Assembly: GCA_963720265.1 (NCBI GenBank)
Contig: CAVRET010000001.1
Location: forward strand, 389,916 to 453,915
Source of the DNA: an uncultured bacterium
GTDB lineage: Bacteria > Patescibacteriota > Saccharimonadia > UBA4664
Length of the DNA stretch: 64,000 nucleotides
Reading direction: 5' to 3'
Shown: positions 1 through 64,000 of the stretch, piece by piece
Layout of the letters: each line of letters begins with the position of its first letter
Position numbering within the stretch: the stretch's first letter is position 1
The notes under the pieces: model-generated
Databases searched by the model: none
Told to the model about the DNA's origin: nothing
The model's input: the letters and a program-made list of their open reading frames with translations, nothing else
Position numbers and translations under genes: made by a program

Positions 1-354
1 TGTGGTAGATCGCCGCCGGCCAGCAATTTTACGCGCCGGTCAGCGTGTTTGATGAGGCCAAATTCGGCGAGTTCGACGGGGCCGACAGTCTGGCCGGCTT
101 TTAGGCGGCCCAAAGCGCTCAGGTTAACCACCTGGTATTCGACTCTGGCAATCGGCACAAAGCCGCGCTTTTTGGGAAGACGTTTGGCAAGTGGGTTTTG
201 GCCGCCCTCAAAGCCGGGTCGCACGCCACCGCCGGTCCTGGCATTTTGGCCTTTCGTACCACGGCCGGCTGTTTTGCCTTGGCCGGCACTAATGCCACGG
301 CCAATGCGCTTGGGCTTGCGGTGGGCTTGAATAGTGAGTTCGTGAATCTTCATG
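1..354 (-). CDS. rplO: 50S ribosomal protein L15, 3' end truncated by window edge
   Basis: Manual minus-strand translation from ATG at 352-354 gives MKIHELTIQAHRKPKRIGRGISAGQGKTAGRGTKGQNARTGGGVRPGFEGGQNP..., a canonical L15 N-terminus; no stop before position 1, so it is absent from the ORF track. Confidence 0.9.
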
Positions 355-362
355 GTACGTTC

Positions 363-875
363 CTATTTGGCCTTGGCCGTTTCCTTCTTCTGTGTACCCT
401 CGGTCTTACTGGATGATTTTTTGTTCGGGGCTGCCTTGAGGCGACTGAGAGCCAGAGCTGTGGCGTAGGCATTATTAACTTTATTGGTGCCACCAAGCGA
501 CTTGGTCAGGAGGTCATGGATGCCGGCTACTTCTACGACGTTGCGGACAGCGCCTCCGGCGATAACACCGGTACCGGGCGAAGCAGGCTTCAAGAGTACG
601 TGCGCGCCTGCAAATTTCACCTGGACTTCATGCGGAATCGTGTGCTCGGCGAGCGGAATGGTATTAACCCGCGCTTTGGCGCGCGACACGGCTTTGGCAA
701 TTGCGGTCATAACCTCGGAGCCCTTGCCGACGCCCACGCCTACTCGGCCTTTGCCGTCGCCCACCACCACTGTAGCGCGGAAGCGGAAGCGGCGTCCACC
801 CTTTACTACCCTGGCCACTCGGTCGATGGCAATAACTTTTTCTTCAAATTCTTTGGGTTGTGCTTCGATTGCCAT
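363..875 (-). CDS. rpsE: 30S ribosomal protein S5
   Basis: 170-aa ORF; [29 protein letters not shown] and [15 protein letters not shown] motifs; position in spc operon. Confidence 0.95.
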
Positions 876-877
876 GG

Positions 878-1237
878 TTAAAACTCCAGTCCACCTTTAC
901 GTGCGGCTCCGGCCAGTGCATGCAGCCGGCCGTGATAAATCCGTCCGCCTCGATCGAAGACCACTTGTTTGACTTTTTTAGCTTTGGCGGCGGCGGCAAT
1001 CTGCGTACCGATCCAGGCCGCGCGTTCGGTCATTGTGCCCTTGGCTTCCTTGTTGCCGACGGTTGAAACGGCAGCTAGAGTGCGGCCGGTTGTATCATCG
1101 ATAACTTGAGCTCGAATGTTGGTCAGACTAATGGTGACCGATAGCCGCGGGCGAGCAGATGTGCCAACCACACGGGAGCGAACCCGGGCGTGTCTGCGAT
1201 TGCGTTGTGCGGTAGTAGATAGTGTCATGATGATCAA
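878..1237 (-). CDS. rplR: 50S ribosomal protein L18
   Basis: 119-aa ORF; RHARVRSRV...[10 protein letters not shown] and [28 protein letters not shown] motifs. Confidence 0.93.
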
Positions 1238-1773
1238 CCCTTGGTTGCGGTCTTACCGGCCTTGCGGCGGATCCGCTCTTCAACGTATTTGATGCCCTTG
1301 CCTTTGTACGGTTCCGGTTTCTTGAGAGCACGCAAGTTGGCGGCGGCTTGGCCTACGACTTGTTTGTCGTGACCAGTTAGCGTGATGATGTTACGTTCAA
1401 CTTTGGCCTCGACGCCTGGCGGCAGCTTAAAGGCGACCGGGTGCGAGAAGCCGAGGCTTAAGTTAATAGTATTGCCCGACACTGCGGCCCGGAAGCCAAC
1501 GCCGTTGATTTCAAGCTGGCGAGTAAATCCCTGCGAGGCTCCCACGACCATATTGTTGATCAGCGTGCGCATGAGTCCGAAAGTGGATTGCGTCTCCGGG
1601 AGTGACTCGTCCTTGGTCAGGCGCAGTACACTGTCCTCGATGTGCGCGGTAAGGCCTGGTAACAGGTCGACTTCGAGTGTGCCTTTTGGTCCGGTTACCT
1701 TGAGATGGCGGTCGGATAGTTCGGCCGTCACGCCGACAGGCAGGTTAATTGGTTGTCGTCCAATTCGACTCAT
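1234..1773 (-). CDS. rplF: 50S ribosomal protein L6
   Basis: 179-aa ORF starting [15 protein letters not shown]; two L6 repeats; 4-bp overlap with rplR. Confidence 0.95.
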
Positions 1774-1774
1774 G

Positions 1775-2165
1775 TTACCACACCTTACAGATTAATTCAC
1801 CACCGAGGCCTTTTTTGCGCGCCTCGCGGCCGGTCATAATACCGCTTGAGGTGGACAAGATGACGATTCCGCGGCCGCCCAAAACCAGCGGAATATCCTT
1901 GACGCTGGTATAGACTCGGCGGCCTGGTTTGGATACACGCACCAGCTCAGTAATGACCTCAGGGTCGGTCGGCAGGCTGAGCTCGAGAGTTTTAAAGCCG
2001 GCCGAGCTAGTTTGCACTTTGACATCGGTTAAGAAGCCGGCGCCGGCCAAAATGCGTGCCACTTGCTCTTTTATGCTTCGAGTACGGCATTATCACTATT
2101 TCGTGACGGGCGGTGCGGCCGTTACGGATGCGGGTGAGTAAGTCTGCAATAGGATCGTTTACCAT
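1775..2165 (-). CDS. rpsH: 30S ribosomal protein S8; frame broken by an apparent 1-bp indel in an A4 run near 2058-2066
   Basis: Frame A (start 2163-2165) reads [32 protein letters not shown], then goes out of frame. Frame B (ORF 1775..2062) continues ...[16 protein letters not shown]...GELICKVW. Total 391 nt = 130 codons + 1. Confidence 0.8.
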
Positions 2166-2175
2166 CTTTGTCTCC

Positions 2176-2361
2176 TTACCAACTGGCCTTTGTTACGCCC
2201 GGAATCTGTCCACGCGAGGCAAACTCGCGGAAGCACACGCGGCAGAGGCCGAATTTGCGAATGTATGCGCGAGGACGGCCGCAGACTTTGCAGCGGTTGA
2301 CCTTGCGAGTCGAAAACTTTGGTTTACGCTCCGCTTTAACGATGAGAGCAGTTCTTGCCAT
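2176..2361 (-). CDS. rpsZ: 30S ribosomal protein S14 type Z (zinc-binding)
   Basis: 61 aa; [23 protein letters not shown] Cys4 motif. Confidence 0.93.
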
Positions 2362-2906
2362 TATGCAGTCCTCCGGAAGGGAAAGCCCATTAATTCTAGC
2401 AGCCGCCGACCTTCGGCCGCGGTAGTTGCGGTTGTTACAATATTGATCTGAAGCCCGTGGCTGGCAGCGGTGCCGTCAAAGCCGATTTGCGGGAAAATGG
2501 TCTGATCCGTAATTCCCAAGCTGTAGTTGCCGTGCGGGTCGAAAGCGTTTGGGTTCAGGCCGCGGAAGTCGCGGATGCGCGGCAAGACAGCGGCTACGAG
2601 CAGGTCAAGAAACTCCTGGGCGCGCTGACCGCGGAGTGTGACCGTGGTGCCGATCTTATTACCTTCGCGCAGCTTGAACGAGGCAATGCTTTTGCGGGCA
2701 ACGGTGGTTACTGGGTGCTGCCCGGTAACGGCAGCCAAAGTTTCATCTGCGGCATCGAGGTGCTTGGCGTCGGCTACAGCCCTGCCAACACCGGCGCTGA
2801 CCACAACTTTGGTAATGCGCGGCACTTGGTGCGGATTGGTGTAGGCAAACTCTTTGGTGAGTGCCGGCACGGCCGTTTTCGTATATTTTTCTTGGAATCT
2901 GTTCAT
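2361..2906 (-). CDS. rplE: 50S ribosomal protein L5
   Basis: 181 aa; MNRFQEKY...[11 protein letters not shown]... typical L5. Confidence 0.95.
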
Positions 2907-3325
2907 GATTTGGTACCTGATTTGGACTTGGGAGTATCAGCTTTGTCGGTCTTGGGCTTCGACTGTTTGGTGGCTGGTTTAGCCTGCTTGTCGGTTTTCT
3001 TTACCTTGGCCGGTTTCGCCTCATGGTTTGGGCTCACCTTGTAGATGCGCTCTTTGGTGCCGTCGGGCTTGATGATATAGCCGATGCGGGCAGGTTTGCC
3101 CGTGGTCGGATCTAGAGCCATAACTTTCGAGGCGGGCATAGGCTTGGCAATCTCCAGGATACCTCCGCGCGGCTGCTTTTGTGACGGCTTAGTGTGGCGT
3201 TTAGCGATGTTGAGGTTTTCCACTACCACGCGACCCGTGGCCGGCAGTACTGCCACAACGGTACTAGTTTTACCCTTGTCTTTGCCCCGGATGACGATAA
3301 CTTTGTCTCCACGCTTGAGTTTCAT
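2903..3325 (-). CDS. rplX: 50S ribosomal protein L24 with Lys/Thr-rich C-terminal extension
   Basis: 140 aa; KOW-type N-terminus [19 protein letters not shown]; roughly 35-aa KPAKVKKTDKQAKPATKQSKPK tail. Confidence 0.93.
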   Translation of the reverse strand: MKLKRGDKVIVIRGKDKGKTSTVVAVLPATGRVVVENLNIAKRHTKPSQKQPRGGILEIAKPMPASKVMALDPTTGKPARIGYIIKPDGTKERIYKVSPNHEAKPAKVKKTDKQAKPATKQSKPKTDKADTPKSKSGTKS

Positions 3326-3693
3326 TACAGCACCTCCGGCGCGAGTGAGACGATTTTCATGTAGCCACCATCACGCAGCTCTCTGGCTACTGGCCCAAAG
3401 ATACGAGTGCCTCTGGGCTGGCCGTCTTTTTGGATTAGCACGGCGGCGTTGTCGTCAAAGCGGATGGAGCTGCCGTCCGGACGCTTGGTGTCTTTGGTGG
3501 TGCGGACGACGACCGCGCGCACAACCTCTTTTTTCTTAACACCCGCTCCGGGAAGCGCGGATTTAACACTGGCGGTGATGATATCTCCGACCCGCGCGTA
3601 GCGCCGCCGGCTGCCGCCGAGCACCTTAATGCACAAGAGTTCCTTGGCGCCGGAATTGTCGGCCACGTTTAATCTGGATTCAACCTGGATCAT
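3325..3693 (-). CDS. rplN: 50S ribosomal protein L14
   Basis: 122 aa; [17 protein letters not shown] motif. Confidence 0.96.
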
Positions 3694-3694
3694 G

Positions 3695-3946
3695 CTACGC
3701 CTCCAGCTCCTTGGCGGTCACTTTTCTGGCCACAAGCCAGCGCTTGTCACGGCTTATGGGCCTGGTCTCGGTAATCTCCACGAAGTCGCCTTCGTGGCAA
3801 GCGTTGTCAGCATCGTGAGCTTTGAACTTGGTGGTGACTTTAAACTGTTTGCGGTAAATGGGGTGTTCTTTCACAGAATTCACAGCCACCACTACCGTTT
3901 TATCCATTTTGGCAGACACAACGGTGCCCTTTAGTGTGCGGGTCAT
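3695..3946 (-). CDS. rpsQ: 30S ribosomal protein S17
   Basis: 83 aa; [16 protein letters not shown]...[15 protein letters not shown]. Confidence 0.94.
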
Positions 3947-4152
3947 CGGGCGGCCTCCTGCTTGGCAATGGCGCGCTCGCGGGCGATAGTCAGGGCCCGG
4001 GCAATGGTTTTTTTGTGAGCGGTCAATGCTTTAACGTTATGCACTTCTTTGGTGCGGCTGTCGATGACAGCTGAAGCCAAAGCAGTGCGTTCAGATTTAA
4101 TCAATTCGGTCAGCTCCTGGTCAGATTTTTTGGCAATTTCAATGAGTTTCAC
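3943..4152 (-). CDS. rpmC: 50S ribosomal protein L29
   Basis: 69 aa helical Lys-rich protein between rplP and rpsQ; [13 protein letters not shown] motif. Confidence 0.9.
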
Positions 4153-4577
4153 GACTGACTCTCCCCGGGGACTTCCCGGACCACAAAACGAGTTCGAACC
4201 GGCAGTTTGTGACCGGCCAGGCGCATGGCTTCCTTGGCTACGGCTTCGGTTACTCCGTCCATCTCAAACATAATCCGGCCGGCCGGTACTTTAGCGGCAT
4301 AGTGGTCGATTGAGCCCTTGCCTGAGCCCATGCGGACTTCAGCCGGTTTTTTGGTAATGGGCGTATCGGGGAAAATGCGAATCCAAATCTTGCCGCCGCG
4401 CTTGACATACCGTGTCATTGCACGCCGGGCGGCTTCGATTTGACGCGAGGTGATGCGCTCGGCAGTTTCAGCCTTTAACGCGTATTGGCCGAAGGCAATC
4501 TCCGTACCACGGGTTGTACGGCTGTGCAGGGTGCCCTTCATGGCCTTGCGGTATTTGGTTTTCTTCGGCATTAACAT
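4149..4577 (-). CDS. rplP: 50S ribosomal protein L16
   Basis: 142 aa; [11 protein letters not shown]...[14 protein letters not shown]. Confidence 0.96.
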
Positions 4578-5215
4578 TATTTCTTCTCCTCGAACTTGGT
4601 ACCCTTGTAGACCCAGACTTTAACGCCAATGACGCCGTAAGTGGTCTTGGCCAAGGCGTGGGAGAAGTCGATGTCGGCCCGGAGGGTGTGCAGCGGAATC
4701 GAGCCTTGCGCAACGCGCTCGCGGCGGGCCATTTCAGCTCCATTGAGACGACCGGCGATGGCAACCTTGGCGCCTTGCGCGCCGGCTTTCATGGCATTTT
4801 CGACTGCCATCTTCATGGCCCTGCGGAAGCTGATGCGGCGCTCAAGCTGGCTTGCTACGTTTTCGGCTACGAGTGTGGCATTGAGTTCGGGTTTCTTAAC
4901 TTCTTCAATTGAAACCTTGAGCCCGGTGCCGGCAATTTTTGACAGCATGGCCTTTAGCTCCTCGGCACCCGAACCGCCGCGGCCGATAACTACACCCGGC
5001 TTGGAAGTGTGGATCGTCACCACGGTTTGGCCGGGTGAGCGCTCAATATCGACCCGTGCGACGCCGGCGCGTTTGGCCAGCTTGCGCTCAATTGCGCGTC
5101 GCATTTTGAGGTCGGCAATCAGGAAGGTGGCATAGTCGCGGTCGGCGTACCAGCGCGACTGCCAATCGTGGTCAACTTGGAGACGCATGCTTCTAGGATT
5201 TACTTTTTGTCCCAT
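4577..5215 (-). CDS. rpsC: 30S ribosomal protein S3
   Basis: 212 aa; [12 protein letters not shown]...KH domain...[10 protein letters not shown]. Confidence 0.96.
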
Positions 5216-5601
5216 TAGTTGGCCTCCTTTGCCGGTTCGTTGGTGGTTTTCTGAGTTACCGGGGTCGGCTTTTGATCAGTTACGATAACCGTAATATGGC
5301 TTGAGCGCTTTTTGATCGAGCTGGAACTGCCTTTGGCGCGGGGGCGGCCGCGTTTGAGCGTAGGCCCGGGACCAATTAGGACCTGTTCAATGACTAAATC
5401 CGAGACCTTGGCCTTCAGATTGTTTTCGGCGTTCGCAACCGCGGAGTTGAGAACTTTACCAACAGGAACCGCGGCCCGCTTGGGCGTATTGGCCAGCATG
5501 TCCTGCGCGTCGATCACCCGGCGGCCGCGAATGAGCGCTGCCACGAGGCCGGTCTTTCTGGCTGATGTGCCAACGAATTTCGCCGTAGCCTTAGTTCTCA
5601 T
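5215..5601 (-). CDS. rplV: 50S ribosomal protein L22 with C-terminal extension
   Basis: 128 aa; VGTSARKTGLVAALIRGRRV...; Ser/Thr/Lys-rich tail. Confidence 0.93.
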   Translation of the reverse strand: MRTKATAKFVGTSARKTGLVAALIRGRRVIDAQDMLANTPKRAAVPVGKVLNSAVANAENNLKAKVSDLVIEQVLIGPGPTLKRGRPRAKGSSSSIKKRSSHITVIVTDQKPTPVTQKTTNEPAKEAN

Positions 5602-5876
5602 TATTTTTGCCCCTTTGCGAGCTTGCCGCCATGGCCGCGGAATTTACGCGTGGGTGAGAATTCACCAAGCTTGTGGCCGACCATGTTTTCAGATACAAAT
5701 ACCGGAACGTGCAGGCGGCCGTTGTGGACGGCAATGGTGTGGCCCACCATTTCAGGTGCAATAGCGGAGCTACGCGCCCAGGTTTTGAGCACGGACTTAT
5801 CGCCGGCCGGCAGCGCGGTAATGTGCTTAAGTAGGCGCTCGTCGACGTACGGGCCTTTTTTGAGTGAGCGACTCAT
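5601..5876 (-). CDS. rpsS: 30S ribosomal protein S19
   Basis: 91 aa; [18 protein letters not shown]...HNGRLHVPV. Confidence 0.96.
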
Positions 5877-6728
5877 CTAGCGTCTCCTTCCTTTTCCGCG
5901 GCCGCGGATGATCATGGCATCAGTGGATTTGCGGCGACGGGTTTTGAGGCCGAGCGCCGGCTTGCCCCACGGGGTCTTTTGACCGTAACGATAAATGGCC
6001 GTGGGCTGAGCACCTTCACCACCGCCATGCGGGTGGTCTACCGGGTTCATGGCCTTACCGCGAACTTGCGGGCGCCAACCAAGGCGGCGGCGGCGGCCGG
6101 CTGAGCCGTATTTAATGTTTTGATGCTGTTCATTGCCAACTGTGCCAATGGTGGCCTGGCAATTCTCGTTAATCAGGCGGACTTCACCGGATGGCAGTCG
6201 CACCTGTACAAACCCGGCCTTGGGTGATTCTTTTGATACGAGAGAGGCCTTGGTGCCTGCGCTTCTTGCGATTTGGCCGCCGCGCCCAAGCACGAGCTCA
6301 ATATTATAGATCTGCGTGCCGGCCGGCATATCTTTGAGGGCAAGACGGTGGCCGGCGCGAATGGCGGCGTCTTCACCTGAAGCCAGCTGATCACCGACCT
6401 TCATACCTGATCCGGCTAGAATGTACGCCGGCTTGCCGGAATCTAAGCGAACGAGCGCGATGTTAGCCGAGCGGTTTGGGTCATACTCGATGGCCTCGAC
6501 TACGGCCGACGTAATATTCTTGAAGTCGAAGTCGACGAGGCGGTAGAAGCGCTTGACCGTGCCGCCGCGATGACGAATGGTGATTTTGCCCTGATTGTTG
6601 CGGCCGGCATTGGATTTCTTGGATACAATTAATGAACGTGTTGGCTTGCGCTTGGTAATCGCCGAAGTGTCGGCGGATGTCATACCGCGGCGACCGGGCG
6701 TGGTTGGTTTGTAGAGTTTTATTGCCAT
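5877..6728 (-). CDS. rplB: 50S ribosomal protein L2
   Basis: 283 aa; MAIKLYKPTTPGRR...; GGGEG motif. Confidence 0.96.
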   Translation of the reverse strand: MAIKLYKPTTPGRRGMTSADTSAITKRKPTRSLIVSKKSNAGRNNQGKITIRHRGGTVKRFYRLVDFDFKNITSAVVEAIEYDPNRSANIALVRLDSGKPAYILAGSGMKVGDQLASGEDAAIRAGHRLALKDMPAGTQIYNIELVLGRGGQIARSAGTKASLVSKESPKAGFVQVRLPSGEVRLINENCQATIGTVGNEQHQNIKYGSAGRRRRLGWRPQVRGKAMNPVDHPHGGGEGAQPTAIYRYGQKTPWGKPALGLKTRRRKSTDAMIIRGRGKGRRR

Positions 6729-7006
6729 TATTTTGCTACCTCAAACAGCGTGATTTTTTGGCCGCGCTTAACGGTAACGATGGCTTTCTTAACGTCCTTT
6801 TGGCGGCCATGGATCTGGCGAAAGCGCTTTAATTTGCCTTTTACCACCACTATGTTGACCGCTGTTACATTAACCTTGAAGGCTGATTCAACAGCGCGGG
6901 CGACTTCAATTTTGTTGGAAGAGATGGGAACTTCAAAAATGTAGGTTCCGCGTTCGGCCAGGGTGATGGCTTTTTCGCTAATTTTCGGGGTCAACATTAC
7001 GCTCAT
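6728..7006 (-). CDS. rplW: 50S ribosomal protein L23
   Basis: 92 aa; position between rplD and rplB; KISEKAI...FEV motif. Confidence 0.92.
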   Translation of the reverse strand: MSVMLTPKISEKAITLAERGTYIFEVPISSNKIEVARAVESAFKVNVTAVNIVVVKGKLKRFRQIHGRQKDVKKAIVTVKRGQKITLFEVAK

Positions 7007-7653
7007 GCCTTGCCTCCAGTGGACTCGCCGAGCCAGCCCATGACAATTTCGAGAGCCGGTTGCGTGAGTACCAGTTTGTCGGTGTTCATGATGTCGTAAA
7101 CGTTTAGGTACTTGGCTGTCACAACCTGCAGGCCCTGGAGGTTACGCGTGGCACGACCGAGCATGTCGGTACGAGCGCCCACGGCCAGCAGTACACTGCC
7201 TTCGAGTTTCATTTTGGTTAGTAATTCGACAGCTTGCTTAACCTTGCCGTCGGGACAGTTAAAATCTTCAATTACAACGATGTCGCCGGCAGCGGCGCGC
7301 AGGCTCAGCGCCTGGCGAATCGCCAACCGCTTGGCGCGAACCGGCATAGACAAGGTGGGGTTCTCGGCGCCGGTTGGTCCAAACACAACGCCGCCGCCGC
7401 GCCAGTGCGGTACCCGAATTGAGCCGACACGGGCACGGCCGGTGCCTTTTTGCCGCCACGGTTTTTTGCCGCCGCCTGCCACTTCACCACGCTTGAGCGT
7501 AGTGGGATGAGCCGTACGGCCGTTGGCCAAGTAAGTACGGTAGGCTTGCCCAACGAGTTCGTGATTTGGCTTGAGACCAAAAACAGCTTCATTAAGTTTA
7601 ACGGCAGCTTCGCGTCGGGTGCCAGTCTTGGAGTAGGAGACGGCGTTTGCCAC
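7003..7653 (-). CDS. rplD: 50S ribosomal protein L4
   Basis: 216 aa; KPWRQKGTGRARVGSIRVPHWRGGGVVFGP motif. Confidence 0.95.
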   Translation of the reverse strand: MANAVSYSKTGTRREAAVKLNEAVFGLKPNHELVGQAYRTYLANGRTAHPTTLKRGEVAGGGKKPWRQKGTGRARVGSIRVPHWRGGGVVFGPTGAENPTLSMPVRAKRLAIRQALSLRAAAGDIVVIEDFNCPDGKVKQAVELLTKMKLEGSVLLAVGARTDMLGRATRNLQGLQVVTAKYLNVYDIMNTDKLVLTQPALEIVMGWLGESTGGKA

Positions 7654-8264
7654 TATGCTGCCCTCACAATAACGAGCCCGCGCTTGGGGCCGGGAATGGC
7701 GCCGGAGATCGCGAGTACGTTTGATTTTTCGTCAATGGTAAATACTTTGAGTCCTTTTACGGTAACTCGATCGTGACCCATGTGGCCGGCCATGTGCATG
7801 CCCCTAAAGACGTGCTCGGGGTAGCCGGAGCCGATTGAACCCGGGCCGCGGTAGTTATGCGAGCCGTGGGTTTTGGGTCCGCGGGAGAAGTTGTGGCGCT
7901 TAATTGTGCCGGCGAAGCCCTTACCCTTGGACGTGCCGGTGACCTGAACGGCATCGCCGGTCTCAAACGTGCTTACGGTCAGCTTGTCGCCGACTTTGGG
8001 CGTATCTTCGGATACTTCAGTCATACGGATTTCACGTAGCATTTTAGCCTCGGTTCCGGCAGCCTTAAGGTGCCCGACCTGTGGTTTGGCTAGATTTTTA
8101 GCCTTGCCATAGCCGAGCTGAACGGCGGCATAGCCGTCGCGCTCAATGGTTTTGACCTGCGCAACAATGCACGGACCCGCCTGCACAAGCGTCACCCGTT
8201 GAGCGTTGCCGGCTTCGTCGAATAATTGTGTCATTCCAAGTTTTGTACCGAGCAGGGCCTTCAA
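7653..8264 (-). CDS. rplC: 50S ribosomal protein L3 (probable TTG start)
   Basis: 203 aa; KALLGTKLGMTQLFDE...FSRGPKTHGSHNYRGPGSIG. Confidence 0.95.
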   Translation of the reverse strand: MKALLGTKLGMTQLFDEAGNAQRVTLVQAGPCIVAQVKTIERDGYAAVQLGYGKAKNLAKPQVGHLKAAGTEAKMLREIRMTEVSEDTPKVGDKLTVSTFETGDAVQVTGTSKGKGFAGTIKRHNFSRGPKTHGSHNYRGPGSIGSGYPEHVFRGMHMAGHMGHDRVTVKGLKVFTIDEKSNVLAISGAIPGPKRGLVIVRAA

Positions 8265-8401
8265 GACAATAGTTACCTTAGGTTTACATAAATAATTTCT
8301 AGGCTGTGGTGGTATCCAATCAGACTAATATATCTGAGCTGGACCTGCCACTTCCTAGCGAGTGCCGCCGTGGACTGGGCCGGGCGGCGAGGTACCAGAT
8401 G

Positions 8402-8486
8402 AGTATAGGATATCTGAGGCGTAATTGTCAACCTTGTTTGCAGCTGGGTTATTAAGCTTGACAATTACGCTTATGTATGCTAATAT
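8402..8486. promoter_or_regulatory. Palindrome carrying back-to-back sigma70-like promoters: one for rplC (minus) and one for the small plus-strand gene
   Basis: Perfect 12-bp inverted repeat CGTAATTGTCAA (8420-8431) / TTGACAATTACG (8458-8469); each arm contains TTGACA. Plus strand: TTGACA 8458-8463, 17 nt, TAATAT 8481-8486. Minus strand: TTGACA (plus 8426-8431), 18 nt, TATACT (plus 8402-8407). Confidence 0.5.
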
Positions 8487-8515
8487 AATGTTTGTTTAAA
8501 CGAGAATGTACCAAC

Positions 8516-8695
8516 ATGCGTAGTTTTGCAGCTCGTCTTATCTGGTTACTCGCGATCGATGTGGCGCTGACCATTGGGTATACTTATACTCCGGCCAACT
8601 TCACGCTGCTGCGCGACGTACTGGACGGCGTGATCCTGATCACCATGGCTACTACTATGCTGATCACGTTTCGCCGCGTACTCGAAGACTATTAA
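8516..8695 (+). CDS. small hydrophobic protein (two predicted TM helices), hypothetical
   Basis: ORF 8492..8695; ATG at 8516 preferred; lies downstream of the plus-strand promoter; LIWLLAIDVALTIGY hydrophobic segments. Confidence 0.35.
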   Translation: MRSFAARLIWLLAIDVALTIGYTYTPANFTLLRDVLDGVILITMATTMLITFRRVLEDY

Positions 8696-8716
8696 ATAAA
8701 CAGATTTTACCTGTAT

Positions 8717-8749
8717 AAAAACTGCTTGGCTTCGGCCCGGCAGTTTTTA
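8717..8749. terminator. bidirectional rho-independent terminator between convergent genes
   Basis: aaaa ACTGCTTGGC ttcg GCCCGGCAGT ttttatt; imperfect 10-bp stem with A-tract upstream and T-tract downstream. Confidence 0.5.
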
Positions 8750-9022
8750 TTATGTCCAGAACGAGATGAAAAAGCCGGCAACGGCCAGGTTCAATAGGGC
8801 TGCCACAAGTAGAATGGCGTACTCAATTTTGCGGTCGATAACAAAGCGGTCGTGCATTGCCAACAAGACGCCGAGTAGTAGACCGATTGGCAGGACGACG
8901 ACGCCGTTTACCTTGATCCACAGTGTGCCAATGACGAAGTAGAGCAGGATTTTAAGAAAGTAAAAGTCGTCGCTTTCGCGCGGACTGGTCTTTTTCTTAT
9001 TTTTTACAGCTGCTTTTGCCAT
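8750..9022 (-). CDS. small membrane protein, hypothetical
   Basis: ORF 8750..9256; likely start MAKAAVKNKKK at 9022; two hydrophobic helices; the upstream part of the ORF looks like GC-rich read-through. Confidence 0.4.
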   Translation of the reverse strand: MAKAAVKNKKKTSPRESDDFYFLKILLYFVIGTLWIKVNGVVVLPIGLLLGVLLAMHDRFVIDRKIEYAILLVAALLNLAVAGFFISFWT

Positions 9023-9540
9023 GCGCTTATTAAAGCATAAGAAATATAACAGCGCCAGTAACTTTTGTCTGGTTGGGACCCGGCGGCCGCGAGGCAACCG
9101 GATCCCAACGCCCCCGACAGGGGAAGCGGCGGCCATTGTGGCCGGCTTCAGTGGTGTGACCGAGACTGGTAACGATGCTTGAATCGCCGTGTGTATCGGA
9201 CCAGAATTACGAGCGACGATGTCGTCATGGCCGCAGCAACACTGCAGACAATCCAAAACGGTGGATTGGGATAGTCGGTGCGGGTGCTACTGGCGACAGC
9301 CATGCTATTGCCGGCTTCACGCTGGGCTTGTAGCCGCTAGCTGCCTCTCGGCATGTTGCTACCGAATTCGTTGCCCATGGCCTTGTCAAGAGCCGTCAGA
9401 CCGAGCACTGTGACGACGACTCCCGCCACAACAACCCAGGTTACCCTGGACCTCAGTACGCGTTCCATCCGGAACTTCCCTTCACCTCGGGCGTCTCGTG
9501 TTACCGAGCGCCAACTGTGCGGACGTTATTACTATAACGC

Positions 9541-10815
9541 CTAGGCTTCTGGATCGACATAGTAGGTTTCGTCTTTCACCTCATCTGGCAAAAAGCCTTT
9601 GGGGTGTTTGAAATCGGCCTGCCAATGGTAGCCCTTGCCGTAGTCGAGCTCCTTCATAAGCTTGGTGGGGGCATTGCGCAAATGAAGCGGCACCTGAGCG
9701 GCTGGGTGCTCGCGGGCAGCGGCAGAAGCTCGGCCTATAGCATCGGTGGCGGCGCGGCTCTTGGGAGCCCCCGCGAGTGCGATGGTGGTGTGCGCGAGTG
9801 TGAGCCGGCCTTCGGGAAGGCCAATGCGTTCTATGGCCTGAAACGTGGCTACAGCCAGTGCAAGCATGGTGTTATCGGCGAGGCCGATGTCTTCGGAGGC
9901 AAAAATAACCATTCGCCTGGCAATAAATTTGGGATCCTCGCCGCCTTCGAGCATGCGGGCAAGGTAAAACAGAGCAGCGTCGATCTGGCTGCCGCGCATG
10001 GATTTGATATAGGCCGAGATAAGGTTGTAATGGTATTCACCGGTTTTATCATAGGCCGCGGCCGGAGTTTGCATGGCCTGCAGAATGTGCTCCTCGGTAA
10101 TGGCGGAGCTCGCGAGTGCGGCGGCGGCTTCGAGACCACCTAGCGCTACCCGGGCGTCGCCGGCCGACAAGCGGGCGAGACGATCACGAGCTGCCGGCTT
10201 GAGCGTTTTTCCAGGTAGTTCGACCATCGCGCGATCTAATATTTGTGCTAGCTGCTCGGGCATGAGGGCTTCGAGAACGACTACCCGGCTGCGCGATAAT
10301 AACGGCCCGATGACTTCAAACGACGGGTTCTCAGTGGTGGCACCGATGAGAGTGATTGTGCCGTTTTCCATGTGCGGCAAGAACGCATCTTGCTGGGCTT
10401 TGTTAAAGCGGTGGATTTCATCCACGAATAGCACGGTGTTTTGGCCCAGGCGGTGGCGCTCCTTGGCTTGGTCAATGACTTTTTTAACATCGGCTAGGCC
10501 ACTGGTGACGGCCGAGATTTCGGCAAAGGCGGCACCCGAACTAGCCGCAATAATGCGCGCCAGGGTGGTTTTGCCAGTGCCCGGAGGCCCCCATAATATG
10601 AGCGACACCGGTTGGCTGCGTTCAATCATGGTGCGCAAGAACTGGCCTTCGCCCACGATACTGGCCTGGCCGATAAAGTCGGCCAGTGTCTGAGGCCGCA
10701 CCCGGTCGGCTAGCGGACGTGTTTCAGATTGGTCGAACAGATTGGGCATATCATTATTATATGCCTGGTGTTCGGATTGACGAATATGCTCGAAAATGCT
10801 TCTATTGTTGCGCAC
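9541..10815 (-). CDS. rarA: replication-associated recombination protein A (AAA+ ATPase MgsA/RarA family)
   Basis: 424 aa; Walker A GPPGTGKTT, Walker B VLFVDEIHRFNK; MgsA C-terminal helical domains. Confidence 0.9.
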   Translation of the reverse strand: MRNNRSIFEHIRQSEHQAYNNDMPNLFDQSETRPLADRVRPQTLADFIGQASIVGEGQFLRTMIERSQPVSLILWGPPGTGKTTLARIIAASSGAAFAEISAVTSGLADVKKVIDQAKERHRLGQNTVLFVDEIHRFNKAQQDAFLPHMENGTITLIGATTENPSFEVIGPLLSRSRVVVLEALMPEQLAQILDRAMVELPGKTLKPAARDRLARLSAGDARVALGGLEAAAALASSAITEEHILQAMQTPAAAYDKTGEYHYNLISAYIKSMRGSQIDAALFYLARMLEGGEDPKFIARRMVIFASEDIGLADNTMLALAVATFQAIERIGLPEGRLTLAHTTIALAGAPKSRAATDAIGRASAAAREHPAAQVPLHLRNAPTKLMKELDYGKGYHWQADFKHPKGFLPDEVKDETYYVDPEA

Positions 10816-10838
10816 ACCTTCGAGAAAGGCGCTTGGCT

Positions 10839-11375
10839 ATGAACCAAGAAGGCAACCTGGGTAGCGTCCCGCAGATAGTAATGCCGGCGGACGTCACGCC
10901 CGATGTGATCCTGGCCCTGAATTTCATCGCAGCAGCAGTCGTGGATCCGCGCATCCGGCCGTCGTTTCAGGCGAACTGGTTGCTGCTGCTGGGCCAGACG
11001 GATGTCGCGATCAATGAGGGAGACCTGATCATTGCACTTCGGCTGATCATCGAGGCGGCAGGCGGCGAGTCGCCGAATGCAAACACGGTGTACAACTATT
11101 TCGATCGTCAGGTGAGTCTGGCCGGCTTTACCGGCTGCGGCAGAAATACCGGTCTGCTCGTGGCCCGCAGGCTGAAACTGATCGTCCCGGTCAGAGAAAC
11201 GCCCGGCACAGCGGCACTGGTGGTGTGTCACCGGGGCCCCACGGCCAGCTCATACTGGGGCCATGCCGTCCTCCCGGATGGACATGACTGGTACCGGGTG
11301 GTGCGATTGACATCCGATCCGGCCGGTTTTGTCGAGGAGATCAGCGCTTGCGAGGAGCGGCCATACAAGCTCTGA
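10839..11375 (+). CDS. hypothetical protein
   Basis: ORF 10686..11375 overlaps the rarA 3' end; ATG at 10839 preferred; no recognised domain. Confidence 0.45.
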   Translation: MNQEGNLGSVPQIVMPADVTPDVILALNFIAAAVVDPRIRPSFQANWLLLLGQTDVAINEGDLIIALRLIIEAAGGESPNANTVYNYFDRQVSLAGFTGCGRNTGLLVARRLKLIVPVRETPGTAALVVCHRGPTASSYWGHAVLPDGHDWYRVVRLTSDPAGFVEEISACEERPYKL

Positions 11376-11438
11376 ACCGTCGGAGCAAAAGCCCCGTGGC
11401 CGGTTGGCCACGGGGCGCAGTGCGTTTAAGGTCAGAGA

Positions 11439-11774
11439 TTATTGTTTTTCCAGCCGGACAGCCGTGCCGTAGGCGGCGACTTCACTCATGATTTGACCAA
11501 TTTCAGATGTATCAAAGCGCATGGCGAGTACGGCGTTGGCGCCTTTTTCAGCCGCTGCAGCGCGCAACCGCTCGATAGCGTCTTGGCGGGTTTTGCTGAG
11601 CAGCTTGGTGTAACCGCCCACTTCGCCGCCGAAGACGGTGCGGAAATTGGCGCCCATGTTTGAAAAGAGATTGCGCGAGCGCACCACCAGCCCAAATACC
11701 TCGCCGTAGGTTTCGACAATCTTGTAGCCGGGCACGTCATTGGTGGTTACGACCAGGAGTTCCGTGTTACTCAC
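11439..11774 (-). CDS. YbjQ/UPF0145 (DUF74) family protein
   Basis: 111 aa; GEVFGLVVRSRN...GGEVGGYTKLL...ANAVLAMRFDTSEIG...AYGTAV pattern typical of UPF0145. Confidence 0.8.
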   Translation of the reverse strand: MSNTELLVVTTNDVPGYKIVETYGEVFGLVVRSRNLFSNMGANFRTVFGGEVGGYTKLLSKTRQDAIERLRAAAAEKGANAVLAMRFDTSEIGQIMSEVAAYGTAVRLEKQ

Positions 11775-12373
11775 GGCTGTTGCACCTGCGGTGGCTGCGG
11801 GGCGGGATTGCGGCCGGACAGCGCAATCAGCCTGTCCTGATGCGCTGCGTCGTCAGCTACGCGCATGGCCGGCTTCATCATACCGGCGCCGCGCCAGTCG
11901 TCCGCCTGAGGCTCAAACCATTCGTACACAGCCTGGACTAATTCTGGATCAAGTTTTTCCGGTGCCTTAATCGCCCGCGCTAGATCCCAGGCGTGAATAG
12001 TGAGGTCGATAAGCTGATGCTGCAAGTAGGTGCGGGCCGGGATGTCGCCGTAGCTGACGTGTACGATACCGTCGAGAGCGGTGAGACCGGAGGCGGCAGC
12101 TAGCGCCTTGCCTGCGGCATCGGCCCAAGCTGCTCCTGGGTGCTGGCCCAAGATGTCGCCGTCGTATTTCGTGCCGACCTGTTCAATTGTTTTGCCGGCC
12201 AGCAAATCTGGTACCCACAGAATTTCGTATGTCATGTGTTGAACTAGGTCGTACACCGACCAGTCGTCGTTGGGCGTTGGCAAATTCCACTGGACCACCT
12301 GGACTTCGTTTACGTAGCGGCCGAATTCGCCCAACGCTCGGCCCAGCATGATGATTTCTTGTTCCTGATCCAT
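11771..12373 (-). CDS. DinB-like / maleylpyruvate-isomerase N-terminal domain family (TIGR03083/TIGR03086-like) protein
   Basis: 200 aa; 4-bp overlap with the downstream ybjQ-like gene; DinB_2 / MDMPI_N-like helical-bundle motifs. Call made by recognition of the family, not by search. Confidence 0.55.
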   Translation of the reverse strand: MDQEQEIIMLGRALGEFGRYVNEVQVVQWNLPTPNDDWSVYDLVQHMTYEILWVPDLLAGKTIEQVGTKYDGDILGQHPGAAWADAAGKALAAASGLTALDGIVHVSYGDIPARTYLQHQLIDLTIHAWDLARAIKAPEKLDPELVQAVYEWFEPQADDWRGAGMMKPAMRVADDAAHQDRLIALSGRNPAPQPPQVQQP

Positions 12374-12487
12374 AGTGAGCCTCCCGGCGTTACCAACTCA
12401 TTGTCTCACCTCATCTTAGGCAACGCTACCAAAGGCTTCGCCATTTCCATGCCGTATAATGTCCACACGTAATGAAGGGCCAACACT

Positions 12488-12829
12488 ATGAAGTTTCTGA
12501 TTCTTTACCGGTCTCCGAAAAGCGCCGAGACGATTATGCGTGAATCAAGTATGGATCAAATGCAGGCGAGTATGCAGGCGTGGATGGAATGGAAAAACCG
12601 TAATGGGGATGCGGTCGTGGACTTCGGCTCACCGCTGAGGCCGGACAACTACATTGTTGACGGTGAGATTAAAGATAGTGACAGTGACGTGACTGGATTT
12701 ACTATTATTCAGGCTGATACAGCTGATGAGGCGGTGGAGATTCTCAAGGATCATCCGCATTTTAAGACGCCAAACTCCCCGGGTATGGAGCTGTTGGAAT
12801 TCTTGCCAATGCCGGGAATGGAAGCCTAA
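12488..12829 (+). CDS. YciI-like / Dabb-fold small protein
   Basis: 113 aa starting MKFLILYRSP; ferredoxin-like fold pattern; TATAAT box about 30 nt upstream. Confidence 0.5.
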   Translation: MKFLILYRSPKSAETIMRESSMDQMQASMQAWMEWKNRNGDAVVDFGSPLRPDNYIVDGEIKDSDSDVTGFTIIQADTADEAVEILKDHPHFKTPNSPGMELLEFLPMPGMEA

Positions 12830-12869
12830 GACAGGTTTGATAATTGCTTGGGCGGGTGCCCGAGCCCCG

Positions 12870-13295
12870 TCAGTTCGTGGGGCCCGGGCGCATCTGTGTG
12901 AGTAGAGCTCTAAGTAGTTCGCGCTGGCCTTCTTTGTGCGCGAATTGGTATGGCTGCTCGTTTCGCGCTGCCCTCGGGCTGCCGTTCACTGCTATCCAGA
13001 CTTCCCAGAGGCCGCTTTTCGGGCCGATTGGCACTACGCACCGTATTTGGAGCTTTGGCCCCGTTGGGTTGTTCAGTAGCGCTATTCCGAGTGAGCTCCC
13101 AGGCGGCCCGCTTGAGGAAAGCCCGTACCATTGACGACCGTCGATTTCGAAATCCGCGCAGTCATCTTCCCGGTAGCCGTGTTGCTGCAGCATTTCGCAG
13201 AAGTGCAGCGCGGTGAGGCGTTGGATCGGCGGCACGCCAGTTGCATTTACGCGAGTGAGTAGCCGCCTAACAACGCTGTTGATATCCGTGGTCAT
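12870..13295 (-). CDS. hypothetical small protein, paralog set member 1
   Basis: 141 aa; shares the segment ...DFEIDGRQWYGLSSSGP... with the 13448..13864 product (PFEIDGYKYFGVGPG). Confidence 0.5.
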   Translation of the reverse strand: MTTDINSVVRRLLTRVNATGVPPIQRLTALHFCEMLQQHGYREDDCADFEIDGRQWYGLSSSGPPGSSLGIALLNNPTGPKLQIRCVVPIGPKSGLWEVWIAVNGSPRAARNEQPYQFAHKEGQRELLRALLTQMRPGPTN

Positions 13296-13447
13296 GTCAG
13301 TCCTCTCGTGTATCGATACTTGATTGAGTCGTCCACAGATGGTATAATTATATTATAATTACTAAAGATTTGCAATAACATGCGACGGCCGCCCAGGTTA
13401 GCCCGGACGGCCGTTAATCGCGCAGAAATGTGGCGAGGCTTGACCCG

Positions 13448-13864
13448 TTAGGTAAGCAACCCGGCCAGGGGTACTGCGAACACATGTTCGTAGTCATCGT
13501 GGAGCTCGTAGAAGCCGGCTTCGATCCCGTCGCGTGTCACAGCGATCACGCTGATGTCGCTGCGGGCGACCCACGACCCCGCTTCCCGGTCACCTGCCAC
13601 CTCGGCGTGCCACTCGAGTTGGTCGTTTGCGCCGCAGGTGAGGCCGACCCAGCCTCGCTGAAGCCGCCCGGGTCCGACGCCGAAGTACTTGTAGCCGTCG
13701 ATCTCGAAGGGCTGGAGCCAGTCAAACGGCACATCGTGTGCCAGGAGCGCCTGCAGGAGCCCGCCGGCAAATATCCAGTCGGTGGGCGTTAGCTCACGCC
13801 CGAGCGCTTCGCACACGCTCTGCCTGAGCGCCTGCCCTTCTTCGGAAGTCATCCGTGCGTCCAT
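13448..13864 (-). CDS. hypothetical small protein, paralog set member 2
   Basis: ORF 13448..13942; start MDARMTSEE preferred; FEIDG motif shared with the upstream neighbour. Confidence 0.5.
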   Translation of the reverse strand: MDARMTSEEGQALRQSVCEALGRELTPTDWIFAGGLLQALLAHDVPFDWLQPFEIDGYKYFGVGPGRLQRGWVGLTCGANDQLEWHAEVAGDREAGSWVARSDISVIAVTRDGIEAGFYELHDDYEHVFAVPLAGLLT

Positions 13865-13896
13865 TCTCACCTTCCCTGGTCTTGGATACTTCACAT

Positions 13897-14310
13897 TTAT
13901 GAGTCGCCGGGCATGTCGTTGGCCGCCTGGATGAGCCGGCATACGAGGTTTTCTGGTTCGCCGGTCGCTTGTGTGTCCAGCTCGCCGTTGCAGTGGAACT
14001 CGATGCCGCCCCCTTCGCCCACGCGTACGTCCCAGTCCTCACCGCGCTGCGATATGCGGATCTTGATGACCGGTACTCGATCTTTGCCTGTTCCTTCCAG
14101 CACGAGGAGAACATAGCCCTCGCCGCTGCTGTCAGGGACTTCACTCGGATCGTGCAGGTCGACGGTTGTCTGACTCAGCAATGCCTCGAGCTCCCCGATA
14201 ACGTCGAGGCCACGCACGTAGTAGGTGACGAGATCGATCTCCGTCGGGCTCCACTCTCTACCGATGGCGAACATCCCCAGCAGCTGTTCGATTGCGGGTT
14301 GCGCGTCCAC
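13897..14310 (-). CDS. hypothetical small protein
   Basis: 137-aa ORF in tandem with two similar-size genes; no recognised domain. Confidence 0.45.
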   Translation of the reverse strand: MDAQPAIEQLLGMFAIGREWSPTEIDLVTYYVRGLDVIGELEALLSQTTVDLHDPSEVPDSSGEGYVLLVLEGTGKDRVPVIKIRISQRGEDWDVRVGEGGGIEFHCNGELDTQATGEPENLVCRLIQAANDMPGDS

Positions 14311-14440
14311 TTCAACCTTCTTCCCTTGGTGTCGGCTAAAACCGATCTACTTTATACCATTTGGCAGCGTTTTGCGCAATTAGTGCGACCCCGACTACCC
14401 AACCGACTTCGTCGAGGACGAGGGTCTGAATGGTAACGCG

Positions 14441-14719
14441 GTGGTTCGTGGATGGTTGGTTTATTTGTCCTCTGAAGGAAGTTTATACCCCTGGGATTTA
14501 AAGATTGCGTCAAAGCCAAAGATTAGCTGCGACGAGTATTTATCTGCGATCTGCATTACTAAGGCGTCTACAAACGACACCGAGGCCTTCAACGAATTTA
14601 GTCTGACCGCGGCAGCTCGCAAAATTGTGGAGTTAGAGCTTTCAATTGGGAATTTTGAGTCTAGTAACCCTCCCAGAGACCCCTGGGCCTTTAGGCCAGG
14701 GATGAATGGGTCCGCTTAA
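14441..14719 (+). CDS. hypothetical protein (low-GC ORF abutting the IS200 left end)
   Basis: 92-aa ORF; GC clearly lower than surroundings; no homology recognised. Confidence 0.25.
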   Translation: MVRGWLVYLSSEGSLYPWDLKIASKPKISCDEYLSAICITKASTNDTEAFNEFSLTAAARKIVELELSIGNFESSNPPRDPWAFRPGMNGSA

Positions 14720-15250
14720 GGCGGTAGCGCCAAGGCAAAACCGGGTGACGTCCAACCTTGGCGCTGGCGCCGACAGTCTGGCATGCTGGGTATGTGAAGT
14801 CAGGTAAAAAATATTATTCCGGTGCGCATACGCTATATCGCCTGCAATTTCATATCGTCTGGATACCCAAGTACCGCAAAAGCATCCTGCGGGGCGAAGT
14901 CGCCACTGACCTGAAGCGATTATTCTTTCAGTGCGCAGAGATGAACGACTGGTGGATTGAGCGGCTGGCAGTGATGCCCGACCACATTCATATGCTTATT
15001 GAACTACCTCCCAGCATCTCGGTGTCACAGGTAGTACAAATATTCAAAGGTGGCTCAAGTCGGGCTATCCGCCAGACGCATCCTGAACTGGAAGAATGGT
15101 TATGGGGAGATAGCTTCTGGGCGGATGGCTACTTCGCCGAGAGTGTTGGTCGTAACACGGAGCAGGCGATTAAACGGTATATCGAAAATCAATGGAAAGC
15201 TAAACCCAGCATGCCGCCCCAAGGAAGCCTCGGGCTTTAGCCCGAGGTGG
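14712..15250 (+). mobile_element. IS200/IS605-family element (tnpA only) with subterminal hairpins
   Basis: Y1 transposase gene flanked by hairpins: GCGCCAAGG (14727-14735) / CCTTGGCGC (14756-14764), and CCTCGGGC (15228-15235) / GCCCGAGG (15240-15247). Exact ends not determinable from sequence alone. Confidence 0.6.
14758..15240 (+). CDS. tnpA: IS200/IS605 family transposase TnpA (HUH Y1 transposase)
   Basis: LYRLQFHIVWIPKYRKSIL...PDHIHMLIELPP...FKGGSSR...GDSFWADGYFAESVGRNTEQAIKRYIENQ; HxH and catalytic Tyr motifs; the start could instead be the GTG at 14794. Confidence 0.85.
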   Translation: MALAPTVWHAGYVKSGKKYYSGAHTLYRLQFHIVWIPKYRKSILRGEVATDLKRLFFQCAEMNDWWIERLAVMPDHIHMLIELPPSISVSQVVQIFKGGSSRAIRQTHPELEEWLWGDSFWADGYFAESVGRNTEQAIKRYIENQWKAKPSMPPQGSLGL

Positions 15251-15349
15251 TTCACGATCTTGCCCTCTGCCAGGGCCTTAGTGTGAGTACTATCATCGTT
15301 CTTAACGATCGCGATTAGTCCGCTCGAGTCCGCAATGGCATAGCGCATT

Positions 15350-15607
15350 TCATTCCGACTCGCCATACAAATACTTATCGGCGTTCGTGGAGAGATCTTT
15401 TGGCCCACCGCTGATCCCAAGATCGGCCAGCCCGGCAATAGAGCCTTGTTTTTCGCTTTTCGCCGTAAATTCATTCTCGGAAATGAAAACCAACCTAGTG
15501 AACGGTGGCGCTTGTTGCGTCCTATCCCTTGTAATCTCGATGTCAGTTGGTCCTATTTTGCTTCCACCAGTGACCAAATAATTAGATTGGATGACTAACT
15601 TCTCCAT
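15350..15607 (-). CDS. hypothetical protein
   Basis: 85-aa ORF directly downstream of the DUF3467 gene on the same strand. Confidence 0.3.
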   Translation of the reverse strand: MEKLVIQSNYLVTGGSKIGPTDIEITRDRTQQAPPFTRLVFISENEFTAKSEKQGSIAGLADLGISGGPKDLSTNADKYLYGESE

Positions 15608-15882
15608 TAGTCTGGGTCCAATTCATCTGCAGTCGTAACTGCCTGCGTAAGTGCCTCTAAAAATAGCCGCGCGTGCTTGCGCGTCAAAATGACACGACTA
15701 ACGAGTGTCCCTTCGGGCTTGTCGCTTTCATTCGCGAACACGAAATTAAGCACCAATTCCCCCTTTGTGACATTGATGTTGGCAATGTTTGCATATACGC
15801 CGGACCGGAGTTCGTTAGGTACAAGTACTTCTACATCCTTTGGCTGCTTTTCTTCCATGTCACTATTGTACCAGAAGATCAA
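15607..15882 (-). CDS. DUF3467 family protein
   Basis: 91 aa; [25 protein letters not shown]...[16 protein letters not shown] matches the DUF3467 pattern; lies 38 bp downstream of rpsJ. Confidence 0.6.
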
Positions 15883-15920
15883 AAAACCGCCCTTGCGGGC
15901 GGCTTATTAGCGCGCGGGAA

Positions 15921-16250
15921 TTACATCTTAATTTCGATGTCGACGCCGGCGGGGAGGGAGAGGTTCATGAGGGCGTCGATGGTCTTGGGCGAGGGCTCGG
16001 TGATGTCGATGAGCCGCTTGTGGGTGCGCATTTCGAACTGCTCGCGGGCATCCTTGTAGATGTGCGGGCTGCGCAGGACGGTGGTGACGTTGCGCTCGGT
16101 GGGCAGCGGAATAGGGCCCGCAACATGAGCGCCGGTGCGGGTGGCAGTATCAATTATTTGCTTGGCGGATTGATCAATGACTTTCGAATCGTAGGCCTTA
16201 AGGCGGATTCGGATGCGTTGCTTGTTTTCGGTCTCGGTAGTTGCTGCCAT
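15921..16250 (-). CDS. rpsJ: 30S ribosomal protein S10
   Basis: 109 aa; IRIRLKAYD...LDQSAKQII...GPIPLPT. Confidence 0.96.
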
Positions 16251-16312
16251 AGACAGGTGCGTTAGGGTGGTTACCTAAAAACTCCACTTAGTTACTCTTA
16301 GTGCTGGATTTG

Positions 16313-16342
16313 ATTTAAGCATGAGAACCTGGGGTTTGTCAA
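16313..16342 (-). promoter_or_regulatory. candidate sigma70-like promoter for rpsJ
   Basis: On the minus strand: TTGACA (plus 16337-16342), 18 nt, TTAAAT (plus 16313-16318), about 60 nt upstream of the rpsJ ATG. Confidence 0.4.
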
Positions 16343-16436
16343 TCTGACGGTATGAATAAGAGCTTTTTCGGGCGCACCCGGGACCCCGCGCCGTCTGATG
16401 GCGAGGTCCCGGGGCGGTGGTTGCCGAGGTACTGGA

Positions 16437-17372
16437 TCATGTGGTCAAGGCCGGCATGGACCCCAACATGTATGCCAGCAGCCAGTGGCGTTCCGGCTGG
16501 TCGGCGACTCCCCGCGCCACCTTAAACACGAAGGCTGTTGGTGGCACCTCGAGATTTTGCCGACCCACCTTAAGGAGCGGAATCAAGGCGGGCGTAGGCT
16601 GCCTACCCGTGATGAGCAGCGCCGTATACGAAATGCCGTCGACGACCATCGTGCTGTGCGCCTTGAGAAGCGAGTTGGGTAGCCGCATCCAAGGTCTGAG
16701 GTTGTGCGCATACGGCGGAGTCCCCGGCATGCACAGGCCGACGAGGCCGGTTTGGCCTAGTACCTTTGGGGCGGCTTCTACGAGGGCTTGGGGCGACCAG
16801 GCGTGCATGGCGACATCGGGGCGTCCGGGGAACGAGGCGAGCCGGATGCCGCCGACCTCGTGATCGTTTAGGGGTGTTTCGCGCGCTGCCATGGCAAACG
16901 GCAGCAGGTTGAGCGCGGCATGCCTAAATTCCAGCGCGAGAGCGCCGCCCATTTCTGGGTCGTTGAGGGTGGTGTCGTCGGTTGTGACCACGTACGTCAG
17001 CTCGTTTGGCGGCCATGACGGGTTGAGACCGATGAGCGCAGCTCCGAGCCCGAGGTGGAACGTGACGAGTCCGGGGCCCGTGACAACCGCGGTACTGAGC
17101 CGGTCGACTTGCACTTGGACGGCTGAGAATTGCTGTTGATGCCGGTAGGCGTCGGCTATGCTTCCGGCCTGGGCGAAGTCTTCGGTTATCCAGACGGTGG
17201 CCAGTCGCTGGTAGCGGCTGAGTGCCTCTATCTTGCCGCCCATCGCGGCGGCGTAAGCGTTGAGCCACGTCCAGGGCCAGACATGAAACGTGACCGACCT
17301 ATCTCCTACGACTTGGTCAAGCGCGATGGGACCGCCGGGCGGTCCGGTGTCGGGCGCCGCGCGTTGCGACAT
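16437..17372 (-). CDS. hypothetical protein (very high GC, about 65%)
   Basis: 311-aa ORF; no recognised domain; divergent from the proteasome-like gene. Confidence 0.5.
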   Translation of the reverse strand: MSQRAAPDTGPPGGPIALDQVVGDRSVTFHVWPWTWLNAYAAAMGGKIEALSRYQRLATVWITEDFAQAGSIADAYRHQQQFSAVQVQVDRLSTAVVTGPGLVTFHLGLGAALIGLNPSWPPNELTYVVTTDDTTLNDPEMGGALALEFRHAALNLLPFAMAARETPLNDHEVGGIRLASFPGRPDVAMHAWSPQALVEAAPKVLGQTGLVGLCMPGTPPYAHNLRPWMRLPNSLLKAHSTMVVDGISYTALLITGRQPTPALIPLLKVGRQNLEVPPTAFVFKVARGVADQPERHWLLAYMLGSMPALTT

Positions 17373-17432
17373 GACACTTCCCTTCGTAGAACCTCAGTGG
17401 ACAGTATCAGATTAAAGCGGGCTTTTTGGTAT

Positions 17433-18191
17433 ATGTCAATCGATATGGCTGGCGATTGTACCATGACGTCAAGTGATAATGTTGATATAATACTTGCGCC
17501 TAAAGGACGACTCGATACAATGACACTGGCAACAAACATCAAACAGTGTCACGGCGTAACTGTTGCCTCCGATGGTTTGGCAAAAAGGATCAGCGATGAG
17601 ACCGGCGAATTATCATATCTTGATACGCACCCCAAAGCTTTCATCGTCTCAGAGCGCATAATGCTCAGCCGAACCATGGTTTATATGCGCGAGGAGCGAG
17701 CTGATAACATAAATGCGTTCTTGCAGGGCTATTGCGAGGGCAATCCGATGGCTTCAGTTGAAGACGTGGCAAGAAAGGCCGCCCGTGTTACAAAACGCCT
17801 TGTGGATGAGACGAAAGCCGCAGGCGACCGCCAGGCATCAATGCAGCTTCTGATAGCAGGAGTGGGCGTAGATGGCGAAGTTGAAATATACCATATTGAT
17901 GACGAGGCAAACGGCTACAAGGTAACTCTGGTCGAGGGGAACTTCTGCAGCATAGGTAACAACAAACAAGCTGATGATTTTCTCGACCAACGAATAAGGG
18001 ACGTTAGACTGACACCGAAATCGGCTCTTAGGATAATCCAAAGAGCAATGAAAGAATCTGTAACAAAGCAAAGGCTGGACGGCTACCCACAAACTATCGG
18101 CGGCCAAATATTCGCCTGGCATATCAGCAAGTCCGGCATTACCGAAGTACCAACAACGGAGCTGGACGTAATTCCTATCCAATCCGATTAG
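17433..18191 (+). CDS. proteasome beta-subunit-like Ntn-hydrolase (HslV/Anbu-like)
   Basis: About 252 aa from ATG 17433. TLATNIKQCHGVTVASDG resembles the proteasome N-terminal T..GVVLAADT; LLIAGVGVDGEVEIYHIDDEANGY...FCSIGNNKQADDFL resembles the LIAGxD..GPxLYxIDPSG...AIGSG core. GC is about 47%, against about 60% for the backbone. Confidence 0.55.
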   Translation: MSIDMAGDCTMTSSDNVDIILAPKGRLDTMTLATNIKQCHGVTVASDGLAKRISDETGELSYLDTHPKAFIVSERIMLSRTMVYMREERADNINAFLQGYCEGNPMASVEDVARKAARVTKRLVDETKAAGDRQASMQLLIAGVGVDGEVEIYHIDDEANGYKVTLVEGNFCSIGNNKQADDFLDQRIRDVRLTPKSALRIIQRAMKESVTKQRLDGYPQTIGGQIFAWHISKSGITEVPTTELDVIPIQSD

Positions 18192-18224
18192 CCATAGCTC
18201 CAAAACGCTCATTTCTGCGCTATA

Positions 18225-18788
18225 ATGCCTCTACCAAGGAGATACTTCGTGGAGAGCCCGCAGCCTAAAGAGAAAAACTGGTTTCAGCGCCATCCGGTAT
18301 GGACTGTCGTTTTGGCACTCCTGGCCGTATTTATGATCGTGGGAGCTGCCAGTAACAACTCGCAAAGTACCAACACGGCCTCGTCGTCAACTCCAACACC
18401 AACCCCGGCCCCGGCTGTAAGTTCGACGACCCAACAGGTAGATGCTTGGTTTACCAAGTACGGTGAACCAGTAAGTAGCATTCTTGCCACTGATCTGGGC
18501 AAGCTACGGTCGGATGCCAACAACGAAAACATGGCTGCTTCGTCCAATGACTGCCAGCAAGTTGAGACTGAAGTCACAATCGCCCAGTCGGACCCGGCAA
18601 TTCCAGATAGTTCCATGGAGAAGAACTGGAGCACGGGTCTGGCCTCATGGGAGTCGGGTGCCCAAGATTGTGTATCGGGCGTAGCCGGTATGGATACTGG
18701 CCTAATTACGCAAGGCGGAAGCGAAATGCAGCAGGGCACCACGGCTATAGAGGCCGTGGCGGCGGAAATAAAGCAGCTTAATCAGTAA
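18225..18788 (+). CDS. membrane-anchored secreted protein, hypothetical
   Basis: 187 aa; N-terminal TM helix VWTVVLALLAVFMIVGAA, then a Ser/Thr/Pro linker and a soluble domain. Confidence 0.5.
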   Translation: MPLPRRYFVESPQPKEKNWFQRHPVWTVVLALLAVFMIVGAASNNSQSTNTASSSTPTPTPAPAVSSTTQQVDAWFTKYGEPVSSILATDLGKLRSDANNENMAASSNDCQQVETEVTIAQSDPAIPDSSMEKNWSTGLASWESGAQDCVSGVAGMDTGLITQGGSEMQQGTTAIEAVAAEIKQLNQ

Positions 18789-18792
18789 TGCC

Positions 18793-19770
18793 TGGTATTA
18801 TCACTGTAGAATCAAGGAGCCTTGCAATGAATGACGATAAAGACGCGCCAATCGACGAACGCCGCTTTCGGACGACGCTTGACCGCGCTATTCTAGCGTC
18901 CGATCAACCACAGCGTAAAACAGAGGACGGACATCGTGACGATGAGAGTAGCGAAACGCGAACTCATCAACGTAATGCTGTAGATGCTGTGGACTCACAT
19001 GATGGTACGTCCCCGACAGAGAGCGCTTCAACTGACCCCAAAAACCCTCAATAGTATTTGTGGTGACATTGCCACGCGCATACTCGCGGGCAGCGTGGTT
19101 AACTGATTGATGCAGTCTGAGCCGCGAGACATGGTCGTAAATTCGTGAGGTATCGGTATGAAGCTCGGCTTCGGCCGCTACGTTGGCGTTAATGAAATTG
19201 CGAGCGTTACTGACGCTGGCCGTGTTTACGGCGTTAGCTTTCACGGAACCGCCGCGCTCGACCAAGCCGAGCACCGGAGTCTTAGAGTTAAAACGCTCGT
19301 CAAACTTGTGCTTGCCGCCGATGTAGGTTTCATCAGCCTCGACAATTCCGGATAACACGCCGCCCTCGTCGGTCATTACCTTGCGGATTTGGCGGGCAAT
19401 TCTCCACGCGCACTTATATGTCATTCCGAAGTGCCGTTGCAGCTCCAGGGCCGCTACACCGTTCTTAGCGTTGGTCATGAGCAAGATGCAGTAAAACCAT
19501 GTCCGAAGCGGTGTCTCGGACTTGTGAAAGATAGTTCCAGCAGTTGGGGAAACTTGCTTGCCGCAAACTGAGCAGGCATAGCATTTGCGAGCACGAACGC
19601 GATAGAAGCCGTTAACCTTACCACACTTCGGGCAAGGCTTATCCGCAAACTTCAATTTGAACATATACTCTAAGCAAGCATTGTCGTCGGGGAACTCGCG
19701 TTCAAAATCTCGAATAGTCATACTTTAATACTAATCCAGATATTACTTGATGTCAAGGTATAATTACCAT
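18793..19770 (-). mobile_element. IS1595-family (ISXO2-like) insertion sequence, approximate bounds
   Basis: Transposase ORF plus imperfect terminal inverted repeats GGTATTATCACTGTAGAATCAAGG (left) and CTTGACATCAAG...GGTAATTATACC (right, reverse complement). Ends are approximate. Inserted immediately 3' of the ATP-grasp gene stop. Confidence 0.55.
18888..19721 (-). CDS. IS1595 family transposase (ISXO2-like; N-terminal zinc ribbon + DDE domain)
   Basis: 277 aa; MTIRDFEREFPDDNACLEYMFKLKF..CPKCG...CSVCGK zinc ribbon; ...ETYIGGK...HTDTSRIYD...NTIEGFWGQLKR typical of IS1595. Confidence 0.88.
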   Translation of the reverse strand: MTIRDFEREFPDDNACLEYMFKLKFADKPCPKCGKVNGFYRVRARKCYACSVCGKQVSPTAGTIFHKSETPLRTWFYCILLMTNAKNGVAALELQRHFGMTYKCAWRIARQIRKVMTDEGGVLSGIVEADETYIGGKHKFDERFNSKTPVLGLVERGGSVKANAVNTASVSNARNFINANVAAEAELHTDTSRIYDHVSRLRLHQSVNHAAREYARGNVTTNTIEGFWGQLKRSLSGTYHHVSPQHLQHYVDEFAFRYSHRHDVRPLFYAVVDRTLE

Positions 19771-19774
19771 ATGG

Positions 19775-21094
19775 CTAGACCGTGAGCCGCGATTGGTAGC
19801 GTTCTTGGCCGGCCGTGAGCGGCTCGGTGTCGATTTCGACAGCGCGCTCGATGGCGCGGATGTCGTCACGGAGCTGGGTGCGATTTGGGTTGAACAGCAC
19901 AACCTCAAGAACATGGTTGCCGCCGTGCTTGGCAAACCGGCAGAGGTCGCCTGGGTGTTTGAAGACCTGAAGGCGCTCGATGGACGGTAGCTTGCGGATG
20001 GTGCGCAGGCCGTCGATGTGCCTGAGTCGACCTTCGTGGCGGGGATAGAATTGCAAAAAGGCCGAATAGCCGAGCGGCTCGGTTGGAATAACCGGTTCTT
20101 CGCCCATGCGCACGAGCAGGTCGTTTAAGGCGTGGTTGATGCCAAAGGCTTTGGAGTACATTTCGTGCCGGAAGCCGCCGATGCGCGGACCGAGCTCAAT
20201 GATTTTCCAGCCGTCGGTGGTGAGCATGAGTTCAACGTGACAGGTGCAGCTGCGCAGGCCCAAGGCTTTGACCGCAGCGTCGGCCGCGGCTTCCGCACCC
20301 TTAATTTGCTCGAGTGTAAGTTGAGACGGCGTGGCACGCATATAACCAAAGACGTCTTCATAGCCGATGTCGCGGCCGGTTTTGCCGTAGACCGGCGGCG
20401 CAAACCAGATCCGGCCGCCTGTCCCAACGTAAACGTCCATGGAGAAGTAGATACCGCCGTCCATAAAACGCTCAACAATTACCTCCGGCTGACGCCCCTG
20501 GCCCGCGCCATAGCGAGGCGCGATATGCTGCATTACCTGCCTCAGTGCGGCTTCAAACTCGTCGTGGTCTTCACACACACTAATGAGCAAGCTGGAAGTG
20601 AGGCCGGATGGCTTGACGATCAGCGGATAGCCAATTTCATGCTCAATTCGCTGGACGGTGGCCGGCGTGGCATCCCTCGCAATTGTGAATTTTGGTGATA
20701 GCTTGGGGTCGTAGGCGTCAAATTGAGCTCGCATTTTGGTCTTTTCCGTGGCCCACTCAAGCGTTTCAGGCAGCGGCAGTGTGAGGTGCGGAAGGTGCGT
20801 CGCCAAATGCTTAAAATACGCGGCGCTGGCGTCATCCTTGCAGGTGACGACCAGAATGTCGTCAGCGTACGGCCGGATGGCATTAGCCAGCGCATCAAGG
20901 TCGTCGAAGTCGATTTCTAGCCGCACTAAACCGTGCAACTCATCGGCGCCGGAGGGATCTTCGGTATGTTGATTGCGCAAAAGGATCGGTCGTAAGGGCC
21001 GGCCTAGCATGTCTTGGAGCCGTTCGAAGGCTTGCGGCTGCTCCGGGGCAATGCTGTTAACAAACAGGACACTGCTACGAACAGGGGTATTCAT
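19775..21094 (-). CDS. ATP-grasp domain protein (carboxylate-amine/peptide ligase-like)
   Basis: 439 aa; YPLIVKPSGLTSSLLISVCEDHDEFE...VIVERFMDGGIYFSMDVYV...CHVELMLTTDGWKIIELGPRIGG are ATP-grasp core motifs; about 150-aa N-terminal pre-domain. Confidence 0.8.
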   Translation of the reverse strand: MNTPVRSSVLFVNSIAPEQPQAFERLQDMLGRPLRPILLRNQHTEDPSGADELHGLVRLEIDFDDLDALANAIRPYADDILVVTCKDDASAAYFKHLATHLPHLTLPLPETLEWATEKTKMRAQFDAYDPKLSPKFTIARDATPATVQRIEHEIGYPLIVKPSGLTSSLLISVCEDHDEFEAALRQVMQHIAPRYGAGQGRQPEVIVERFMDGGIYFSMDVYVGTGGRIWFAPPVYGKTGRDIGYEDVFGYMRATPSQLTLEQIKGAEAAADAAVKALGLRSCTCHVELMLTTDGWKIIELGPRIGGFRHEMYSKAFGINHALNDLLVRMGEEPVIPTEPLGYSAFLQFYPRHEGRLRHIDGLRTIRKLPSIERLQVFKHPGDLCRFAKHGGNHVLEVVLFNPNRTQLRDDIRAIERAVEIDTEPLTAGQERYQSRLTV

Positions 21095-21274
21095 GTATGT
21101 TTCGATATCTAATCTTTCTCACTAGGTGTGACAAACGTTCCCATTATGGTCCTGCCACCAACTGATATCAAGAGGTTGACAGTGCATAACTTGTCATTTC
21201 GCTTTAGAACGTTGCGAGCCCCGATCGGCGCAGGCTCGCTACGCGGATCAGGGCTCCTTTGATGTCGGGCGGGG

Positions 21275-21889
21275 TTAGCCGTGTTTTTTGCTCGTGCGGT
21301 TGCGCAGGATTATCACTGCCAGCGCGGCGACGACTGTGGCGATGATCCAGCCGATCAGGTCCAGGAACGTCAGCGCGAGCGCCGCCGGGTAGCCGGCCAT
21401 TAGCGCCAGCCTGACGATGTAGCAAGCGGCCGGGTGATACGCCAGGTTGCGTCCGCTGCGGGCGTACCCGAAAATGCTGGTCACCACCAGCGTAAGACTT
21501 ATCACGAGTAGGGCCGAGCGTGTATTGGGCACGGCATACCCTGCTGTCGTCAGGATAAGGTACAGCGCCACGGCATACGCGCGCTGCCGGAACAAGGCCC
21601 GGCCCTTGTCGTCTAGTACTCGGCCGTACGGCTTCGCCTGCGCCCAGACATTTGCGCAGTCGCGCGCACCCATCGTGTACAGGAATAGCGGCGCGCTGAG
21701 CAGTATGCAGGCCCAGGAGAACAGCTCGGTGTCCAAGCTGTATGTGCGCGAGGCGAGCCTGACGACCATGCCGACCGTGAACAGTGTCACGCCCGCGATG
21801 GCGGTTGTCAGCCTTACCGGCCATCCGACCGGGACTATGCCTAGCGGTAGGCTACGGCTCGTTCTGGGCGGCGAATGGTGAATTGTCAT
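21275..21889 (-). CDS. polytopic membrane protein, hypothetical
   Basis: ORF 21275..21991; start MTIHHSPPR preferred because the upstream part is AT-rich; 5-6 hydrophobic helices. Confidence 0.5.
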   Translation of the reverse strand: MTIHHSPPRTSRSLPLGIVPVGWPVRLTTAIAGVTLFTVGMVVRLASRTYSLDTELFSWACILLSAPLFLYTMGARDCANVWAQAKPYGRVLDDKGRALFRQRAYAVALYLILTTAGYAVPNTRSALLVISLTLVVTSIFGYARSGRNLAYHPAACYIVRLALMAGYPAALALTFLDLIGWIIATVVAALAVIILRNRTSKKHG

Positions 21890-22020
21890 GCTCCGCTGCT
21901 TTCTTTGCAGGCGACACAAGGCCGCAGAGTGATCGAAAGAACTAAACTTGATAAATATAGCGTAATATGTCATTAAATACAACTTATTCAACTTCGGTTG
22001 CTTGTTAAAAATGACATACC

Positions 22021-22043
22021 AAAAAACGGCCCTGGAGGCCGTT
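22021..22043 (-). terminator. rho-independent terminator downstream of tuf
   Basis: Minus strand reads AACGGCC tccag GGCCGTT tttt (7-bp stem, then U-tract), 28 nt after the tuf stop. Confidence 0.6.
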
Positions 22044-22071
22044 TCTTGGCAGTTTGCAGTTTTAAGGCTGT

Positions 22072-23257
<1,186 letters not shown>

Positions 23258-23374
23258 AAGTTGGACTCCTTAAAAATTTTTTTAGACATTAAAAAATAGT
23301 GCCTGACCGCCCAGAGACTAAGCTATTATAGGCAGCCGAAGGGTAAATTGTAAAGGCCTAAGCCTATACAACAG

Positions 23375-23917
23375 CTACTTGATGTGGCCGAGATGAAGGC
23401 CGGCCAGCAGTACGGCAGCGACAGTGGCGCTTTGATTTATCTCGCCGGCTGCGATCATCTTTTTGAGCTGGGTCCAGGTAAAGGCCTGGGTCTTGTTAAT
23501 AACATCGTCGGCTGGTGCGACCTCTTTAGCTCGGTGTAAGCTCTTGGCCACAAACGTGATAATGCGCATGGGCGCGAGCGAAATGAGCGGATATTGCTCG
23601 GCCGGCAGCTGTTCCCAGTTATCGGCGTGTAAACCGGCCTCTTCCGCAAGTTCGCGTTTGGCAGCAGTAAGTTCGTCGTCGGTGTCGGCGCTGCCGGCCG
23701 GGAGTTCCCATGAATCCTGGCCGATGGTGTAGCGGTTTTGACGCACGAGCAGCACTTTGCCGTGCTGATCGACGGCGACCACCATAACGGCCGGTGGCGT
23801 TTCGATCCAGCCGTAAGTGGTTGGCACACCGTCGGGCCGGATGACGCTATCCTCGTGAACCGTGATGTGCGTGTTTTGGTAGACAATTTTCGTGCTGAGG
23901 CGCTGCCATTGGCTCAT
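23375..23917 (-). CDS. NUDIX hydrolase (ADP-ribose pyrophosphatase-like)
   Basis: 180 aa; Nudix box ELPAGSADTDDELTAAKRELAEEAGL. Confidence 0.8.
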   Translation of the reverse strand: MSQWQRLSTKIVYQNTHITVHEDSVIRPDGVPTTYGWIETPPAVMVVAVDQHGKVLLVRQNRYTIGQDSWELPAGSADTDDELTAAKRELAEEAGLHADNWEQLPAEQYPLISLAPMRIITFVAKSLHRAKEVAPADDVINKTQAFTWTQLKKMIAAGEINQSATVAAVLLAGLHLGHIK

Positions 23918-23950
23918 GGGAGATTCCCGTTATGCCTTCATTATAGCGCG

Positions 23951-26043
<2,093 letters not shown>

Positions 26044-26180
26044 AGTGGTTCGTGATTGTCCTTACATTAAAGATTATGAGTGCGCAATAAAAAAGCGCGC
26101 AGGGCGTTTGGTTGTATTTATATTACCGGTTTAAGGCAGCAATTGCAAGCTTCGTAAGCTAGCGCGCGGGTTTACAAATC

Positions 26181-26209
26181 TTGACATGAAATATATTTCT
26201 AAGTATAAT
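26181..26209 (+). promoter_or_regulatory. perfect-consensus sigma70 promoter (TTGACA, 17 nt, TATAAT)
   Basis: TTGACA 26181-26186; 17-nt spacer; TATAAT 26204-26209; 38 nt upstream of the 26248 start codon. Confidence 0.6.
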
Positions 26210-26247
26210 ATTACTTTAGTTCGTACTCAGACAACACGGGAGGCCTG

Positions 26248-26832
26248 ATGGCCGGAAATCCTTCGCAAGCCAGGATAACGATTCCTGGGCCAAGCGTAAC
26301 CACACCTCGGCTGCGGGACCGGCCGGAGCTCTACACGGTCATTGTCTTCGCGGCACTTGCGTGTATCGGAATCGCCGCATGGATCGCGGCGGCGGTTTCG
26401 CATCCGTTCGCGATTCACACGTACGCAGGACCCGGGACAATACCTTGGCCCGTCGCACTCGCGCCCGGCGCTCTCGGCGGCTGCATCGCTGGCTATTTTG
26501 TGAAGCTGTGGCTGTGGCGAATCGAGGCCAAGCAGCCCTACCTGGCTCGCGAGATAGAGATTCAGGGCACTGGTTTGCCATTGGAGAAAGTCATGTCAGA
26601 CACCACCTCGACGGGCCAGTACTGGCTCGTCGAGGTGAAGACCGACGATCGCTACGCGTCGTTCAGGGTCGCTGCTACGGACGTTGCGGGGATTCCGGAC
26701 AGGAGTGACCGGGTGACCTTCGGTCTGGTTCAATCCAAACTGTGGCGCCGTGACAGACGCGGCTGTGGCCGGATTGCGTGTGGCGGCAAGGTTAGGTTTC
26801 TCTTGCCTTCGTCACCGCGTACCGTCATCTAG
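26248..26832 (+). CDS. membrane protein, possibly YdbS-like bacterial PH (DUF304) type
   Basis: 194 aa; two N-terminal TM helices followed by a roughly 100-aa soluble domain; the family call is tentative. Confidence 0.45.
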   Translation: MAGNPSQARITIPGPSVTTPRLRDRPELYTVIVFAALACIGIAAWIAAAVSHPFAIHTYAGPGTIPWPVALAPGALGGCIAGYFVKLWLWRIEAKQPYLAREIEIQGTGLPLEKVMSDTTSTGQYWLVEVKTDDRYASFRVAATDVAGIPDRSDRVTFGLVQSKLWRRDRRGCGRIACGGKVRFLLPSSPRTVI

Positions 26833-26927
26833 CCGGCTGCGCCCGACCGCTTCGGTTCAACTTGTCTCGCTGCTGCTACGCAAGCCTCGTGCCAGTAGGG
26901 GTGGCGAGGCTTCGTAGTTTAGGGGTG

Positions 26928-28328
26928 TTATTTTAAGACACCGGTCAGTTCGCCGACCAGATTGTTGTAACCGGAGACCGTCATGCAAACAATGACGTCG
27001 CCGGCTTCGACGTTGGTTGTTAGCTCGCTGACGAGCTTGTCGCGATCTGGTTCGTAGTGGGCCAGGACGGGCAGGCCGCTTACAATGTCTTGGCCGGATA
27101 CTTCCTGCTTTGCTCCGGCTTCGCGTGCCCCCTCGATTGAAGTAATAAAGACGAGGCCGGCGGCACTGAACGCCTGGTGGTACTGATCTAACAGGGCGGC
27201 CGTACGCGAGTAGGTATGTGGGCGGAAGACGGCAACGATGCGGCGGCCGGCAAAGTGGAGCCTGGCGGCTTCGAGTGTGGCCGCAACCTCGGTGGGGTGG
27301 TGGGCATAATCATCGATGATGGTGATAGGCGCCTCGCGCGGGGTTGCAATCGTGAAGCGACGGTAGGTGCCCTTGAACGAAGTGGCACCGGCGGCGATTT
27401 GCTCGAAGCTGAGGCCTTCGCTGCTGGCTGCGGCTACGGCCGCCAAGGTATTTGCTACGTTGTGTCGGCCATAGAGTTCAATTGTAAGCCGGCCAAGGTC
27501 GTGGCCGTGATGCATGACGTTAAATTCGAGGCCGCCCGGCTGAAAGGCGGCAGCGGCAGCAGTATAGTCCGGTATGATATCGGCTGTATGCAGGCCGTAG
27601 GTGGTAACCGGACAGCGAGCGGCGTTGGCTGCACCCATCACATTGATTGAATCGGCACAGACGATGAGGCGGCCGTTTTCCGGCACGGCCCGGACAATTT
27701 GGCCAAAGCGTTGCTGAACGCTCTGTAGATCGGGAAAGAAATCGGGGTGGTCATGATCGATCGCGGTTAGCACCAGCACGTCCGGGTGATGGTATTGAAC
27801 TTTGGACTTGGTCTCGAGTTGCGAGGCCCGGTACTCATCGCCTTCAGCAATGGCAATTTTGCTTCCGGCGAGCCGGACACTGGTATCAAAGTTGTACGGC
27901 TGCACGCCGATTAGAAAGTCGGGCCGTCGCCCGGCCGATTCGAGTAGCCAGGTTAGGAGCGCCGAAGTAGTGGTTTTACCGTGCGTGCCGGAAACATCGA
28001 TCACGCGCTCGTGGGCCGTGAGTTCGCCCCACAGTTGGGCGTATGACTTAATCTCAATGCGGTGTTTTCTGGCCTCGATTATGGCGGGGTAATCGTCGGT
28101 GGCGAAAGCGCCGGTAACAATGACGGCGGTTACGCCGTCAAGCTGCTTGGGCTCAAATTCGCGCCACCAGGTAAAGCCGTGCTCGTCAACCCAGGTACTG
28201 CCCGGTGGCTCAGCCGGTTCGTCGAGACCGGTTACCGTGTAGCCGAGTTCGCGCGCAGCTAGTGCCAGTCCGCGCATGGTATGCCCGGTGATGCCAATGA
28301 GATAGAGATGCCCCAGTGCCGTTCTCAT
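26928..28328 (-). CDS. Mur ligase family protein (MurC/Mpl-like UDP-N-acetylmuramate-peptide ligase)
   Basis: 466 aa; N-terminal IGITGHTMRGLALAARELGYTVTG (Mur ligase catalytic N-domain); central SGTHGKTTTSALL P-loop; C-terminal Mur ligase domain. Confidence 0.8.
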   Translation of the reverse strand: MRTALGHLYLIGITGHTMRGLALAARELGYTVTGLDEPAEPPGSTWVDEHGFTWWREFEPKQLDGVTAVIVTGAFATDDYPAIIEARKHRIEIKSYAQLWGELTAHERVIDVSGTHGKTTTSALLTWLLESAGRRPDFLIGVQPYNFDTSVRLAGSKIAIAEGDEYRASQLETKSKVQYHHPDVLVLTAIDHDHPDFFPDLQSVQQRFGQIVRAVPENGRLIVCADSINVMGAANAARCPVTTYGLHTADIIPDYTAAAAAFQPGGLEFNVMHHGHDLGRLTIELYGRHNVANTLAAVAAASSEGLSFEQIAAGATSFKGTYRRFTIATPREAPITIIDDYAHHPTEVAATLEAARLHFAGRRIVAVFRPHTYSRTAALLDQYHQAFSAAGLVFITSIEGAREAGAKQEVSGQDIVSGLPVLAHYEPDRDKLVSELTTNVEAGDVIVCMTVSGYNNLVGELTGVLK

Positions 28329-28332
28329 GCGT

Positions 28333-30006
28333 TCATCTTAGCATGGGTGTTTTCCCGGCGATCTCGATGGTGTCGCCGCCAACACTTTCGGCAAAGTAAG
28401 AATCATGCGACACATAGAGGATGGCGCCGGTGTAGCGACCGAGGGCTTTTTCAAGCTCTTCAATACTCGGCAGATCGAGATGGTTGGTGGGCTCGTCGAG
28501 AATGAGCAGATTGGGTTCTGAGCTCAGCATCGCGATGAGCTGGAAGCGGGCTTTTTGGCCGCCGGACAAGCGCTCTATGTCGAGCCGGCCATCTTCACGT
28601 GGATCAAACAGGTAGTCGGCCAGAATTTGGCGTACCCGCTGGTCGTTGATTTCAAGCCCGCGATCGTGATAGACCCGGGTGATAGCAAGTGCTAGCGGAA
28701 GTTTCAGGAAATGTGGTGCGATTTCTTGTTCATAGACGCCGATACTGGTTTTTGGATCGATAGTGACAGTGCCGGTAAAAACCGTTGAGTCGGGCTTCTC
28801 ACTGGCAGCTGTGGCCAAAATGGTTTTTACCAGGGTCGATTTGCCGGCGCCGTTGCGGCCGTGCAGGCGTAATCGCTCCCCTACTGCCAGGTCAAAGCTC
28901 AGTTTTTCAAATAACGGCTGGTCGTAGCCGAGCGACAAATCGTTGATCGCTAGCAATCGCCGCTGGCGGTGCTCAGCCCCGGTGCGGAGGCGAATGTTTC
29001 GAGCTTTGTACTTGTCGTATTTCTCGACAACCCGGTCCTGCATCGTGCTAATCGTCTCCTGGTCGATCCAGAAATCCGGGCGCTTAAGGTTTATAAGCAA
29101 CTCGTCGCGTTCTTTTGTGAGACGACGCTCGAGTAGCATAAAGGGATTGGTTTTGTCGGCTGTGCCGCTCCAACCGGCCTTTTTGGCTTTGGCCTCGCGG
29201 ATTTGTTTTTCAAGTTTCACGATGCGCTTTTGGCCCTGTTCGTAGGTAGAGATGTCCTTGGCCGTGGCGTCGCCGTTTTGCTTGAGGTAGGCTTCGTAAT
29301 TGCCGGTAAAGCTAACCAGGCCGCGGCTTTTGAGCTCGACAATACGGTCGACCACACGCAAAACGTCGCGATCATGCGTGATGACGACTACCGTTTGGCT
29401 AGCAGCCTCAAGCCAAGCGATGAAGGCGGCCTTGGCAACGTAGTCCATGTGGTTGGTCGGCTCGTCGATGAGGGCGAGATCGGCGTTTGAGAGTGTTACT
29501 TTCACCAGTTCGACAAAACGCTTCTGGCCGCCGGATAACCGACCCAGCGGAGCATCGAGTAGATCGGTCGGAATCTGAAAGGCTTCCAACTCAGCCCGGG
29601 CGCGCTGCTCAATATCGTAGTAGCCGAGTTCGCCAAAGCGCGTCAGTGCATCGGAATAGACGGCGATTTTAGCTAGATCGTCGCCCATGCTTTGCGGATA
29701 GGTTTCGATAATATGATGCAAATTGGCGTATTCCGGCAGGGCAGCCAGCACATATTCGAGCACCGGCACGTCCATAACGCCGTGATGCTCCTGGGCGGTA
29801 GAAGCTACCACTAGCCCGCGCCGTCGCTCAAGTTGGCCCGTAAAATCGGTGTCAAGGCCTGCAATGAGGCCGAGCAATGTGGTCTTACCCAAGCCGTTGC
29901 GACCGATGAGGCCAATTTTTTCGCCCGACTGAATGGTAATGCTCAGATCGCCGTACAGCTGTTTGGCGCCGATGGATTTGGCGATGTGATGGAGATTAAT
30001 TAGCAC
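28333..30006 (-). CDS. ABC-F family ATPase (tandem ABC domains, no TMD; EttA/Uup-like)
   Basis: 557 aa; two Walker A motifs (GRNGLGKTT, GRNGAGKST), two LSGGQK signatures, and an inter-domain linker. Confidence 0.88.
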   Translation of the reverse strand: MLINLHHIAKSIGAKQLYGDLSITIQSGEKIGLIGRNGLGKTTLLGLIAGLDTDFTGQLERRRGLVVASTAQEHHGVMDVPVLEYVLAALPEYANLHHIIETYPQSMGDDLAKIAVYSDALTRFGELGYYDIEQRARAELEAFQIPTDLLDAPLGRLSGGQKRFVELVKVTLSNADLALIDEPTNHMDYVAKAAFIAWLEAASQTVVVITHDRDVLRVVDRIVELKSRGLVSFTGNYEAYLKQNGDATAKDISTYEQGQKRIVKLEKQIREAKAKKAGWSGTADKTNPFMLLERRLTKERDELLINLKRPDFWIDQETISTMQDRVVEKYDKYKARNIRLRTGAEHRQRRLLAINDLSLGYDQPLFEKLSFDLAVGERLRLHGRNGAGKSTLVKTILATAASEKPDSTVFTGTVTIDPKTSIGVYEQEIAPHFLKLPLALAITRVYHDRGLEINDQRVRQILADYLFDPREDGRLDIERLSGGQKARFQLIAMLSSEPNLLILDEPTNHLDLPSIEELEKALGRYTGAILYVSHDSYFAESVGGDTIEIAGKTPMLR

Positions 30007-30079
30007 GATGTTCTCATATTACATGACGACGCCCCGGGCGGCTCACCCACATGTTCGGGTGGCCGCCGGGACGCAAACG

Positions 30080-30847
30080 TCAGAGCCGGAGGATTTGGAA
30101 GAACTCGACGGCGTCCGCCATGCCGTGGGCGTAGACGACGAACTGTTCGATATCTTCCTCATCATCCCCTGGTTGATCCGCACTGGTGAGAGCTTCGTAA
30201 CACTCCCTCATGATTACGTGTGTTACCTCAGCATCGAGCAGCCTCGCGAGCTCAACGACCGCTGCTTCGGTGTCATAGAGCATGGCCGTGGCTGCACTTG
30301 TAAAGATAAGGTGGCAGAGCGCGATACCGTAAGTGGTCGAGTCAGGACCGCTACTCAGTTTTTCCACCGCGCCCGTGAAATGCCCATGGGCTTCACGCAC
30401 TTTGCCGTTACTTAGGCTGAGGCGCCCGTCAACGAGCTCGGCCAGCCCGACCATGGACTGTTCCGCAGCGATGACGCGCAGGTACTCGATTTGACGTGCG
30501 GCGCTGCTTCGGTCTGTGTGACGGAGCAGGTCAGCCAGGATAGCCACGGTTCGCGCGTACAGTAGCCTGTCGGCGGTGTCGGCCAGTGGCAGCGCATCGC
30601 GGACGCCGTCCAGGGCTTCTGCGAGGTTGCCCCGAGATAGTATCGCGCATTTGGCTTGCGCGATAAACGTCTCTGCCTCGGCCAGGTCTCTCAGCTCCGG
30701 CCTAGGCTCCTTGGCAGTGGCCAGGTGGATGTCTGCGATGATGCTTGTGACCTCTCCGCCGATTGTTCCTTGTGACATCAGAACGCGGAGCCGCTCCAGC
30801 AGATCGCTGAGAGACGGTTTGGATTCGGGCATGAGGAACTCCCTCAC
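30080..30847 (-). CDS. hypothetical helical protein
   Basis: 255-aa ORF; Ala/Leu-rich; no recognised domain. Confidence 0.45.
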   Translation of the reverse strand: MREFLMPESKPSLSDLLERLRVLMSQGTIGGEVTSIIADIHLATAKEPRPELRDLAEAETFIAQAKCAILSRGNLAEALDGVRDALPLADTADRLLYARTVAILADLLRHTDRSSAARQIEYLRVIAAEQSMVGLAELVDGRLSLSNGKVREAHGHFTGAVEKLSSGPDSTTYGIALCHLIFTSAATAMLYDTEAAVVELARLLDAEVTHVIMRECYEALTSADQPGDDEEDIEQFVVYAHGMADAVEFFQILRL

Positions 30848-30921
30848 GGGATCGTTGGAACAGGATAGAACACTGACGTTCGGTCAGCTACTGTACGTCA
30901 AAATGTTTGAATTAGCAATGC

Positions 30922-31350
30922 CTAGGCTTCAAAATCCCACAGGGACAAGCCGATTTGATCGTTGGGCATTTTGCGATAGCGAGTGGGATAGCCTTCGATG
31001 ATAAGCTCGAGCGTAGCTGAGCACTCCCCTTTTACCAGATGACCGGCAAAAGCTGCGAAATCCGGACCGGCAACCGTGACGTGCAGATGCGCAAAAGCCT
31101 GGTTACTTTGGAGCGCAACATTACCCATGAGGTTCGTGACCTCGTAGATACCTCTAAACTGGCTATGGGTAAAATGTTTGGTTTTCATTGAGTAGTGAGC
31201 CAGAGTTGGCGACTCAATCGAGCCGATGCCACTGACGCTCGCGTTCACGAGGTTGTGTTCAGCGCAAAAATTTTGGATGGCAGTGTGGATGTCGTCGCCG
31301 GGCTCAAGCCGCAAGACAAAGGCGTGATCGCCTAGAGTCGCAGATTTCAT
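30922..31350 (-). CDS. PPC (DUF296) domain protein
   Basis: 142 aa; FVLRLEPGDDIHTAIQNFCAEHN...GIGSIESPTL...GNVAL...HLHVTVAGPD pattern of the PCC/DUF296 domain. Confidence 0.65.
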   Translation of the reverse strand: MKSATLGDHAFVLRLEPGDDIHTAIQNFCAEHNLVNASVSGIGSIESPTLAHYSMKTKHFTHSQFRGIYEVTNLMGNVALQSNQAFAHLHVTVAGPDFAAFAGHLVKGECSATLELIIEGYPTRYRKMPNDQIGLSLWDFEA

Positions 31351-31373
31351 GGCTTACAGCATACCAAAAAAGG

Positions 31374-31850
31374 CTAGTAGCGGGCAAAGTGTGCAAAAGC
31401 CTTGTTGGCCTCGGCCATGCGGTGGGTGTCTTCGCGCTTTTTGATGGCATCACCTTGACCTTGAGATGCAGACAGTAATTCGTCGGCGAGACGAATGTCG
31501 AAGCTGCGGCCGGATTTGTTGCGGGCAGAGGTCAGAATCCAGGTCATAGCAAGGTGAATCTTACGGTCGCCGCGGACTTCCATGGGTACCTGATACGTAG
31601 CACCTCCGATGCGCTTGGCTTTCACCTGAACGGCTGGCGATACGTTCTTGATGGCGGCTTCGAAGATTTCCATGGCAGGCTGCTTGCCTTTGGCTTCAAC
31701 TGCTTCGAGCGAACTATAGACCAGGCTTTCGGCTATGCGCTTTTTGCCGTCGCGCATGACCTTATTGATCATCTTGGTGACTAAGATGTTGTTGTAGCGC
31801 AAATCCGGCGGTAAGGTGCGGTGGAATGATTTGGTAGTCTTGCGTGGCAT
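31374..31850 (-). CDS. rpsG: 30S ribosomal protein S7
   Basis: 158 aa; MPRKTTKSF...NNILVTKMINKVMRDGKK. Confidence 0.96.
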   Translation of the reverse strand: MPRKTTKSFHRTLPPDLRYNNILVTKMINKVMRDGKKRIAESLVYSSLEAVEAKGKQPAMEIFEAAIKNVSPAVQVKAKRIGGATYQVPMEVRGDRKIHLAMTWILTSARNKSGRSFDIRLADELLSASQGQGDAIKKREDTHRMAEANKAFAHFARY

Positions 31851-32269
31851 TACTTTCCTGTCTGCTCTTTCTTGGCGCCGTACTTGGAGCGACCTTGTTT
31901 GCGCTTGGCGACGCCTGCGGTATCGAGCGCACCGCGGACTACGGTGTAACGCACACCGGCGAGGTCTTTGGGGCCGCCACCCTGGATCAGCACAACCGAG
32001 TGTTCTTGCAGGTTGTGGCCGATGCCAGGGATGTAGGCCGTGACTTCCATGCCGTTGGTGAGACGCACGCGGGCAAACTTGCGCAAGGCTGAGTTTGGCT
32101 TGCGGGGCGTCATCGTACCGACCTTCACGCAGACGCCGCGCATAAACGGCGAGTTGAGCTGGTAGGTGCGGTTCTTGAGTGAATTGTGGATGCGGCCCAA
32201 CGCCGGAGTCGACGACTTCTTTTTGGGGTCGCGGCGGGGCTTGCGGAGTAGTTGGTTAATCGTTGGCAT
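31850..32269 (-). CDS. rpsL: 30S ribosomal protein S12
   Basis: 139 aa; [13 protein letters not shown]...[10 protein letters not shown]. Confidence 0.96.
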
Positions 32270-32316
32270 AGTCTTTAGGTTACGGTGATTAAGTTTAGCT
32301 TATCTTGGGACGTCAG

Positions 32317-36249
<3,933 letters not shown>

Positions 36250-36254
36250 TGGGA

Positions 36255-39200
36255 TTAGCCCTCCACTTTAATTTCAGTATCTTCTGGGACGTCGACTTCA
36301 GCGTCGAGATCCATAGCCGCTTCGTCTTCTGCTTCGTCTAGGGTTTCAAATTCGTCCGGGCCCTCGGCGGCCAGGTCAACGAGCGGCATGTCGGCTACAA
36401 CAGCGTCACCTTCGAGGATTTTGTCCGGACCGAAGTCGGTGATGTCGTCGTCGAGGCGCTCGGAGATCACGCGCTCAGCGTCCACCTCTTCCTCGCCGGC
36501 CGGGGCGCTTCTGGTCAGATCGACGGCCAGACCGAGTGATTGCAGCTCCTTAACCAGCACATTAAAGCTCTCAGGGATACGTGGCCCGCGGATTTCCTCG
36601 GATTTAATGATCGACTCGTAGGCCTTGGAGCGGCCGACCACGTCGTCAGACTTGATGGTGAGGATTTCCTGCAGGGTATTAGCAGCGCCGTAGGCCTCGA
36701 GTGCCCAGACCTCCATCTCGCCGAAGCGCTGGCCGCCCATTTGAGCCTTACCGCCAAGCGGCTGCTGCGTAACCATGGCGTATGGGCCGATGGAGCGGGC
36801 GTGGATTTTGTCGTCAACCATGTGCTGAAGCTTTAGCATGTACTTATAGCCGACGGTAGTGCGCTCCTGGAACGGCTGACCGGTGCCGCCGTCGTAGAGC
36901 TGGACTTTGCCGTCTTCGGGTAGACCAGCTTTCTTAAGCTCCCCCTTGATTTGCTCAATGGTGACGCCGTCAAAGACCGGTGATGCTACGGTGTAGCCGA
37001 GAGTGCGAGCGGCCCAGCCGAGGTGGGTTTCGAAGATTTGGCCGATATTCATGCGCTTGCCGACACCTAAGGGGTTTAGAATCATGTCGACTGGGGTACC
37101 GTCTTCGAGATAGGGCATGTCTTCGACCGGCAGGATGCGGGCAATAACGCCCTTGTTGCCGTGCCGTCCGGCCATTTTGTCGCCCATGGTAATCTTGCGC
37201 ATTTGGGCGACTGAGACGTGGTATTGCTCAATCACACCGGCCTGGAGCTCATCGCCGTTTTCGCGGGAGAAGACCTTTACGCCAACAACCTTGCCGCGCT
37301 CGCCGTTGGGCAGGCGCAAGCTGGTATCTTTGACGTCTCTGGCCTTTTCGCCAAAGATGGCGCGGAGCAGTTTCTCCTCGGAGCTAAGCTCTTGCTCGCC
37401 TTTGGGTGTAATTTTGCCGACCAGAATGTCCCCGGCTGTAACTTCGGCGCCGATCCGTACTATGCCTTGCTCGTCGAGGTCTTTGAGCGAGTCTTCGGAG
37501 ACGTTGGCAATGTCGCGGGTGACCTGCTCGGGGCCGAGCTTGGTGTCGCGCACGTCAACGGTGTGGGTTTCGATATGGATTGAGGTGTAGCGGTCGTCTT
37601 GGACGAGGCGCTGCGACAGCACGATGGCATCCTCAAAGTTGTAGCCTTTCCAGTTCATGAATGCTACCAAAATGTTCTGGCCAAGCGACAGCTCGCCGTC
37701 CTTGGTCGACATGCCGTCAGCCAGTACGTCGCCCTTCTTGACCTCCTCGCCGGCGGTTACAAGACACTTCTGATTGATCGAGGTGCCAACGTTACTTCTG
37801 GCAAAGTTGGTTAGTTCGTAGTGCTTGGTTTCGCCGTCCTTGTAGGTTACGGTAATGCCTCTGGCGGTCGCTGAATCCACGATGCCGTCGGCTTCGGCCA
37901 ACACAACCTGTCCGGAGTCGCGGGCTACGATTGGCTCCATGCCGGTACCGACGACCGGCGCTTCCGGCTTAATGAGGGCTACAGCCTGCTTTTGCATGTT
38001 CGCACCCATGAGGGCGCGTTTGGCGTTGTCATGCTCAATGAATGGGATGAGCGAGGCAGACACTGATACGATCTGCTTTGAGCTGACGTCCATAAAATCA
38101 ACGGAGTTGGAATCGACCTCCTCGGCCTCGCCCTTGAGCCGGGCCGGGACACGATTTGAGGTAAAGTAACCTTTTTCATCGGTTTCAACGCCGTAGCCGG
38201 CCACCACGGCCTGCTCCTCGTCGGAAGCGTCGAGATAGGAGACCTTGTCTGTTACACGGGCTTTGATCGGCACACGCTCAATGCCGGCCTTCACAAGCTT
38301 CTTGACATCGGCTTCGGTTAGTTTGTCGCCGGATTTGGCAATAACCGCGTCGCCGGCCTTAATGGTGCCGCGGGCGATCTCGCTGGCCGCGTCCTTGGCC
38401 GCCACTTCGCGGCGCACGATGCGGTAGGGCGTTTCAATGAAGCCGTATTCATTCACATGAGCGTAAGTAGAGAGGTTTGAGACCAGGCCGATGTTTGGAC
38501 CTTCCGGAGTCTCGATCGGGCAGAGACGGCCGTAGTGGGTCTTGTGCACGTCACGAACTTCAAAACCGGCGCGCTCACGACTCAAACCGCCGGGGCCCAT
38601 GGCGTTAAGACGGCGCTTGTGCACGACTTCGTCGAGTGGGTTGATCTGGCTCATGAATTGGCTGAGTTGAGAGCTTGCGAAGAACTCGCGCACACTGGCG
38701 ACAATCGGCCGGACGTTGACGAGCTGACCAGGTGTAACTGTGGTCGTGTCATAGACCGACATCCGGTCTTTGACAATCCGCTCCATGCGCGTGAGGCCGA
38801 TGCGGAACTTGGACTGCATCAGCTCGCCGACCATCTTGAGGCGGCGGTTGGCGAGGTTGTCGATGTCGTCGGCTAGGCCGTTGCCATTGTTGAGGTTAAC
38901 GATCTCAGCCACGATGGCGACCAGGTCTTCGCGCCGCAAGGTGCGGTTTTCGGATGTGTTAGGGATATTGAGCCCTAAGCGCTTGTTGAGCTTGTAACGG
39001 CCGACCTTTGAAAAATCGTAGCGCTTGAAATCAAAGAACATGCCTTCGATGAGGCTCTTGGAGTTTTCAACCGTGGCGAGGTCGCCGGGCCGGATGCGCC
39101 GGTAGACTTCCATGAGGGCTTCAGAAACCGTGGCCGAAGGGTCTTTTTCAAGCGTTTCATTAATATATTTGACCTCGCCGGTGTCGACATCTTTAAAGAG

Positions 39201-39812
39201 CGCCTTAATCTCGTCGTTGGTGGCGTAGCCAAAGGCGCGTAGCAAGGTAGTGATAGGGAGTTTGCGCTTACGGTCGATCTTAACGGAAATAACGCCGCCG
39301 GCCGAGGTGTCGAGCTCAAGCCAAGCGCCGCGGCCGGGGATTACCTTGGCACCAAACAAATCGCCGGCAGCACCGCGATCAGAGGTAAAGAACACGCCGG
39401 GTGAACGTACGAGCTGGCTTACCACAACGCGCTCGGCGCCGTTGATTACGAACGTGCCGCGTTCGGTCATCCACGGGTAGTCACCGAGGAAAATTTCTTG
39501 CTCGCGGACCTCGCCGGTCTGCTTGTTGACCAGCTCGGCTCGAGCCTTGAGCGGCACCTCGAGTGAAGCATTTTTTAGCTTGGCCGTCTTTTCGTCGTAT
39601 TTGGGCTCTTCAAAATGGAAATCGCGCAGATATAAAGCGAGACTGGTGCCGGTGAAATCTTCGATTGGGTTCACTTCAGCGAAGAGCTCGGCGAGCCCCT
39701 CAGTTACAAACCAGTTAAATGAATTAAGTTGGATTTCAATGAGATTCGGCAGTGGCAGAACCTCAGATACATTTTTTAATTGCTTGCGTGTACGATAACC
39801 CGGCTTGGCCAA
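36255..39812 (-). CDS. rpoB: DNA-directed RNA polymerase subunit beta
   Basis: 1185 aa; canonical beta-subunit motifs; intact frame; 5-bp gap to rpoC. Confidence 0.98.
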
Positions 39813-40072
39813 TACAAACTCCTCACAGCTTTACGTGACATTGATATGTGTAGAGGTTTTTCTAAACACATAAAACTAGGGGCGGCTGGCCCTAGTTGTC
39901 CGATTTAAGCATCCTCTTGATATCTATTTTGCCTGATCGTCTCGATGGTGTCAATAGTCTTCTTATCCGAAGTTTAGGCAGTTTGTGTGGTTTTTTTACA
40001 TCGCTTTTCGTCCTTTTGGACTCATCAGTACGAACACGCATTCGTAAAAGCGCCCGACAAGGGTGCGGACAG

Positions 40073-40112
40073 CGGGGCCGCCAAGTCCGGTGAACCGGAC
40101 TTGGCGGCCCCG
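40073..40112. terminator. strong GC-rich hairpin (18-bp stem, tgaa loop) between the upstream gene and rpoB; candidate terminator/attenuator
   Basis: CGGGGCCGCCAAGTCCGG tgaa CCGGACTTGGCGGCCCCG; there is no flanking U-tract, so its function is uncertain. Confidence 0.4.
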
Positions 40113-40116
40113 TAAG

Positions 40117-40728
40117 CTACCGGATGAGGCGCATCTCTACCAGGTCGGTGTCGATGGCCAGGTCGTCGAGAGTGACTGGTATTTCTTCGAAGCGGACGTC
40201 GCAGCGGGTGTTGAGCCACCGCTCGTCGCGCTTGGTGCACTTGTCGTCTGCCTCACATCGCCGGCACCCGTCCTTGCACCTGGCTCGCCTTTCGCGTTCC
40301 GGACAGGACGCGTTGTTGTCGCAATACCGGCACCGGGGGCGCTTATCCGCTGGTATCCGGACGGTGACCAATGCTAGCCTTGTGGGCGGCTTGACCCGAA
40401 ACCGAATCTCGTCGCCAGGCAGCTTCATTGGAAACTGGGGGAACTTGGCCATACGAAGGATGGTTCCCACCAGGACAAGTTCACCCTGTTTAACGCCGGG
40501 CCGGATCTCGTCCAGCTGAACCACTGTTCCACCCGGACCACACTGGATTGGCTGCCCGTCCTCAATGAAGCACCGAAGGTCGGAGTCCAGTGCTTCCGGG
40601 AAGTTCATAAGGATCGCCGGCGGGAGAGCGTCTAGCTCTCCCGAGCCCTCTCGTAGCAAGAGGTCAGCGAGATCCGCAGGATGTTCCGCGAGCCCAAGGT
40701 AGGTATGCGGAAGGTCTACTACAGTCAT
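40117..40728 (-). CDS. hypothetical protein with Cys-rich (CxxC...CxxC) segment
   Basis: 203 aa; CRYCDNNASCPERERRARCKDGCRRCEADDKC cluster; no family recognised. Confidence 0.45.
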   Translation of the reverse strand: MTVVDLPHTYLGLAEHPADLADLLLREGSGELDALPPAILMNFPEALDSDLRCFIEDGQPIQCGPGGTVVQLDEIRPGVKQGELVLVGTILRMAKFPQFPMKLPGDEIRFRVKPPTRLALVTVRIPADKRPRCRYCDNNASCPERERRARCKDGCRRCEADDKCTKRDERWLNTRCDVRFEEIPVTLDDLAIDTDLVEMRLIR

Positions 40729-40847
40729 CGGCTTGCTCCTCTTGATCTGCTCTTGTCGGGTTACATGCTAACGAGCGCCTAGTCCAGGATGTCGCTAACT
40801 ATATATTTATAGCATATTTTATTGTAATATACAAGCATAGCATGGTG

Positions 40848-42155
40848 CTAGGCCAATTTGCCCGTACGGCGCAGCCAGACATATTGGAAAATTGCGAACC
40901 CGAGCAACAAGAGGCCGAGGGCGCCAATCACTGTGTTAACACTCGTGAGGTCGGCCAAAGTGGCGGCGAACAGAATGGGCAGGGTGGCGGCGATATTCAC
41001 CATCATGCCCAAAGCACCGAAAACCTTGCCGCGAGTGGTAGCGGTGGTGTTCTCCTGGAGGATTGTTTGCGACGCTGCGGAAACAAGCGCGTTAACGAAG
41101 CCTAGGGTGAGTACGAGCAGAGCAACGCTAAATCCAGCCAATGCAGCGAGGAATGCCACCCGACTCGTAGCAAGGCTGTGCATTCTACTGGTCAGACCCA
41201 GTAGAACTAGCATGGCCCCGGCCAACATTAGCCCGACCGCAATGACACGGCGCTTGGAGTAACGCTTGACCAGGTGGCCGATAGCGATGACGCCGAGCAC
41301 CATGCCGATGCCGGCTGGTATTACCAAGTATTGCGAGGCGTCTTGAATCGGCCGGTGCAATACGGCCACGGACAGCGCCGGTGCGAGTGCCAAGAGTACG
41401 CCCAGGCTGGCCTGCGTGATGGTGAGCTGAGTGATTGGGAAGGACAGATTGTGGTTGCCGCGGATGAGCCGCCAGTTGCGGTTAATTTCGCGCGCCGTGT
41501 AGCGCACCACCCGTTTGAACGGCAAGCTGACGCTAGCCGGCGCATGCATACTCGGCAAGAACATGACACTTAGACTCGCAAAGGCAAACATGAACGCAGT
41601 CACGAAGTACGGCCCGTCGGAGCCAAACAGCGCAATGACCGGAGCCGAGGCCGAATAGCCAACAATAAAGGAACCGTAGAGCGTAAACACAAATAGTGAG
41701 TTGGCGCGCAACAACTGACCCGGAGTGACGAGCAACGGAATAGCAGCCGCCTCGGCCGGCGCGAAAAACTGCGTGATTGAGCTAATCACAAAACTGAGCA
41801 AGAGCACGAGCGCCAGATTATGCTCAACCGCGAGATAGCCAAGCACTAACACCCCGCGCAAGAGGTTGGCGGTCAGGAGAACAACCTTTTTATTCCAGTG
41901 GTCGACGTACACTCCGGCAGCCGGCGCGAACAGGATCGACGGTACGCCAAAACTCAGGATTAATAGTGCGACCGAAATGTTGGCCAGACGGGTGTGCTGA
42001 GCCAACTGGAAGACGCGAATGATCAGCGCAAAGTTGAGCAGATTCTGGGCGATCTGCGACAAGACCTGGGCCGCCCAAAGCAATGAAAAGTGGGGGTTGC
42101 GGACGACCGACAGGGTATCAGTTGATTCGGTGGTTGGCGTCGGCCGCCGCTTCAC
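40848..42155 (-). CDS. MFS transporter
   Basis: 435 aa; 12 predicted TM helices; MFS-type N-terminal motif region. Confidence 0.8.
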   Translation of the reverse strand: MKRRPTPTTESTDTLSVVRNPHFSLLWAAQVLSQIAQNLLNFALIIRVFQLAQHTRLANISVALLILSFGVPSILFAPAAGVYVDHWNKKVVLLTANLLRGVLVLGYLAVEHNLALVLLLSFVISSITQFFAPAEAAAIPLLVTPGQLLRANSLFVFTLYGSFIVGYSASAPVIALFGSDGPYFVTAFMFAFASLSVMFLPSMHAPASVSLPFKRVVRYTAREINRNWRLIRGNHNLSFPITQLTITQASLGVLLALAPALSVAVLHRPIQDASQYLVIPAGIGMVLGVIAIGHLVKRYSKRRVIAVGLMLAGAMLVLLGLTSRMHSLATSRVAFLAALAGFSVALLVLTLGFVNALVSAASQTILQENTTATTRGKVFGALGMMVNIAATLPILFAATLADLTSVNTVIGALGLLLLGFAIFQYVWLRRTGKLA

Positions 42156-42172
42156 ATGGCTCTCCCGTTTGG

Positions 42173-42778
42173 TTATTTGGTGATGACGCTGTCCACGAGC
42201 CCGTAGCCTTTGGCTTCATCGGCCGACATCCAGTAATCGCGATCGGTGTCTTTGTGGACCTGGTCGACCGATTTACCGGTACGCTCAGCCAAGATCTCGT
42301 CCATTGTTTGGCGCGATTTCAACACTTCGCGGGCGGTAATTTCGATATCTGATGGCGTTCCGGCAAACCCGGCTGAGCCCTGGTGAATCATAACCTTGGC
42401 ATTGGGCAGGGCAAAGCGCTTGCCCTTGGCACCGGCCGCGAGCAAGACTGCGCCCATACTGGCGGCCATGCCCACACAAATGGTTGAAACATCGGGCTTA
42501 ATCACGTTCATGGTATCGAGCATGGCCAGGCCGGCCGTAACTTCGCCGCCAGGTGAGTTGATGTAAATTTTTACGTCCTTGCTGGCGTCTTCCGACTCAA
42601 GAAACAACAGCTGCGCAATTACTAAATTGGCAACGGTATCGTCGATGCCGGTGCCGAGAAAAATAATGCGCTCTTTGAGCAGGCGTGAGTAAATATCATA
42701 CGCCCGTTCGCCGAGAGCGGTTTTTTCGATCACGGTCGGGATGAGAATTTGCGCTGTGTGACTACTACGAGAATTCAT
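42173..42778 (-). CDS. clpP: ATP-dependent Clp protease proteolytic subunit
   Basis: 201 aa; catalytic triad context GMAASMGA...MIHQ; [13 protein letters not shown] motif. Confidence 0.93.
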
Positions 42779-42875
42779 GGTACCTCCATATGTTAACGAG
42801 ACGCAGGTGATCCGGCAATAAGCCGGTGGGTCTTCGTGATCATTTTAGCACTCTCGTACTGTGAGTGCCAATACA

Positions 42876-43496
42876 TCACCAAGCAAGACCGAGGCCATGC
42901 AGGTCATGTTTGAGTTGTGTGAGGTTAACGTAGAGAATTGGCCGAATGCCCAGGGCCTCGACACCGATAAAGGCGGCAGCGCGGTCGTCGATATACACCA
43001 ACGAGGTTGGTGGGACACCGAGCCGGTTGGCGATAATAGCAAAGGCACGAGGATCGGGTTTGGCAAAACCGGTTTCTCCCGACAATGCGACGGCATCGAA
43101 GTGCCGGTCGAGACCACGGCGGTAGAGATCGTCTGACCAGGGCGTGGGCACTGCCAGGTTTGACAGCAGACCGGTGCGGTAGCCGGCGGTGCGCAGCTGA
43201 TCGATGAGCCCAAGCATTGGTTCGTTGGGCGTGGGTAAGCGCTCGGTCGCGGTGCGCCAGATGTCGTCGAAACGACCCGACAGCCCAAGGTCCGCGGCTA
43301 CCCGCCGCCAAAGTGTGGCTTGGTCAATGGTGCCAATCTGAAATTCACGATTATGGCGATGATACATGTCCCGCACCGTGTCCGGGTCGGCACCGGTAAG
43401 CCGGCTGATTTGCTCGAAAATATTTCCGGCCGGCGGGTTTGATGTGACGCCGGTGTAGTCGAAAGCGACGGCGCGAACCGGGGCGAGCAACGGCAT
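42876..43496 (-). CDS. HAD-superfamily hydrolase
   Basis: Start MPLLAPVRAVAFDYTGV (DxD-type motif I: AFDYTGV); ...LLSNL... motif II; late DD motif; start ATG 43494-43496. Confidence 0.65.
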   Translation of the reverse strand: MPLLAPVRAVAFDYTGVTSNPPAGNIFEQISRLTGADPDTVRDMYHRHNREFQIGTIDQATLWRRVAADLGLSGRFDDIWRTATERLPTPNEPMLGLIDQLRTAGYRTGLLSNLAVPTPWSDDLYRRGLDRHFDAVALSGETGFAKPDPRAFAIIANRLGVPPTSLVYIDDRAAAFIGVEALGIRPILYVNLTQLKHDLHGLGLAW

Positions 43497-43503
43497 CGCG
43501 ATA

Positions 43504-44784
43504 CTATTTGCCCTCGGCGTAACCAATGAGCTTTGCAATGACCTTGGACGCCAGGAGGTGATTATAGACTTCTTCCCGCGTACGGGGGTTGTCTAGCTCG
43601 GTCTGGGCTTCGGGGTCGGGATAATCCTGGCGCAAACGGTCAATCTCGGCATTTAGCTCAGATGCGGTGACCGTTAAACTTTCGGTCGTAGCGACCTCGG
43701 TGAGCAAGAGCGCCAGCCCAACCCGGCGCTCGGCTTCGGGACGTAAGTCAGCCGCCAGTTCATCGGCTGACTTACCGGTCAGGTGAGCGTATTTTTCGAG
43801 ATTGAGTCCGCTGGTGGCCAGGTTCTGTTCAAGATCAATGCGCAGGCGCTCAAGTTGCTGGCTGATGAGAGTTTCTGGAAGTTTGTAATCCGAATCCTTT
43901 AACAGCTTGTCCAGCACGAGTTTTTCATACTCGCGGCCGGCGGCGGTAGTTTTTTCGCCCTCCAACTTTGCCTTAATGTCCGCCTTAAGCTCGTCTAGTG
44001 AGCCAAAGGGGCTTACCTGGTTCACAAACTCTTGATTTTCTTCCGGCAGTACAAGCTCGGTAATCGAGTTAAGTTTGATTTTAAACCTTACCGACTGATC
44101 GGCCAGCGACTGTTCGTGGTAATCGGCCGGGAAGCGAATCTCAAATGTCTTCTCCGCGCCGGGTTTTAGGCCAACGAGTTCGTCTTCGAAGCCGGGAATG
44201 AACGAGCCGGAGCCAAGCGCTAGCGTTTGGTTTTTGGCGGCGGCGCCGGACACAGGCTTGCCGTCTTTGGTGCCTTCAAAGTCGAAATTTACTTCGTCGC
44301 CGATTTTGGCTGGACGCTCGACTTGCAAGCGCGAAGCCACGCGCCTGCGCAGGTCCTGAATTGTGGCTTCTACTTCGGCGGGCTCAACTTTGACTGGCGG
44401 CCGTTTGATCCGAAACTTTTGGTAGTCAGCCAGCTTCACCTTGGGAATAAGCTCCACTTCGATGCGATATTGCAGCTCGGTATAGGGCACGAATTTTTCC
44501 AGGGTGACCTTGGGCGAACCCACCACCGGTAGCTCCAGTTCTTTTACGGCTTTGGCGTAGGTCCGCTCGAGCGCGTGTTCGACAAACTCAGATTGTACCG
44601 TGGCTGATCCGAGCTCACGGTCGACGATGGCGTCTGGGGCACGGCCGGGCCGGAATCCGGCGGCTTTCACGCGGCCGCGCAAGTGGCCGTAAACATCGGC
44701 CTTGATGCGGCGCAGCTCGGTTTCGTCGAGCGTAACACTAAATTGAACCTCGGTGTCGTGTCGGGATATGAGCTTGGTTTCCAT
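43504..44784 (-). CDS. tig: trigger factor
   Basis: Start METKLISRHDTEV at 44784; N-terminal ribosome-binding domain GFRPGRAPDAIVDREL; PPIase and C-terminal domains; a HAD gene lies between tig and clpP. Confidence 0.88.
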   Translation of the reverse strand: METKLISRHDTEVQFSVTLDETELRRIKADVYGHLRGRVKAAGFRPGRAPDAIVDRELGSATVQSEFVEHALERTYAKAVKELELPVVGSPKVTLEKFVPYTELQYRIEVELIPKVKLADYQKFRIKRPPVKVEPAEVEATIQDLRRRVASRLQVERPAKIGDEVNFDFEGTKDGKPVSGAAAKNQTLALGSGSFIPGFEDELVGLKPGAEKTFEIRFPADYHEQSLADQSVRFKIKLNSITELVLPEENQEFVNQVSPFGSLDELKADIKAKLEGEKTTAAGREYEKLVLDKLLKDSDYKLPETLISQQLERLRIDLEQNLATSGLNLEKYAHLTGKSADELAADLRPEAERRVGLALLLTEVATTESLTVTASELNAEIDRLRQDYPDPEAQTELDNPRTREEVYNHLLASKVIAKLIGYAEGK

Positions 44785-44867
44785 AGTGTCTAAGGGTACC
44801 ACGAAGCGGAGTCGCGAAAAAGAGGCAAAGCGGTTATGATGTGGGAAGTAAGTGAGAGAAACGTGTT

Positions 44868-46142
44868 GTGAGGGTTGAAAAAAGCCGTAGTTCGCTGCTC
44901 GCTGTGTCGTCACCGATTCAGGCTGTGGCGCTGTGTGTCATGGTACTGGGCGCGGTAGGTTTGGGATATGCCGTGGTGCATACGTTTGCCGCCAGCCGCT
45001 TCATTGCAACGCTGTCGCTGTCGCCCTCGACCGGAGCGTATCAGTCTAGTAAGCCCGGCCAGAACGTGAGCGTGAAAGTGGAGGCAGACTCCGACGGCGC
45101 GCTGGTGAACGCGGTGGAGGCAGATGTTTCATACCCTTCAAGCTTGCTCAAATTTGTCAGCATCGACGATACCGGGTCGGCTTTTGGTGTTAAGGCGTCT
45201 GAAACCGGCGGTAACGGCACGGTTAAGATTTCGCGTGGTAGTCAGACGCCGATCTCGGGCACAGCAATGTTGGTTGCAACCATAAACTTTACGACTGCGG
45301 CCAGTGGCACGGCCAACTTGGATTTCCTGAACTCATCGGCACTGGTGAGTAGTGCGACTCATACGAGCATTTTGACCTCGACGACCGGTGCAGTGTATAC
45401 GATTAGCATTACCGGCAGTACGTCGTCTCCAACGCCCACGCCCCGTCCTACGGCCACACCAACGCCAATTCAGTCGGCCACACCAACACCGTCGGCCGCC
45501 ACGCAGCCTACGCCGTCGACGAGTCCACTGGCTGGTGCGGGCACTCCTAGTGCTTCCCCAACGCCGAGCGAGAGCCCATCGCCAAGCGTGAGCCCGACGC
45601 CGGCCGGTACTGTTACAGCTGAGGCTTCTCCCACACCGACCATGCAACCAGTTACGCACCACACTGATGTGCTCGGAGTGGCAACCGCGATTGGCATTCC
45701 GGTACTGGCCATCATTATCGGCTTGGTAATCTTCCTGGCGTCCAAGAATCATACGCCCGGCGCGGGCAGTGGTGGCTCGGCTGAACCCCCAACTCCGGGT
45801 ACTCCTCAGGCTCCGGTGGCTGACGGTGGTGCGCCAACACCGGCCGAACCTGTAGCACCGCAGCCGCCGACTGACGACGATAATGAGCCACCGGCACCGC
45901 CGGCAGGCCCCGATGATGATAGCCAAGTGCCGCCGCCCGAGGCTAACGTGCCGGACCAAGCGCCCAACGAGGCTCCGACGGTAGGTGATGATGGCTCGTT
46001 AAACCCACCTACCGAGACACCTGATGAACCAATCCAACCGACCGAGCCATCGGCACCGTCGCAGACGGATGCGCCAATTTCCGGTAACAATGACCGACCA
46101 CCGAGCGAGACTCAGCCACCGACACCGCCCAACTCAGCTTAG
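44868..46142 (+). CDS. surface protein with cohesin-like domain, TM anchor and Pro-rich C-terminal tail (GTG start)
   Basis: 424 aa; N-terminal signal/TM; a roughly 120-aa block VSVKVEADSDGALVNAVEADVSYPSSLLKFVSIDD...GNGTVKISRG...ATINFT, cohesin-like; PT-rich linker; TM helix IGIPVLAIIIGLVIFLA; then a Pro/Asp-rich tail. Confidence 0.7.
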   Translation: MRVEKSRSSLLAVSSPIQAVALCVMVLGAVGLGYAVVHTFAASRFIATLSLSPSTGAYQSSKPGQNVSVKVEADSDGALVNAVEADVSYPSSLLKFVSIDDTGSAFGVKASETGGNGTVKISRGSQTPISGTAMLVATINFTTAASGTANLDFLNSSALVSSATHTSILTSTTGAVYTISITGSTSSPTPTPRPTATPTPIQSATPTPSAATQPTPSTSPLAGAGTPSASPTPSESPSPSVSPTPAGTVTAEASPTPTMQPVTHHTDVLGVATAIGIPVLAIIIGLVIFLASKNHTPGAGSGGSAEPPTPGTPQAPVADGGAPTPAEPVAPQPPTDDDNEPPAPPAGPDDDSQVPPPEANVPDQAPNEAPTVGDDGSLNPPTETPDEPIQPTEPSAPSQTDAPISGNNDRPPSETQPPTPPNSA

Positions 46143-46176
46143 CGCTAGCTAGCTTCTTGTAGTCGATGAGACGATT

Positions 46177-46203
46177 AGACCCCAGGCAATTGGCCTGGGG
46201 TCT
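46177..46203. terminator. bidirectional hairpin terminator between convergent surface-protein genes
   Basis: AGACCCCAGGC aattg GCCTGGGGTCT, 11-bp perfect stem, followed by TTTTGG on the plus strand. Confidence 0.55.
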
Positions 46204-46227
46204 AATCCGTTTTGGTAGAGAACTTGG

Positions 46228-48375
46228 CTATTTGCCAGAGCCGTCATCCTGGGAGACCCCAGCAGGAACGGCACCGAATCCCCACAGCTGGCTTTGATCG
46301 CCCTGGCATGGCTCCAGCTGCAGCAATGTGCCAGGATCCAAGCTATTGTCAACCGTGGTAACGCATTCGCTCGTGTCGCCGTTGTACGCCAATTCACCGC
46401 TGCTGGTGATCTGGTAGAGACCGTCCCCGTTGAGTGCCGCCGAGCAGGCCTCCAGCACTGAACGACTGGGAGTTCCATTATCGGCGTCGGATGGGGTTTG
46501 AGCGAGACAGTTTGAACCTCCGTTGAGTTTGAAGGCGTATGCGACAACCGGGTTGGCGGCGGTACCGGCATTGGTGCTTACGCTTGTTTCCGTCCAGGCT
46601 TGAGCGCTACTATTCGGCGTGCACGTGTTTACATGTACAACACTCCCGGTGGTGTCGAGGCAGAGATTGTCTGCCCCCATGATTTGCTTCGTCCCGGCGG
46701 CCGCGCCGCTACTGCCACTCCCGCCGGTGCCGGCTGTGGTGCCGGCGTTTGTGGTGAATGTCCATTTTTGGGCATTGGTGCCGTTGCAGGTGTAGATCCA
46801 CAGCTGCGTACCATCGGTTTTCGTTGAGTGCGGGTCGTCGAGACAGAGGTTTGTGCCCGTTACCTTTAGAGTGCTGTTGGTGTAAGTCCAGAGCTGGTTG
46901 GCGTAGCTGTTTGTCTTGCACGGGTAAAGGTCGACCGGCTGCTGCGACTTGAGGGTAGCGTGGTATACATCCAAGCACTCGCCGTCATGCGTAACGCGTC
47001 CGCTCCCGATGCTCCACAACTGGGCGGCGGTGTTGTTGCAGGTATAGATATCAACTTTGTTAGCTGGTTTGCCGGCAGCGGGCACATTGTTTTTGAAATC
47101 ATCCAAGCACTTGCCGGCGATTCCGGAGTCCACGACGTAGGTGGAGTTGGCAATATTGACCGTACCGGAACCGGAACCAGAGCCGGAACTCGACCCACTC
47201 CCGCCGGATCCAGAGCTGCTACCTGTAAACACTGTGGTGTACCACCGCTGGTTAGCCGCGCCGCCCGCAACACACGACTGGATTACCAGCTGGGTACCGT
47301 TGGCGCTGCTTGGCGCAGTCAGGCATTTCCCGGATTGTTTGCCAACGTAGGTCTCGGTTGCGCCGTTATATGTCCATTGCTGGTTGGTACCGTTGTTGCA
47401 GGTAAAGAGCTCAACCTTTGAACCGTCTTTAGTACCTTGCTGGAAGACGTCAAGGCATAGTCCGCCATGCGTGATGGTGCTGTTCGAGTTGACGGCCCAC
47501 TTTTGAGCGGCCGTGCCATTGCAATTGTAGAGATCGACTACTGCGCGGATGTTTGGGCTGTCTTTAAGGTCATCAAGACACATGCCGCTAATTCCTGATG
47601 CTACTTCGGCTGTGGTATTGGCAACCGCGCCACTGCCCGAACCCGAACCGCTGCCTGAGCCCGAACCACTACCGCTTCCAGAACCGGAGCCGCTACCTGA
47701 ACCACTGCCGCTGCTCACATCCGTGGGTGGGTAGTCGTTAAAGTGCCAGACCTCACTAGCGTAGTTGTCGCTGCAGGCCACTACCTCCAGTTGTGAACCA
47801 TCGGTCGATCCTGAAGTTCCAAGACACAACGGTACGGAGCTGTTATAGACTAAGTCACTAATTAAGTGGCCGTTAGGGTCTTGCGTCCAGACTTGGTTGC
47901 CGGTTGTGTCATTCTTGCATGGATAGAGATCGACTGGGGTGCCCGGGGTCGTTTTGTTCTGGTAGACATCAAGGCATTGATTGCCGTGAATCTTGACATA
48001 TTGACCGCTAATGGTCCATTGTTGCGCTGCTGAACCGTTGCACTTGAATAAGTCGACTTTGGTGGCCGGACCCTTGGCATTGTAAAGGTCCTTATAATCG
48101 TCAAGGCACATGCCCTTGTAACCACCGTTTTCAACTTCAGGTGTGGCAGTCGCAGCCAAACTGTGCGCGAGCAGCACATAGCCGCCGATTACTACGAATG
48201 CCGCCACGACAATGGCGGTTCGGCTGCCAAACGGGCTACGCCGGCCAAGAAGTGCGCCGCCTTTCTTTTTCTTCTTTGAGGACGATTTTACGAGCCGCGA
48301 CCAGAGTGATTTGCTGGACTTACTGCTGGTTTTACGCGGCTTTTTGGTTGATTTGGGTTTTGATGTGGTCGCCAT
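46228..48375 (-). CDS. membrane-anchored protein with four ricin-B (beta-trefoil) lectin domains separated by (SG)n linkers
   Basis: 715 aa; Lys-rich N-terminus plus TM; repeated CLD...QxW/QLW beta-trefoil signatures (QQWTISGQ, QKWAV, QRWYT, QLWS, QKWTF, QAWTE); (SG)13 and mixed S/G linkers. Confidence 0.8.
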   Translation of the reverse strand: MATTSKPKSTKKPRKTSSKSSKSLWSRLVKSSSKKKKKGGALLGRRSPFGSRTAIVVAAFVVIGGYVLLAHSLAATATPEVENGGYKGMCLDDYKDLYNAKGPATKVDLFKCNGSAAQQWTISGQYVKIHGNQCLDVYQNKTTPGTPVDLYPCKNDTTGNQVWTQDPNGHLISDLVYNSSVPLCLGTSGSTDGSQLEVVACSDNYASEVWHFNDYPPTDVSSGSGSGSGSGSGSGSGSGSGSGSGSGSGAVANTTAEVASGISGMCLDDLKDSPNIRAVVDLYNCNGTAAQKWAVNSNSTITHGGLCLDVFQQGTKDGSKVELFTCNNGTNQQWTYNGATETYVGKQSGKCLTAPSSANGTQLVIQSCVAGGAANQRWYTTVFTGSSSGSGGSGSSSGSGSGSGTVNIANSTYVVDSGIAGKCLDDFKNNVPAAGKPANKVDIYTCNNTAAQLWSIGSGRVTHDGECLDVYHATLKSQQPVDLYPCKTNSYANQLWTYTNSTLKVTGTNLCLDDPHSTKTDGTQLWIYTCNGTNAQKWTFTTNAGTTAGTGGSGSSGAAAGTKQIMGADNLCLDTTGSVVHVNTCTPNSSAQAWTETSVSTNAGTAANPVVAYAFKLNGGSNCLAQTPSDADNGTPSRSVLEACSAALNGDGLYQITSSGELAYNGDTSECVTTVDNSLDPGTLLQLEPCQGDQSQLWGFGAVPAGVSQDDGSGK
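47626..47706 (-). repeat. coding microsatellite encoding an (SG)13 linker inside the lectin gene
   Basis: Tandem GA(A/G)CC(G/A)-type hexamer repeats on the plus strand; a second shorter S/G block lies near 47141-47230. Confidence 0.7.
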
Positions 48376-48463
48376 ATGTTTAGCAAGGCCTTTGTTAAGC
48401 GCTTATGCTTAGCATGGTAGCGTAGTCATGGCCGGTCGTCAAATCTGCTGTCTGGGGCGGCGC

Positions 48464-48841
48464 TTACTTAAACGAATCGATGATCTCAAGCAGGTCGGAG
48501 AGCGTGATTTCAGCTTTTACAACATAGCCGTCCATGTCGCGGTTAACCTCCGGTGTAACCTTGGACGGGTCGCCGAGGTTGGTGAGGATGACAATGCGCG
48601 TTTTGGTACAACCATACTGGGGGTCATGACGGAGCTCTTTGAGTACTTGGAAACCGTCTTTTTTGGGCATCATAACGTCTAAGAAAATAAGGTCCGGCTG
48701 ATACGATTTGGCGACCGCAAGTCCCTCTTCCCCATCGCCTGCCACTCCGACCTGATAGCCGTGAGACTTTAGGTACAATTCATAGAGATTGCGTAGCTCA
48801 ATATTGTCCTCAACGAGTAGTATTTTTCGTAATCCAGCCAC
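48464..48841 (-). CDS. stand-alone response regulator receiver domain (CheY-like)
   Basis: 125 aa; LLVEDN...D..MP..DG..KELR receiver motifs; no output domain. Confidence 0.85.
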   Translation of the reverse strand: MAGLRKILLVEDNIELRNLYELYLKSHGYQVGVAGDGEEGLAVAKSYQPDLIFLDVMMPKKDGFQVLKELRHDPQYGCTKTRIVILTNLGDPSKVTPEVNRDMDGYVVKAEITLSDLLEIIDSFK

Positions 48842-51002
48842 GACGCCTCCTCACAACGTTACCCTCTGCCTGGTCTGACTGCAGGCCGGCCAGCCGCTCT
48901 TCAGTTAACTTCGGAATGGTGAAAGAAAATGTTGAGCCTTTGCCTTCTTCGGATTCGACCCAAATGGTGCCGTCATGGCGCTCGATAATGGACTTAGCGA
49001 TAAACAGGCCGAGGCCGGTGCCGGTGGATCCTGAGTCGAGGCCGCCGTGCACACGGAAGAACTTGGTGAAAAGGTGGGGCTGGGCGGCTTTGGGGATACC
49101 GACACCGTTGTCCTTGACAGCCACCGTGTAGCGGTCGCCGCTGTCTGTCAGCGAAGCCTCGATGTGGCCGCCGGGCTGTGTGTATTTAACGGCATTGGTA
49201 AGTAGATTGGTGATGACTTCGCGCAGCGCGATTTCGTCAGCCACCACGAAGTTGTCGTGGTCCGGGCCGCCGTAGCTTACGTTCATGTTTCGCTCTTTAG
49301 CCTGGAAGCCGACATCCTTAATGGCCTTGGCCACTGAGGCGGCGAGATCGGTCTTCTCCATATTGAGGGTGAGCGTGCCGCGCTCGATGCGGCTGACGTC
49401 GAGCAAATTATTAATGAGGCTGGAAAGTTCCACCGAGCTTTTGAGTGCCTGGGCCAGATAGTTTGAAATGTCGGGCGGCGCTTTCTTGAGCTTAAAGGTA
49501 ATGAGTTCAATGTAGCCACGGATGGCGGCCAGCGGCGTGCGCAGTTCGTGTGCTGCCATAGATACGAAGTCGAGCTTCATGCTTTCGAACTCACGGCTCT
49601 TGGTTTCGTCACGAATAGTGATGATGGCTTGCCCTGGCTGGAGTTCGGTGCCGGCGAGCCTGGCGACAATAAGCTTGAGGTAATGCCTGGAGCCGGTGGT
49701 GCCGACGTACTCGATGTTGCTGTATGTGTTTGAGCCGGGTGACGCAAAGTCGATGGCAAACGGGGTCTGGTTCGAGGTGAAAGCAAAAATGTCGTGAATG
49801 GAACGGCCGATAATAGCCGAGGCCGGTTTGCCGGCGAGCTCGAGTGCGGCGCGGTTGGCGGTCGTAATTGTGCCGTCCTGGAGCACGGCCAGAATGGAGT
49901 CCGTGGTGGTGTCAAGAATGATGGCAAGGTGATTGCGTTGCGACTCGATGCCGGTCACAAAAGCTTTGAGGCTCTCACGCATCGTGTTGATGCTACTCGC
50001 AAGCACTCCAATTTCATCGCCGCTCGTCACCTCCACCGGCACACTGAAGTCGCCCATACCGATGCGTTTTGATGCTTCAGCAATACGCAAGATTGGGTTG
50101 GTGAATAGGCGGGCTAGATACCAAGCCAGACACATAATTGCCAGGGTACTGAGGATTAAGATCACGATGAGCGCGTTGCGCAGAGCGGCGATTGGCGCCA
50201 GAGCTTCACCGGTTTCAATCATGGTACCAATGGTCCAGTCGGAAAACCCTATTGGCCGGCTCGACACCATGACCGGGTGTCCGGTGTAATTTACGTCCTG
50301 CCCGCGGACAACCGAGTATGGCACAATGTCGCTGGCTGATGTGTTAAAGCGCAGGGGAAACAGTGACACTTGCCTGCCGTCGCTGCCGGGGGCTGTGATG
50401 ACCGTTTCACCAGTGCTACCAAGACCGGTATAGTCGCCTAGCTCTGCTACGAGGTCGTTTACGCTATATACGGCTCGTAGAATGGCCTGATACTGGTCGT
50501 TAATACTTAAGCTTGTGGTGATGTAGAGCTCCTGAAGTCCTGACGATGGGTCAGCCACAACGGCGATATCGGGCCCTTGGTACGTGGCGCTGGCAGACGG
50601 TTTGTTCGGCAATTCTTGGCCGCTTTGACCTGATTCAGTAGAAGCGATGATCGTGCCGCCCTGGTTCGCAACGTGGATATATTGTAGTCCCGAAACTTCT
50701 GACAACCGGCTGTTTAAAATACCGACCACGGCATTTTGGCTGGCCGCTGTGGGCGAGGTTAAGAGCTGTTGGAGTGCTACCTGGAAATCATATTCCTCAG
50801 CCAGCTTGATGACTTCCTGCTGCTTGGCTTGCAGCAGGGCACTAATAGCCTGTTGTTGCTTAATGTCGATGCTGGCAAGTTGGCTTTGAGTGCGCTGGTT
50901 GAGCTGGGTTGAGATAGTGAAAAAGGATACAAGGCTGACGACCAGAGTCGGCACCAGGCCAATGCTTAAGAGAGCGGTAATGAACTTCTGCTGAATATTC
51001 AT
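48810..51002 (-). CDS. sensor histidine kinase (extracytoplasmic sensor domain, HAMP, PAS, HisKA, HATPase_c)
   Basis: 730 aa; two TM helices flank a roughly 250-aa periplasmic domain; H-box SMAAHELRTPLAAIRGY; N, G1 (DNGVGIP) and G2 (GTGLGL) boxes. Confidence 0.9.
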   Translation of the reverse strand: MNIQQKFITALLSIGLVPTLVVSLVSFFTISTQLNQRTQSQLASIDIKQQQAISALLQAKQQEVIKLAEEYDFQVALQQLLTSPTAASQNAVVGILNSRLSEVSGLQYIHVANQGGTIIASTESGQSGQELPNKPSASATYQGPDIAVVADPSSGLQELYITTSLSINDQYQAILRAVYSVNDLVAELGDYTGLGSTGETVITAPGSDGRQVSLFPLRFNTSASDIVPYSVVRGQDVNYTGHPVMVSSRPIGFSDWTIGTMIETGEALAPIAALRNALIVILILSTLAIMCLAWYLARLFTNPILRIAEASKRIGMGDFSVPVEVTSGDEIGVLASSINTMRESLKAFVTGIESQRNHLAIILDTTTDSILAVLQDGTITTANRAALELAGKPASAIIGRSIHDIFAFTSNQTPFAIDFASPGSNTYSNIEYVGTTGSRHYLKLIVARLAGTELQPGQAIITIRDETKSREFESMKLDFVSMAAHELRTPLAAIRGYIELITFKLKKAPPDISNYLAQALKSSVELSSLINNLLDVSRIERGTLTLNMEKTDLAASVAKAIKDVGFQAKERNMNVSYGGPDHDNFVVADEIALREVITNLLTNAVKYTQPGGHIEASLTDSGDRYTVAVKDNGVGIPKAAQPHLFTKFFRVHGGLDSGSTGTGLGLFIAKSIIERHDGTIWVESEEGKGSTFSFTIPKLTEERLAGLQSDQAEGNVVRRRRGWITKNTTR

Positions 51003-52472
51003 TTATTGTGCACTTACAAACGATCCGTCCTTGACTTGCAATAAGGCGTACTGGTAGTTGGTGCCGTCTTCGTCGCCGTTCGCGTCAAACTTAATGTGAG
51101 CCGATACCCCATTGAACGAAATGCTTGGTAGTTTGGACTTGATTTCCGGCCCGGTGGTGGCGCCGTCCTTAACTGCCAGATATAGCGTTTCAAAGGCATC
51201 GTAGCCTTCGGCTGCGGCATACAGTTGCTCTCCTTGATCGTTGGTGTAGAGCAGCTGCTTAAAGGCAGCGGTGCCGGTGGGGAAGGTCGTGAGCGTGAGG
51301 CCCTGAGCGGCAGACTGAGCGCTTGAAATCAGAGTTTGGTCATAGAGGCCGTCACCGCCGAAGAACGGCGCGGTGATGCCGGCGTTCCGGGCGAGCTGAA
51401 TGGCGGCCGCGCCGGTTGTAACTGAGTTTGAAACAAACACTACGCCTTGCGGCTTGGCGGCTTTGATGGCAGCAATTTGTGTTGCCAGGTTGATCACTCC
51501 GGATGGCGCATTAACCGAGGTGAGCACTTTACCGCCTAACGATTGAAACTCCTTGGTGAAGACCGAGTTCATGTTAATGCCGTAGGGCTCGTTGGTGTAG
51601 AAAATGCCGACGGTCTTGACGCCCCGCGCGTAGACGGCCTTGGCAAGATAGGCGCCCTGGTACGTGTCCGGTGGCACCACGCGGAAGAAATAGTCGTTCG
51701 GGATGCTTAGGGACGGGCTGGAGGCCGACGGTGAAAGCATGGGGATTTTGTTGGCATTGGCAAGCGGGAGTGCCGCCGTAGAAGCGCTTGAGCAGCCGTC
51801 ACCAATGACCGCCACTACGTGTTGATTAACAAGGCGCTGCATGGCTTGCGGAGCAACTGTGGGGTCGCACTGTGAGTCCATTTGTACGAGCTCGATGTTG
51901 TCGGCACCGAGTTGCTTTTGGGCGAGCTGAATGCCTTTCATCTCGCCATAGCCCATGCTGCTGGAACCACCGGTAAAGGCCATCATAACGCCGATTTTAA
52001 CCGACGGCAGCACCGCGGCAGGCTTATTTTTGGTCGAAAGATAGGCAAAGGCGGCAAATCCGATGGCAGCTATAACCGCAACAACAACGACCGCGGTAAC
52101 AATGGCCTTTACCGAGAGACCCGGCTTGGCCGACGGAGCGCCCGGCGCTGCCGGAACCGGAGCTTGCGGCGAGACCGTCGGTGCGTCTACCGGAGCCTGT
52201 GCCGGGGATGGCTCCTGCGCGGGACTTGCCGGCGGGGGAGGTGGCATGGGGGCGGGATCAGACGGTGACGGTGCAGGCGTGGATGCGGACTCGGCCGGCG
52301 GGGGAGGTGGTGTTGAGTCGCCTGCGGGTGCCGGGTCCGGAGTCGTCGGCGTGGACGTAGGCCCGTCACTTGACGGAGCCGGCGGATTAATTGGGGCAGC
52401 TGCGGAAGATTCCGGCTGACTCGTAGATGGTTGATCTGGCGTTGAATCAGCCTTTGGTGCAGATGAATCCAT
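51003..52472 (-). CDS. periplasmic binding protein, LivK/branched-chain amino-acid type (Peripla_BP_6), with Pro-rich N-terminal region and TM anchor
   Basis: 489 aa; Pro/Ala/Ser low-complexity N-terminus; TM helix; type I PBP fold motifs (VVAVIGDGCSSASTAALPLANANKIPMLSP). Confidence 0.75.
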   Translation of the reverse strand: MDSSAPKADSTPDQPSTSQPESSAAAPINPPAPSSDGPTSTPTTPDPAPAGDSTPPPPPAESASTPAPSPSDPAPMPPPPPASPAQEPSPAQAPVDAPTVSPQAPVPAAPGAPSAKPGLSVKAIVTAVVVVAVIAAIGFAAFAYLSTKNKPAAVLPSVKIGVMMAFTGGSSSMGYGEMKGIQLAQKQLGADNIELVQMDSQCDPTVAPQAMQRLVNQHVVAVIGDGCSSASTAALPLANANKIPMLSPSASSPSLSIPNDYFFRVVPPDTYQGAYLAKAVYARGVKTVGIFYTNEPYGINMNSVFTKEFQSLGGKVLTSVNAPSGVINLATQIAAIKAAKPQGVVFVSNSVTTGAAAIQLARNAGITAPFFGGDGLYDQTLISSAQSAAQGLTLTTFPTGTAAFKQLLYTNDQGEQLYAAAEGYDAFETLYLAVKDGATTGPEIKSKLPSISFNGVSAHIKFDANGDEDGTNYQYALLQVKDGSFVSAQ

Positions 52473-52627
52473 AATGCCTATGCTTTTAATTATGTGGTTA
52501 TCTTAGGAAAAATGACGGTGCGGTGTCAAATGGTTGGCTGCGCTTTTTATGGTTTTGCGATATAGTAGGCCGTGCGTCGTTTGTAGTACCGATTCAGATC
52601 TAGGCGATCCGAGAACAGGAGAGTGCG

Positions 52628-53284
52628 GTGGAAGATATCCCCCCGAGTGGGGTGGCCGAACGGCTCAAGGCGCTGCCTAAGATAACTGCGTATACGCCGG
52701 TGGATTCTAGCACAATGGGGCCGGGTACAGCGGAGCTTTTGATGATGCCGCCAAACCTCAAGCGGGCACTCCTCATGCGATCCGAGCGCCCGAGCTTGCC
52801 GCAGCGGCCGGGGCGTGAAGCCGTTACGTGGTGGGGCGTTCAGGCGCCACTGCTGGCTCACGCGTGCGGTATTGTGTGCGAAACGGCGATTGTTCTCGAG
52901 GGCAGAGGACTGGGCTGGTGCGGGCAGCCCGACTGTCAGCTCGACGAACGTGACCTCTATCCGGTGGCGGCAGTCGCGTTCTACCAGGGACCGCCCGTAG
53001 CGGAGCTCAGAAATCGGGGCATCGATGAAGCAGCGGGGTTCTCGGTGCTCGTGAGATACGGCAAGGCAGGGCCGCGCGGTACCCACTATGTGGTTACCCA
53101 CTGCTCTCCCTTCGCGGTTAGCTACGGCTACTGCAATACGGGAGAAATCCGTGCGCTGTTCGCGGATGCCGAAGGGGTTGATTCATTTCCGAGATGGGCA
53201 TGGACTCACCCCGAGGAGTCGGAGCGGGTGGCCATGGTTACGGCGACACTGCTATTGCGGGAACTGGCCCGCCACATTCAGTGA
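52628..53284 (+). CDS. hypothetical protein (GTG start with AGGAG RBS)
   Basis: 218-aa ORF; AGGAG sits 6 nt upstream of GTG 52628; the overlapping minus-strand ORF is Arg-rich antisense-type junk. Confidence 0.45.
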   Translation: MEDIPPSGVAERLKALPKITAYTPVDSSTMGPGTAELLMMPPNLKRALLMRSERPSLPQRPGREAVTWWGVQAPLLAHACGIVCETAIVLEGRGLGWCGQPDCQLDERDLYPVAAVAFYQGPPVAELRNRGIDEAAGFSVLVRYGKAGPRGTHYVVTHCSPFAVSYGYCNTGEIRALFADAEGVDSFPRWAWTHPEESERVAMVTATLLLRELARHIQ

Positions 53285-53355
53285 TCAAGCTTTACGGCGA
53301 AGGAGGTGCGCCGATGGTCATCCTCCAGGGCCGTCTAGATACTCTAGGCGGTCTT

Positions 53356-53916
53356 TTACAAATATGCGGCCGCTGTGATCAGGACTAGGCCAAAGGCAAC
53401 ACCCGCAACTTGCTGGGCTGCAAACAATACGTGCAAACCGCCCAGATTCAGTGCGAGCAGGCTGGCGCCGACGATTTGCATGACCAGTAACAAGTACATG
53501 AGGCGGTCATGGCGGATTTTTGCCACCAAGTAGATACCAAGTAACAGTTCAAAGCTGACCAGGATCATAAATGTGCGCGCATGGACTTCATTCCAAAAAT
53601 GGTTGACGAGGTAGGGATAGGTGCTCATGAGGACGCAACCCAGGAGGAAAGCGAGTATGTACAGACTTATCCTTACCACATTTACCGGTTTTGGCTGATG
53701 CGGCAAAAGCTTAGCGGCGTAAGCGGTAAGTAGCGCACTTAGCACAAATGCCAGTGTATAGGGTACAACGGTCAGCGGCCGGGTGCCGTAGTTGGACACC
53801 CCGCCTTCGGTTAACACATAATGCGGGATCAGGGCGTAGCATATGACTAGGAAACTAAGCAGACTCGCCTGCCCATAGGCTAGTTTTTGCTGGATGGGGT
53901 TACGGCGCACGGACAT
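53356..53916 (-). CDS. polytopic membrane protein, hypothetical
   Basis: 186 aa; 5-6 hydrophobic helices. Confidence 0.55.
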   Translation of the reverse strand: MSVRRNPIQQKLAYGQASLLSFLVICYALIPHYVLTEGGVSNYGTRPLTVVPYTLAFVLSALLTAYAAKLLPHQPKPVNVVRISLYILAFLLGCVLMSTYPYLVNHFWNEVHARTFMILVSFELLLGIYLVAKIRHDRLMYLLLVMQIVGASLLALNLGGLHVLFAAQQVAGVAFGLVLITAAAYL

Positions 53917-53960
53917 GACGACACCTCTTGTTGTGCGAGATCATTTGTTATCGATGACGG

Positions 53961-54227
53961 CTACCGCTCGAGGTTATGCAGCTCCACTTTTGCCTGTTCG
54001 AGTACCGCCCGATGCTCATCGCTGAGGTTCTTTCCGGCCCGGTTAACATAAAAGTTCAACATGGACATGGCAGATTGGCCCACCGTCCCTTTGCGGCGCC
54101 GACTCCGCTGGGCCGACCGGAGAAGAGATTCTGCGATTTTTTTGGGGTTGTCCCAGGTAAACACTCCCGGCTCTAAGTCGAGGGCGTTACTGTGCTTGAT
54201 AACCTCGCCTGACCATTTCTCGCTCAT
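53961..54227 (-). CDS. DUF3175 family protein
   Basis: 88 aa; KHSNALDLEPGVFTWDNPKKIAESLLRSA pattern. Confidence 0.55.
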   Translation of the reverse strand: MSEKWSGEVIKHSNALDLEPGVFTWDNPKKIAESLLRSAQRSRRRKGTVGQSAMSMLNFYVNRAGKNLSDEHRAVLEQAKVELHNLER

Positions 54228-54273
54228 GGTCCGATGTTAGTTCACAATTTGTAGTACGTCTTTGGTTAATTTT

Positions 54274-54486
54274 CTATTCGAGCCGTTCCCCAACCCATTC
54301 AAAAGTTTCGTTGAAGCTTGCCAAACTGCGATAGGTCATGATCGAACGGCCGGCCCAATCGGGACGAGTGAATAACGGGGTGTAAACGGCGACATCGTCA
54401 TTTACATTGTCGTGATGATGGGCCAGGCCCATGAAGAGATATTTGAGCTCTGGATGCTTCCGGTGTTTGTAGATTCCTGGTTTCAT
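54274..54486 (-). CDS. DUF1653 family protein
   Basis: 70 aa; MKPGIYKHRKHPELKYLFMGLAHHHDN...VAVYTPLF...W.RSI pattern. Confidence 0.55.
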   Translation of the reverse strand: MKPGIYKHRKHPELKYLFMGLAHHHDNVNDDVAVYTPLFTRPDWAGRSIMTYRSLASFNETFEWVGERLE

Positions 54487-54566
54487 GCACTCAAGTATAA
54501 GTTAATGGGTAGATAAATAAGCTGCATTCATTCGAAATCTTTTTGCAATGGTCGGGGGCATTTCGT

Positions 54567-55421
54567 CTATGTGGAGCCTTCTTGATTGTTGCGGTTGCGT
54601 GCTTTCTTGGCGGCCCGACTACCCCTAATCCTGGCCCACAATTTGCCCGCACCAGCAGCCGCATCGGCGGCCACATCGGCGCCCAGCAACGCTCCCGGGG
54701 CGGATATAGAAGAATCCGGCACATCGCCGAGACCTTGCCCTGCTTGCGAGGCGGCTCTCGAAAAACGGCGTCCGCCGCGCTCAGCGTTCGCGGCAGCCTG
54801 CGCAATATCTGGATTGGTTTCTCGCCCGTATTCTTCGATATCGGCACGGGCCAGAGCAGATCTTTGTTCACTATCCAGGCGGTTTAACGCCTCAGCCGCC
54901 GCTTGGCGGCGGGCACGGACTTGTTGCGGGGTCTCCATGGCACTGCCCTGGGGTGTCTCGAGTTGGCGCGGTGCCGGGTCCATATCGGCCATTGCCGTGG
55001 CTATCTGCTCGCGGAAATGAGCTTCCACGTCCGTGTAACGCTTGGCTGACGCCGGATCCATATTAGCTAGTTTTTCGGCTCGCTCCTGAGCTGCACGTTC
55101 AGCATCGCGGGCGCTCGATTCCAATTGGTAGTCCATGAAATCGCCGGGTAGAGTCGGATCTCGTGGCAACCCAAGCTCCTGAGCCCGTTTCGCGGTTAAG
55201 TGGCGCTCGCCGGATTGGTGGAGCTCCGCCAGTCCAGCACGGAGGGGATCGGCAGCTTCGGCCATATCCCTGGCAGTGCTGGGGTCGGTTACGACACCCT
55301 CTTGCGCTACTTTGTTAGTCGCGGCGTATTCGGACGCCATGCCTGCAAGTTCTTCGGCAGAATGGAACTGTGCTGGCTGATCAGTCTCAGTCGACTGGGG
55401 GCCAGATTCGCGATTGCTCAT
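54567..55421 (-). CDS. hypothetical charged, low-complexity protein
   Basis: 284-aa ORF; Ala/Glu/Arg-rich; GC about 62%. Confidence 0.4.
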   Translation of the reverse strand: MSNRESGPQSTETDQPAQFHSAEELAGMASEYAATNKVAQEGVVTDPSTARDMAEAADPLRAGLAELHQSGERHLTAKRAQELGLPRDPTLPGDFMDYQLESSARDAERAAQERAEKLANMDPASAKRYTDVEAHFREQIATAMADMDPAPRQLETPQGSAMETPQQVRARRQAAAEALNRLDSEQRSALARADIEEYGRETNPDIAQAAANAERGGRRFSRAASQAGQGLGDVPDSSISAPGALLGADVAADAAAGAGKLWARIRGSRAAKKARNRNNQEGST

Positions 55422-55931
55422 GGGCCTTAAGCTCCGATTGTAATTGTGGTTATCTTAGCATGTGACTGCGTGGTGGCCTCATCCGATATATCAGAACATA
55501 ACCACACTCATAAATCGTGACTGCTTTTTGTGCCACCGCCTAATGTAAACATAAGCATAATTTCTTGGTGCGCTTGACGCACCTTCATTCGAACACCTTT
55601 TGAGATCGCTTGATTATGGCAAGTGTTCAATTGAGTTTAAACACCCTCGCAAAAAACCTGCCAGGGATTACATATTAGGACGCCGGTACATTGGAGGGCT
55701 TCAATGCGCAAGGACCTTGAAGCCGCCTCTGAGATTAAGCGTGATAGATACGACGCCAGGTATCATGGGCGACACCCGAACTGTACCCCCCCTCACGATT
55801 CTGAATGAAACGTAAGCCATGTCGCTGATCTTCACCGTTTTCTCTTTCGGCCGCGGCCATATAAGACTGCGGATCGTCAAAGTCACCGTACCAAGCTGGC
55901 GCCGGGCGATACCTTGACTCCCTGACGCTCA

Positions 55932-56432
55932 TTAAAAGTTGTTTACAACGGTCCGTGCAATTTGTTCTTCAGTCGGCTGAGAAGGGTTACCGTTTTGGTC
56001 AGACTCACTTATGGTGGCCACGTCATCTCCCTCCACGAATGACAGCTGCCCCTTTCCATAAAAAGCTGTGTCACCTATTCCAGATATGGGTACGTTAGGC
56101 TGAAAGTATGACTTTAATCCGTCAAACTGATTCTGTGGATCCGAATACTTATCCACTTGGACCAGGATGTTGGCGACTTCGCCGGCAGAATAAGTACATG
56201 AACTTGTAGTTGAAGCAGAGGCCGTAGCTGAAGATCCCAAGATAGCCTGGACGTCTGTCAGGGTGAAAAGCTGGCAGGCAGTTTTTGCAGTCGTTATCGA
56301 AGCCGATCCCGATGCCGTTGCGGAGCTACTGTTGGTAGTCGTTCCCGAGGACGTAGATGAAGTTTCGCTACTGGGACTACTTAGACAAAAAGTGTTAGGT
56401 CTACTGGGGCTTAATATAAATCGCGATGACAA
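55932..56432 (-). CDS. secreted Ser/Thr-rich protein, possible lipoprotein
   Basis: 166 aa; hydrophobic N-terminus ending in Cys; long S/T-rich linker; two further Cys. Confidence 0.45.
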   Translation of the reverse strand: MSSRFILSPSRPNTFCLSSPSSETSSTSSGTTTNSSSATASGSASITTAKTACQLFTLTDVQAILGSSATASASTTSSCTYSAGEVANILVQVDKYSDPQNQFDGLKSYFQPNVPISGIGDTAFYGKGQLSFVEGDDVATISESDQNGNPSQPTEEQIARTVVNNF

Positions 56433-56466
56433 CCTTTTGACATTTATACAATAAAGTGTCCAAAGA

Positions 56467-56766
56467 TTACCCTAGTAATGCTGCTACGCCGTGCTCGTGG
56501 ACGATATTCAACAACTTTAGGGCCGCCCCGTCTGGGTGTGTTTTCCCACTCTCCCACTTTTGAGCCGTTGTAACGCCGACGTTCAGCACCTTAGCCCAAA
56601 CACTCCGGCTAAGCTTTAGCTCTTCGCGTAGCTGCCTAATTTGCCCAGGGGTTAGCTCCCGAACGGTTGGTAAAGCCAGCGCTTCAAGCTTGTCCATGGT
56701 AATTTTATCTACCTTGGCATCGTTTGCCGCTTCAAGTACCACTTCCATGACAGTCTTGCCGTCCAT
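56467..56766 (-). CDS. higA: HigA-type antitoxin (XRE-family HTH DNA-binding protein)
   Basis: 99 aa; HTH LTPGQIRQLREELKLSRSVWAKVLNVGVTTAQKWESG; lies immediately downstream of the toxin gene (toxin-first order typical of higBA). Confidence 0.75.
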   Translation of the reverse strand: MDGKTVMEVVLEAANDAKVDKITMDKLEALALPTVRELTPGQIRQLREELKLSRSVWAKVLNVGVTTAQKWESGKTHPDGAALKLLNIVHEHGVAALLG

Positions 56767-56769
56767 TGT

Positions 56770-57150
56770 CTATTCCTTTCCTTTCGTTATCTCTACAATT
56801 GCCTTCGTTTCAAGACGAGGGGTTAAGTCAGCATCGCTTAAATTAAGATAGAATTTCCCAAGCTCCTTTAGTGCAGTTTTCTCTCTTTGGGTAATGTTGT
56901 CGCGATCACTTTTCTCAAATGCGTAGAGGAAGAAAGTTCTCCTGTGGGCTGAGTAAGCGAGTAACGTTCTTACGCTTCCGCTCTTACCTCTACCTTTCGT
57001 TGCTATGCGCTTCTTGAAAAGGTTCCCGCCTAAGTTTGCTTCGACGTTGCCCTTCTCGATGTCATTAACCGCTTCGCACAATAGCCCATCAGTTAATTCA
57101 TTGCTTTGGGCCCAGCTATAAAAACGTTTGATCGCGAATACTCTCATCAT
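56770..57150 (-). CDS. higB: HigB-type RelE/ParE-superfamily mRNA interferase toxin
   Basis: 126 aa; KRIATKGRGKSGSVRTLLAY...FFLYAFEKSDRDNITQREKTALKEL typical of the HigB/YgjN family. Confidence 0.75.
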   Translation of the reverse strand: MMRVFAIKRFYSWAQSNELTDGLLCEAVNDIEKGNVEANLGGNLFKKRIATKGRGKSGSVRTLLAYSAHRRTFFLYAFEKSDRDNITQREKTALKELGKFYLNLSDADLTPRLETKAIVEITKGKE

Positions 57151-57414
57151 TGCCCGCTCTATCCTTAGATACTATATCCTTTAAGGCTATATGTCAAGAG
57201 ATGCGCAGAATAACTGTATGCGTAGCAGACCTTTGCATCCTCACAAAAATACCGCCTCTGACGTGCGGTGTTTTTGTGGGAAGCACTATACTTATTTGGA
57301 TAACTCATTTGGTGCCCTTGAACGACATTCATTTGAACTCTTTTTGCAATGGTTGGATGCTTTTCGTCAAGGTTTTGAGGGGGAATCGCGATGACTGGCA
57401 ATTTGACTTATTTT

Positions 57415-57632
57415 TCAGAAAGTGTCCAAGGATTTTATGCCCAATGCGTCCTTTATGTTTTCCAACTTCTCAAACGAAGGGTTTTCCTCCCCTCTTTCGA
57501 TGCGGGCATAGTAGTTGCTATTAACCCCCGCCTTGGCCGCAACTTCCGACTGTGTCAGGCCGGCCTGTTCGCGGCTTTTTTAAGCTTTTCGCCAAGCTCT
57601 TTGCGCCTATTTTCTTGATCTTTGGTAGCCAT
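57415..57632 (-). pseudogene. XRE-family HTH regulator with a single-base frameshift (near 57560-57575)
   Basis: Manual minus-strand translation: MATKDQENRRKELGEKLKKAANRPA*; the next frame continues GLTQSEVAAKAGVNSNYYARIERGEENPSFEKLENIKDALGIKSLDTF*. 218 nt = 72 codons + 2. Could be a sequencing error. Confidence 0.45.
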
Positions 57633-57729
57633 ATATGGATAACTATACCATTTAGCCCAGGTTCTCATCATTCGTAGGCGGTATCGTCGTCAATCCGGTG
57701 GGGATGTTTGGACGATTATCGGATTATTT

Positions 57730-58228
57730 GTGCTGGGCGCTATTTATCATAAAGGATACATGCACCCGCTTGAAGAGTGGATACTTTTGGCGCTAGGTGC
57801 AGTCGCGACAGTGTCAGTTAGTGTTGTCTTTGCGTGGTTATTGCAAAAGATTCGAAATCAACGCGCACACTCTCAGTATGCCGACGGCTTGGCCTTTGAA
57901 AAATACATATGCTATTCTTCCCCGTCTCGGATTTACTGGCGTAAAGCTAACCGAGCGCTACGATTTGGGCGTCGACATTATTGCACAGAAGGACAGTGTT
58001 GTTTGGGGCATACAAGTTAAACATTATCAGGGGTTAGTTAGGGCTTCTGCTGTGCGGCAAGTGGTTACGGCGTTGCGGACGTACGGATGCGATCGCGTCA
58101 TGGTGGTAACTAGCGGTAGGTTTAGCCGTCCTGCGATTCAGCTTGCCTCAAGCAATAGATGTGTTTTAGTTAGCGGTCACGAGCTGGCCCGGTGGATTTC
58201 AACGTCGCGCACAAAAGCTAAACGATAG
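57730..58228 (+). pseudogene. Mrr-like type IV restriction endonuclease (N-terminal TM + Mrr_cat domain), frame broken near 57905-57925
   Basis: Frame 1: MLGAIYHKGYMHPLEEWILLALGAVATVSVSVVFAWLL...ADGLAFEKYI. Frame 3 continues ...AILPRLGFTGVKLTERYDLGVDIIAQKDSVVWGIQVKHYQGLVRASAVRQVV...VMVVTSGRFS (Mrr catalytic core D..(x)n..VK). 499 nt = 166 codons + 1; the break is in or near a C4 run. Confidence 0.5.
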
Positions 58229-58250
58229 CTATCGAAGGTTATTGTAGGTG

Positions 58251-59198
58251 TTATTTTACTGTTATCTTCTTAAAGCCTAGTTCCAGGGTATATCGGGCCA
58301 GCCTTCTAATGAGTCCTTTCAGCAGGTTCGGGATAAATGAATCGACCATCCATAATGAGACGATGGCAAACAAAACAACGAGGTAATTGTTTTTTATGAT
58401 ATCGATTAACACTCTAGGTTTGTAGTTCAGAATACTAAAGGTGAAATAGGTGAAAAGTACAGCACTGCAGTAGAAAATTATTGACCATCTACTGGCTTGG
58501 TATTCAAATATCCTAAGTTTTTGACCTTCAGATTTTTCGGGAGAATTCTGACCTTCATAAGATGCTCCTGATTGGTCGCTCATCACTATCTTCTCCTGAT
58601 CAAAGAATGGGTCGTAGTCGTACTTTGTTCCAGAGACAACAAAAAGGCATGCCGTAAGTACAGCTACGGTGGCTTTTGAAACAGTCCTCAGAAACCTGCG
58701 CCAAAACCACAGTTTTATCCTGAGGCAGAATCCTAAGAATGGTCTTGTGGTCTTTAGATGCAGATTATAAGCATACGTGAGTACATCAAGACCCGTGACA
58801 GCCTTGTCATTTTTGAATATTTCATTTTGTTCAGGATCGTAGACATAGTCATCTGTCACATTGATATCGATGGGATCATGGGCGGATGTTTCCTCGCCCG
58901 TTCTGATCTTGATTCCGCCGGCGTGCATGACCCCGAATGTTGCATCAACGAAGACCGGGTATAATCCATCCCTTTTATTATCAACCAATGTGACTCTAAT
59001 AAGGCTGGCTTCTTTACGGCCCTTGCGGCTATGCCTAACACTAAAACCAACCTGATCATCCAGATACGGGATAAAGTCTGAGAACTCACTCCCAGCAATA
59101 TCAAAGAGGTCCAGAAAATCAGATTTTATTTTCTTATCGACTAGTACCTTCATGATTCGATTATCCGTTTCACTATTTGTCGTGATCAATAAGTACAC
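58251..59198 (-). CDS. hypothetical two-domain protein: roughly 170-aa soluble N-domain plus C-terminal multi-TM region; lowest GC in window (about 40%)
   Basis: 315-aa ORF; hydrophobic helices near VAVLTACLFVVSG, WSIIFYCSAVLFTYFTFSIL and LVVLFAIVSLWMV; no family recognised. Confidence 0.55.
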   Translation of the reverse strand: MYLLITTNSETDNRIMKVLVDKKIKSDFLDLFDIAGSEFSDFIPYLDDQVGFSVRHSRKGRKEASLIRVTLVDNKRDGLYPVFVDATFGVMHAGGIKIRTGEETSAHDPIDINVTDDYVYDPEQNEIFKNDKAVTGLDVLTYAYNLHLKTTRPFLGFCLRIKLWFWRRFLRTVSKATVAVLTACLFVVSGTKYDYDPFFDQEKIVMSDQSGASYEGQNSPEKSEGQKLRIFEYQASRWSIIFYCSAVLFTYFTFSILNYKPRVLIDIIKNNYLVVLFAIVSLWMVDSFIPNLLKGLIRRLARYTLELGFKKITVK

Positions 59199-59451
59199 AT
59201 GGCTGGGCTGGCTTGCACTCTCTAAGGCGAAGGATTGTTTATTTTACTCTTTTGCGAGCAAGTTTTACCAGCTCTGCGTCGCGTTCGTAAGCACGCAGCC
59301 GACCGCTCAGGTAACCGAGACGATGATGAATTCCGTCGCTCATCAGTCGCCAGTTAGTGTCAGCTAGGGCCTCCTCGACCATCTTCTTGAGTACATTTCG
59401 GCTATCATGGCCGCTACTGCCGTCCGCCCGGAGTGACAGCTACAATGGGGA

Positions 59452-59929
59452 CATGTCAGAACGTGACGTATTTGATCCCGACAAGCGCAGAGCTGTGATG
59501 TCTTCAATCAAGAGCAAAGGGTCTGAGGCAGAGAGTATAGTATTTGCGTACTTACGTGGCGAACGCATCTATTACCAGAAGCACTACCCGAAAGCCCCAG
59601 GATCGCCCGATATCGCGTTACCTCGAAAGCGCATCGCAGTATTTATTGATGGTGACTTCTGGCATGGCCATGACTACGAAACCCGCGTAAAGCCGCGACT
59701 TTACAAAGAATGGTGGCGCAAGAAAATTTCAGAGAATATGGACAGGGATGTGCGCCAGTACGCCGAACTTGAGGCAAGGGGTTGGAAGGTGCTGCGGGTA
59801 TGGGAGAGCGACATTTTGCGGAAGCGCACCAGGCCGGCAGCACTTGAGCTGGTGAAGAAGTTTTTGCGTGGTCAAGCGTCGTCTTTAGCCGACTCCGATG
59901 CTTCAAAGGCTGATTCTGGAACCGATTGA
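59452..59929 (+). CDS. vsr: very-short-patch repair endonuclease
   Basis: Start MSERDVFDPDKRRAVMSSIKSKGSEAESIVFAYLRGERIYYQKHYPKAPGSPDIALPRKRIAVFIDGDFWHGH closely parallels E. coli Vsr (SK.TKPE..VR..L...G.RYR......PG.PDIV....K..IFVHGCFWH). Confidence 0.85.
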
Positions 59930-60510
59930 CCTCTCTCCAATAATTCAATTATTTTTGCTTCAGTATATAGGCCGGGTGGCAACTTATCCGCCCATGCGCG
60001 GCCGGGATGGAGTGTATCCCAAGATGATTTCTTCTGACCGCTTCGACCACCGCCGGGAGCGTGATTTCCGAAGCCGTCGATGCTGACATTCCATAAAGGC
60101 TTGAATCTGTTAATCATTAGGGACTCGGCCAGTGGAATCCAGATATCATCAACCACTAAATATCGGCAATAAAAATCTTCCTCACTGAGGTTTTTCGCAG
60201 ATGTAACAGACCCAAGATGTTGCTTAATCCGTGAGTAGAGAGAGCTTCCGGTAGTGTCGATCTCGAGCCCTTTTCGTGCACCTTTTGGCACAGCCTTCCC
60301 AACGTAAATTGGCGTGGCATCGTCGCCGGTCAGGTCTTTGGTCGAGATGTGCTTGTAAGCTGGAAAATCTCCGGCGTAGTAGATTGCGTATATCCCCGCA
60401 CCACTAAATGGGCGGAGCTGGGTCATTTTCTGCGGTGGCTCAGCGAGAAGCTGGCTAACGACGCTTTCGGCTAGGTTCGTTTTCTCAAGCGGATTATAGG
60501 GCTGGTTCAT
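59872..60510 (-). CDS. Eco29kI-family GIY-YIG type II restriction endonuclease
   Basis: 212 aa; GIY (Y41)...28 aa...YVG (Y69); R94-x3-H98; E129-x11-N141. The spacings match the published Eco29kI catalytic residues Y49/Y76/R104/H108/E142/N154. Confidence 0.7.
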   Translation of the reverse strand: MNQPYNPLEKTNLAESVVSQLLAEPPQKMTQLRPFSGAGIYAIYYAGDFPAYKHISTKDLTGDDATPIYVGKAVPKGARKGLEIDTTGSSLYSRIKQHLGSVTSAKNLSEEDFYCRYLVVDDIWIPLAESLMINRFKPLWNVSIDGFGNHAPGGGRSGQKKSSWDTLHPGRAWADKLPPGLYTEAKIIELLERGQSVPESAFEASESAKDDA

Positions 60511-61660
60511 TAACTAGCAGGTCCTTTACGGATGACGCGACGGCTCGCGCCAAGCCAACGGGTACCGCATTTCCGAGCTGTCTCATACTTTCGGTCCATG
60601 AGACAGGAAAGATGTACTCGTCAGGGAAGGATTGGATACGCGCACTTTCACGCACGGTGAAGTAGCGTACCGAGCCGTTCGGTAATGCTAGCATATTTTC
60701 CCCTCCCGGAACACCATGGCCGCCGGCCTTGATCGTCTTGGAGGGCTCATCATATTCGCTGCCGGTGTGTCCTGGGTAAATCTTCGCGCCAGGATTGAAC
60801 TTGTGATTAAGCACTTTGTTGTGCTTGTGTTGCGGGTGCGGCAGGTCTGAGATCGCGTCACGCACGGTTCGCCAAGCCTTGCCAGCTCCGGTAATCGTCT
60901 CGCGATCAGCGGCTTCGGCGATAACTTCACGAGTGTACGGCATTACTCCCCTATCTTTCAGAGGTACTTTGTGTCGATCCCAGTATTCACCTGTGAGCCA
61001 TTTGTCTCTCAAGAGTGCCGCGCGGGAGTGTGTTGGGCGCGGGAAACTCCATTCGAGATTCAAGTCATCTCGGAAACCAACAAATATCACACGTTCGCGC
61101 TTTTGGGGTACACCATAATTCGCGGCATTCAAAAGTTGCGTAACAACCTTGTACTCAAGTGTCTTGCCCGCCGTAAAGTATCGCTCGAGCCGCGAGAGGT
61201 GATCTTCCCAACTTTCATTATCTCGCCTGCCTAGACTTGGGTACGAAAGCTGTAGTTCAATATACTTGAAGTAACTTCGAAATGACGCCCTAGTCAGGCC
61301 TTTAACGTTTTCAAATATGAAGGCCTTAGGCCGCAGCTCCCGGACGGCTCGGACGGATTCCGGAAACATGTCGCGAGTGTCATTGTACGCTCCGTGTTTA
61401 CCGCCCAGCGAGAATGGCTGGCAGGGCGGGCCCCCGCTTAGCAGGTCCAACTCGCCGGAATAAACTGAGTAGTCGATGTCCCGGACATCCGCCTCTACGA
61501 TGTCCCAGCTGGTAATCGGGTGTACTTTCTCGGCCTGGTTGTGGCGAAGTGTGACACATGACTCACGATCCCACTCGATAAAGGTTTCCGTTTGAAAGCC
61601 CACAGAATCAATGCCCATAGAGAGCCCACCAGCACCACCAAAAAGCTCAATACATCTCAC
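60494..61660 (-). CDS. DNA (cytosine-5)-methyltransferase
   Basis: 388 aa; motif I LFGGAGG; motif IV GGPPCQPFS; motif VI ENV; C-terminal target-recognition domain; 17-bp overlap with the restriction-enzyme gene. Confidence 0.9.
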   Translation of the reverse strand: MRCIELFGGAGGLSMGIDSVGFQTETFIEWDRESCVTLRHNQAEKVHPITSWDIVEADVRDIDYSVYSGELDLLSGGPPCQPFSLGGKHGAYNDTRDMFPESVRAVRELRPKAFIFENVKGLTRASFRSYFKYIELQLSYPSLGRRDNESWEDHLSRLERYFTAGKTLEYKVVTQLLNAANYGVPQKRERVIFVGFRDDLNLEWSFPRPTHSRAALLRDKWLTGEYWDRHKVPLKDRGVMPYTREVIAEAADRETITGAGKAWRTVRDAISDLPHPQHKHNKVLNHKFNPGAKIYPGHTGSEYDEPSKTIKAGGHGVPGGENMLALPNGSVRYFTVRESARIQSFPDEYIFPVSWTESMRQLGNAVPVGLARAVASSVKDLLVNEPAL

Positions 61661-61866
61661 AGCATCCCTCCAGTGTTATCTACAATATAGCATAACCGAA
61701 TGAAAGCCGTACTACAATAGAATAAAGACGAGCCTTTCGGCCCGTTAAGCGATAGCCAAAATAGATTGATAACTTCTGGTACCTGCAAGTACTAAAAAAT
61801 TCCACCTCACAGCGGCCATCACCCTAGTTATAGTGTCTTCCCGATTTAATCACAAGCATTATGGTG

Positions 61867-63876
61867 TTAGGTAACGGCAGCCTGTTCGGGCTGTAAATCA
61901 CTTTTCTCGAGATGATTTTCATTATTAATTGTTTTGAGTAAACTTTCTGATTTTGCGGTCAACTCATCCCGCAGGTATTGGTGATTCAACTCAAAACGCT
62001 CCAGCACTTGTGACCAGGTCAAGGCATAGCCTCGGAAGTTGTCCCCCGCTGTGAAGATCAAATCCGGGTCGCCAGTTACTTTAAGGTTGTCTTTTAGGCC
62101 CTGGATGTAACCATCGGTAGCGTAGTCGTTGCCAATGACGTAGAACTTCCAGTCGCTATCAGGACTATTAAACCTATCTTCTTTGAAGATAAGTTGTTGA
62201 TAGCTGAACAATTGGTCGAAGTCCTTTTTGCTCAAGTTTTTTGAGGCTCTTTTAAGCTCGGTGACCAAATGTTCAAATTTGTGACCATTCTTCCTCTTGC
62301 GGCAGGCGAAGATATCCATCTCTTTGTTCTTATCTTGATGTTCGATCCGTGGTTTTGATTTCGCAGGTGTCTCCCTAAACTCGAGAATTCGCCGGAGCGC
62401 CTCTTCGAAGTCTGGCTCTTCTGCTGTAATCAGTTGATACTGTTCGTCAACAATCCAAAGCTCACTCTCGACTATCCGTTGAATGTCTTTTTCTTTTGAG
62501 GTCTGCTCAAAATCAAAACAGATCCGTTTAAGGTTTTCGTACACTTCGTACCTGTCGCTAACTAATTGTGCCAGTTTTGTCATCCCATCTAACGAGACCT
62601 TGTCGAGCAACCTGACGAGCCTACTTCTATCTCCCTCTTCCATCTCGAGTAGGCTACCAATCACTGTCATTAAATCATCTCTGGCTTTTCCGCTCGCAAT
62701 CATTGAAGACAACAGCCGTCCGAAGATAACGCGCTGTTCGTTGCCAAGGTTTGCGAAAATCCTGGGCTCGATCTTAAAGAGCTCTTCAATGAGCTCTTTA
62801 GTGTATTCAGCCTGTAGGCGCTGAATAGGCGTAGCGCCTTCTTCCAGCCCCAAGATTGCCCCTTCCTTGGCGTATTCGTTCGATGTCTTTTTGGAAAGGT
62901 CTTCAAGAAAAGGCTTGCGTTTATCGCGCAAGAACTTCACAACAACTTCGACTAAGAATTCGTACGCTTGCGACTCCCGGCCGGCGCCAAACTCTAGTGC
63001 GGTTTGCTCCGGTTTATTTTCGCCGAAATCAAAATCATTGAATAGACCACTCCTGATGTAGACAGAGTGGTAGAATTTATCCCCCTTGTTATTCAGCTTG
63101 GTGGTTTCTTTAAACAGTTCAATACTGGACGAGTTCAGATAATAAAAACTGGAGTATTCGGGATGGGGCAAGTGACCCCATTGAACAAAAACTACCTCAA
63201 ATTCATTGCCTGTGGGCTCGTGCATGACCGTAAAGCTTGAGCTGTCGGTAGCAATAGACTTATCGGCCAATACGCAATCTGCATCTATTATTGCCGACCC
63301 AACAGTGATGCTTTTTGTGGGATCAAGGACTAGGAACCAACCAAATTCGCGCTTCACGTAAGTTTCCAAAGATTGCGCTAAAGCATCAGCGCTTGTCTCC
63401 ATGGAGATTTCAGTGAATTCGACAGTGGTTCCTGTATTCGCGGATGACACAGTCGGATCGGTGGGATCGTAATCTTCAAGGTTGCTCGCATTAACTGTTA
63501 TGTTGTATTGCAATTTGTTGGATTCAGACTCGTAAATCGTGTGCCAAACGGCTTGTCCTGCAAACTTGATAAATGCGAATCGTCCGTAGCCATTGTTGCC
63601 ATGGGGAAGCGAGTGATGTTTTTCCTTGGTTTTCTCTGATTCGTAAAAAGGTCGAAACTTATTGCGGAGTTGGTCTGACGGAATGCCGAAGCCATTGTCG
63701 GTGACCTTTATCGCTCCTATTGCACCGAGCTCATTCAGGGTTTCAATCTCAACCTTAATGTGGGTAGCGCCTGCATCGAACCCGTTCCAGCAGTACTCGG
63801 CCAAGGCGTCGTGATAGTGTAGGCCACTAAGAACCTTCTGGATTCCCTGGGTTTTAATCTGGATTTTAGCCATATG
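61867..63876 (-). CDS. GHKL-family ATPase (HATPase_c_3-type N-domain) with large uncharacterised C-terminal region
   Basis: ORF 61867..63957; start MAKIQIKTQG at 63876 preferred; N-box ALAEYCWNGFDAGAT; G1 box VTDNGFGIP; roughly 500 aa of unrecognised helical sequence follows. Confidence 0.65.
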   Translation of the reverse strand, partial: HMAKIQIKTQGIQKVLSGLHYHDALAEYCWNGFDAGATHIKVEIETLNELGAIGAIKVTDNGFGIPSDQLRNKFRPFYESEKTKEKHHSLPHGNNGYGRFAFIKFAGQAVWHTIYESESNKLQYNITVNASNLEDYDPTDPTVSSANTGTTVEFTEISMETSADALAQSLETYVKREFGWFLVLDPTKSITVGSAIIDADCVLADKSIATDSSSFTVMHEPTGNEFEVVFVQWGHLPHPEYSSFYYLNSSSIELFKETTKLNNKGDKFYHSVYIRSGLFNDFDFGENKPEQTALEFGAGRESQAYEFLVEVVVKFLRDKRKPFLEDLSKKTSNEYAKEGAILGLEEGATPIQRLQAEYTKELIEELFKIEPRIFANLGNEQRVIFGRLLSSMIASGKARDDLMTVIGSLLEMEEGDRSRLVRLLDKVSLDGMTKLAQLVSDRYEVYENLKRICFDFEQTSKEKDIQRIVESELWIVDEQYQLITAEEPDFEEALRRILEFRETPAKSKPRIEHQDKNKEMDIFACRKRKNGHKFEHLVTELKRASKNLSKKDFDQLFSYQQLIFKEDRFNSPDSDWKFYVIGNDYATDGYIQGLKDNLKVTGDPDLIFTAGDNFRGYALTWSQVLERFELNHQYLRDELTAKSESLLKTINNENHLEKSDLQPEQAAVT

Positions 63877-64000
63877 GTAGCTCGCTTTAGATTGATTGTA
63901 TGGTATCTGTTCGCATTTGCAAGATGTCAGGGGCTTGTCTCTCCCCTCTCTTCCCATGGTAAGGGCAGCACGTGATGCGTCAAGGTCGTTCCAACCAGGT

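Follow-up and report, generated by a model that had tools for sequence, protein, structure and literature searches.

The gene that we studied lies on the reverse strand of a 64-kb stretch of DNA (the window). Its maximal open reading frame (ORF) runs from 58251 to 59198 and has 315 codons, beginning with a GTG. A random sequence with the ORF's composition would have a stop at about 6% of its codons, and we estimate the chance of a random open frame of 300 or more codons at roughly 1e-8 to 1e-9. By sequence comparison, the ORF is proven to be a real coding gene because it has 265 full-length relatives, which is independent of its length. Its GC content is 41.2%, versus 55.2% for the window, which agrees with the preliminary description of it as the window's lowest-GC gene. 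Of all 948-bp stretches in the window, the one with the lowest GC begins at 58230 and thus coincides with the ORF.

The same description gave the protein as 315 amino acids long. An ORF of 315 codons does exist, but translation most likely starts at the ATG at 59153, where both the alignment of the family and the gene call in the database (P0001) begin. This gives a protein of 300 amino acids, encoded at 58251..59153 (reverse strand, with the TAA stop at 58251-58253). The GC content of this coding sequence is 41.5%, and its GC3 is 0.445, versus 0.58 in neighboring genes. The remaining 15 codons of the maximal ORF, from the GTG onwards (59154..59198, reverse strand), are aligned by none of the family members and are probably untranslated. 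A weak promoter-like sequence (TTGATC-18-GATAAT) lies at 59189-59160, ending 6 nt before the ATG. Promoter-like sites are as frequent as in shuffled sequences (4 vs. 3.9), and this one is no evidence by itself.

The window's copy of the gene is monocistronic. It had been placed between an Mrr-like nuclease and vsr, and Pfam and PADLOC confirm these neighbors. The restriction-endonuclease-type Mrr_cat gene (57730..58228, forward strand, with its ORF at 57797-58228; Pfam Mrr_cat, 1.1e-20) is convergent with our gene, with a gap of 22 bp. Its Pfam match spans only positions 16-115 of the profile. This gene is broken by a +1 frameshift near 57905-57910 (in a three-frame translation, between ...GLAFEKYI and AILPRLGFTG...), which leaves the N-terminal membrane anchor and the domain's first ~15 profile positions in another frame. 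On the other side, vsr (59357-59929, forward strand; Pfam Vsr, 9.4e-22; PADLOC Vsr) is divergent from our gene. It is followed by an Eco29kI-type restriction endonuclease (59872-60510, reverse strand; Pfam RE_Eco29kI, 6.1e-61; PADLOC REase_II) and a C5 cytosine methyltransferase (60494-61660, reverse strand; Pfam DNA_methylase, 9.8e-60; PADLOC MTase_II). Judged by these matches, 59357..61660 is a complete type II restriction-modification module with a mismatch-repair nickase. (Vsr belongs functionally with the C5 methyltransferase, as is established from Vsr/Dcm biology.) Farther out are a GHKL ATPase (61867-63957, reverse strand) and a RelE-type toxin with its HTH antitoxin (56770-57150 and 56467-56766, both on the reverse strand). 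We did not find a tRNA, an Rfam match, or an integrase that would mark the borders of an island in the window, nor any convincing flanking repeats.

We then compared the protein to known families. The window's protein had no matches in Pfam-A, NCBIfam, PHROGs, or PADLOC-DB. When we compared 76 members of its family to Pfam, no Pfam family was matched by more than two of them (the best E-value was 0.014), and PADLOC gave one weak match among the 76 (PDC-M50A, 1.7e-4). Among PDB sequences, phmmer found nothing, and the best profile match had E = 1.3. Foldseek with the alignment-based structural model found no match either (best E = 1 in the PDB and E = 0.03 in BFVD). Across Foldseek, Pfam, and PADLOC, we found no link in sequence or fold to known Abi or pore-forming effectors, and there was no homology to a housekeeping membrane protein family, which the preliminary description had named as a finding that would count against a defense role. 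Using tblastn, we found no match in 50,697 phage records (INPHARED) or 72,556 plasmids (PLSDB). Four queries against IMG/VR gave no confirmed matches; these scans rely on short peptide patterns and are not exhaustive. As the phage records, IMG/VR, and PHROGs were all negative, we have no sign that this is a phage-encoded holin, lysis protein, or structural protein. Overall, the protein belongs to no described family, and the predicted fold is both confident and novel.

This does not mean that the protein is an orphan. It is, as judged by homology, a member of a sizeable unnamed family: exhaustive searches with HMMER and phmmer found 265 relatives at E ≤ 1e-3, including 153 at E ≤ 1e-10 and 37 at E ≤ 1e-30. 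Most of the relatives listed are about 300 amino acids long and match from end to end. The earlier statement that no family is recognized is thus true of curated libraries, but a family exists. A word-indexed search of 5.8 billion proteins had found only the protein itself when given the single sequence, and one further member when given a profile, so the protein's apparent status as an orphan was an artifact of that method. The failure of such a large search to find a family that exhaustive HMMER recovers is a methodological point in itself.

Every identifiable host of the family is a genome from the Patescibacteria (also known as the CPR), and the hosts identified are all from Parcubacteria-type lineages. 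The distribution across the CPR is patchy. We also scanned 185,579 GTDB species genomes for a motif from the 30 members that share NNFLT..YV. This motif is present in about a fifth (~21%) of the family, and with that coverage the scan found just six loci, all in metagenome-assembled genomes of Patescibacteria. In 17 of 18 loci, the family's gene is the lowest-GC gene of at least 150 amino acids, and its GC3 is also low. The gene is accessory and mobile, not core: six loci in 185,579 genomes (with a motif that covers ~21% of the family), unrelated neighborhoods, and a GC minimum in 17 of 18 loci do not fit a core membrane protein of Patescibacteria.

With the family alignment, AlphaFold (AF2) gave a model with a pLDDT of 93.4 and a pTM of 0.83. 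(The single-sequence model had a pLDDT of 42 and was useless, so we used the alignment-based model instead.) In this model, a beta-rich domain at the N terminus is followed by a basic interfacial helix and by hydrophobic helices toward the C terminus. The high-confidence model bears out the preliminary description in having the hydrophobic helices after a soluble N-terminal domain. The beta-rich domain (amino acids 1-120; 58794..59153, reverse strand, like all the segments below) has a pLDDT of 91-98, with strands at 25-29, 36-42, 48-57, 64-77, 80-83, 97-106, and 111-119. It lacks a signal peptide and is predicted to be cytoplasmic. Its conserved residues are F17, G36-F37-S38, S50, G74, P94-x-D96, and Y105-D106. 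We considered whether G-F-S-x-x-K, D96, and H132 might form the active site of a hydrolase, and rejected this: S38 and K41 are part of a beta-strand and vary within the family, with histidine at position 41 in the window's protein (H41).

The most conserved motif of the family is in the next segment (58683..58793), which contains a helix at 121-132 and the start of a long helix, according to the alignment and the AF2 model. Its consensus is H-x-K-P-T-K-x3-G-x2-L-R-x-K-L-x-F-W-R. Among 153 sequences, H132 is present in 152, G141 in 151, and R145 in 146 (97%). Across the family, the net charge of amino acids 142-157 is +3.4. This segment is strongly basic and amphipathic and probably lies at the membrane interface.

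In the window's protein, three segments reach the Kyte-Doolittle cutoff of 1.6: amino acids 158-175, 223-243, and 256-278. The first of these (ATVAVLTACLFVVSG; 58629..58682) is the C-terminal half of a helix at 142-174, and its Kyte-Doolittle hydropathy is 1.65. It is a weak transmembrane candidate: its Hessa-type 19-mer sum has a family median of 5.3 kcal/mol and is at or below 1.5 in only 3% of members. Two beta-hairpins follow (177-190 and 212-221, in 58488..58628, from the AF2 model). They surround a loop at 191-211 that is low-complexity, acidic or polar, and variable in both length and sequence. Amino acids 191-210 have a pLDDT of 62-68 and are the sole low-confidence part of the model.

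By hydropathy, the AF2 model, and the Hessa-type sum, the best transmembrane candidate is hydrophobic helix 2 (223-243; 58425..58487). The model, hydropathy, and conservation indicate that it pairs with hydrophobic helix 3 (256-278; 58320..58388). Y228 and H232 of helix 2 are conserved in the family, with valine at 232 in the window's protein. Helix 3 is preceded by N255-N256-F/Y257 and carries Y262 and P275, with phenylalanine at 262 in the window's protein. Position 271, which would be within the membrane, is acidic (E or D) in 130 of 153 sequences and is aspartate in the window's protein. Positions 232 and 262 covary: all six sequences with F262 are hydrophobic at 232, while Y262 pairs with H, N, or Q. 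In sequence terms, this supports packing of the two helices against each other. The protein ends in a basic amphipathic tail (279-300; 58254..58319, from the alignment and AF2) with a family net charge of +4.5 and the ending K-x-I-x-[VIL]. Helices 2 and 3 are joined by a 12-residue loop whose family-wide net charge is only +0.9.

Because of this distribution of charges and the poor first segment, we favor a hairpin of two transmembrane helices. In other words, only two of the hydrophobic segments seem to cross the membrane, and both termini are most likely in the cytoplasm. The preliminary description had proposed three transmembrane helices; there are indeed three hydrophobic helical segments, but the first is a poor candidate and the charges favor two. 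Even the putative transmembrane helices are only moderately hydrophobic, by their Hessa-type sums. The very high pTM suggests tight packing of the helices against the beta domain, and so a non-membrane or peripheral arrangement is possible. Also, the window's copy has tyrosine in place of the nearly invariant F257 and lacks the polar pair of H232 and Y262, so it may work differently or may be decaying.

We then examined the neighbors of the family's genes (within five genes on either side) at about 25 non-redundant, independent loci. In 12 or 13 of these, there are defense or mobile-element genes within five genes; many contigs are short, so this is an undercount, and we judged enrichment against an assumed background. 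Homologues in defense contexts, whose absence the preliminary description would have counted against a defense role, are thus found at about half of the loci. For surveys like those of Makarova 2011 and Doron 2018, the criterion is said to be that a majority of homologues lie near defense genes, well above the genomic background. The types of neighbors include restriction-modification, CBASS, a STAND NTPase, AbiTii, toxin-antitoxin pairs, and integrative elements. Besides the window's locus (Mrr, Vsr, Eco29kI restriction-modification, and the RelE toxin-antitoxin pair), we found two N6_N4 methyltransferases with an HNH protein (L010); a patatin and a SMODS CBASS, with our gene three genes from the SMODS CD-NTase (L011/L022); a SocA/Panacea antitoxin (L012); a 1606-amino-acid STAND NTPase (L013); an EcoRI methyltransferase with GmrSD-HNH (L017); type I restriction-modification with Schlafen/AlbA_2, where our gene overlaps the stop of hsdMS (L025); a BglII endonuclease with a methyltransferase and AbiTii, which is a neighbor and not a homologue (L038); and a type IIG-like methyltransferase (L043). 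L041 has a MORC-like GHKL ATPase along with a serine recombinase, a primase (Zn-ribbon), and AAA_25. (The window's GHKL ATPase shares only generic similarity in the GHKL N-terminal part with this protein, at 26% identity and E = 1e-5.) The genes at L001 and L041 are inside small integrative elements; that of L001 has a serine recombinase and a Phage_CRI Rep, and we found no att-like repeats around it. CPR genomes have yielded few defense systems to date (PMC12366544), which makes a low background probable.

About 11 of the 25 loci have only housekeeping or uncharacterized neighbors (L004, L014/35, L019, L028, L029, L030, L031, L034, L040, L042, and L045). The positions are unrelated: for instance, secY directly precedes the gene in L030, and BipA is its neighbor in L004. 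Clustering of the flanking ORFs with BLASTP and phmmer found no neighbor that is conserved across loci, and the gene appears to be autonomous, with no conserved partner. A few co-occurrences are limited to single lineages (a 352/380-amino-acid Zn-ribbon ORF, an ORF of 165-180 amino acids, and His_Phos_1). The association with restriction-modification may reflect a gene that merely lands in variable hot spots.

Our best explanation, which we put forward tentatively, is that this is a single-gene defense or exclusion determinant: an autonomous, horizontally mobile protein, anchored in the membrane, that acts against phages or other invading DNA in Patescibacteria. A non-defense function is possible, if rather doubtful: the gene might be generic cargo of variable regions, a lineage-specific mobile membrane protein for the envelope, host attachment, signaling, or small-molecule handling. 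Nearly half of the loci have no defense neighbors, no defense family is linked to the protein, and sporadically recurring neighbors include alpha-2-macroglobulin, PAP2/VTT membrane proteins, glutaredoxin, and His_Phos_1. However, the gene has an extremely patchy distribution and is consistently richer in AT than its host, its surroundings contain no conserved metabolic or envelope operon, and in several independent lineages the gene directly abuts or overlaps restriction-modification or Abi genes. It seems unlikely that the protein instead serves the maintenance of CPR integrative elements or satellites, or entry exclusion by them, blocking superinfection or DNA uptake without killing the cell. 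Such a role would fit the low GC content (typical of mobile DNA), the recombinase and the Phage_CRI-type Rep in L001, and the recombinase, primase Zn-ribbon, and AAA_25 in L041, and there is a non-abortive precedent in ldgA from the CPR, which protects at both high and low multiplicity of infection (PMC12366544). But most loci have no recombinase or Rep within 8-10 kb, and there was no match in PHROGs or, by tblastn, in INPHARED and PLSDB, nor a confirmed one in IMG/VR with four queries that rely on short peptide patterns.

We consider it quite improbable that the protein is the toxin of an unrecognized addiction module, curbed by a small adjacent product or RNA. Short ORFs do overlap or abut the gene at some loci (116 amino acids in L004, 98 in L043, 69 in L041, 67 in L029, and 91 in L012), and low GC and a weak promoter could limit its expression; but these ORFs are not homologous to one another, the window's copy has no co-oriented small neighbor, and there is no Rfam RNA nearby. 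Membership among type II toxins is rejected, with no homologous small neighbor across loci and none in the window. The proposal in the preliminary description that the adjacent nucleases (Mrr or Vsr) have a membrane partner in this protein fares worst, and we think it very improbable indeed. Although the Mrr_cat gene is only 22 bp away, itself encodes an N-terminal hydrophobic anchor, and has counterparts in L017 and L030 (within 10 kb), the window's Mrr gene is frameshifted and, being convergent with ours, is not co-transcribed with it. Mrr_cat genes are present at just three loci, at variable distances (+1 gene in the window and +9 and +18 genes in the other two). About 22 other loci have neither Mrr nor Vsr, and the window's Vsr is accounted for by the neighboring C5 methyltransferase.

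Returning to the single-gene defense protein, we compared it to known systems. SLATT-domain proteins (reportedly from Burroughs et al. 2015) and the CBASS protein Cap15 (reportedly from Duncan-Lowey et al. 2021) are said to be two-TM defense effectors. They couple a soluble ligand or signal domain to a short helical membrane hairpin and are encoded in defense islands. Our family shares this general design, with a soluble domain and a putative membrane hairpin, but the order is reversed: the hairpin is N-terminal in SLATT and Cap15 and C-terminal in our family. Furthermore, there is no Pfam SLATT match in 76 members and no Foldseek match in the PDB. A CD-NTase is near the gene in only one lineage, whereas the linkage to a nucleotide-signal synthase is obligatory in those systems, and that CBASS operon already has a patatin effector; at ~24 of 25 loci our gene stands alone. 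On these grounds, we reject membership among SLATT/Cap15-type effectors. Classical single-gene or membrane Abi and exclusion proteins, such as RexB, AbiTii-type proteins, and prophage Sie proteins, are accessory, AT-rich relative to their hosts, often linked to mobile elements or restriction-modification, and act alone. Our family is likewise accessory and AT-rich, but it has no similarity to them in PADLOC, Pfam, or PHROGs, and it is absent from the phage and plasmid collections.

The closest parallels are ldgA and ddgA, which are single genes restricted to Patescibacteria, with no recognizable homology, that protect E. coli from phages (PMC12366544). They were found by metagenomic selection and are almost exclusively Patescibacterial (Cell Host Microbe 2025, PMC12366544). 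Like our family, they are partner-less. But LdgA is from Nanosynbacter (Saccharimonadia; PMC12366544), while the identified hosts of our family are of the Parcubacteria type, and that study mentions transmembrane domains for SjdB alone, and thus for neither LdgA nor DdgA. The termini of DdgA (Dallas gene) that can be derived from the published primers (MQPVTV... and ...ASSE*, with K276 targeted) are unlike our family's ending (...K-x-I-K-[IVL]*). As far as the primer-derived termini go, we lean against DdgA being a member. Overall, our family may or may not be the same as that of ldgA or ddgA.

How might such a defense protein work? We infer the topology, the sensing, the membrane action, and the defense function itself. 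The beta-rich domain and the basic interface segment (H-x-K-P-T-K...G..LR.KL.FWR) would be on the cytoplasmic face of the membrane. Helices 223-243 and 256-278 would form a membrane hairpin, held by the contact of H232 with Y262 (V and F in the window's copy) and carrying an intramembrane acidic residue (E/D271), and the basic C-terminal tail would return to the cytoplasm. The cytoplasmic domain might sense a cue derived from the phage, which would lead to oligomerization or rearrangement. The rearranged protein would then either compromise the membrane (abortive infection) or block the entry of DNA. It is possible, if rather doubtful, that this protein is the first known representative of a new class of immunity by a single protein, unique to Patescibacteria: a novel fold with a beta-rich sensor, a His/Gly/Arg interface motif, and a two-helix hairpin with a buried acidic residue, encoded by a free-standing, AT-rich cassette that moves horizontally among the CPR.

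Much of bacterial diversity is Patescibacterial, yet to our knowledge very few defense systems and phages of these bacteria have been described. A CPR-restricted and partner-less family of ~300 amino acids, with a confident but unmatched predicted fold and recurrent defense neighbors, is therefore a specific candidate and, as a single gene of 900 bp, an inexpensive one. If the protein is not protective, this would still be a well-defined new family and fold that marks the mobile gene pool of the CPR. If it is protective, it would be a new architecture for a membrane-acting effector, and it would help to explain how ultra-small genomes can afford immunity.

The gene is monocistronic and lies on the minus strand of the window. 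The maximal open reading frame (58251-59198) starts with GTG and has 315 codons. About 6% of random codons would be stops at its composition, so such a long open frame is not due to chance (from the stop-codon frequency, we estimate a probability of about 1e-8). The preliminary description took all 315 residues as the protein. That frame does exist, but the database gene call (P0001, 300 aa, from a 567,794-bp contig) begins at an internal ATG at 59153, as do all of the relatives in our alignment. Because the gene call and the relatives agree, we place the coding sequence at 58251-59153. (Amino acid numbers refer to P0001.)

The same description called this the lowest-GC gene of the window and placed it among defence genes, between an Mrr-like nuclease and vsr, and both statements hold. 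GC is 41.2% for the open frame versus 55.2% for the window. The 948-bp stretch with the lowest GC in the entire 64 kb begins at 58230, so the minimum is this gene. As for the annotation, an Mrr_cat gene (57797-58228) is convergent with our gene across a 22-bp gap, and vsr (59357-59929) is divergent from it. Past vsr are an Eco29kI-type endonuclease (59872-60510) and a C5 methyltransferase (60494-61660). A RelE-type toxin with an HTH antitoxin (56467-57150) is on the other flank. The island closes with a 696-aa GHKL ATPase (HATPase_c_3; 61867-63957, minus strand) that matches phrog_6203 (1e-61) almost end to end.

Other features of the window deserve mention. The Mrr_cat gene, traced over 57730-58228 (plus strand), has a +1 frameshift near 57905-57910, within GAAAAATACATATGC. 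The hydrophobic N-terminal helices, and then ...YADGLAFEKYI, are in frame 1; frame 2 resumes at AILPRLGFTGVKL... and encodes the remainder of the domain. Either the assembly is in error here or the gene is a pseudogene; with the frame repaired, it would encode a membrane-anchored Mrr-type nuclease. Two pairs of imperfect direct repeats (48 nt with 83% identity at 54525-54572 and 57326-57373; 33 nt with 76% identity at 56436-56468 and 57402-57434) each have one copy inside a T-rich region (57151-57729), without a convincing gene, between the RelE and Mrr genes. A segment that was duplicated or rearranged may have left these repeats behind. Finally, about 880 bp at 52473-53355 (GC 60-64%) contain only overlapping open frames on both strands and draw no match from Rfam, even at E ≤ 1. 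The stretch might represent a decayed gene or a structured RNA that has diverged.

The preliminary description recognised no family. Curated libraries do come up empty: the protein has no match in Pfam, NCBIfam, PHROGs, PADLOC, or PDB sequences, and tblastn found nothing in 72,556 plasmids or 50,697 phages. Similarly, in a word-indexed search of 5.8 billion clusters, the sole match was the protein itself. But an unnamed family exists. Exhaustive phmmer against 1.84 billion representatives found 265 proteins with E ≤ 1e-3 (153 with E ≤ 1e-10 and 37 with E ≤ 1e-30). Among the 150 matches listed, the majority are about 300 aa and align end to end at 25-38% identity. (A profile from 76 members also failed to reveal the family in the word-indexed search, so calling a protein an orphan from a word index alone is unsafe when, as here, the family is fast-evolving and low-complexity-poor.) These 76 members have no consistent Pfam match and a single weak PADLOC match, to a candidate model; the family profile found nothing among PDB sequences. 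In their alignment, H132 and G141 are invariant, and F17, G36, G74, P94, R145, G175, Y228, N255, F257, Y262, and P275 are nearly so. The pattern holds across 153 sequences.

Without an alignment, AlphaFold gave a pLDDT of 42; with the 76-sequence alignment, pLDDT was 93.4 and pTM was 0.83. The latter model begins with a beta-rich domain (aa 1-120) and a helix ending in the invariant histidine (121-132). A basic linker, also conserved, leads to the long helix 142-174; then come a pair of beta-hairpins on either side of a variable loop (191-211, the sole low-confidence part) and helices at 222-241, 247-254, and 256-293. The protein had been described as a soluble N-domain followed by a bundle of three transmembrane helices. 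The N-terminal beta domain stands, and three segments do exceed 1.6 on the Kyte-Doolittle scale, but one of them is a poor transmembrane candidate across the family. Using a simple Hessa-type sum, the family medians are good for 223-243 (1.5 kcal/mol), marginal for 256-278 (2.6), and poor for 158-175 (5.3). Net charge across the family is +3.4 directly before 158-175 and +4.5 in the C-terminal tail, whereas the 12-residue loop joining helices 2 and 3 has +0.9. Given the positive-inside rule, a two-helix membrane hairpin with all else cytoplasmic is the predicted topology that best fits; three transmembrane helices would be a less likely arrangement. Positions 232 and 262 covary in the 153 sequences: Y262 occurs with H, N, or Q232, while F262 (all 6 cases) occurs with hydrophobic I, V, M, or A. 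This supports direct packing of the two predicted helices. With V232, Y257, and F262 (window 58320-58487), the window protein is itself a rare variant: it lacks the conserved H232-Y262 polar pair and has tyrosine at the near-invariant F257.

We then asked which organisms carry the family. We scanned one genome per GTDB species with the motif NNFLT[VLI]xYV[IV], which is present in about 21% of the family, and found six loci, all in Patescibacteria (CPR) MAGs (Parcubacteria, Moranbacteria, Sungbacteria, and "Patescibacteria group"). Another annotated member is in Parcubacteria bacterium C7867-005. Four scans of IMG/VR gave no confirmed match. In the ribosomal operon with which the window starts, rplO follows rpsE by about 8 nt without rpmD (L30) between them, and absence of L30 is reportedly a CPR hallmark, so the window fits a CPR genome. 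(L030, another locus with a family member, likewise lacks rpmD between these genes.) No tRNA or Rfam family reached threshold in the 64-kb window, despite its ribosomal-protein operons and rpoB/rpoC.

Low GC characterises the family as a whole and is not peculiar to the window's genome. Among 18 loci (the window, L001, L004, L010, L012-L014, L017-L019, L022, L025, L028-L031, L034, and L035), the homologue is the lowest-GC gene of at least 150 aa within ±10 kb in 17. GC3 is also lowered (e.g., 0.33 vs. 0.59 in L028, 0.42 vs. 0.69 in L030, and 0.45 vs. 0.58 in the window). In L030 (8555-10900), a homologue with GC of 0.39 in a 0.57-GC contig sits right after secY, inside the conserved ribosomal-protein operon, and several small lower-GC open frames follow it. 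Low GC and GC3 across the family, patchy distribution, and unrelated insertion sites mark this as a horizontally mobile accessory gene.

To describe gene context, we clustered flanking open frames and annotated the nearest genes with Pfam at about 25 non-redundant loci, which we had gathered from genomes, from metagenomes, and by looking up exact proteins. Clustering revealed no conserved neighbour. At 12-13 loci, there are defence or mobile-element genes no more than five genes away: Mrr, Vsr, Eco29kI restriction-modification, and RelE in the window; two N6_N4 methylases and HNH (L010); LexA-S24, patatin, SMODS CD-NTase, and Pol-beta NTase (L011/L022); a 1606-aa STAND NTPase (L013); EcoRI methylase and GmrSD-HNH (L017); HsdR, KilA-N, HsdMS (whose stop the homologue overlaps), and Schlafen/AlbA_2 (L025); HTH-SocA/Panacea (L012); LexA-S24-C5 methylase (L015/L026); BglII, LexA-S24-methylase, and AbiTii (L038/L039); LexA-S24-type IIG methylase (L043); MORC-like GHKL ATPase, primase, AAA_25, and serine recombinase (L041); serine recombinase and Phage_CRI Rep (L001); and, weakly, GIY-YIG/DUF4357 (L044). 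At the remaining loci, the neighbours are housekeeping or unknown: BipA (L004), LeuRS through dCMP deaminase (L014/L035), ThyA and DHFR (L019), a DedA-like protein and ArgRS (L028), GatB and a PBP (L029), secY directly ahead of the homologue (L030), alpha-2-macroglobulin (L040), and ATP-synthase epsilon with a UvrD-type helicase (L042); neighbours are of unknown kind in L031, L034, and L045. Against the published view that CPR genomes have yielded few defence systems up to now (PMC12366544), a rate near 50% looks enriched, which tentatively favours a defence association.

Some neighbours recur. In independent CPR lineages, family members adjoin proteins with a LexA DNA-binding domain and S24 peptidase N-terminal to C5, N6_N4, or type IIG-like N6 methyltransferases (L026 6550-8124; L038 3816-5408; L043 5194-7647). 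These fusions could be SOS-like, self-cleaving controls of restriction-modification systems. A stand-alone LexA-S24 protein (L022 5298-5945) is beside a CBASS operon. One or two genes upstream of the homologue, two lineages have a 352/380-aa protein with weak Zn-ribbon matches (L013 8929-9987; L011/L022 8261-9403; mutual E = 7e-79), and a third has a fragment (L029 9771-9989). This protein, and a 165-180-aa open frame common to L013 and L015/L026, may be co-travellers limited to some lineages, or else an optional partner. A histidine-phosphatase (His_Phos_1) gene occurs in just two lineages, 2 nt from the homologue in L038 (7451-7999) and two genes downstream in L013 (11899-12435). The MORC-like ATPase of L041 (6413-7915) is directly upstream of the homologue; it shares just the GHKL N-terminus with the window's ATPase (26% identity).

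What does the protein do? Our tentative reading, the one that the evidence fits best, is that of an accessory membrane protein from the mobile gene pool of CPR that acts on its own against invading DNA. The cytoplasmic beta domain and the basic interface motif would be a sensor or lipid-interacting module, and the membrane-active part would be the two-helix hairpin with its buried acidic residue (E or D at 271 in 130 of 153 sequences). Once activated, the protein would damage the membrane (abortive infection) or block entry. That the gene is island cargo with a non-defence role is possible but somewhat doubtful. The neighbourhoods of L001 and L041 suggest an exclusion or maintenance protein carried by a mobile element, which we consider unlikely, and an addiction-module toxin is more unlikely still. 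The preliminary description also offered a membrane partner for the nucleases beside it. No pairing is conserved across loci, the gene and the Mrr gene are convergent, and the latter is frameshifted; all three points contradict this idea, and we give it very little credence.

The nearest functional analogues are SLATT and Cap15, which are 2-TM defence effectors, but the domain order is reversed and we found no profile or fold match to either. The nearest biological precedent is LdgA and DdgA: each is a single gene, confined to Patescibacteria and with no recognisable homology, and each protects E. coli (PMC12366544). The primer fragments of ddgA, the "Dallas gene" (start MQPVTV, end ASSE*, K276), which are all that this comparison covers, are unlike our family. 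We therefore provisionally file the gene as a new family and fold, with a putative function, that follows a known general strategy.

Follow-up and report, generated by a model that had tools for sequence, protein, structure and literature searches.

A GHKL ATPase-PD-(D/E)xK nuclease gene of the paraMORC3 / GHKL-Shedu type as a probable stand-alone defence gene in a low-GC island

Introduction

An architecture in which a GHKL ATPase and an S5 domain precede a restriction-endonuclease fold with an E-D-ExK motif was named paraMORC3 by Iyer, Abhiman & Aravind (2008, Biol Direct 3:8; PMC2292703), and that paper describes paraMORC3 as often stand-alone in proteobacteria and bacteroidetes and MORC and paraMORC genes as linked to cytosine methyltransferases (MTases) and Vsr (PMC2292703). 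REBASE analyses by Orlowski & Bujnicki (2008) likewise reported GHKL-containing putative Type II restriction enzymes, and R.HgiDII is a characterised restriction endonuclease (REase) with an N-terminal GHKL domain (PMC2441816). The classification of Gu et al. (2023) lists this architecture as Shedu type 1D, and Adams et al. (2025, Nat Microbiol) showed that VcSduA, a GHKL-type Shedu (type I-D) of the Vibrio cholerae WASA lineage, protects against phage (PMC12137116). VcSduA acts as a single gene that works alone in E. coli, restricts T1-like Drexlerviridae, adjoins a GmrSD-like Type IV system and loses its defence activity with either E27A or K557A (PMC12137116).

Here we compare with these systems a gene found near one end of a 64,000-nucleotide stretch of DNA from an uncultured bacterium (the whole of this stretch is called the window below). 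A preliminary description had put the gene forward as a candidate component of an undescribed defence system. Given the reports of 2008, 2023 and 2025, the word undescribed has to be dropped, and we infer that the gene is a new member of an already described architecture, with a presumed role in defence.

Results

Alignment of homologues, public gene calls and the open reading frame (ORF) itself together revealed a complete CDS on the minus strand (61867..63873) that encodes a GHKL ATPase and a PD-(D/E)xK nuclease in one polypeptide, with 668 aa plus stop, close to the roughly 670 aa first estimated and with every GHKL ATPase motif in place. The minus-strand ORF is without interruption over 61867-63957 and its frame is open as far as the window edge, but the start nonetheless lies at 63873, where the second ATG (MAKIQIK...) coincides with the start position in 31/31 aligned homologues, and the identical protein in public gene calls (P0001) is likewise 668 aa long. 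Because 231 database proteins match the window protein at E ≤ 1e-3 (best non-self match 7e-226) and 237 of 1.84 billion representatives do so at E ≤ 1e-30, we take the gene to be real and not a chance ORF.

The gene lies, as first noted, directly upstream of an m5C methyltransferase gene (60494-61660), with which it is co-directional across a gap of 206 nt. That MTase gene is overlapped by 17 nt by a gene for an Eco29kI-family REase, the same module includes Vsr, and the surrounding island, which carries defence and toxin-antitoxin genes, has 47.6% GC compared with 56.4% in the rest of the window. A weak sigma-70-like promoter match (TTGCAA-16-TACAAT; 63895..63922, minus strand) stands 22 nt 5' of the start codon, although the count of such matches is not above shuffled expectation. 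Two hairpins that resemble terminators and carry T tracts stand between the GHKL-nuclease and MTase genes, at 61802-61815 and at 61728-61745 (together 61728..61815, minus strand), again at a frequency not above shuffled expectation, and they weakly hint that the GHKL-nuclease gene may form a separate transcription unit.

The N-terminal part of the protein (aa 1-155; 63409..63873, minus strand) is a GHKL (Bergerat-fold) ATPase domain. Residues 21-131 score 59.7 bits (E 4e-16) with Pfam HATPase_c_3, whose cut-off is 25, and a Foldseek search with the AlphaFold2 (AF2) model matches Hsp90, MutL, MLH1, GyrB and MORC3 at E ~1e-10. This supports the HATPase_c_3 / MORC-like type proposed at the outset, in the form of a MORC/MutL-like GHKL ATPase. 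Both of the motifs named then, the N-box and the G1 box, are present, and GHKL motifs I-IV are all intact with key residues invariant across 32 homologues. Motif I, the N-box (ExxxNxxD), covers aa 22-36 (63766..63810, minus strand), and the letters ALAEYCWNGFDAGAT first quoted for it stand at aa 23-37 (63763-63807), with E26, N30 and D33 invariant in alignment A1 and E26 as the predicted catalytic base of the ATPase. Motif II, the G1 box DNGFGIP, occupies aa 59-65 (63679..63699, minus strand; D59, G61 and G63 invariant in the homologue alignment), and motif III, the G2 box HGNNGYGR, occupies aa 91-98 (63580..63603, minus strand; H91, G92, N94, G95, G97 and R98 invariant in the homologue alignment), just after a predicted ATP lid in which F73, P75, S79 and K81 are invariant. 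Motif IV is G148-T149 (63427..63432, minus strand), invariant in A1.

The remaining C-terminal 500 or so residues had been described as matching nothing, which holds at default Pfam thresholds only, as three parts can be told apart. The first is an S5/transducer-like beta-rich domain (aa 160-285; 63019..63396, minus strand), for which AF2 predicts a beta-rich part at aa 185-280 with pLDDT >90, Foldseek aligns ~316 columns with the N-terminal fragments of MutL LN40 and MLH1 (that is, GHKL plus transducer), and hhalign to VcSduA extends through the domain to aa ~285. The protein thus has the order of GHKL followed by S5 (transducer) that characterises paraMORC3. A conserved loop in this domain, T258-L-N261-N-K263-G-D265 (nt 63079-63096, minus strand), holds K263, a candidate gamma-phosphate sensor lysine. 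The second part is an all-helical, family-specific region (aa 300-455; 62509..62976, minus strand) with conserved R319, P370, Q380 and R441, modelled by AF2 as helices with pLDDT 54-89, which is predicted to serve as an arm or clamp that joins the ATPase to the nuclease.

The third part is a PD-(D/E)xK restriction-endonuclease-fold domain (aa 460-620; 62014..62496, minus strand), a nuclease fold of the kind that the preliminary description had proposed to look for. Its residues E477, E486, D520, E539xK541, Q554 and Y558 are invariant across two homologue sets of 32 and 61 sequences. The helix motif W473-IVD-E477-QY (62437..62457, minus strand) provides, with E477 and E486, the first acidic element of E-D-ExK and aligns with NLWLIDE of VcSduA; E518-M-D520-I-F (62308..62322, minus strand), which contains the catalytic aspartate D520, aligns with KEPDLL; the catalytic ExK, E539-L-K541 (62251..62259, minus strand), places K541 on VcSduA K557; and a conserved helix past ExK with Q554...Y558 (62200..62214, minus strand) aligns with the corresponding Q..Y. 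The full-length AF2 model has a pLDDT of 80, and its first ~316 residues can be superposed on MutL LN40, MLH1, Hsp90, GyrB and MORC3. A sequence search of the PDB with the whole protein gave nothing beyond ~45-residue matches to the ATP site, and a PDB search with the C-terminal profile gave no match.

Comparison with the full-length VcSduA sequence, recovered through database search, revealed a relationship at the level of profiles. BLASTP between the two proteins is not significant (E 0.024; ~16-20% identity), but when the family profiles of the window protein and of VcSduA are compared by hhalign, the probability reaches 93.4% (E 2.4e-7) over 460 collinear columns, with window E26 paired with VcSduA E27 and K541 with K557. 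By domain, GHKL plus S5 scores 94.9% and the nuclease 87.6% compared with 2.7% for an HsdR-nuclease control, and no similarity was detectable between the helical region and its VcSduA equivalent (hhalign 0.1%). By profile comparison only, kinship to VcSduA therefore appears to be full-length and collinear, with equivalent catalytic residues, and because the helical middle region of VcSduA is unrelated, regulation may differ.

Models for canonical Shedu recover this clade poorly. Pfam SduA_C/DUF4263 (PF14082) has no match on the window C-terminus at E ≤ 1 and matches 11/61 relatives, all below threshold (best 2.2e-4), a membership test of low power since VcSduA itself has no Pfam match. PADLOC SduA models match 9/61 relatives weakly, none of the PADLOC Shedu models matches the window protein, and the sole PADLOC match for the whole protein, PDC-S11, is at chance level. 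By accession and species-name lookup, the tested clade accessions, Brevibacillus, P. syringae and F. johnsoniae are absent from the published list of VcSduA-model matches.

Relatives of 650-700 aa occur patchily over bacteria and archaea, with the architecture fixed in hundreds of them. At E ≤ 1e-30 the clade has 237 sequence clusters and at E ≤ 1e-10 it has 841, from many bacterial phyla and some archaea, and among 185,579 species genomes a pattern-limited scan confirmed at least 289 relatives. Mobile carriage is represented by 39 plasmid records, 31 IMG/VR contigs and two Pasteurella phages, and neighbouring genes include type I and type III R-M, Drt2, reverse transcriptase, Abi_2, RES-Xre, recombinases and prophage genes. 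Across the loci of 59 non-redundant relatives there is no conserved partner gene, contrary to the idea of a component whose upstream partners would lie beyond 64 kb; VcSduA, too, is a single gene. For the window gene itself, the matching Logan contig stops 54 nt upstream of the start codon and exact-match scans of metagenome contigs gave no match, so that a partner peculiar to this genome may exist beyond it.

Association with restriction-modification varies between relatives. In 10/59 non-redundant loci (~17%) the gene is found among type I R-M genes; where the packing is closest, hsdR and hsdS flank it at distances of 1-4 nt or overlap it by 11-17 nt. About 17% of relatives appear translationally coupled within type I R-M operons, and the involvement of two different HsdR families suggests repeated capture. 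One relative (P0004) adjoins type III R-M genes and a distant homologue on the Psychrobacter plasmid pP62BP1 adjoins dcm and a REase, whereas ~80% of relatives have no R-M neighbour, and among called genes within 8 kb no MTase gene was seen for P. koreensis, Brevibacillus and other relatives. An m5C MTase like that of the window is near 1/59 relatives, an Eco29kI-type REase near 0/59 and Vsr near 0/59. Because it stands beside almost no relative, we regard the Eco29kI-like R-M and Vsr module as an independent neighbour, so the link to it that the preliminary description implied is not conserved. A functional operon with this module was considered and rejected, given the unconserved association and the terminator-like hairpins between the genes.

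Discussion

In our view the product of the gene is probably (roughly 60%) a stand-alone DNA nuclease, driven by ATP and made as a single polypeptide, of the same kind as paraMORC3, GHKL-Shedu (type 1D) and HgiDII-like proteins. The gene would be carried as an independent cargo gene of the island, and it is likely to be a stand-alone defence gene. Of the initial proposal, candidacy for defence is upheld by the low-GC island with its defence and toxin-antitoxin genes and by relatives on plasmids, in prophages and in R-M loci, whereas membership in an undescribed multi-gene system is not. By analogy with work on MutL, MORC, topoisomerase VI-B and VcSduA, the protein would function as a homodimer whose GHKL domains act as N-terminal gates that close on binding ATP, and this closure would bring the transducer and the helical arms together around DNA as a clamp. 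The same switch in conformation would allow the C-terminal nucleases to cleave the foreign DNA held inside, whether phage or plasmid, and ATP hydrolysis would then reset the clamp.

An alternative that we think unlikely is that the protein is an R-M endonuclease, a GHKL Type II (or ATP-dependent) enzyme like HgiDII and BbrUII that cuts a specific unmethylated site and is held off the host genome by a methyltransferase, either the m5C MTase next to it or the product of a more distant gene. The nearest curated HMM and best NCBIfam match, NF050001 (BbrUII/HgiDII family restriction enzyme; E 1.4e-12), covers both the GHKL and the nuclease ends, albeit weakly (in the family member P0002, aa 411-628 align with model positions 435-634 of 659), and since it describes genuine Type II restriction enzymes it favours this reading. 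The characterised R.HgiDII combines its N-terminal GHKL domain with an m5C MTase as partner, and the short distance to the m5C MTase gene in the window, the dcm and REase genes beside the Psychrobacter homologue and the linkage of MORC and paraMORC genes to cytosine MTases and Vsr found by Iyer et al. point the same way. However, the window protein scores only 47 bits with NF050001 and its relatives 49-66, tenfold short of the cut-off of 550. The adjacent MTase is moreover already paired with its own overlapping Eco29kI-family REase, and a similar m5C MTase or Vsr is near one and none, respectively, of the 59 relatives. Many relatives, P. koreensis and Brevibacillus among them, lack a called MTase within 8 kb, and because an absent MTase would be lethal this disfavours a classical REase.

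It is quite unlikely, in our judgment, that the clade represents a mechanistically separate ATP-gated DNA clamp-nuclease that cooperates with R-M systems of type I and other types, or guards them, and is not a self-sufficient Shedu-like enzyme. Such a mechanism is conceivable because the helical middle differs from that of VcSduA and because the clade escapes PADLOC v2 and Pfam SduA_C and, as far as species were tested, is absent from the VcSduA list. Repeated capture between hsdR and hsdS would then have a functional meaning, with the nuclease firing, for example, once restriction is blocked, or alternatively with Hsd-mediated methylation serving self-recognition.

Very unlikely is a role as guard or back-up nuclease for R-M, analogous to PrrC, in which the protein would be latent in an R-M complex and freed when a phage inhibits restriction. 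The embedded type I cases with their two HsdR families fit such a role, as do the window copy, P0004 and the Psychrobacter copy, which also adjoin R-M genes, but most relatives have no such neighbour and VcSduA is effective alone in E. coli. Because R-M loci in general attract insertions of defence genes, adjacency may reflect island structure only.

Still more doubtful is restriction of the modification-dependent (Type IV-like) kind, directed against modified phage DNA, which would account for the absent cognate methyltransferase and suits a stand-alone nuclease plus NTPase, as well as the position of the VcSduA gene beside a GmrSD-like system. The modified-base reader domains SRA, EVE, YTH and DUF262 were not found in the window protein, and its matches to MspJI and AspBHI rank below generic PD-(D/E)xK ones. 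VcSduA, for its part, targets T1-like Drexlerviridae, which are not known to have hypermodified DNA.

A housekeeping GHKL protein for DNA repair or chromosome maintenance (MutL-, GyrB-, Hsp90- or MORC-like, or a histidine kinase), which with conserved synteny would have spoken against defence, was looked for and is effectively refuted, since the N-terminal similarity to models of MutL and topoisomerase VI-B is weak, spans just ~50-150 residues of the ATP-binding site and falls far under cut-offs (MutL model TIGR00585, 27 bits against 180, aa 30-76 only), the MutL C-terminal domain is absent, and the family is patchy, found on plasmids and in prophages, here in a low-GC island, and without conserved synteny.

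If our assignment to the stand-alone nuclease is right, this is an ordinary defence-island cargo gene, whose annotation should read GHKL ATPase-PD-(D/E)xK nuclease (paraMORC3 / GHKL-Shedu-like) in place of "ATP-binding protein". The clade is widely spread, missed by PADLOC v2 and the Pfam Shedu model and remote from the one validated member, VcSduA, and it therefore bears on the GHKL-nuclease as a general stand-alone defence module, while the copies embedded in type I R-M bear on what such embedding means functionally. The assignment also joins R.HgiDII-type restriction enzymes, paraMORC3 and GHKL-Shedu in one architectural group.

Set against the known systems, the window protein shares with MutL, MORC and topoisomerase VI-B the fold of its N-terminal ~300 residues and the ATP-binding motifs, but it lacks the MutL C-terminal endonuclease/dimerisation domain, the MORC coiled-coil or CW domain and a Top6A partner, and it differs from them in its fused PD-(D/E)xK nuclease and its mobile, patchy distribution. 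The BbrUII/HgiDII family is similar in length (659 model positions) and matches at both ends, and R.HgiDII, like the window gene, has an m5C MTase alongside, but most relatives in the window family have no MTase gene beside them, and a conserved cognate MTase neighbour is not a property of the family. Canonical Shedu SduA (B. cereus, E. coli; Pfam SduA_C/DUF4263) also counts among the closest known systems. VcSduA is unlike the window protein in its unrelated helical middle, with a relationship at profile level only, yet both are single proteins (673 and 668 aa) with collinear GHKL plus S5 and PD-(D/E)xK parts, and both genes lie in mobile defence islands with other restriction systems adjoining. 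With paraMORC3 the window family agrees in domain order, intact ATP motifs, the E-D-ExK nuclease and a sporadic occurrence in bacteria and archaea, to which proteobacteria and bacteroidetes contribute many members, with many copies stand-alone and some near R-M, and from this architecture, these motifs and this distribution we infer that the window clade is paraMORC3.

The GHKL-nuclease gene within a low-GC island

The open reading frame of the GHKL-nuclease gene runs unbroken on the minus strand from 63957 to 61867 of the window, and all 31 of the aligned homologues start at its second ATG at 63873 (MAKIQIK...). Combined with public gene calls, in which the identical database protein (P0001) has 668 aa, these starts place the gene at 61867-63873 with a 668-aa product. 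Within the remaining 63874-64000, the gene's open frame runs on to the window edge, whereas stop codons interrupt two other minus-strand frames, at about 63980 and 63927. One other assembly of the locus was retrievable, and this Logan contig ends 54 nt before the start codon on the upstream side, a hint of a repeat or of a variable junction just upstream of the gene.

The gene itself has 45.7% GC and lies in the window's final ~8.5 kb (55.5-64 kb), where GC is 47.6% vs 56.4% in the rest; this stretch (55500-64000) is a low-GC island packed with conflict genes that runs on past the window end. No tRNA gene was found in the 64-kb window. Downstream of the GHKL-nuclease gene lie an m5C methyltransferase (60494-61660, minus strand), an Eco29kI-family GIY-YIG restriction enzyme overlapping it by 17 nt (59872-60510, minus), a convergent Vsr (59357-59929, plus; 143 aa as publicly called), a small Mrr_cat nuclease (57797-58228, plus) and a RelE/MqsA-like toxin-antitoxin pair (56467-57150, minus). 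A 315-aa ORF (58251-59198, minus; publicly called at 300 aa) separates Vsr from the Mrr-like gene; it has the lowest GC of all genes in the island (41%) and matched nothing in Pfam, PADLOC or NCBIfam, and the C-terminal half of its product looks hydrophobic. A promoter-like site 22 nt upstream of the GHKL-nuclease start codon and two terminator-like hairpins in the 206-nt spacer before the methyltransferase gene, all weak and as frequent in shuffled sequence, fit a separate transcription unit.

Domains, motifs and predicted fold

The preliminary description of a GHKL ATPase was borne out, with the N-box (ALAEYCWNGFDAGAT, aa 23-37) and G1 box (DNGFGIP, aa 59-65) both present and Pfam HATPase_c_3 matching aa 21-131 (E 4e-16, above the gathering score). 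Aligning 32 relatives (33-52% identity) revealed conservation across the whole protein, in the ATPase part and beyond. Invariant residues are E26, N30 and D33 in motif I (the N-box), D59, G61 and G63 in motif II (G1), H91, G92, N94, G95, G97 and R98 in motif III (G2), and G148-T149 in motif IV, joined in the C-terminal third by W473, E477, E486, D520, E539-x-K541, Q554 and Y558. This C-terminal set is a textbook E-D-ExK signature of PD-(D/E)xK nucleases, a pattern that recurs when 61 C-terminal domains taken from genome loci are aligned.

AlphaFold2 modelling from the alignment of 32 relatives (mean pLDDT 79.9) gave four modules. The GHKL domain spans aa 1-155; next come a beta-rich domain at aa ~160-285 (pLDDT >90), a purely helical region at aa 300-455 (pLDDT 54-89) and, at aa 460-620, an alpha/beta domain, after which there is a long terminal helix. 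Foldseek comparison of the full model with the PDB returned Hsp90/TRAP1, MutL LN40, MLH1, GyrB, topoisomerase VI-B and MORC3 (E ~1e-10), and because ~316 columns align with the N-terminal fragments of MutL and MLH1, which consist of two domains (GHKL and transducer/S5), the second domain is assigned as an S5/transducer module, whose conserved loop T-L-N-N-K263-G-D may serve as gamma-phosphate sensor. Lower in the match list of the nuclease domain stand AspBHI, Upx, MspJI, NucC, McrC, Card1 and Can2. The roughly 500-aa C-terminal region originally described as unassigned therefore resolves into this transducer domain, a helical arm specific to the family and a predicted PD-(D/E)xK nuclease, so that the earlier advice to look there for a nuclease fold proved sound. 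The label holds in that the C-terminal domain sits just under Pfam thresholds at sequence level: sub-threshold matches were to HSDR_N_2 in 54 of the 61 relatives (best 8e-6) and to SduA_C (DUF4263) in 11 (best 2e-4), while PADLOC SduA models matched 9/61 weakly.

Family size and spread

In the indexed database 231 proteins match at E <= 1e-3, nearly all of them unnamed or called "ATP-binding protein", and an exhaustive scan covering 1.84 billion representatives gave 237 matches at E <= 1e-30, rising to 841 when the limit was E <= 1e-10. Full-length matches in that scan are all ~650-700 aa and each aligns in one stretch, which indicates a fixed architecture for the family. When one genome per species was scanned, in a pattern-limited way, at least 289 relatives emerged. 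Carriers include Bacillota, Bacteroidota, Pseudomonadota, Chloroflexota, Patescibacteria, Acidobacteriota, Verrucomicrobiota and Desulfobacterota, with Methanosarcinaceae and Woesearchaeota among the archaea, and relatives also occur on 39 plasmid records, in 31 IMG/VR viral/prophage contigs and in two Pasteurella phages.

Genomic neighbours of the relatives

Neighbours were evaluated by calling and clustering ORFs in the loci, with near-duplicates removed (n=59). No neighbour family was universal among these 59 non-redundant loci, and the design itself is known (paraMORC3 / GHKL-Shedu type I-D / HgiDII-like), such that the earlier proposal of an undescribed multi-component system was not upheld. 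The commonest neighbours were type I R-M subunits (8 HsdR, 7 HsdS and 3 HsdM among 99 immediate neighbours), and HsdR plus HsdS or HsdM lay within the locus in 10 of the 59. In the tightest cases the gene sits between hsdR and hsdS with gaps of 1-4 nt or overlaps of 11-17 nt. The operon in Bacteroidota relatives (L011, 7183-16924, and likewise L018, L037, L055, L059 and other loci) reads HsdR, GHKL-nuclease, HsdS, DUF4062, a Schlafen/AlbA_2 plus HATPase_c_4 protein and HsdM; the DUF4062 and Schlafen/AlbA_2 genes come before hsdM in some loci, and the same embedding occurs in Firmicutes and Patescibacteria loci with a different HsdR family, making two such families in all. This recurrence suggests repeated capture or functional coupling.

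Other surroundings varied. The closest homologue, P0002 (53% identity; L120, 5315-8965), has a co-directional gene for a 552-aa RVT_1 reverse transcriptase 27 nt upstream of it and a resolvase/serine recombinase nearby; this could be a defence RT that neighbours the homologue, or partners with it, in the P0002 lineage only. Relative P0004 adjoins a type III R-M system with PIN and Fic, P0005 has prophage-like surroundings, the Brevibacillus homologue neighbours a prophage lysogeny module and an HD dGTPase-like gene, and at another locus a serine recombinase and RhuM adjoin the homologue. The P. koreensis homologue is accompanied by RES-Xre, DUF488/DuOB and Abi_2; its DUF488 and DuOB pair lies upstream (L002, 6043-7262), with the DUF488 protein matching the PADLOC candidate system PDC-M45B (1e-49). 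On Psychrobacter plasmid pP62BP1 (L087, 3679-7878), a distant homologue (24% identity) adjoins dcm, a LlaMI-family restriction enzyme and an annotated Drt2, a layout that mirrors the window's m5C R-M next to the GHKL-nuclease, although this pairing is rare in closer relatives.

Proposed mechanism and alternatives

In the window protein the ATP-binding and catalytic motifs are intact, as is the nuclease triad, and a transducer domain is present, in a fixed single-polypeptide architecture within a mobile family. From data on MutL, MORC, topoisomerase VI-B and VcSduA (the GHKL-type Shedu of Vibrio cholerae), we infer that the protein would dimerise, that its GHKL gates would shut on ATP binding with DNA enclosed by the transducer and helical arms, that an ATP-driven switch would then license the C-terminal nucleases to cut foreign DNA, and that hydrolysis would reset the enzyme. 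We give this complete reading, a dimeric ATP-gated clamp nuclease, a probability of roughly 60%.

An HgiDII-like restriction enzyme needing a methyltransferase is the leading alternative, if an improbable one: the window gene does lie beside an m5C methyltransferase, but the R-M module there is complete without it, and a similar methyltransferase occurs near just 1 of the 59 loci, with Eco29kI-type enzyme, Vsr and Mrr near none of these non-redundant loci. We doubt still more that the protein is a guard coupled to R-M, a role that the type I embedding brings to mind. Slightly less credible again is a modification-dependent enzyme, the MspJI and AspBHI matches being outranked by generic PD-(D/E)xK ones. 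A housekeeping GHKL protein, for all the MutL and GyrB folds matched, is very hard to credit given a patchy spread typical of mobile genes.

Comparison with known systems

Proteins of this design have been described under several names. ParaMORC3, defined by Iyer, Abhiman and Aravind 2008, has a wide but sporadic distribution and is prevalent in proteobacteria and bacteroidetes (PMC2292703). Among the GHKL-containing Type II enzymes in REBASE listed by Orlowski and Bujnicki 2008, R.VeiORF1182P combines GHKL with PD-(D/E)xK, and R.HgiDII combines GHKL with a C-terminal domain unassigned at that date (PMC2441816). Shedu type 1D (Gu et al. 2023 preprint) joins a GHKL fold, an Hsp90/MORC-like middle domain and a Shedu nuclease. 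VcSduA alone protects E. coli from Drexlerviridae at every MOI tested, protection is lost in its E27A (ATPase) and K557A (nuclease) mutants, and VcSduA-like proteins had carried the paraMORC3 annotation (Adams et al. 2025, PMC12137116).

For proteins matching the VcSduA model, the N-terminal 399-500 residues were taken from Table 5 of a preprint, and full-length VcSduA (P0169/P0170, 673 aa) was recovered through database search. Pairwise BLASTP between it and the window protein was not significant (E 0.024). VcSduA (P0170) itself has no Pfam match at E <= 0.1 and no NCBIfam match at E <= 0.001, which puts its 'DUF4263' label out of reach of HMMER-level models and makes a missing SduA_C match uninformative. 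Profile-profile comparison of the two families was collinear over 460 columns (93.4% probability, E 2.4e-7), with the N-terminal comparison at 98.3% (E 1.5e-14) placing E26 opposite VcSduA E27, and the C-terminal alignment pairing W-I-x-x-E with W-L-I-D-E, KEMDIF with KEPDLL and VELK(541) with IEIK(557). By module, hhalign gave 94.9% for GHKL plus S5 and 87.6% (E 3.5e-6) for the nuclease, vs 2.7% for the nuclease against the control HsdR N-terminal nuclease; the helical middles scored 0.1%.

Among curated HMMs, NCBIfam NF050001 (BbrUII/HgiDII family restriction enzyme, 659 positions) comes closest; it matches the window protein at its GHKL end (E 1.4e-12) and, in P0002, also the nuclease end (aa 411-628 to model positions 435-634), with scores all at 47-66 bits vs a cut-off of 550. 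Because the model aligns with the PD-(D/E)xK region of P0002, this implies that the R.HgiDII C-terminal domain, 'unassigned' in 2008, is probably the same nuclease domain.

Only two points may repay more work, namely the recurrent hsdR-hsdS embedding and the fact that current defence-finder models miss the clade. The window protein fits the paraMORC3 definition feature by feature, and is related, distantly but over its full length, to both VcSduA and R.HgiDII-type enzymes while falling in a separate clade. It is a probable newly found member of a distinct clade within the paraMORC3 / GHKL-Shedu type I-D / HgiDII-like GHKL nucleases.
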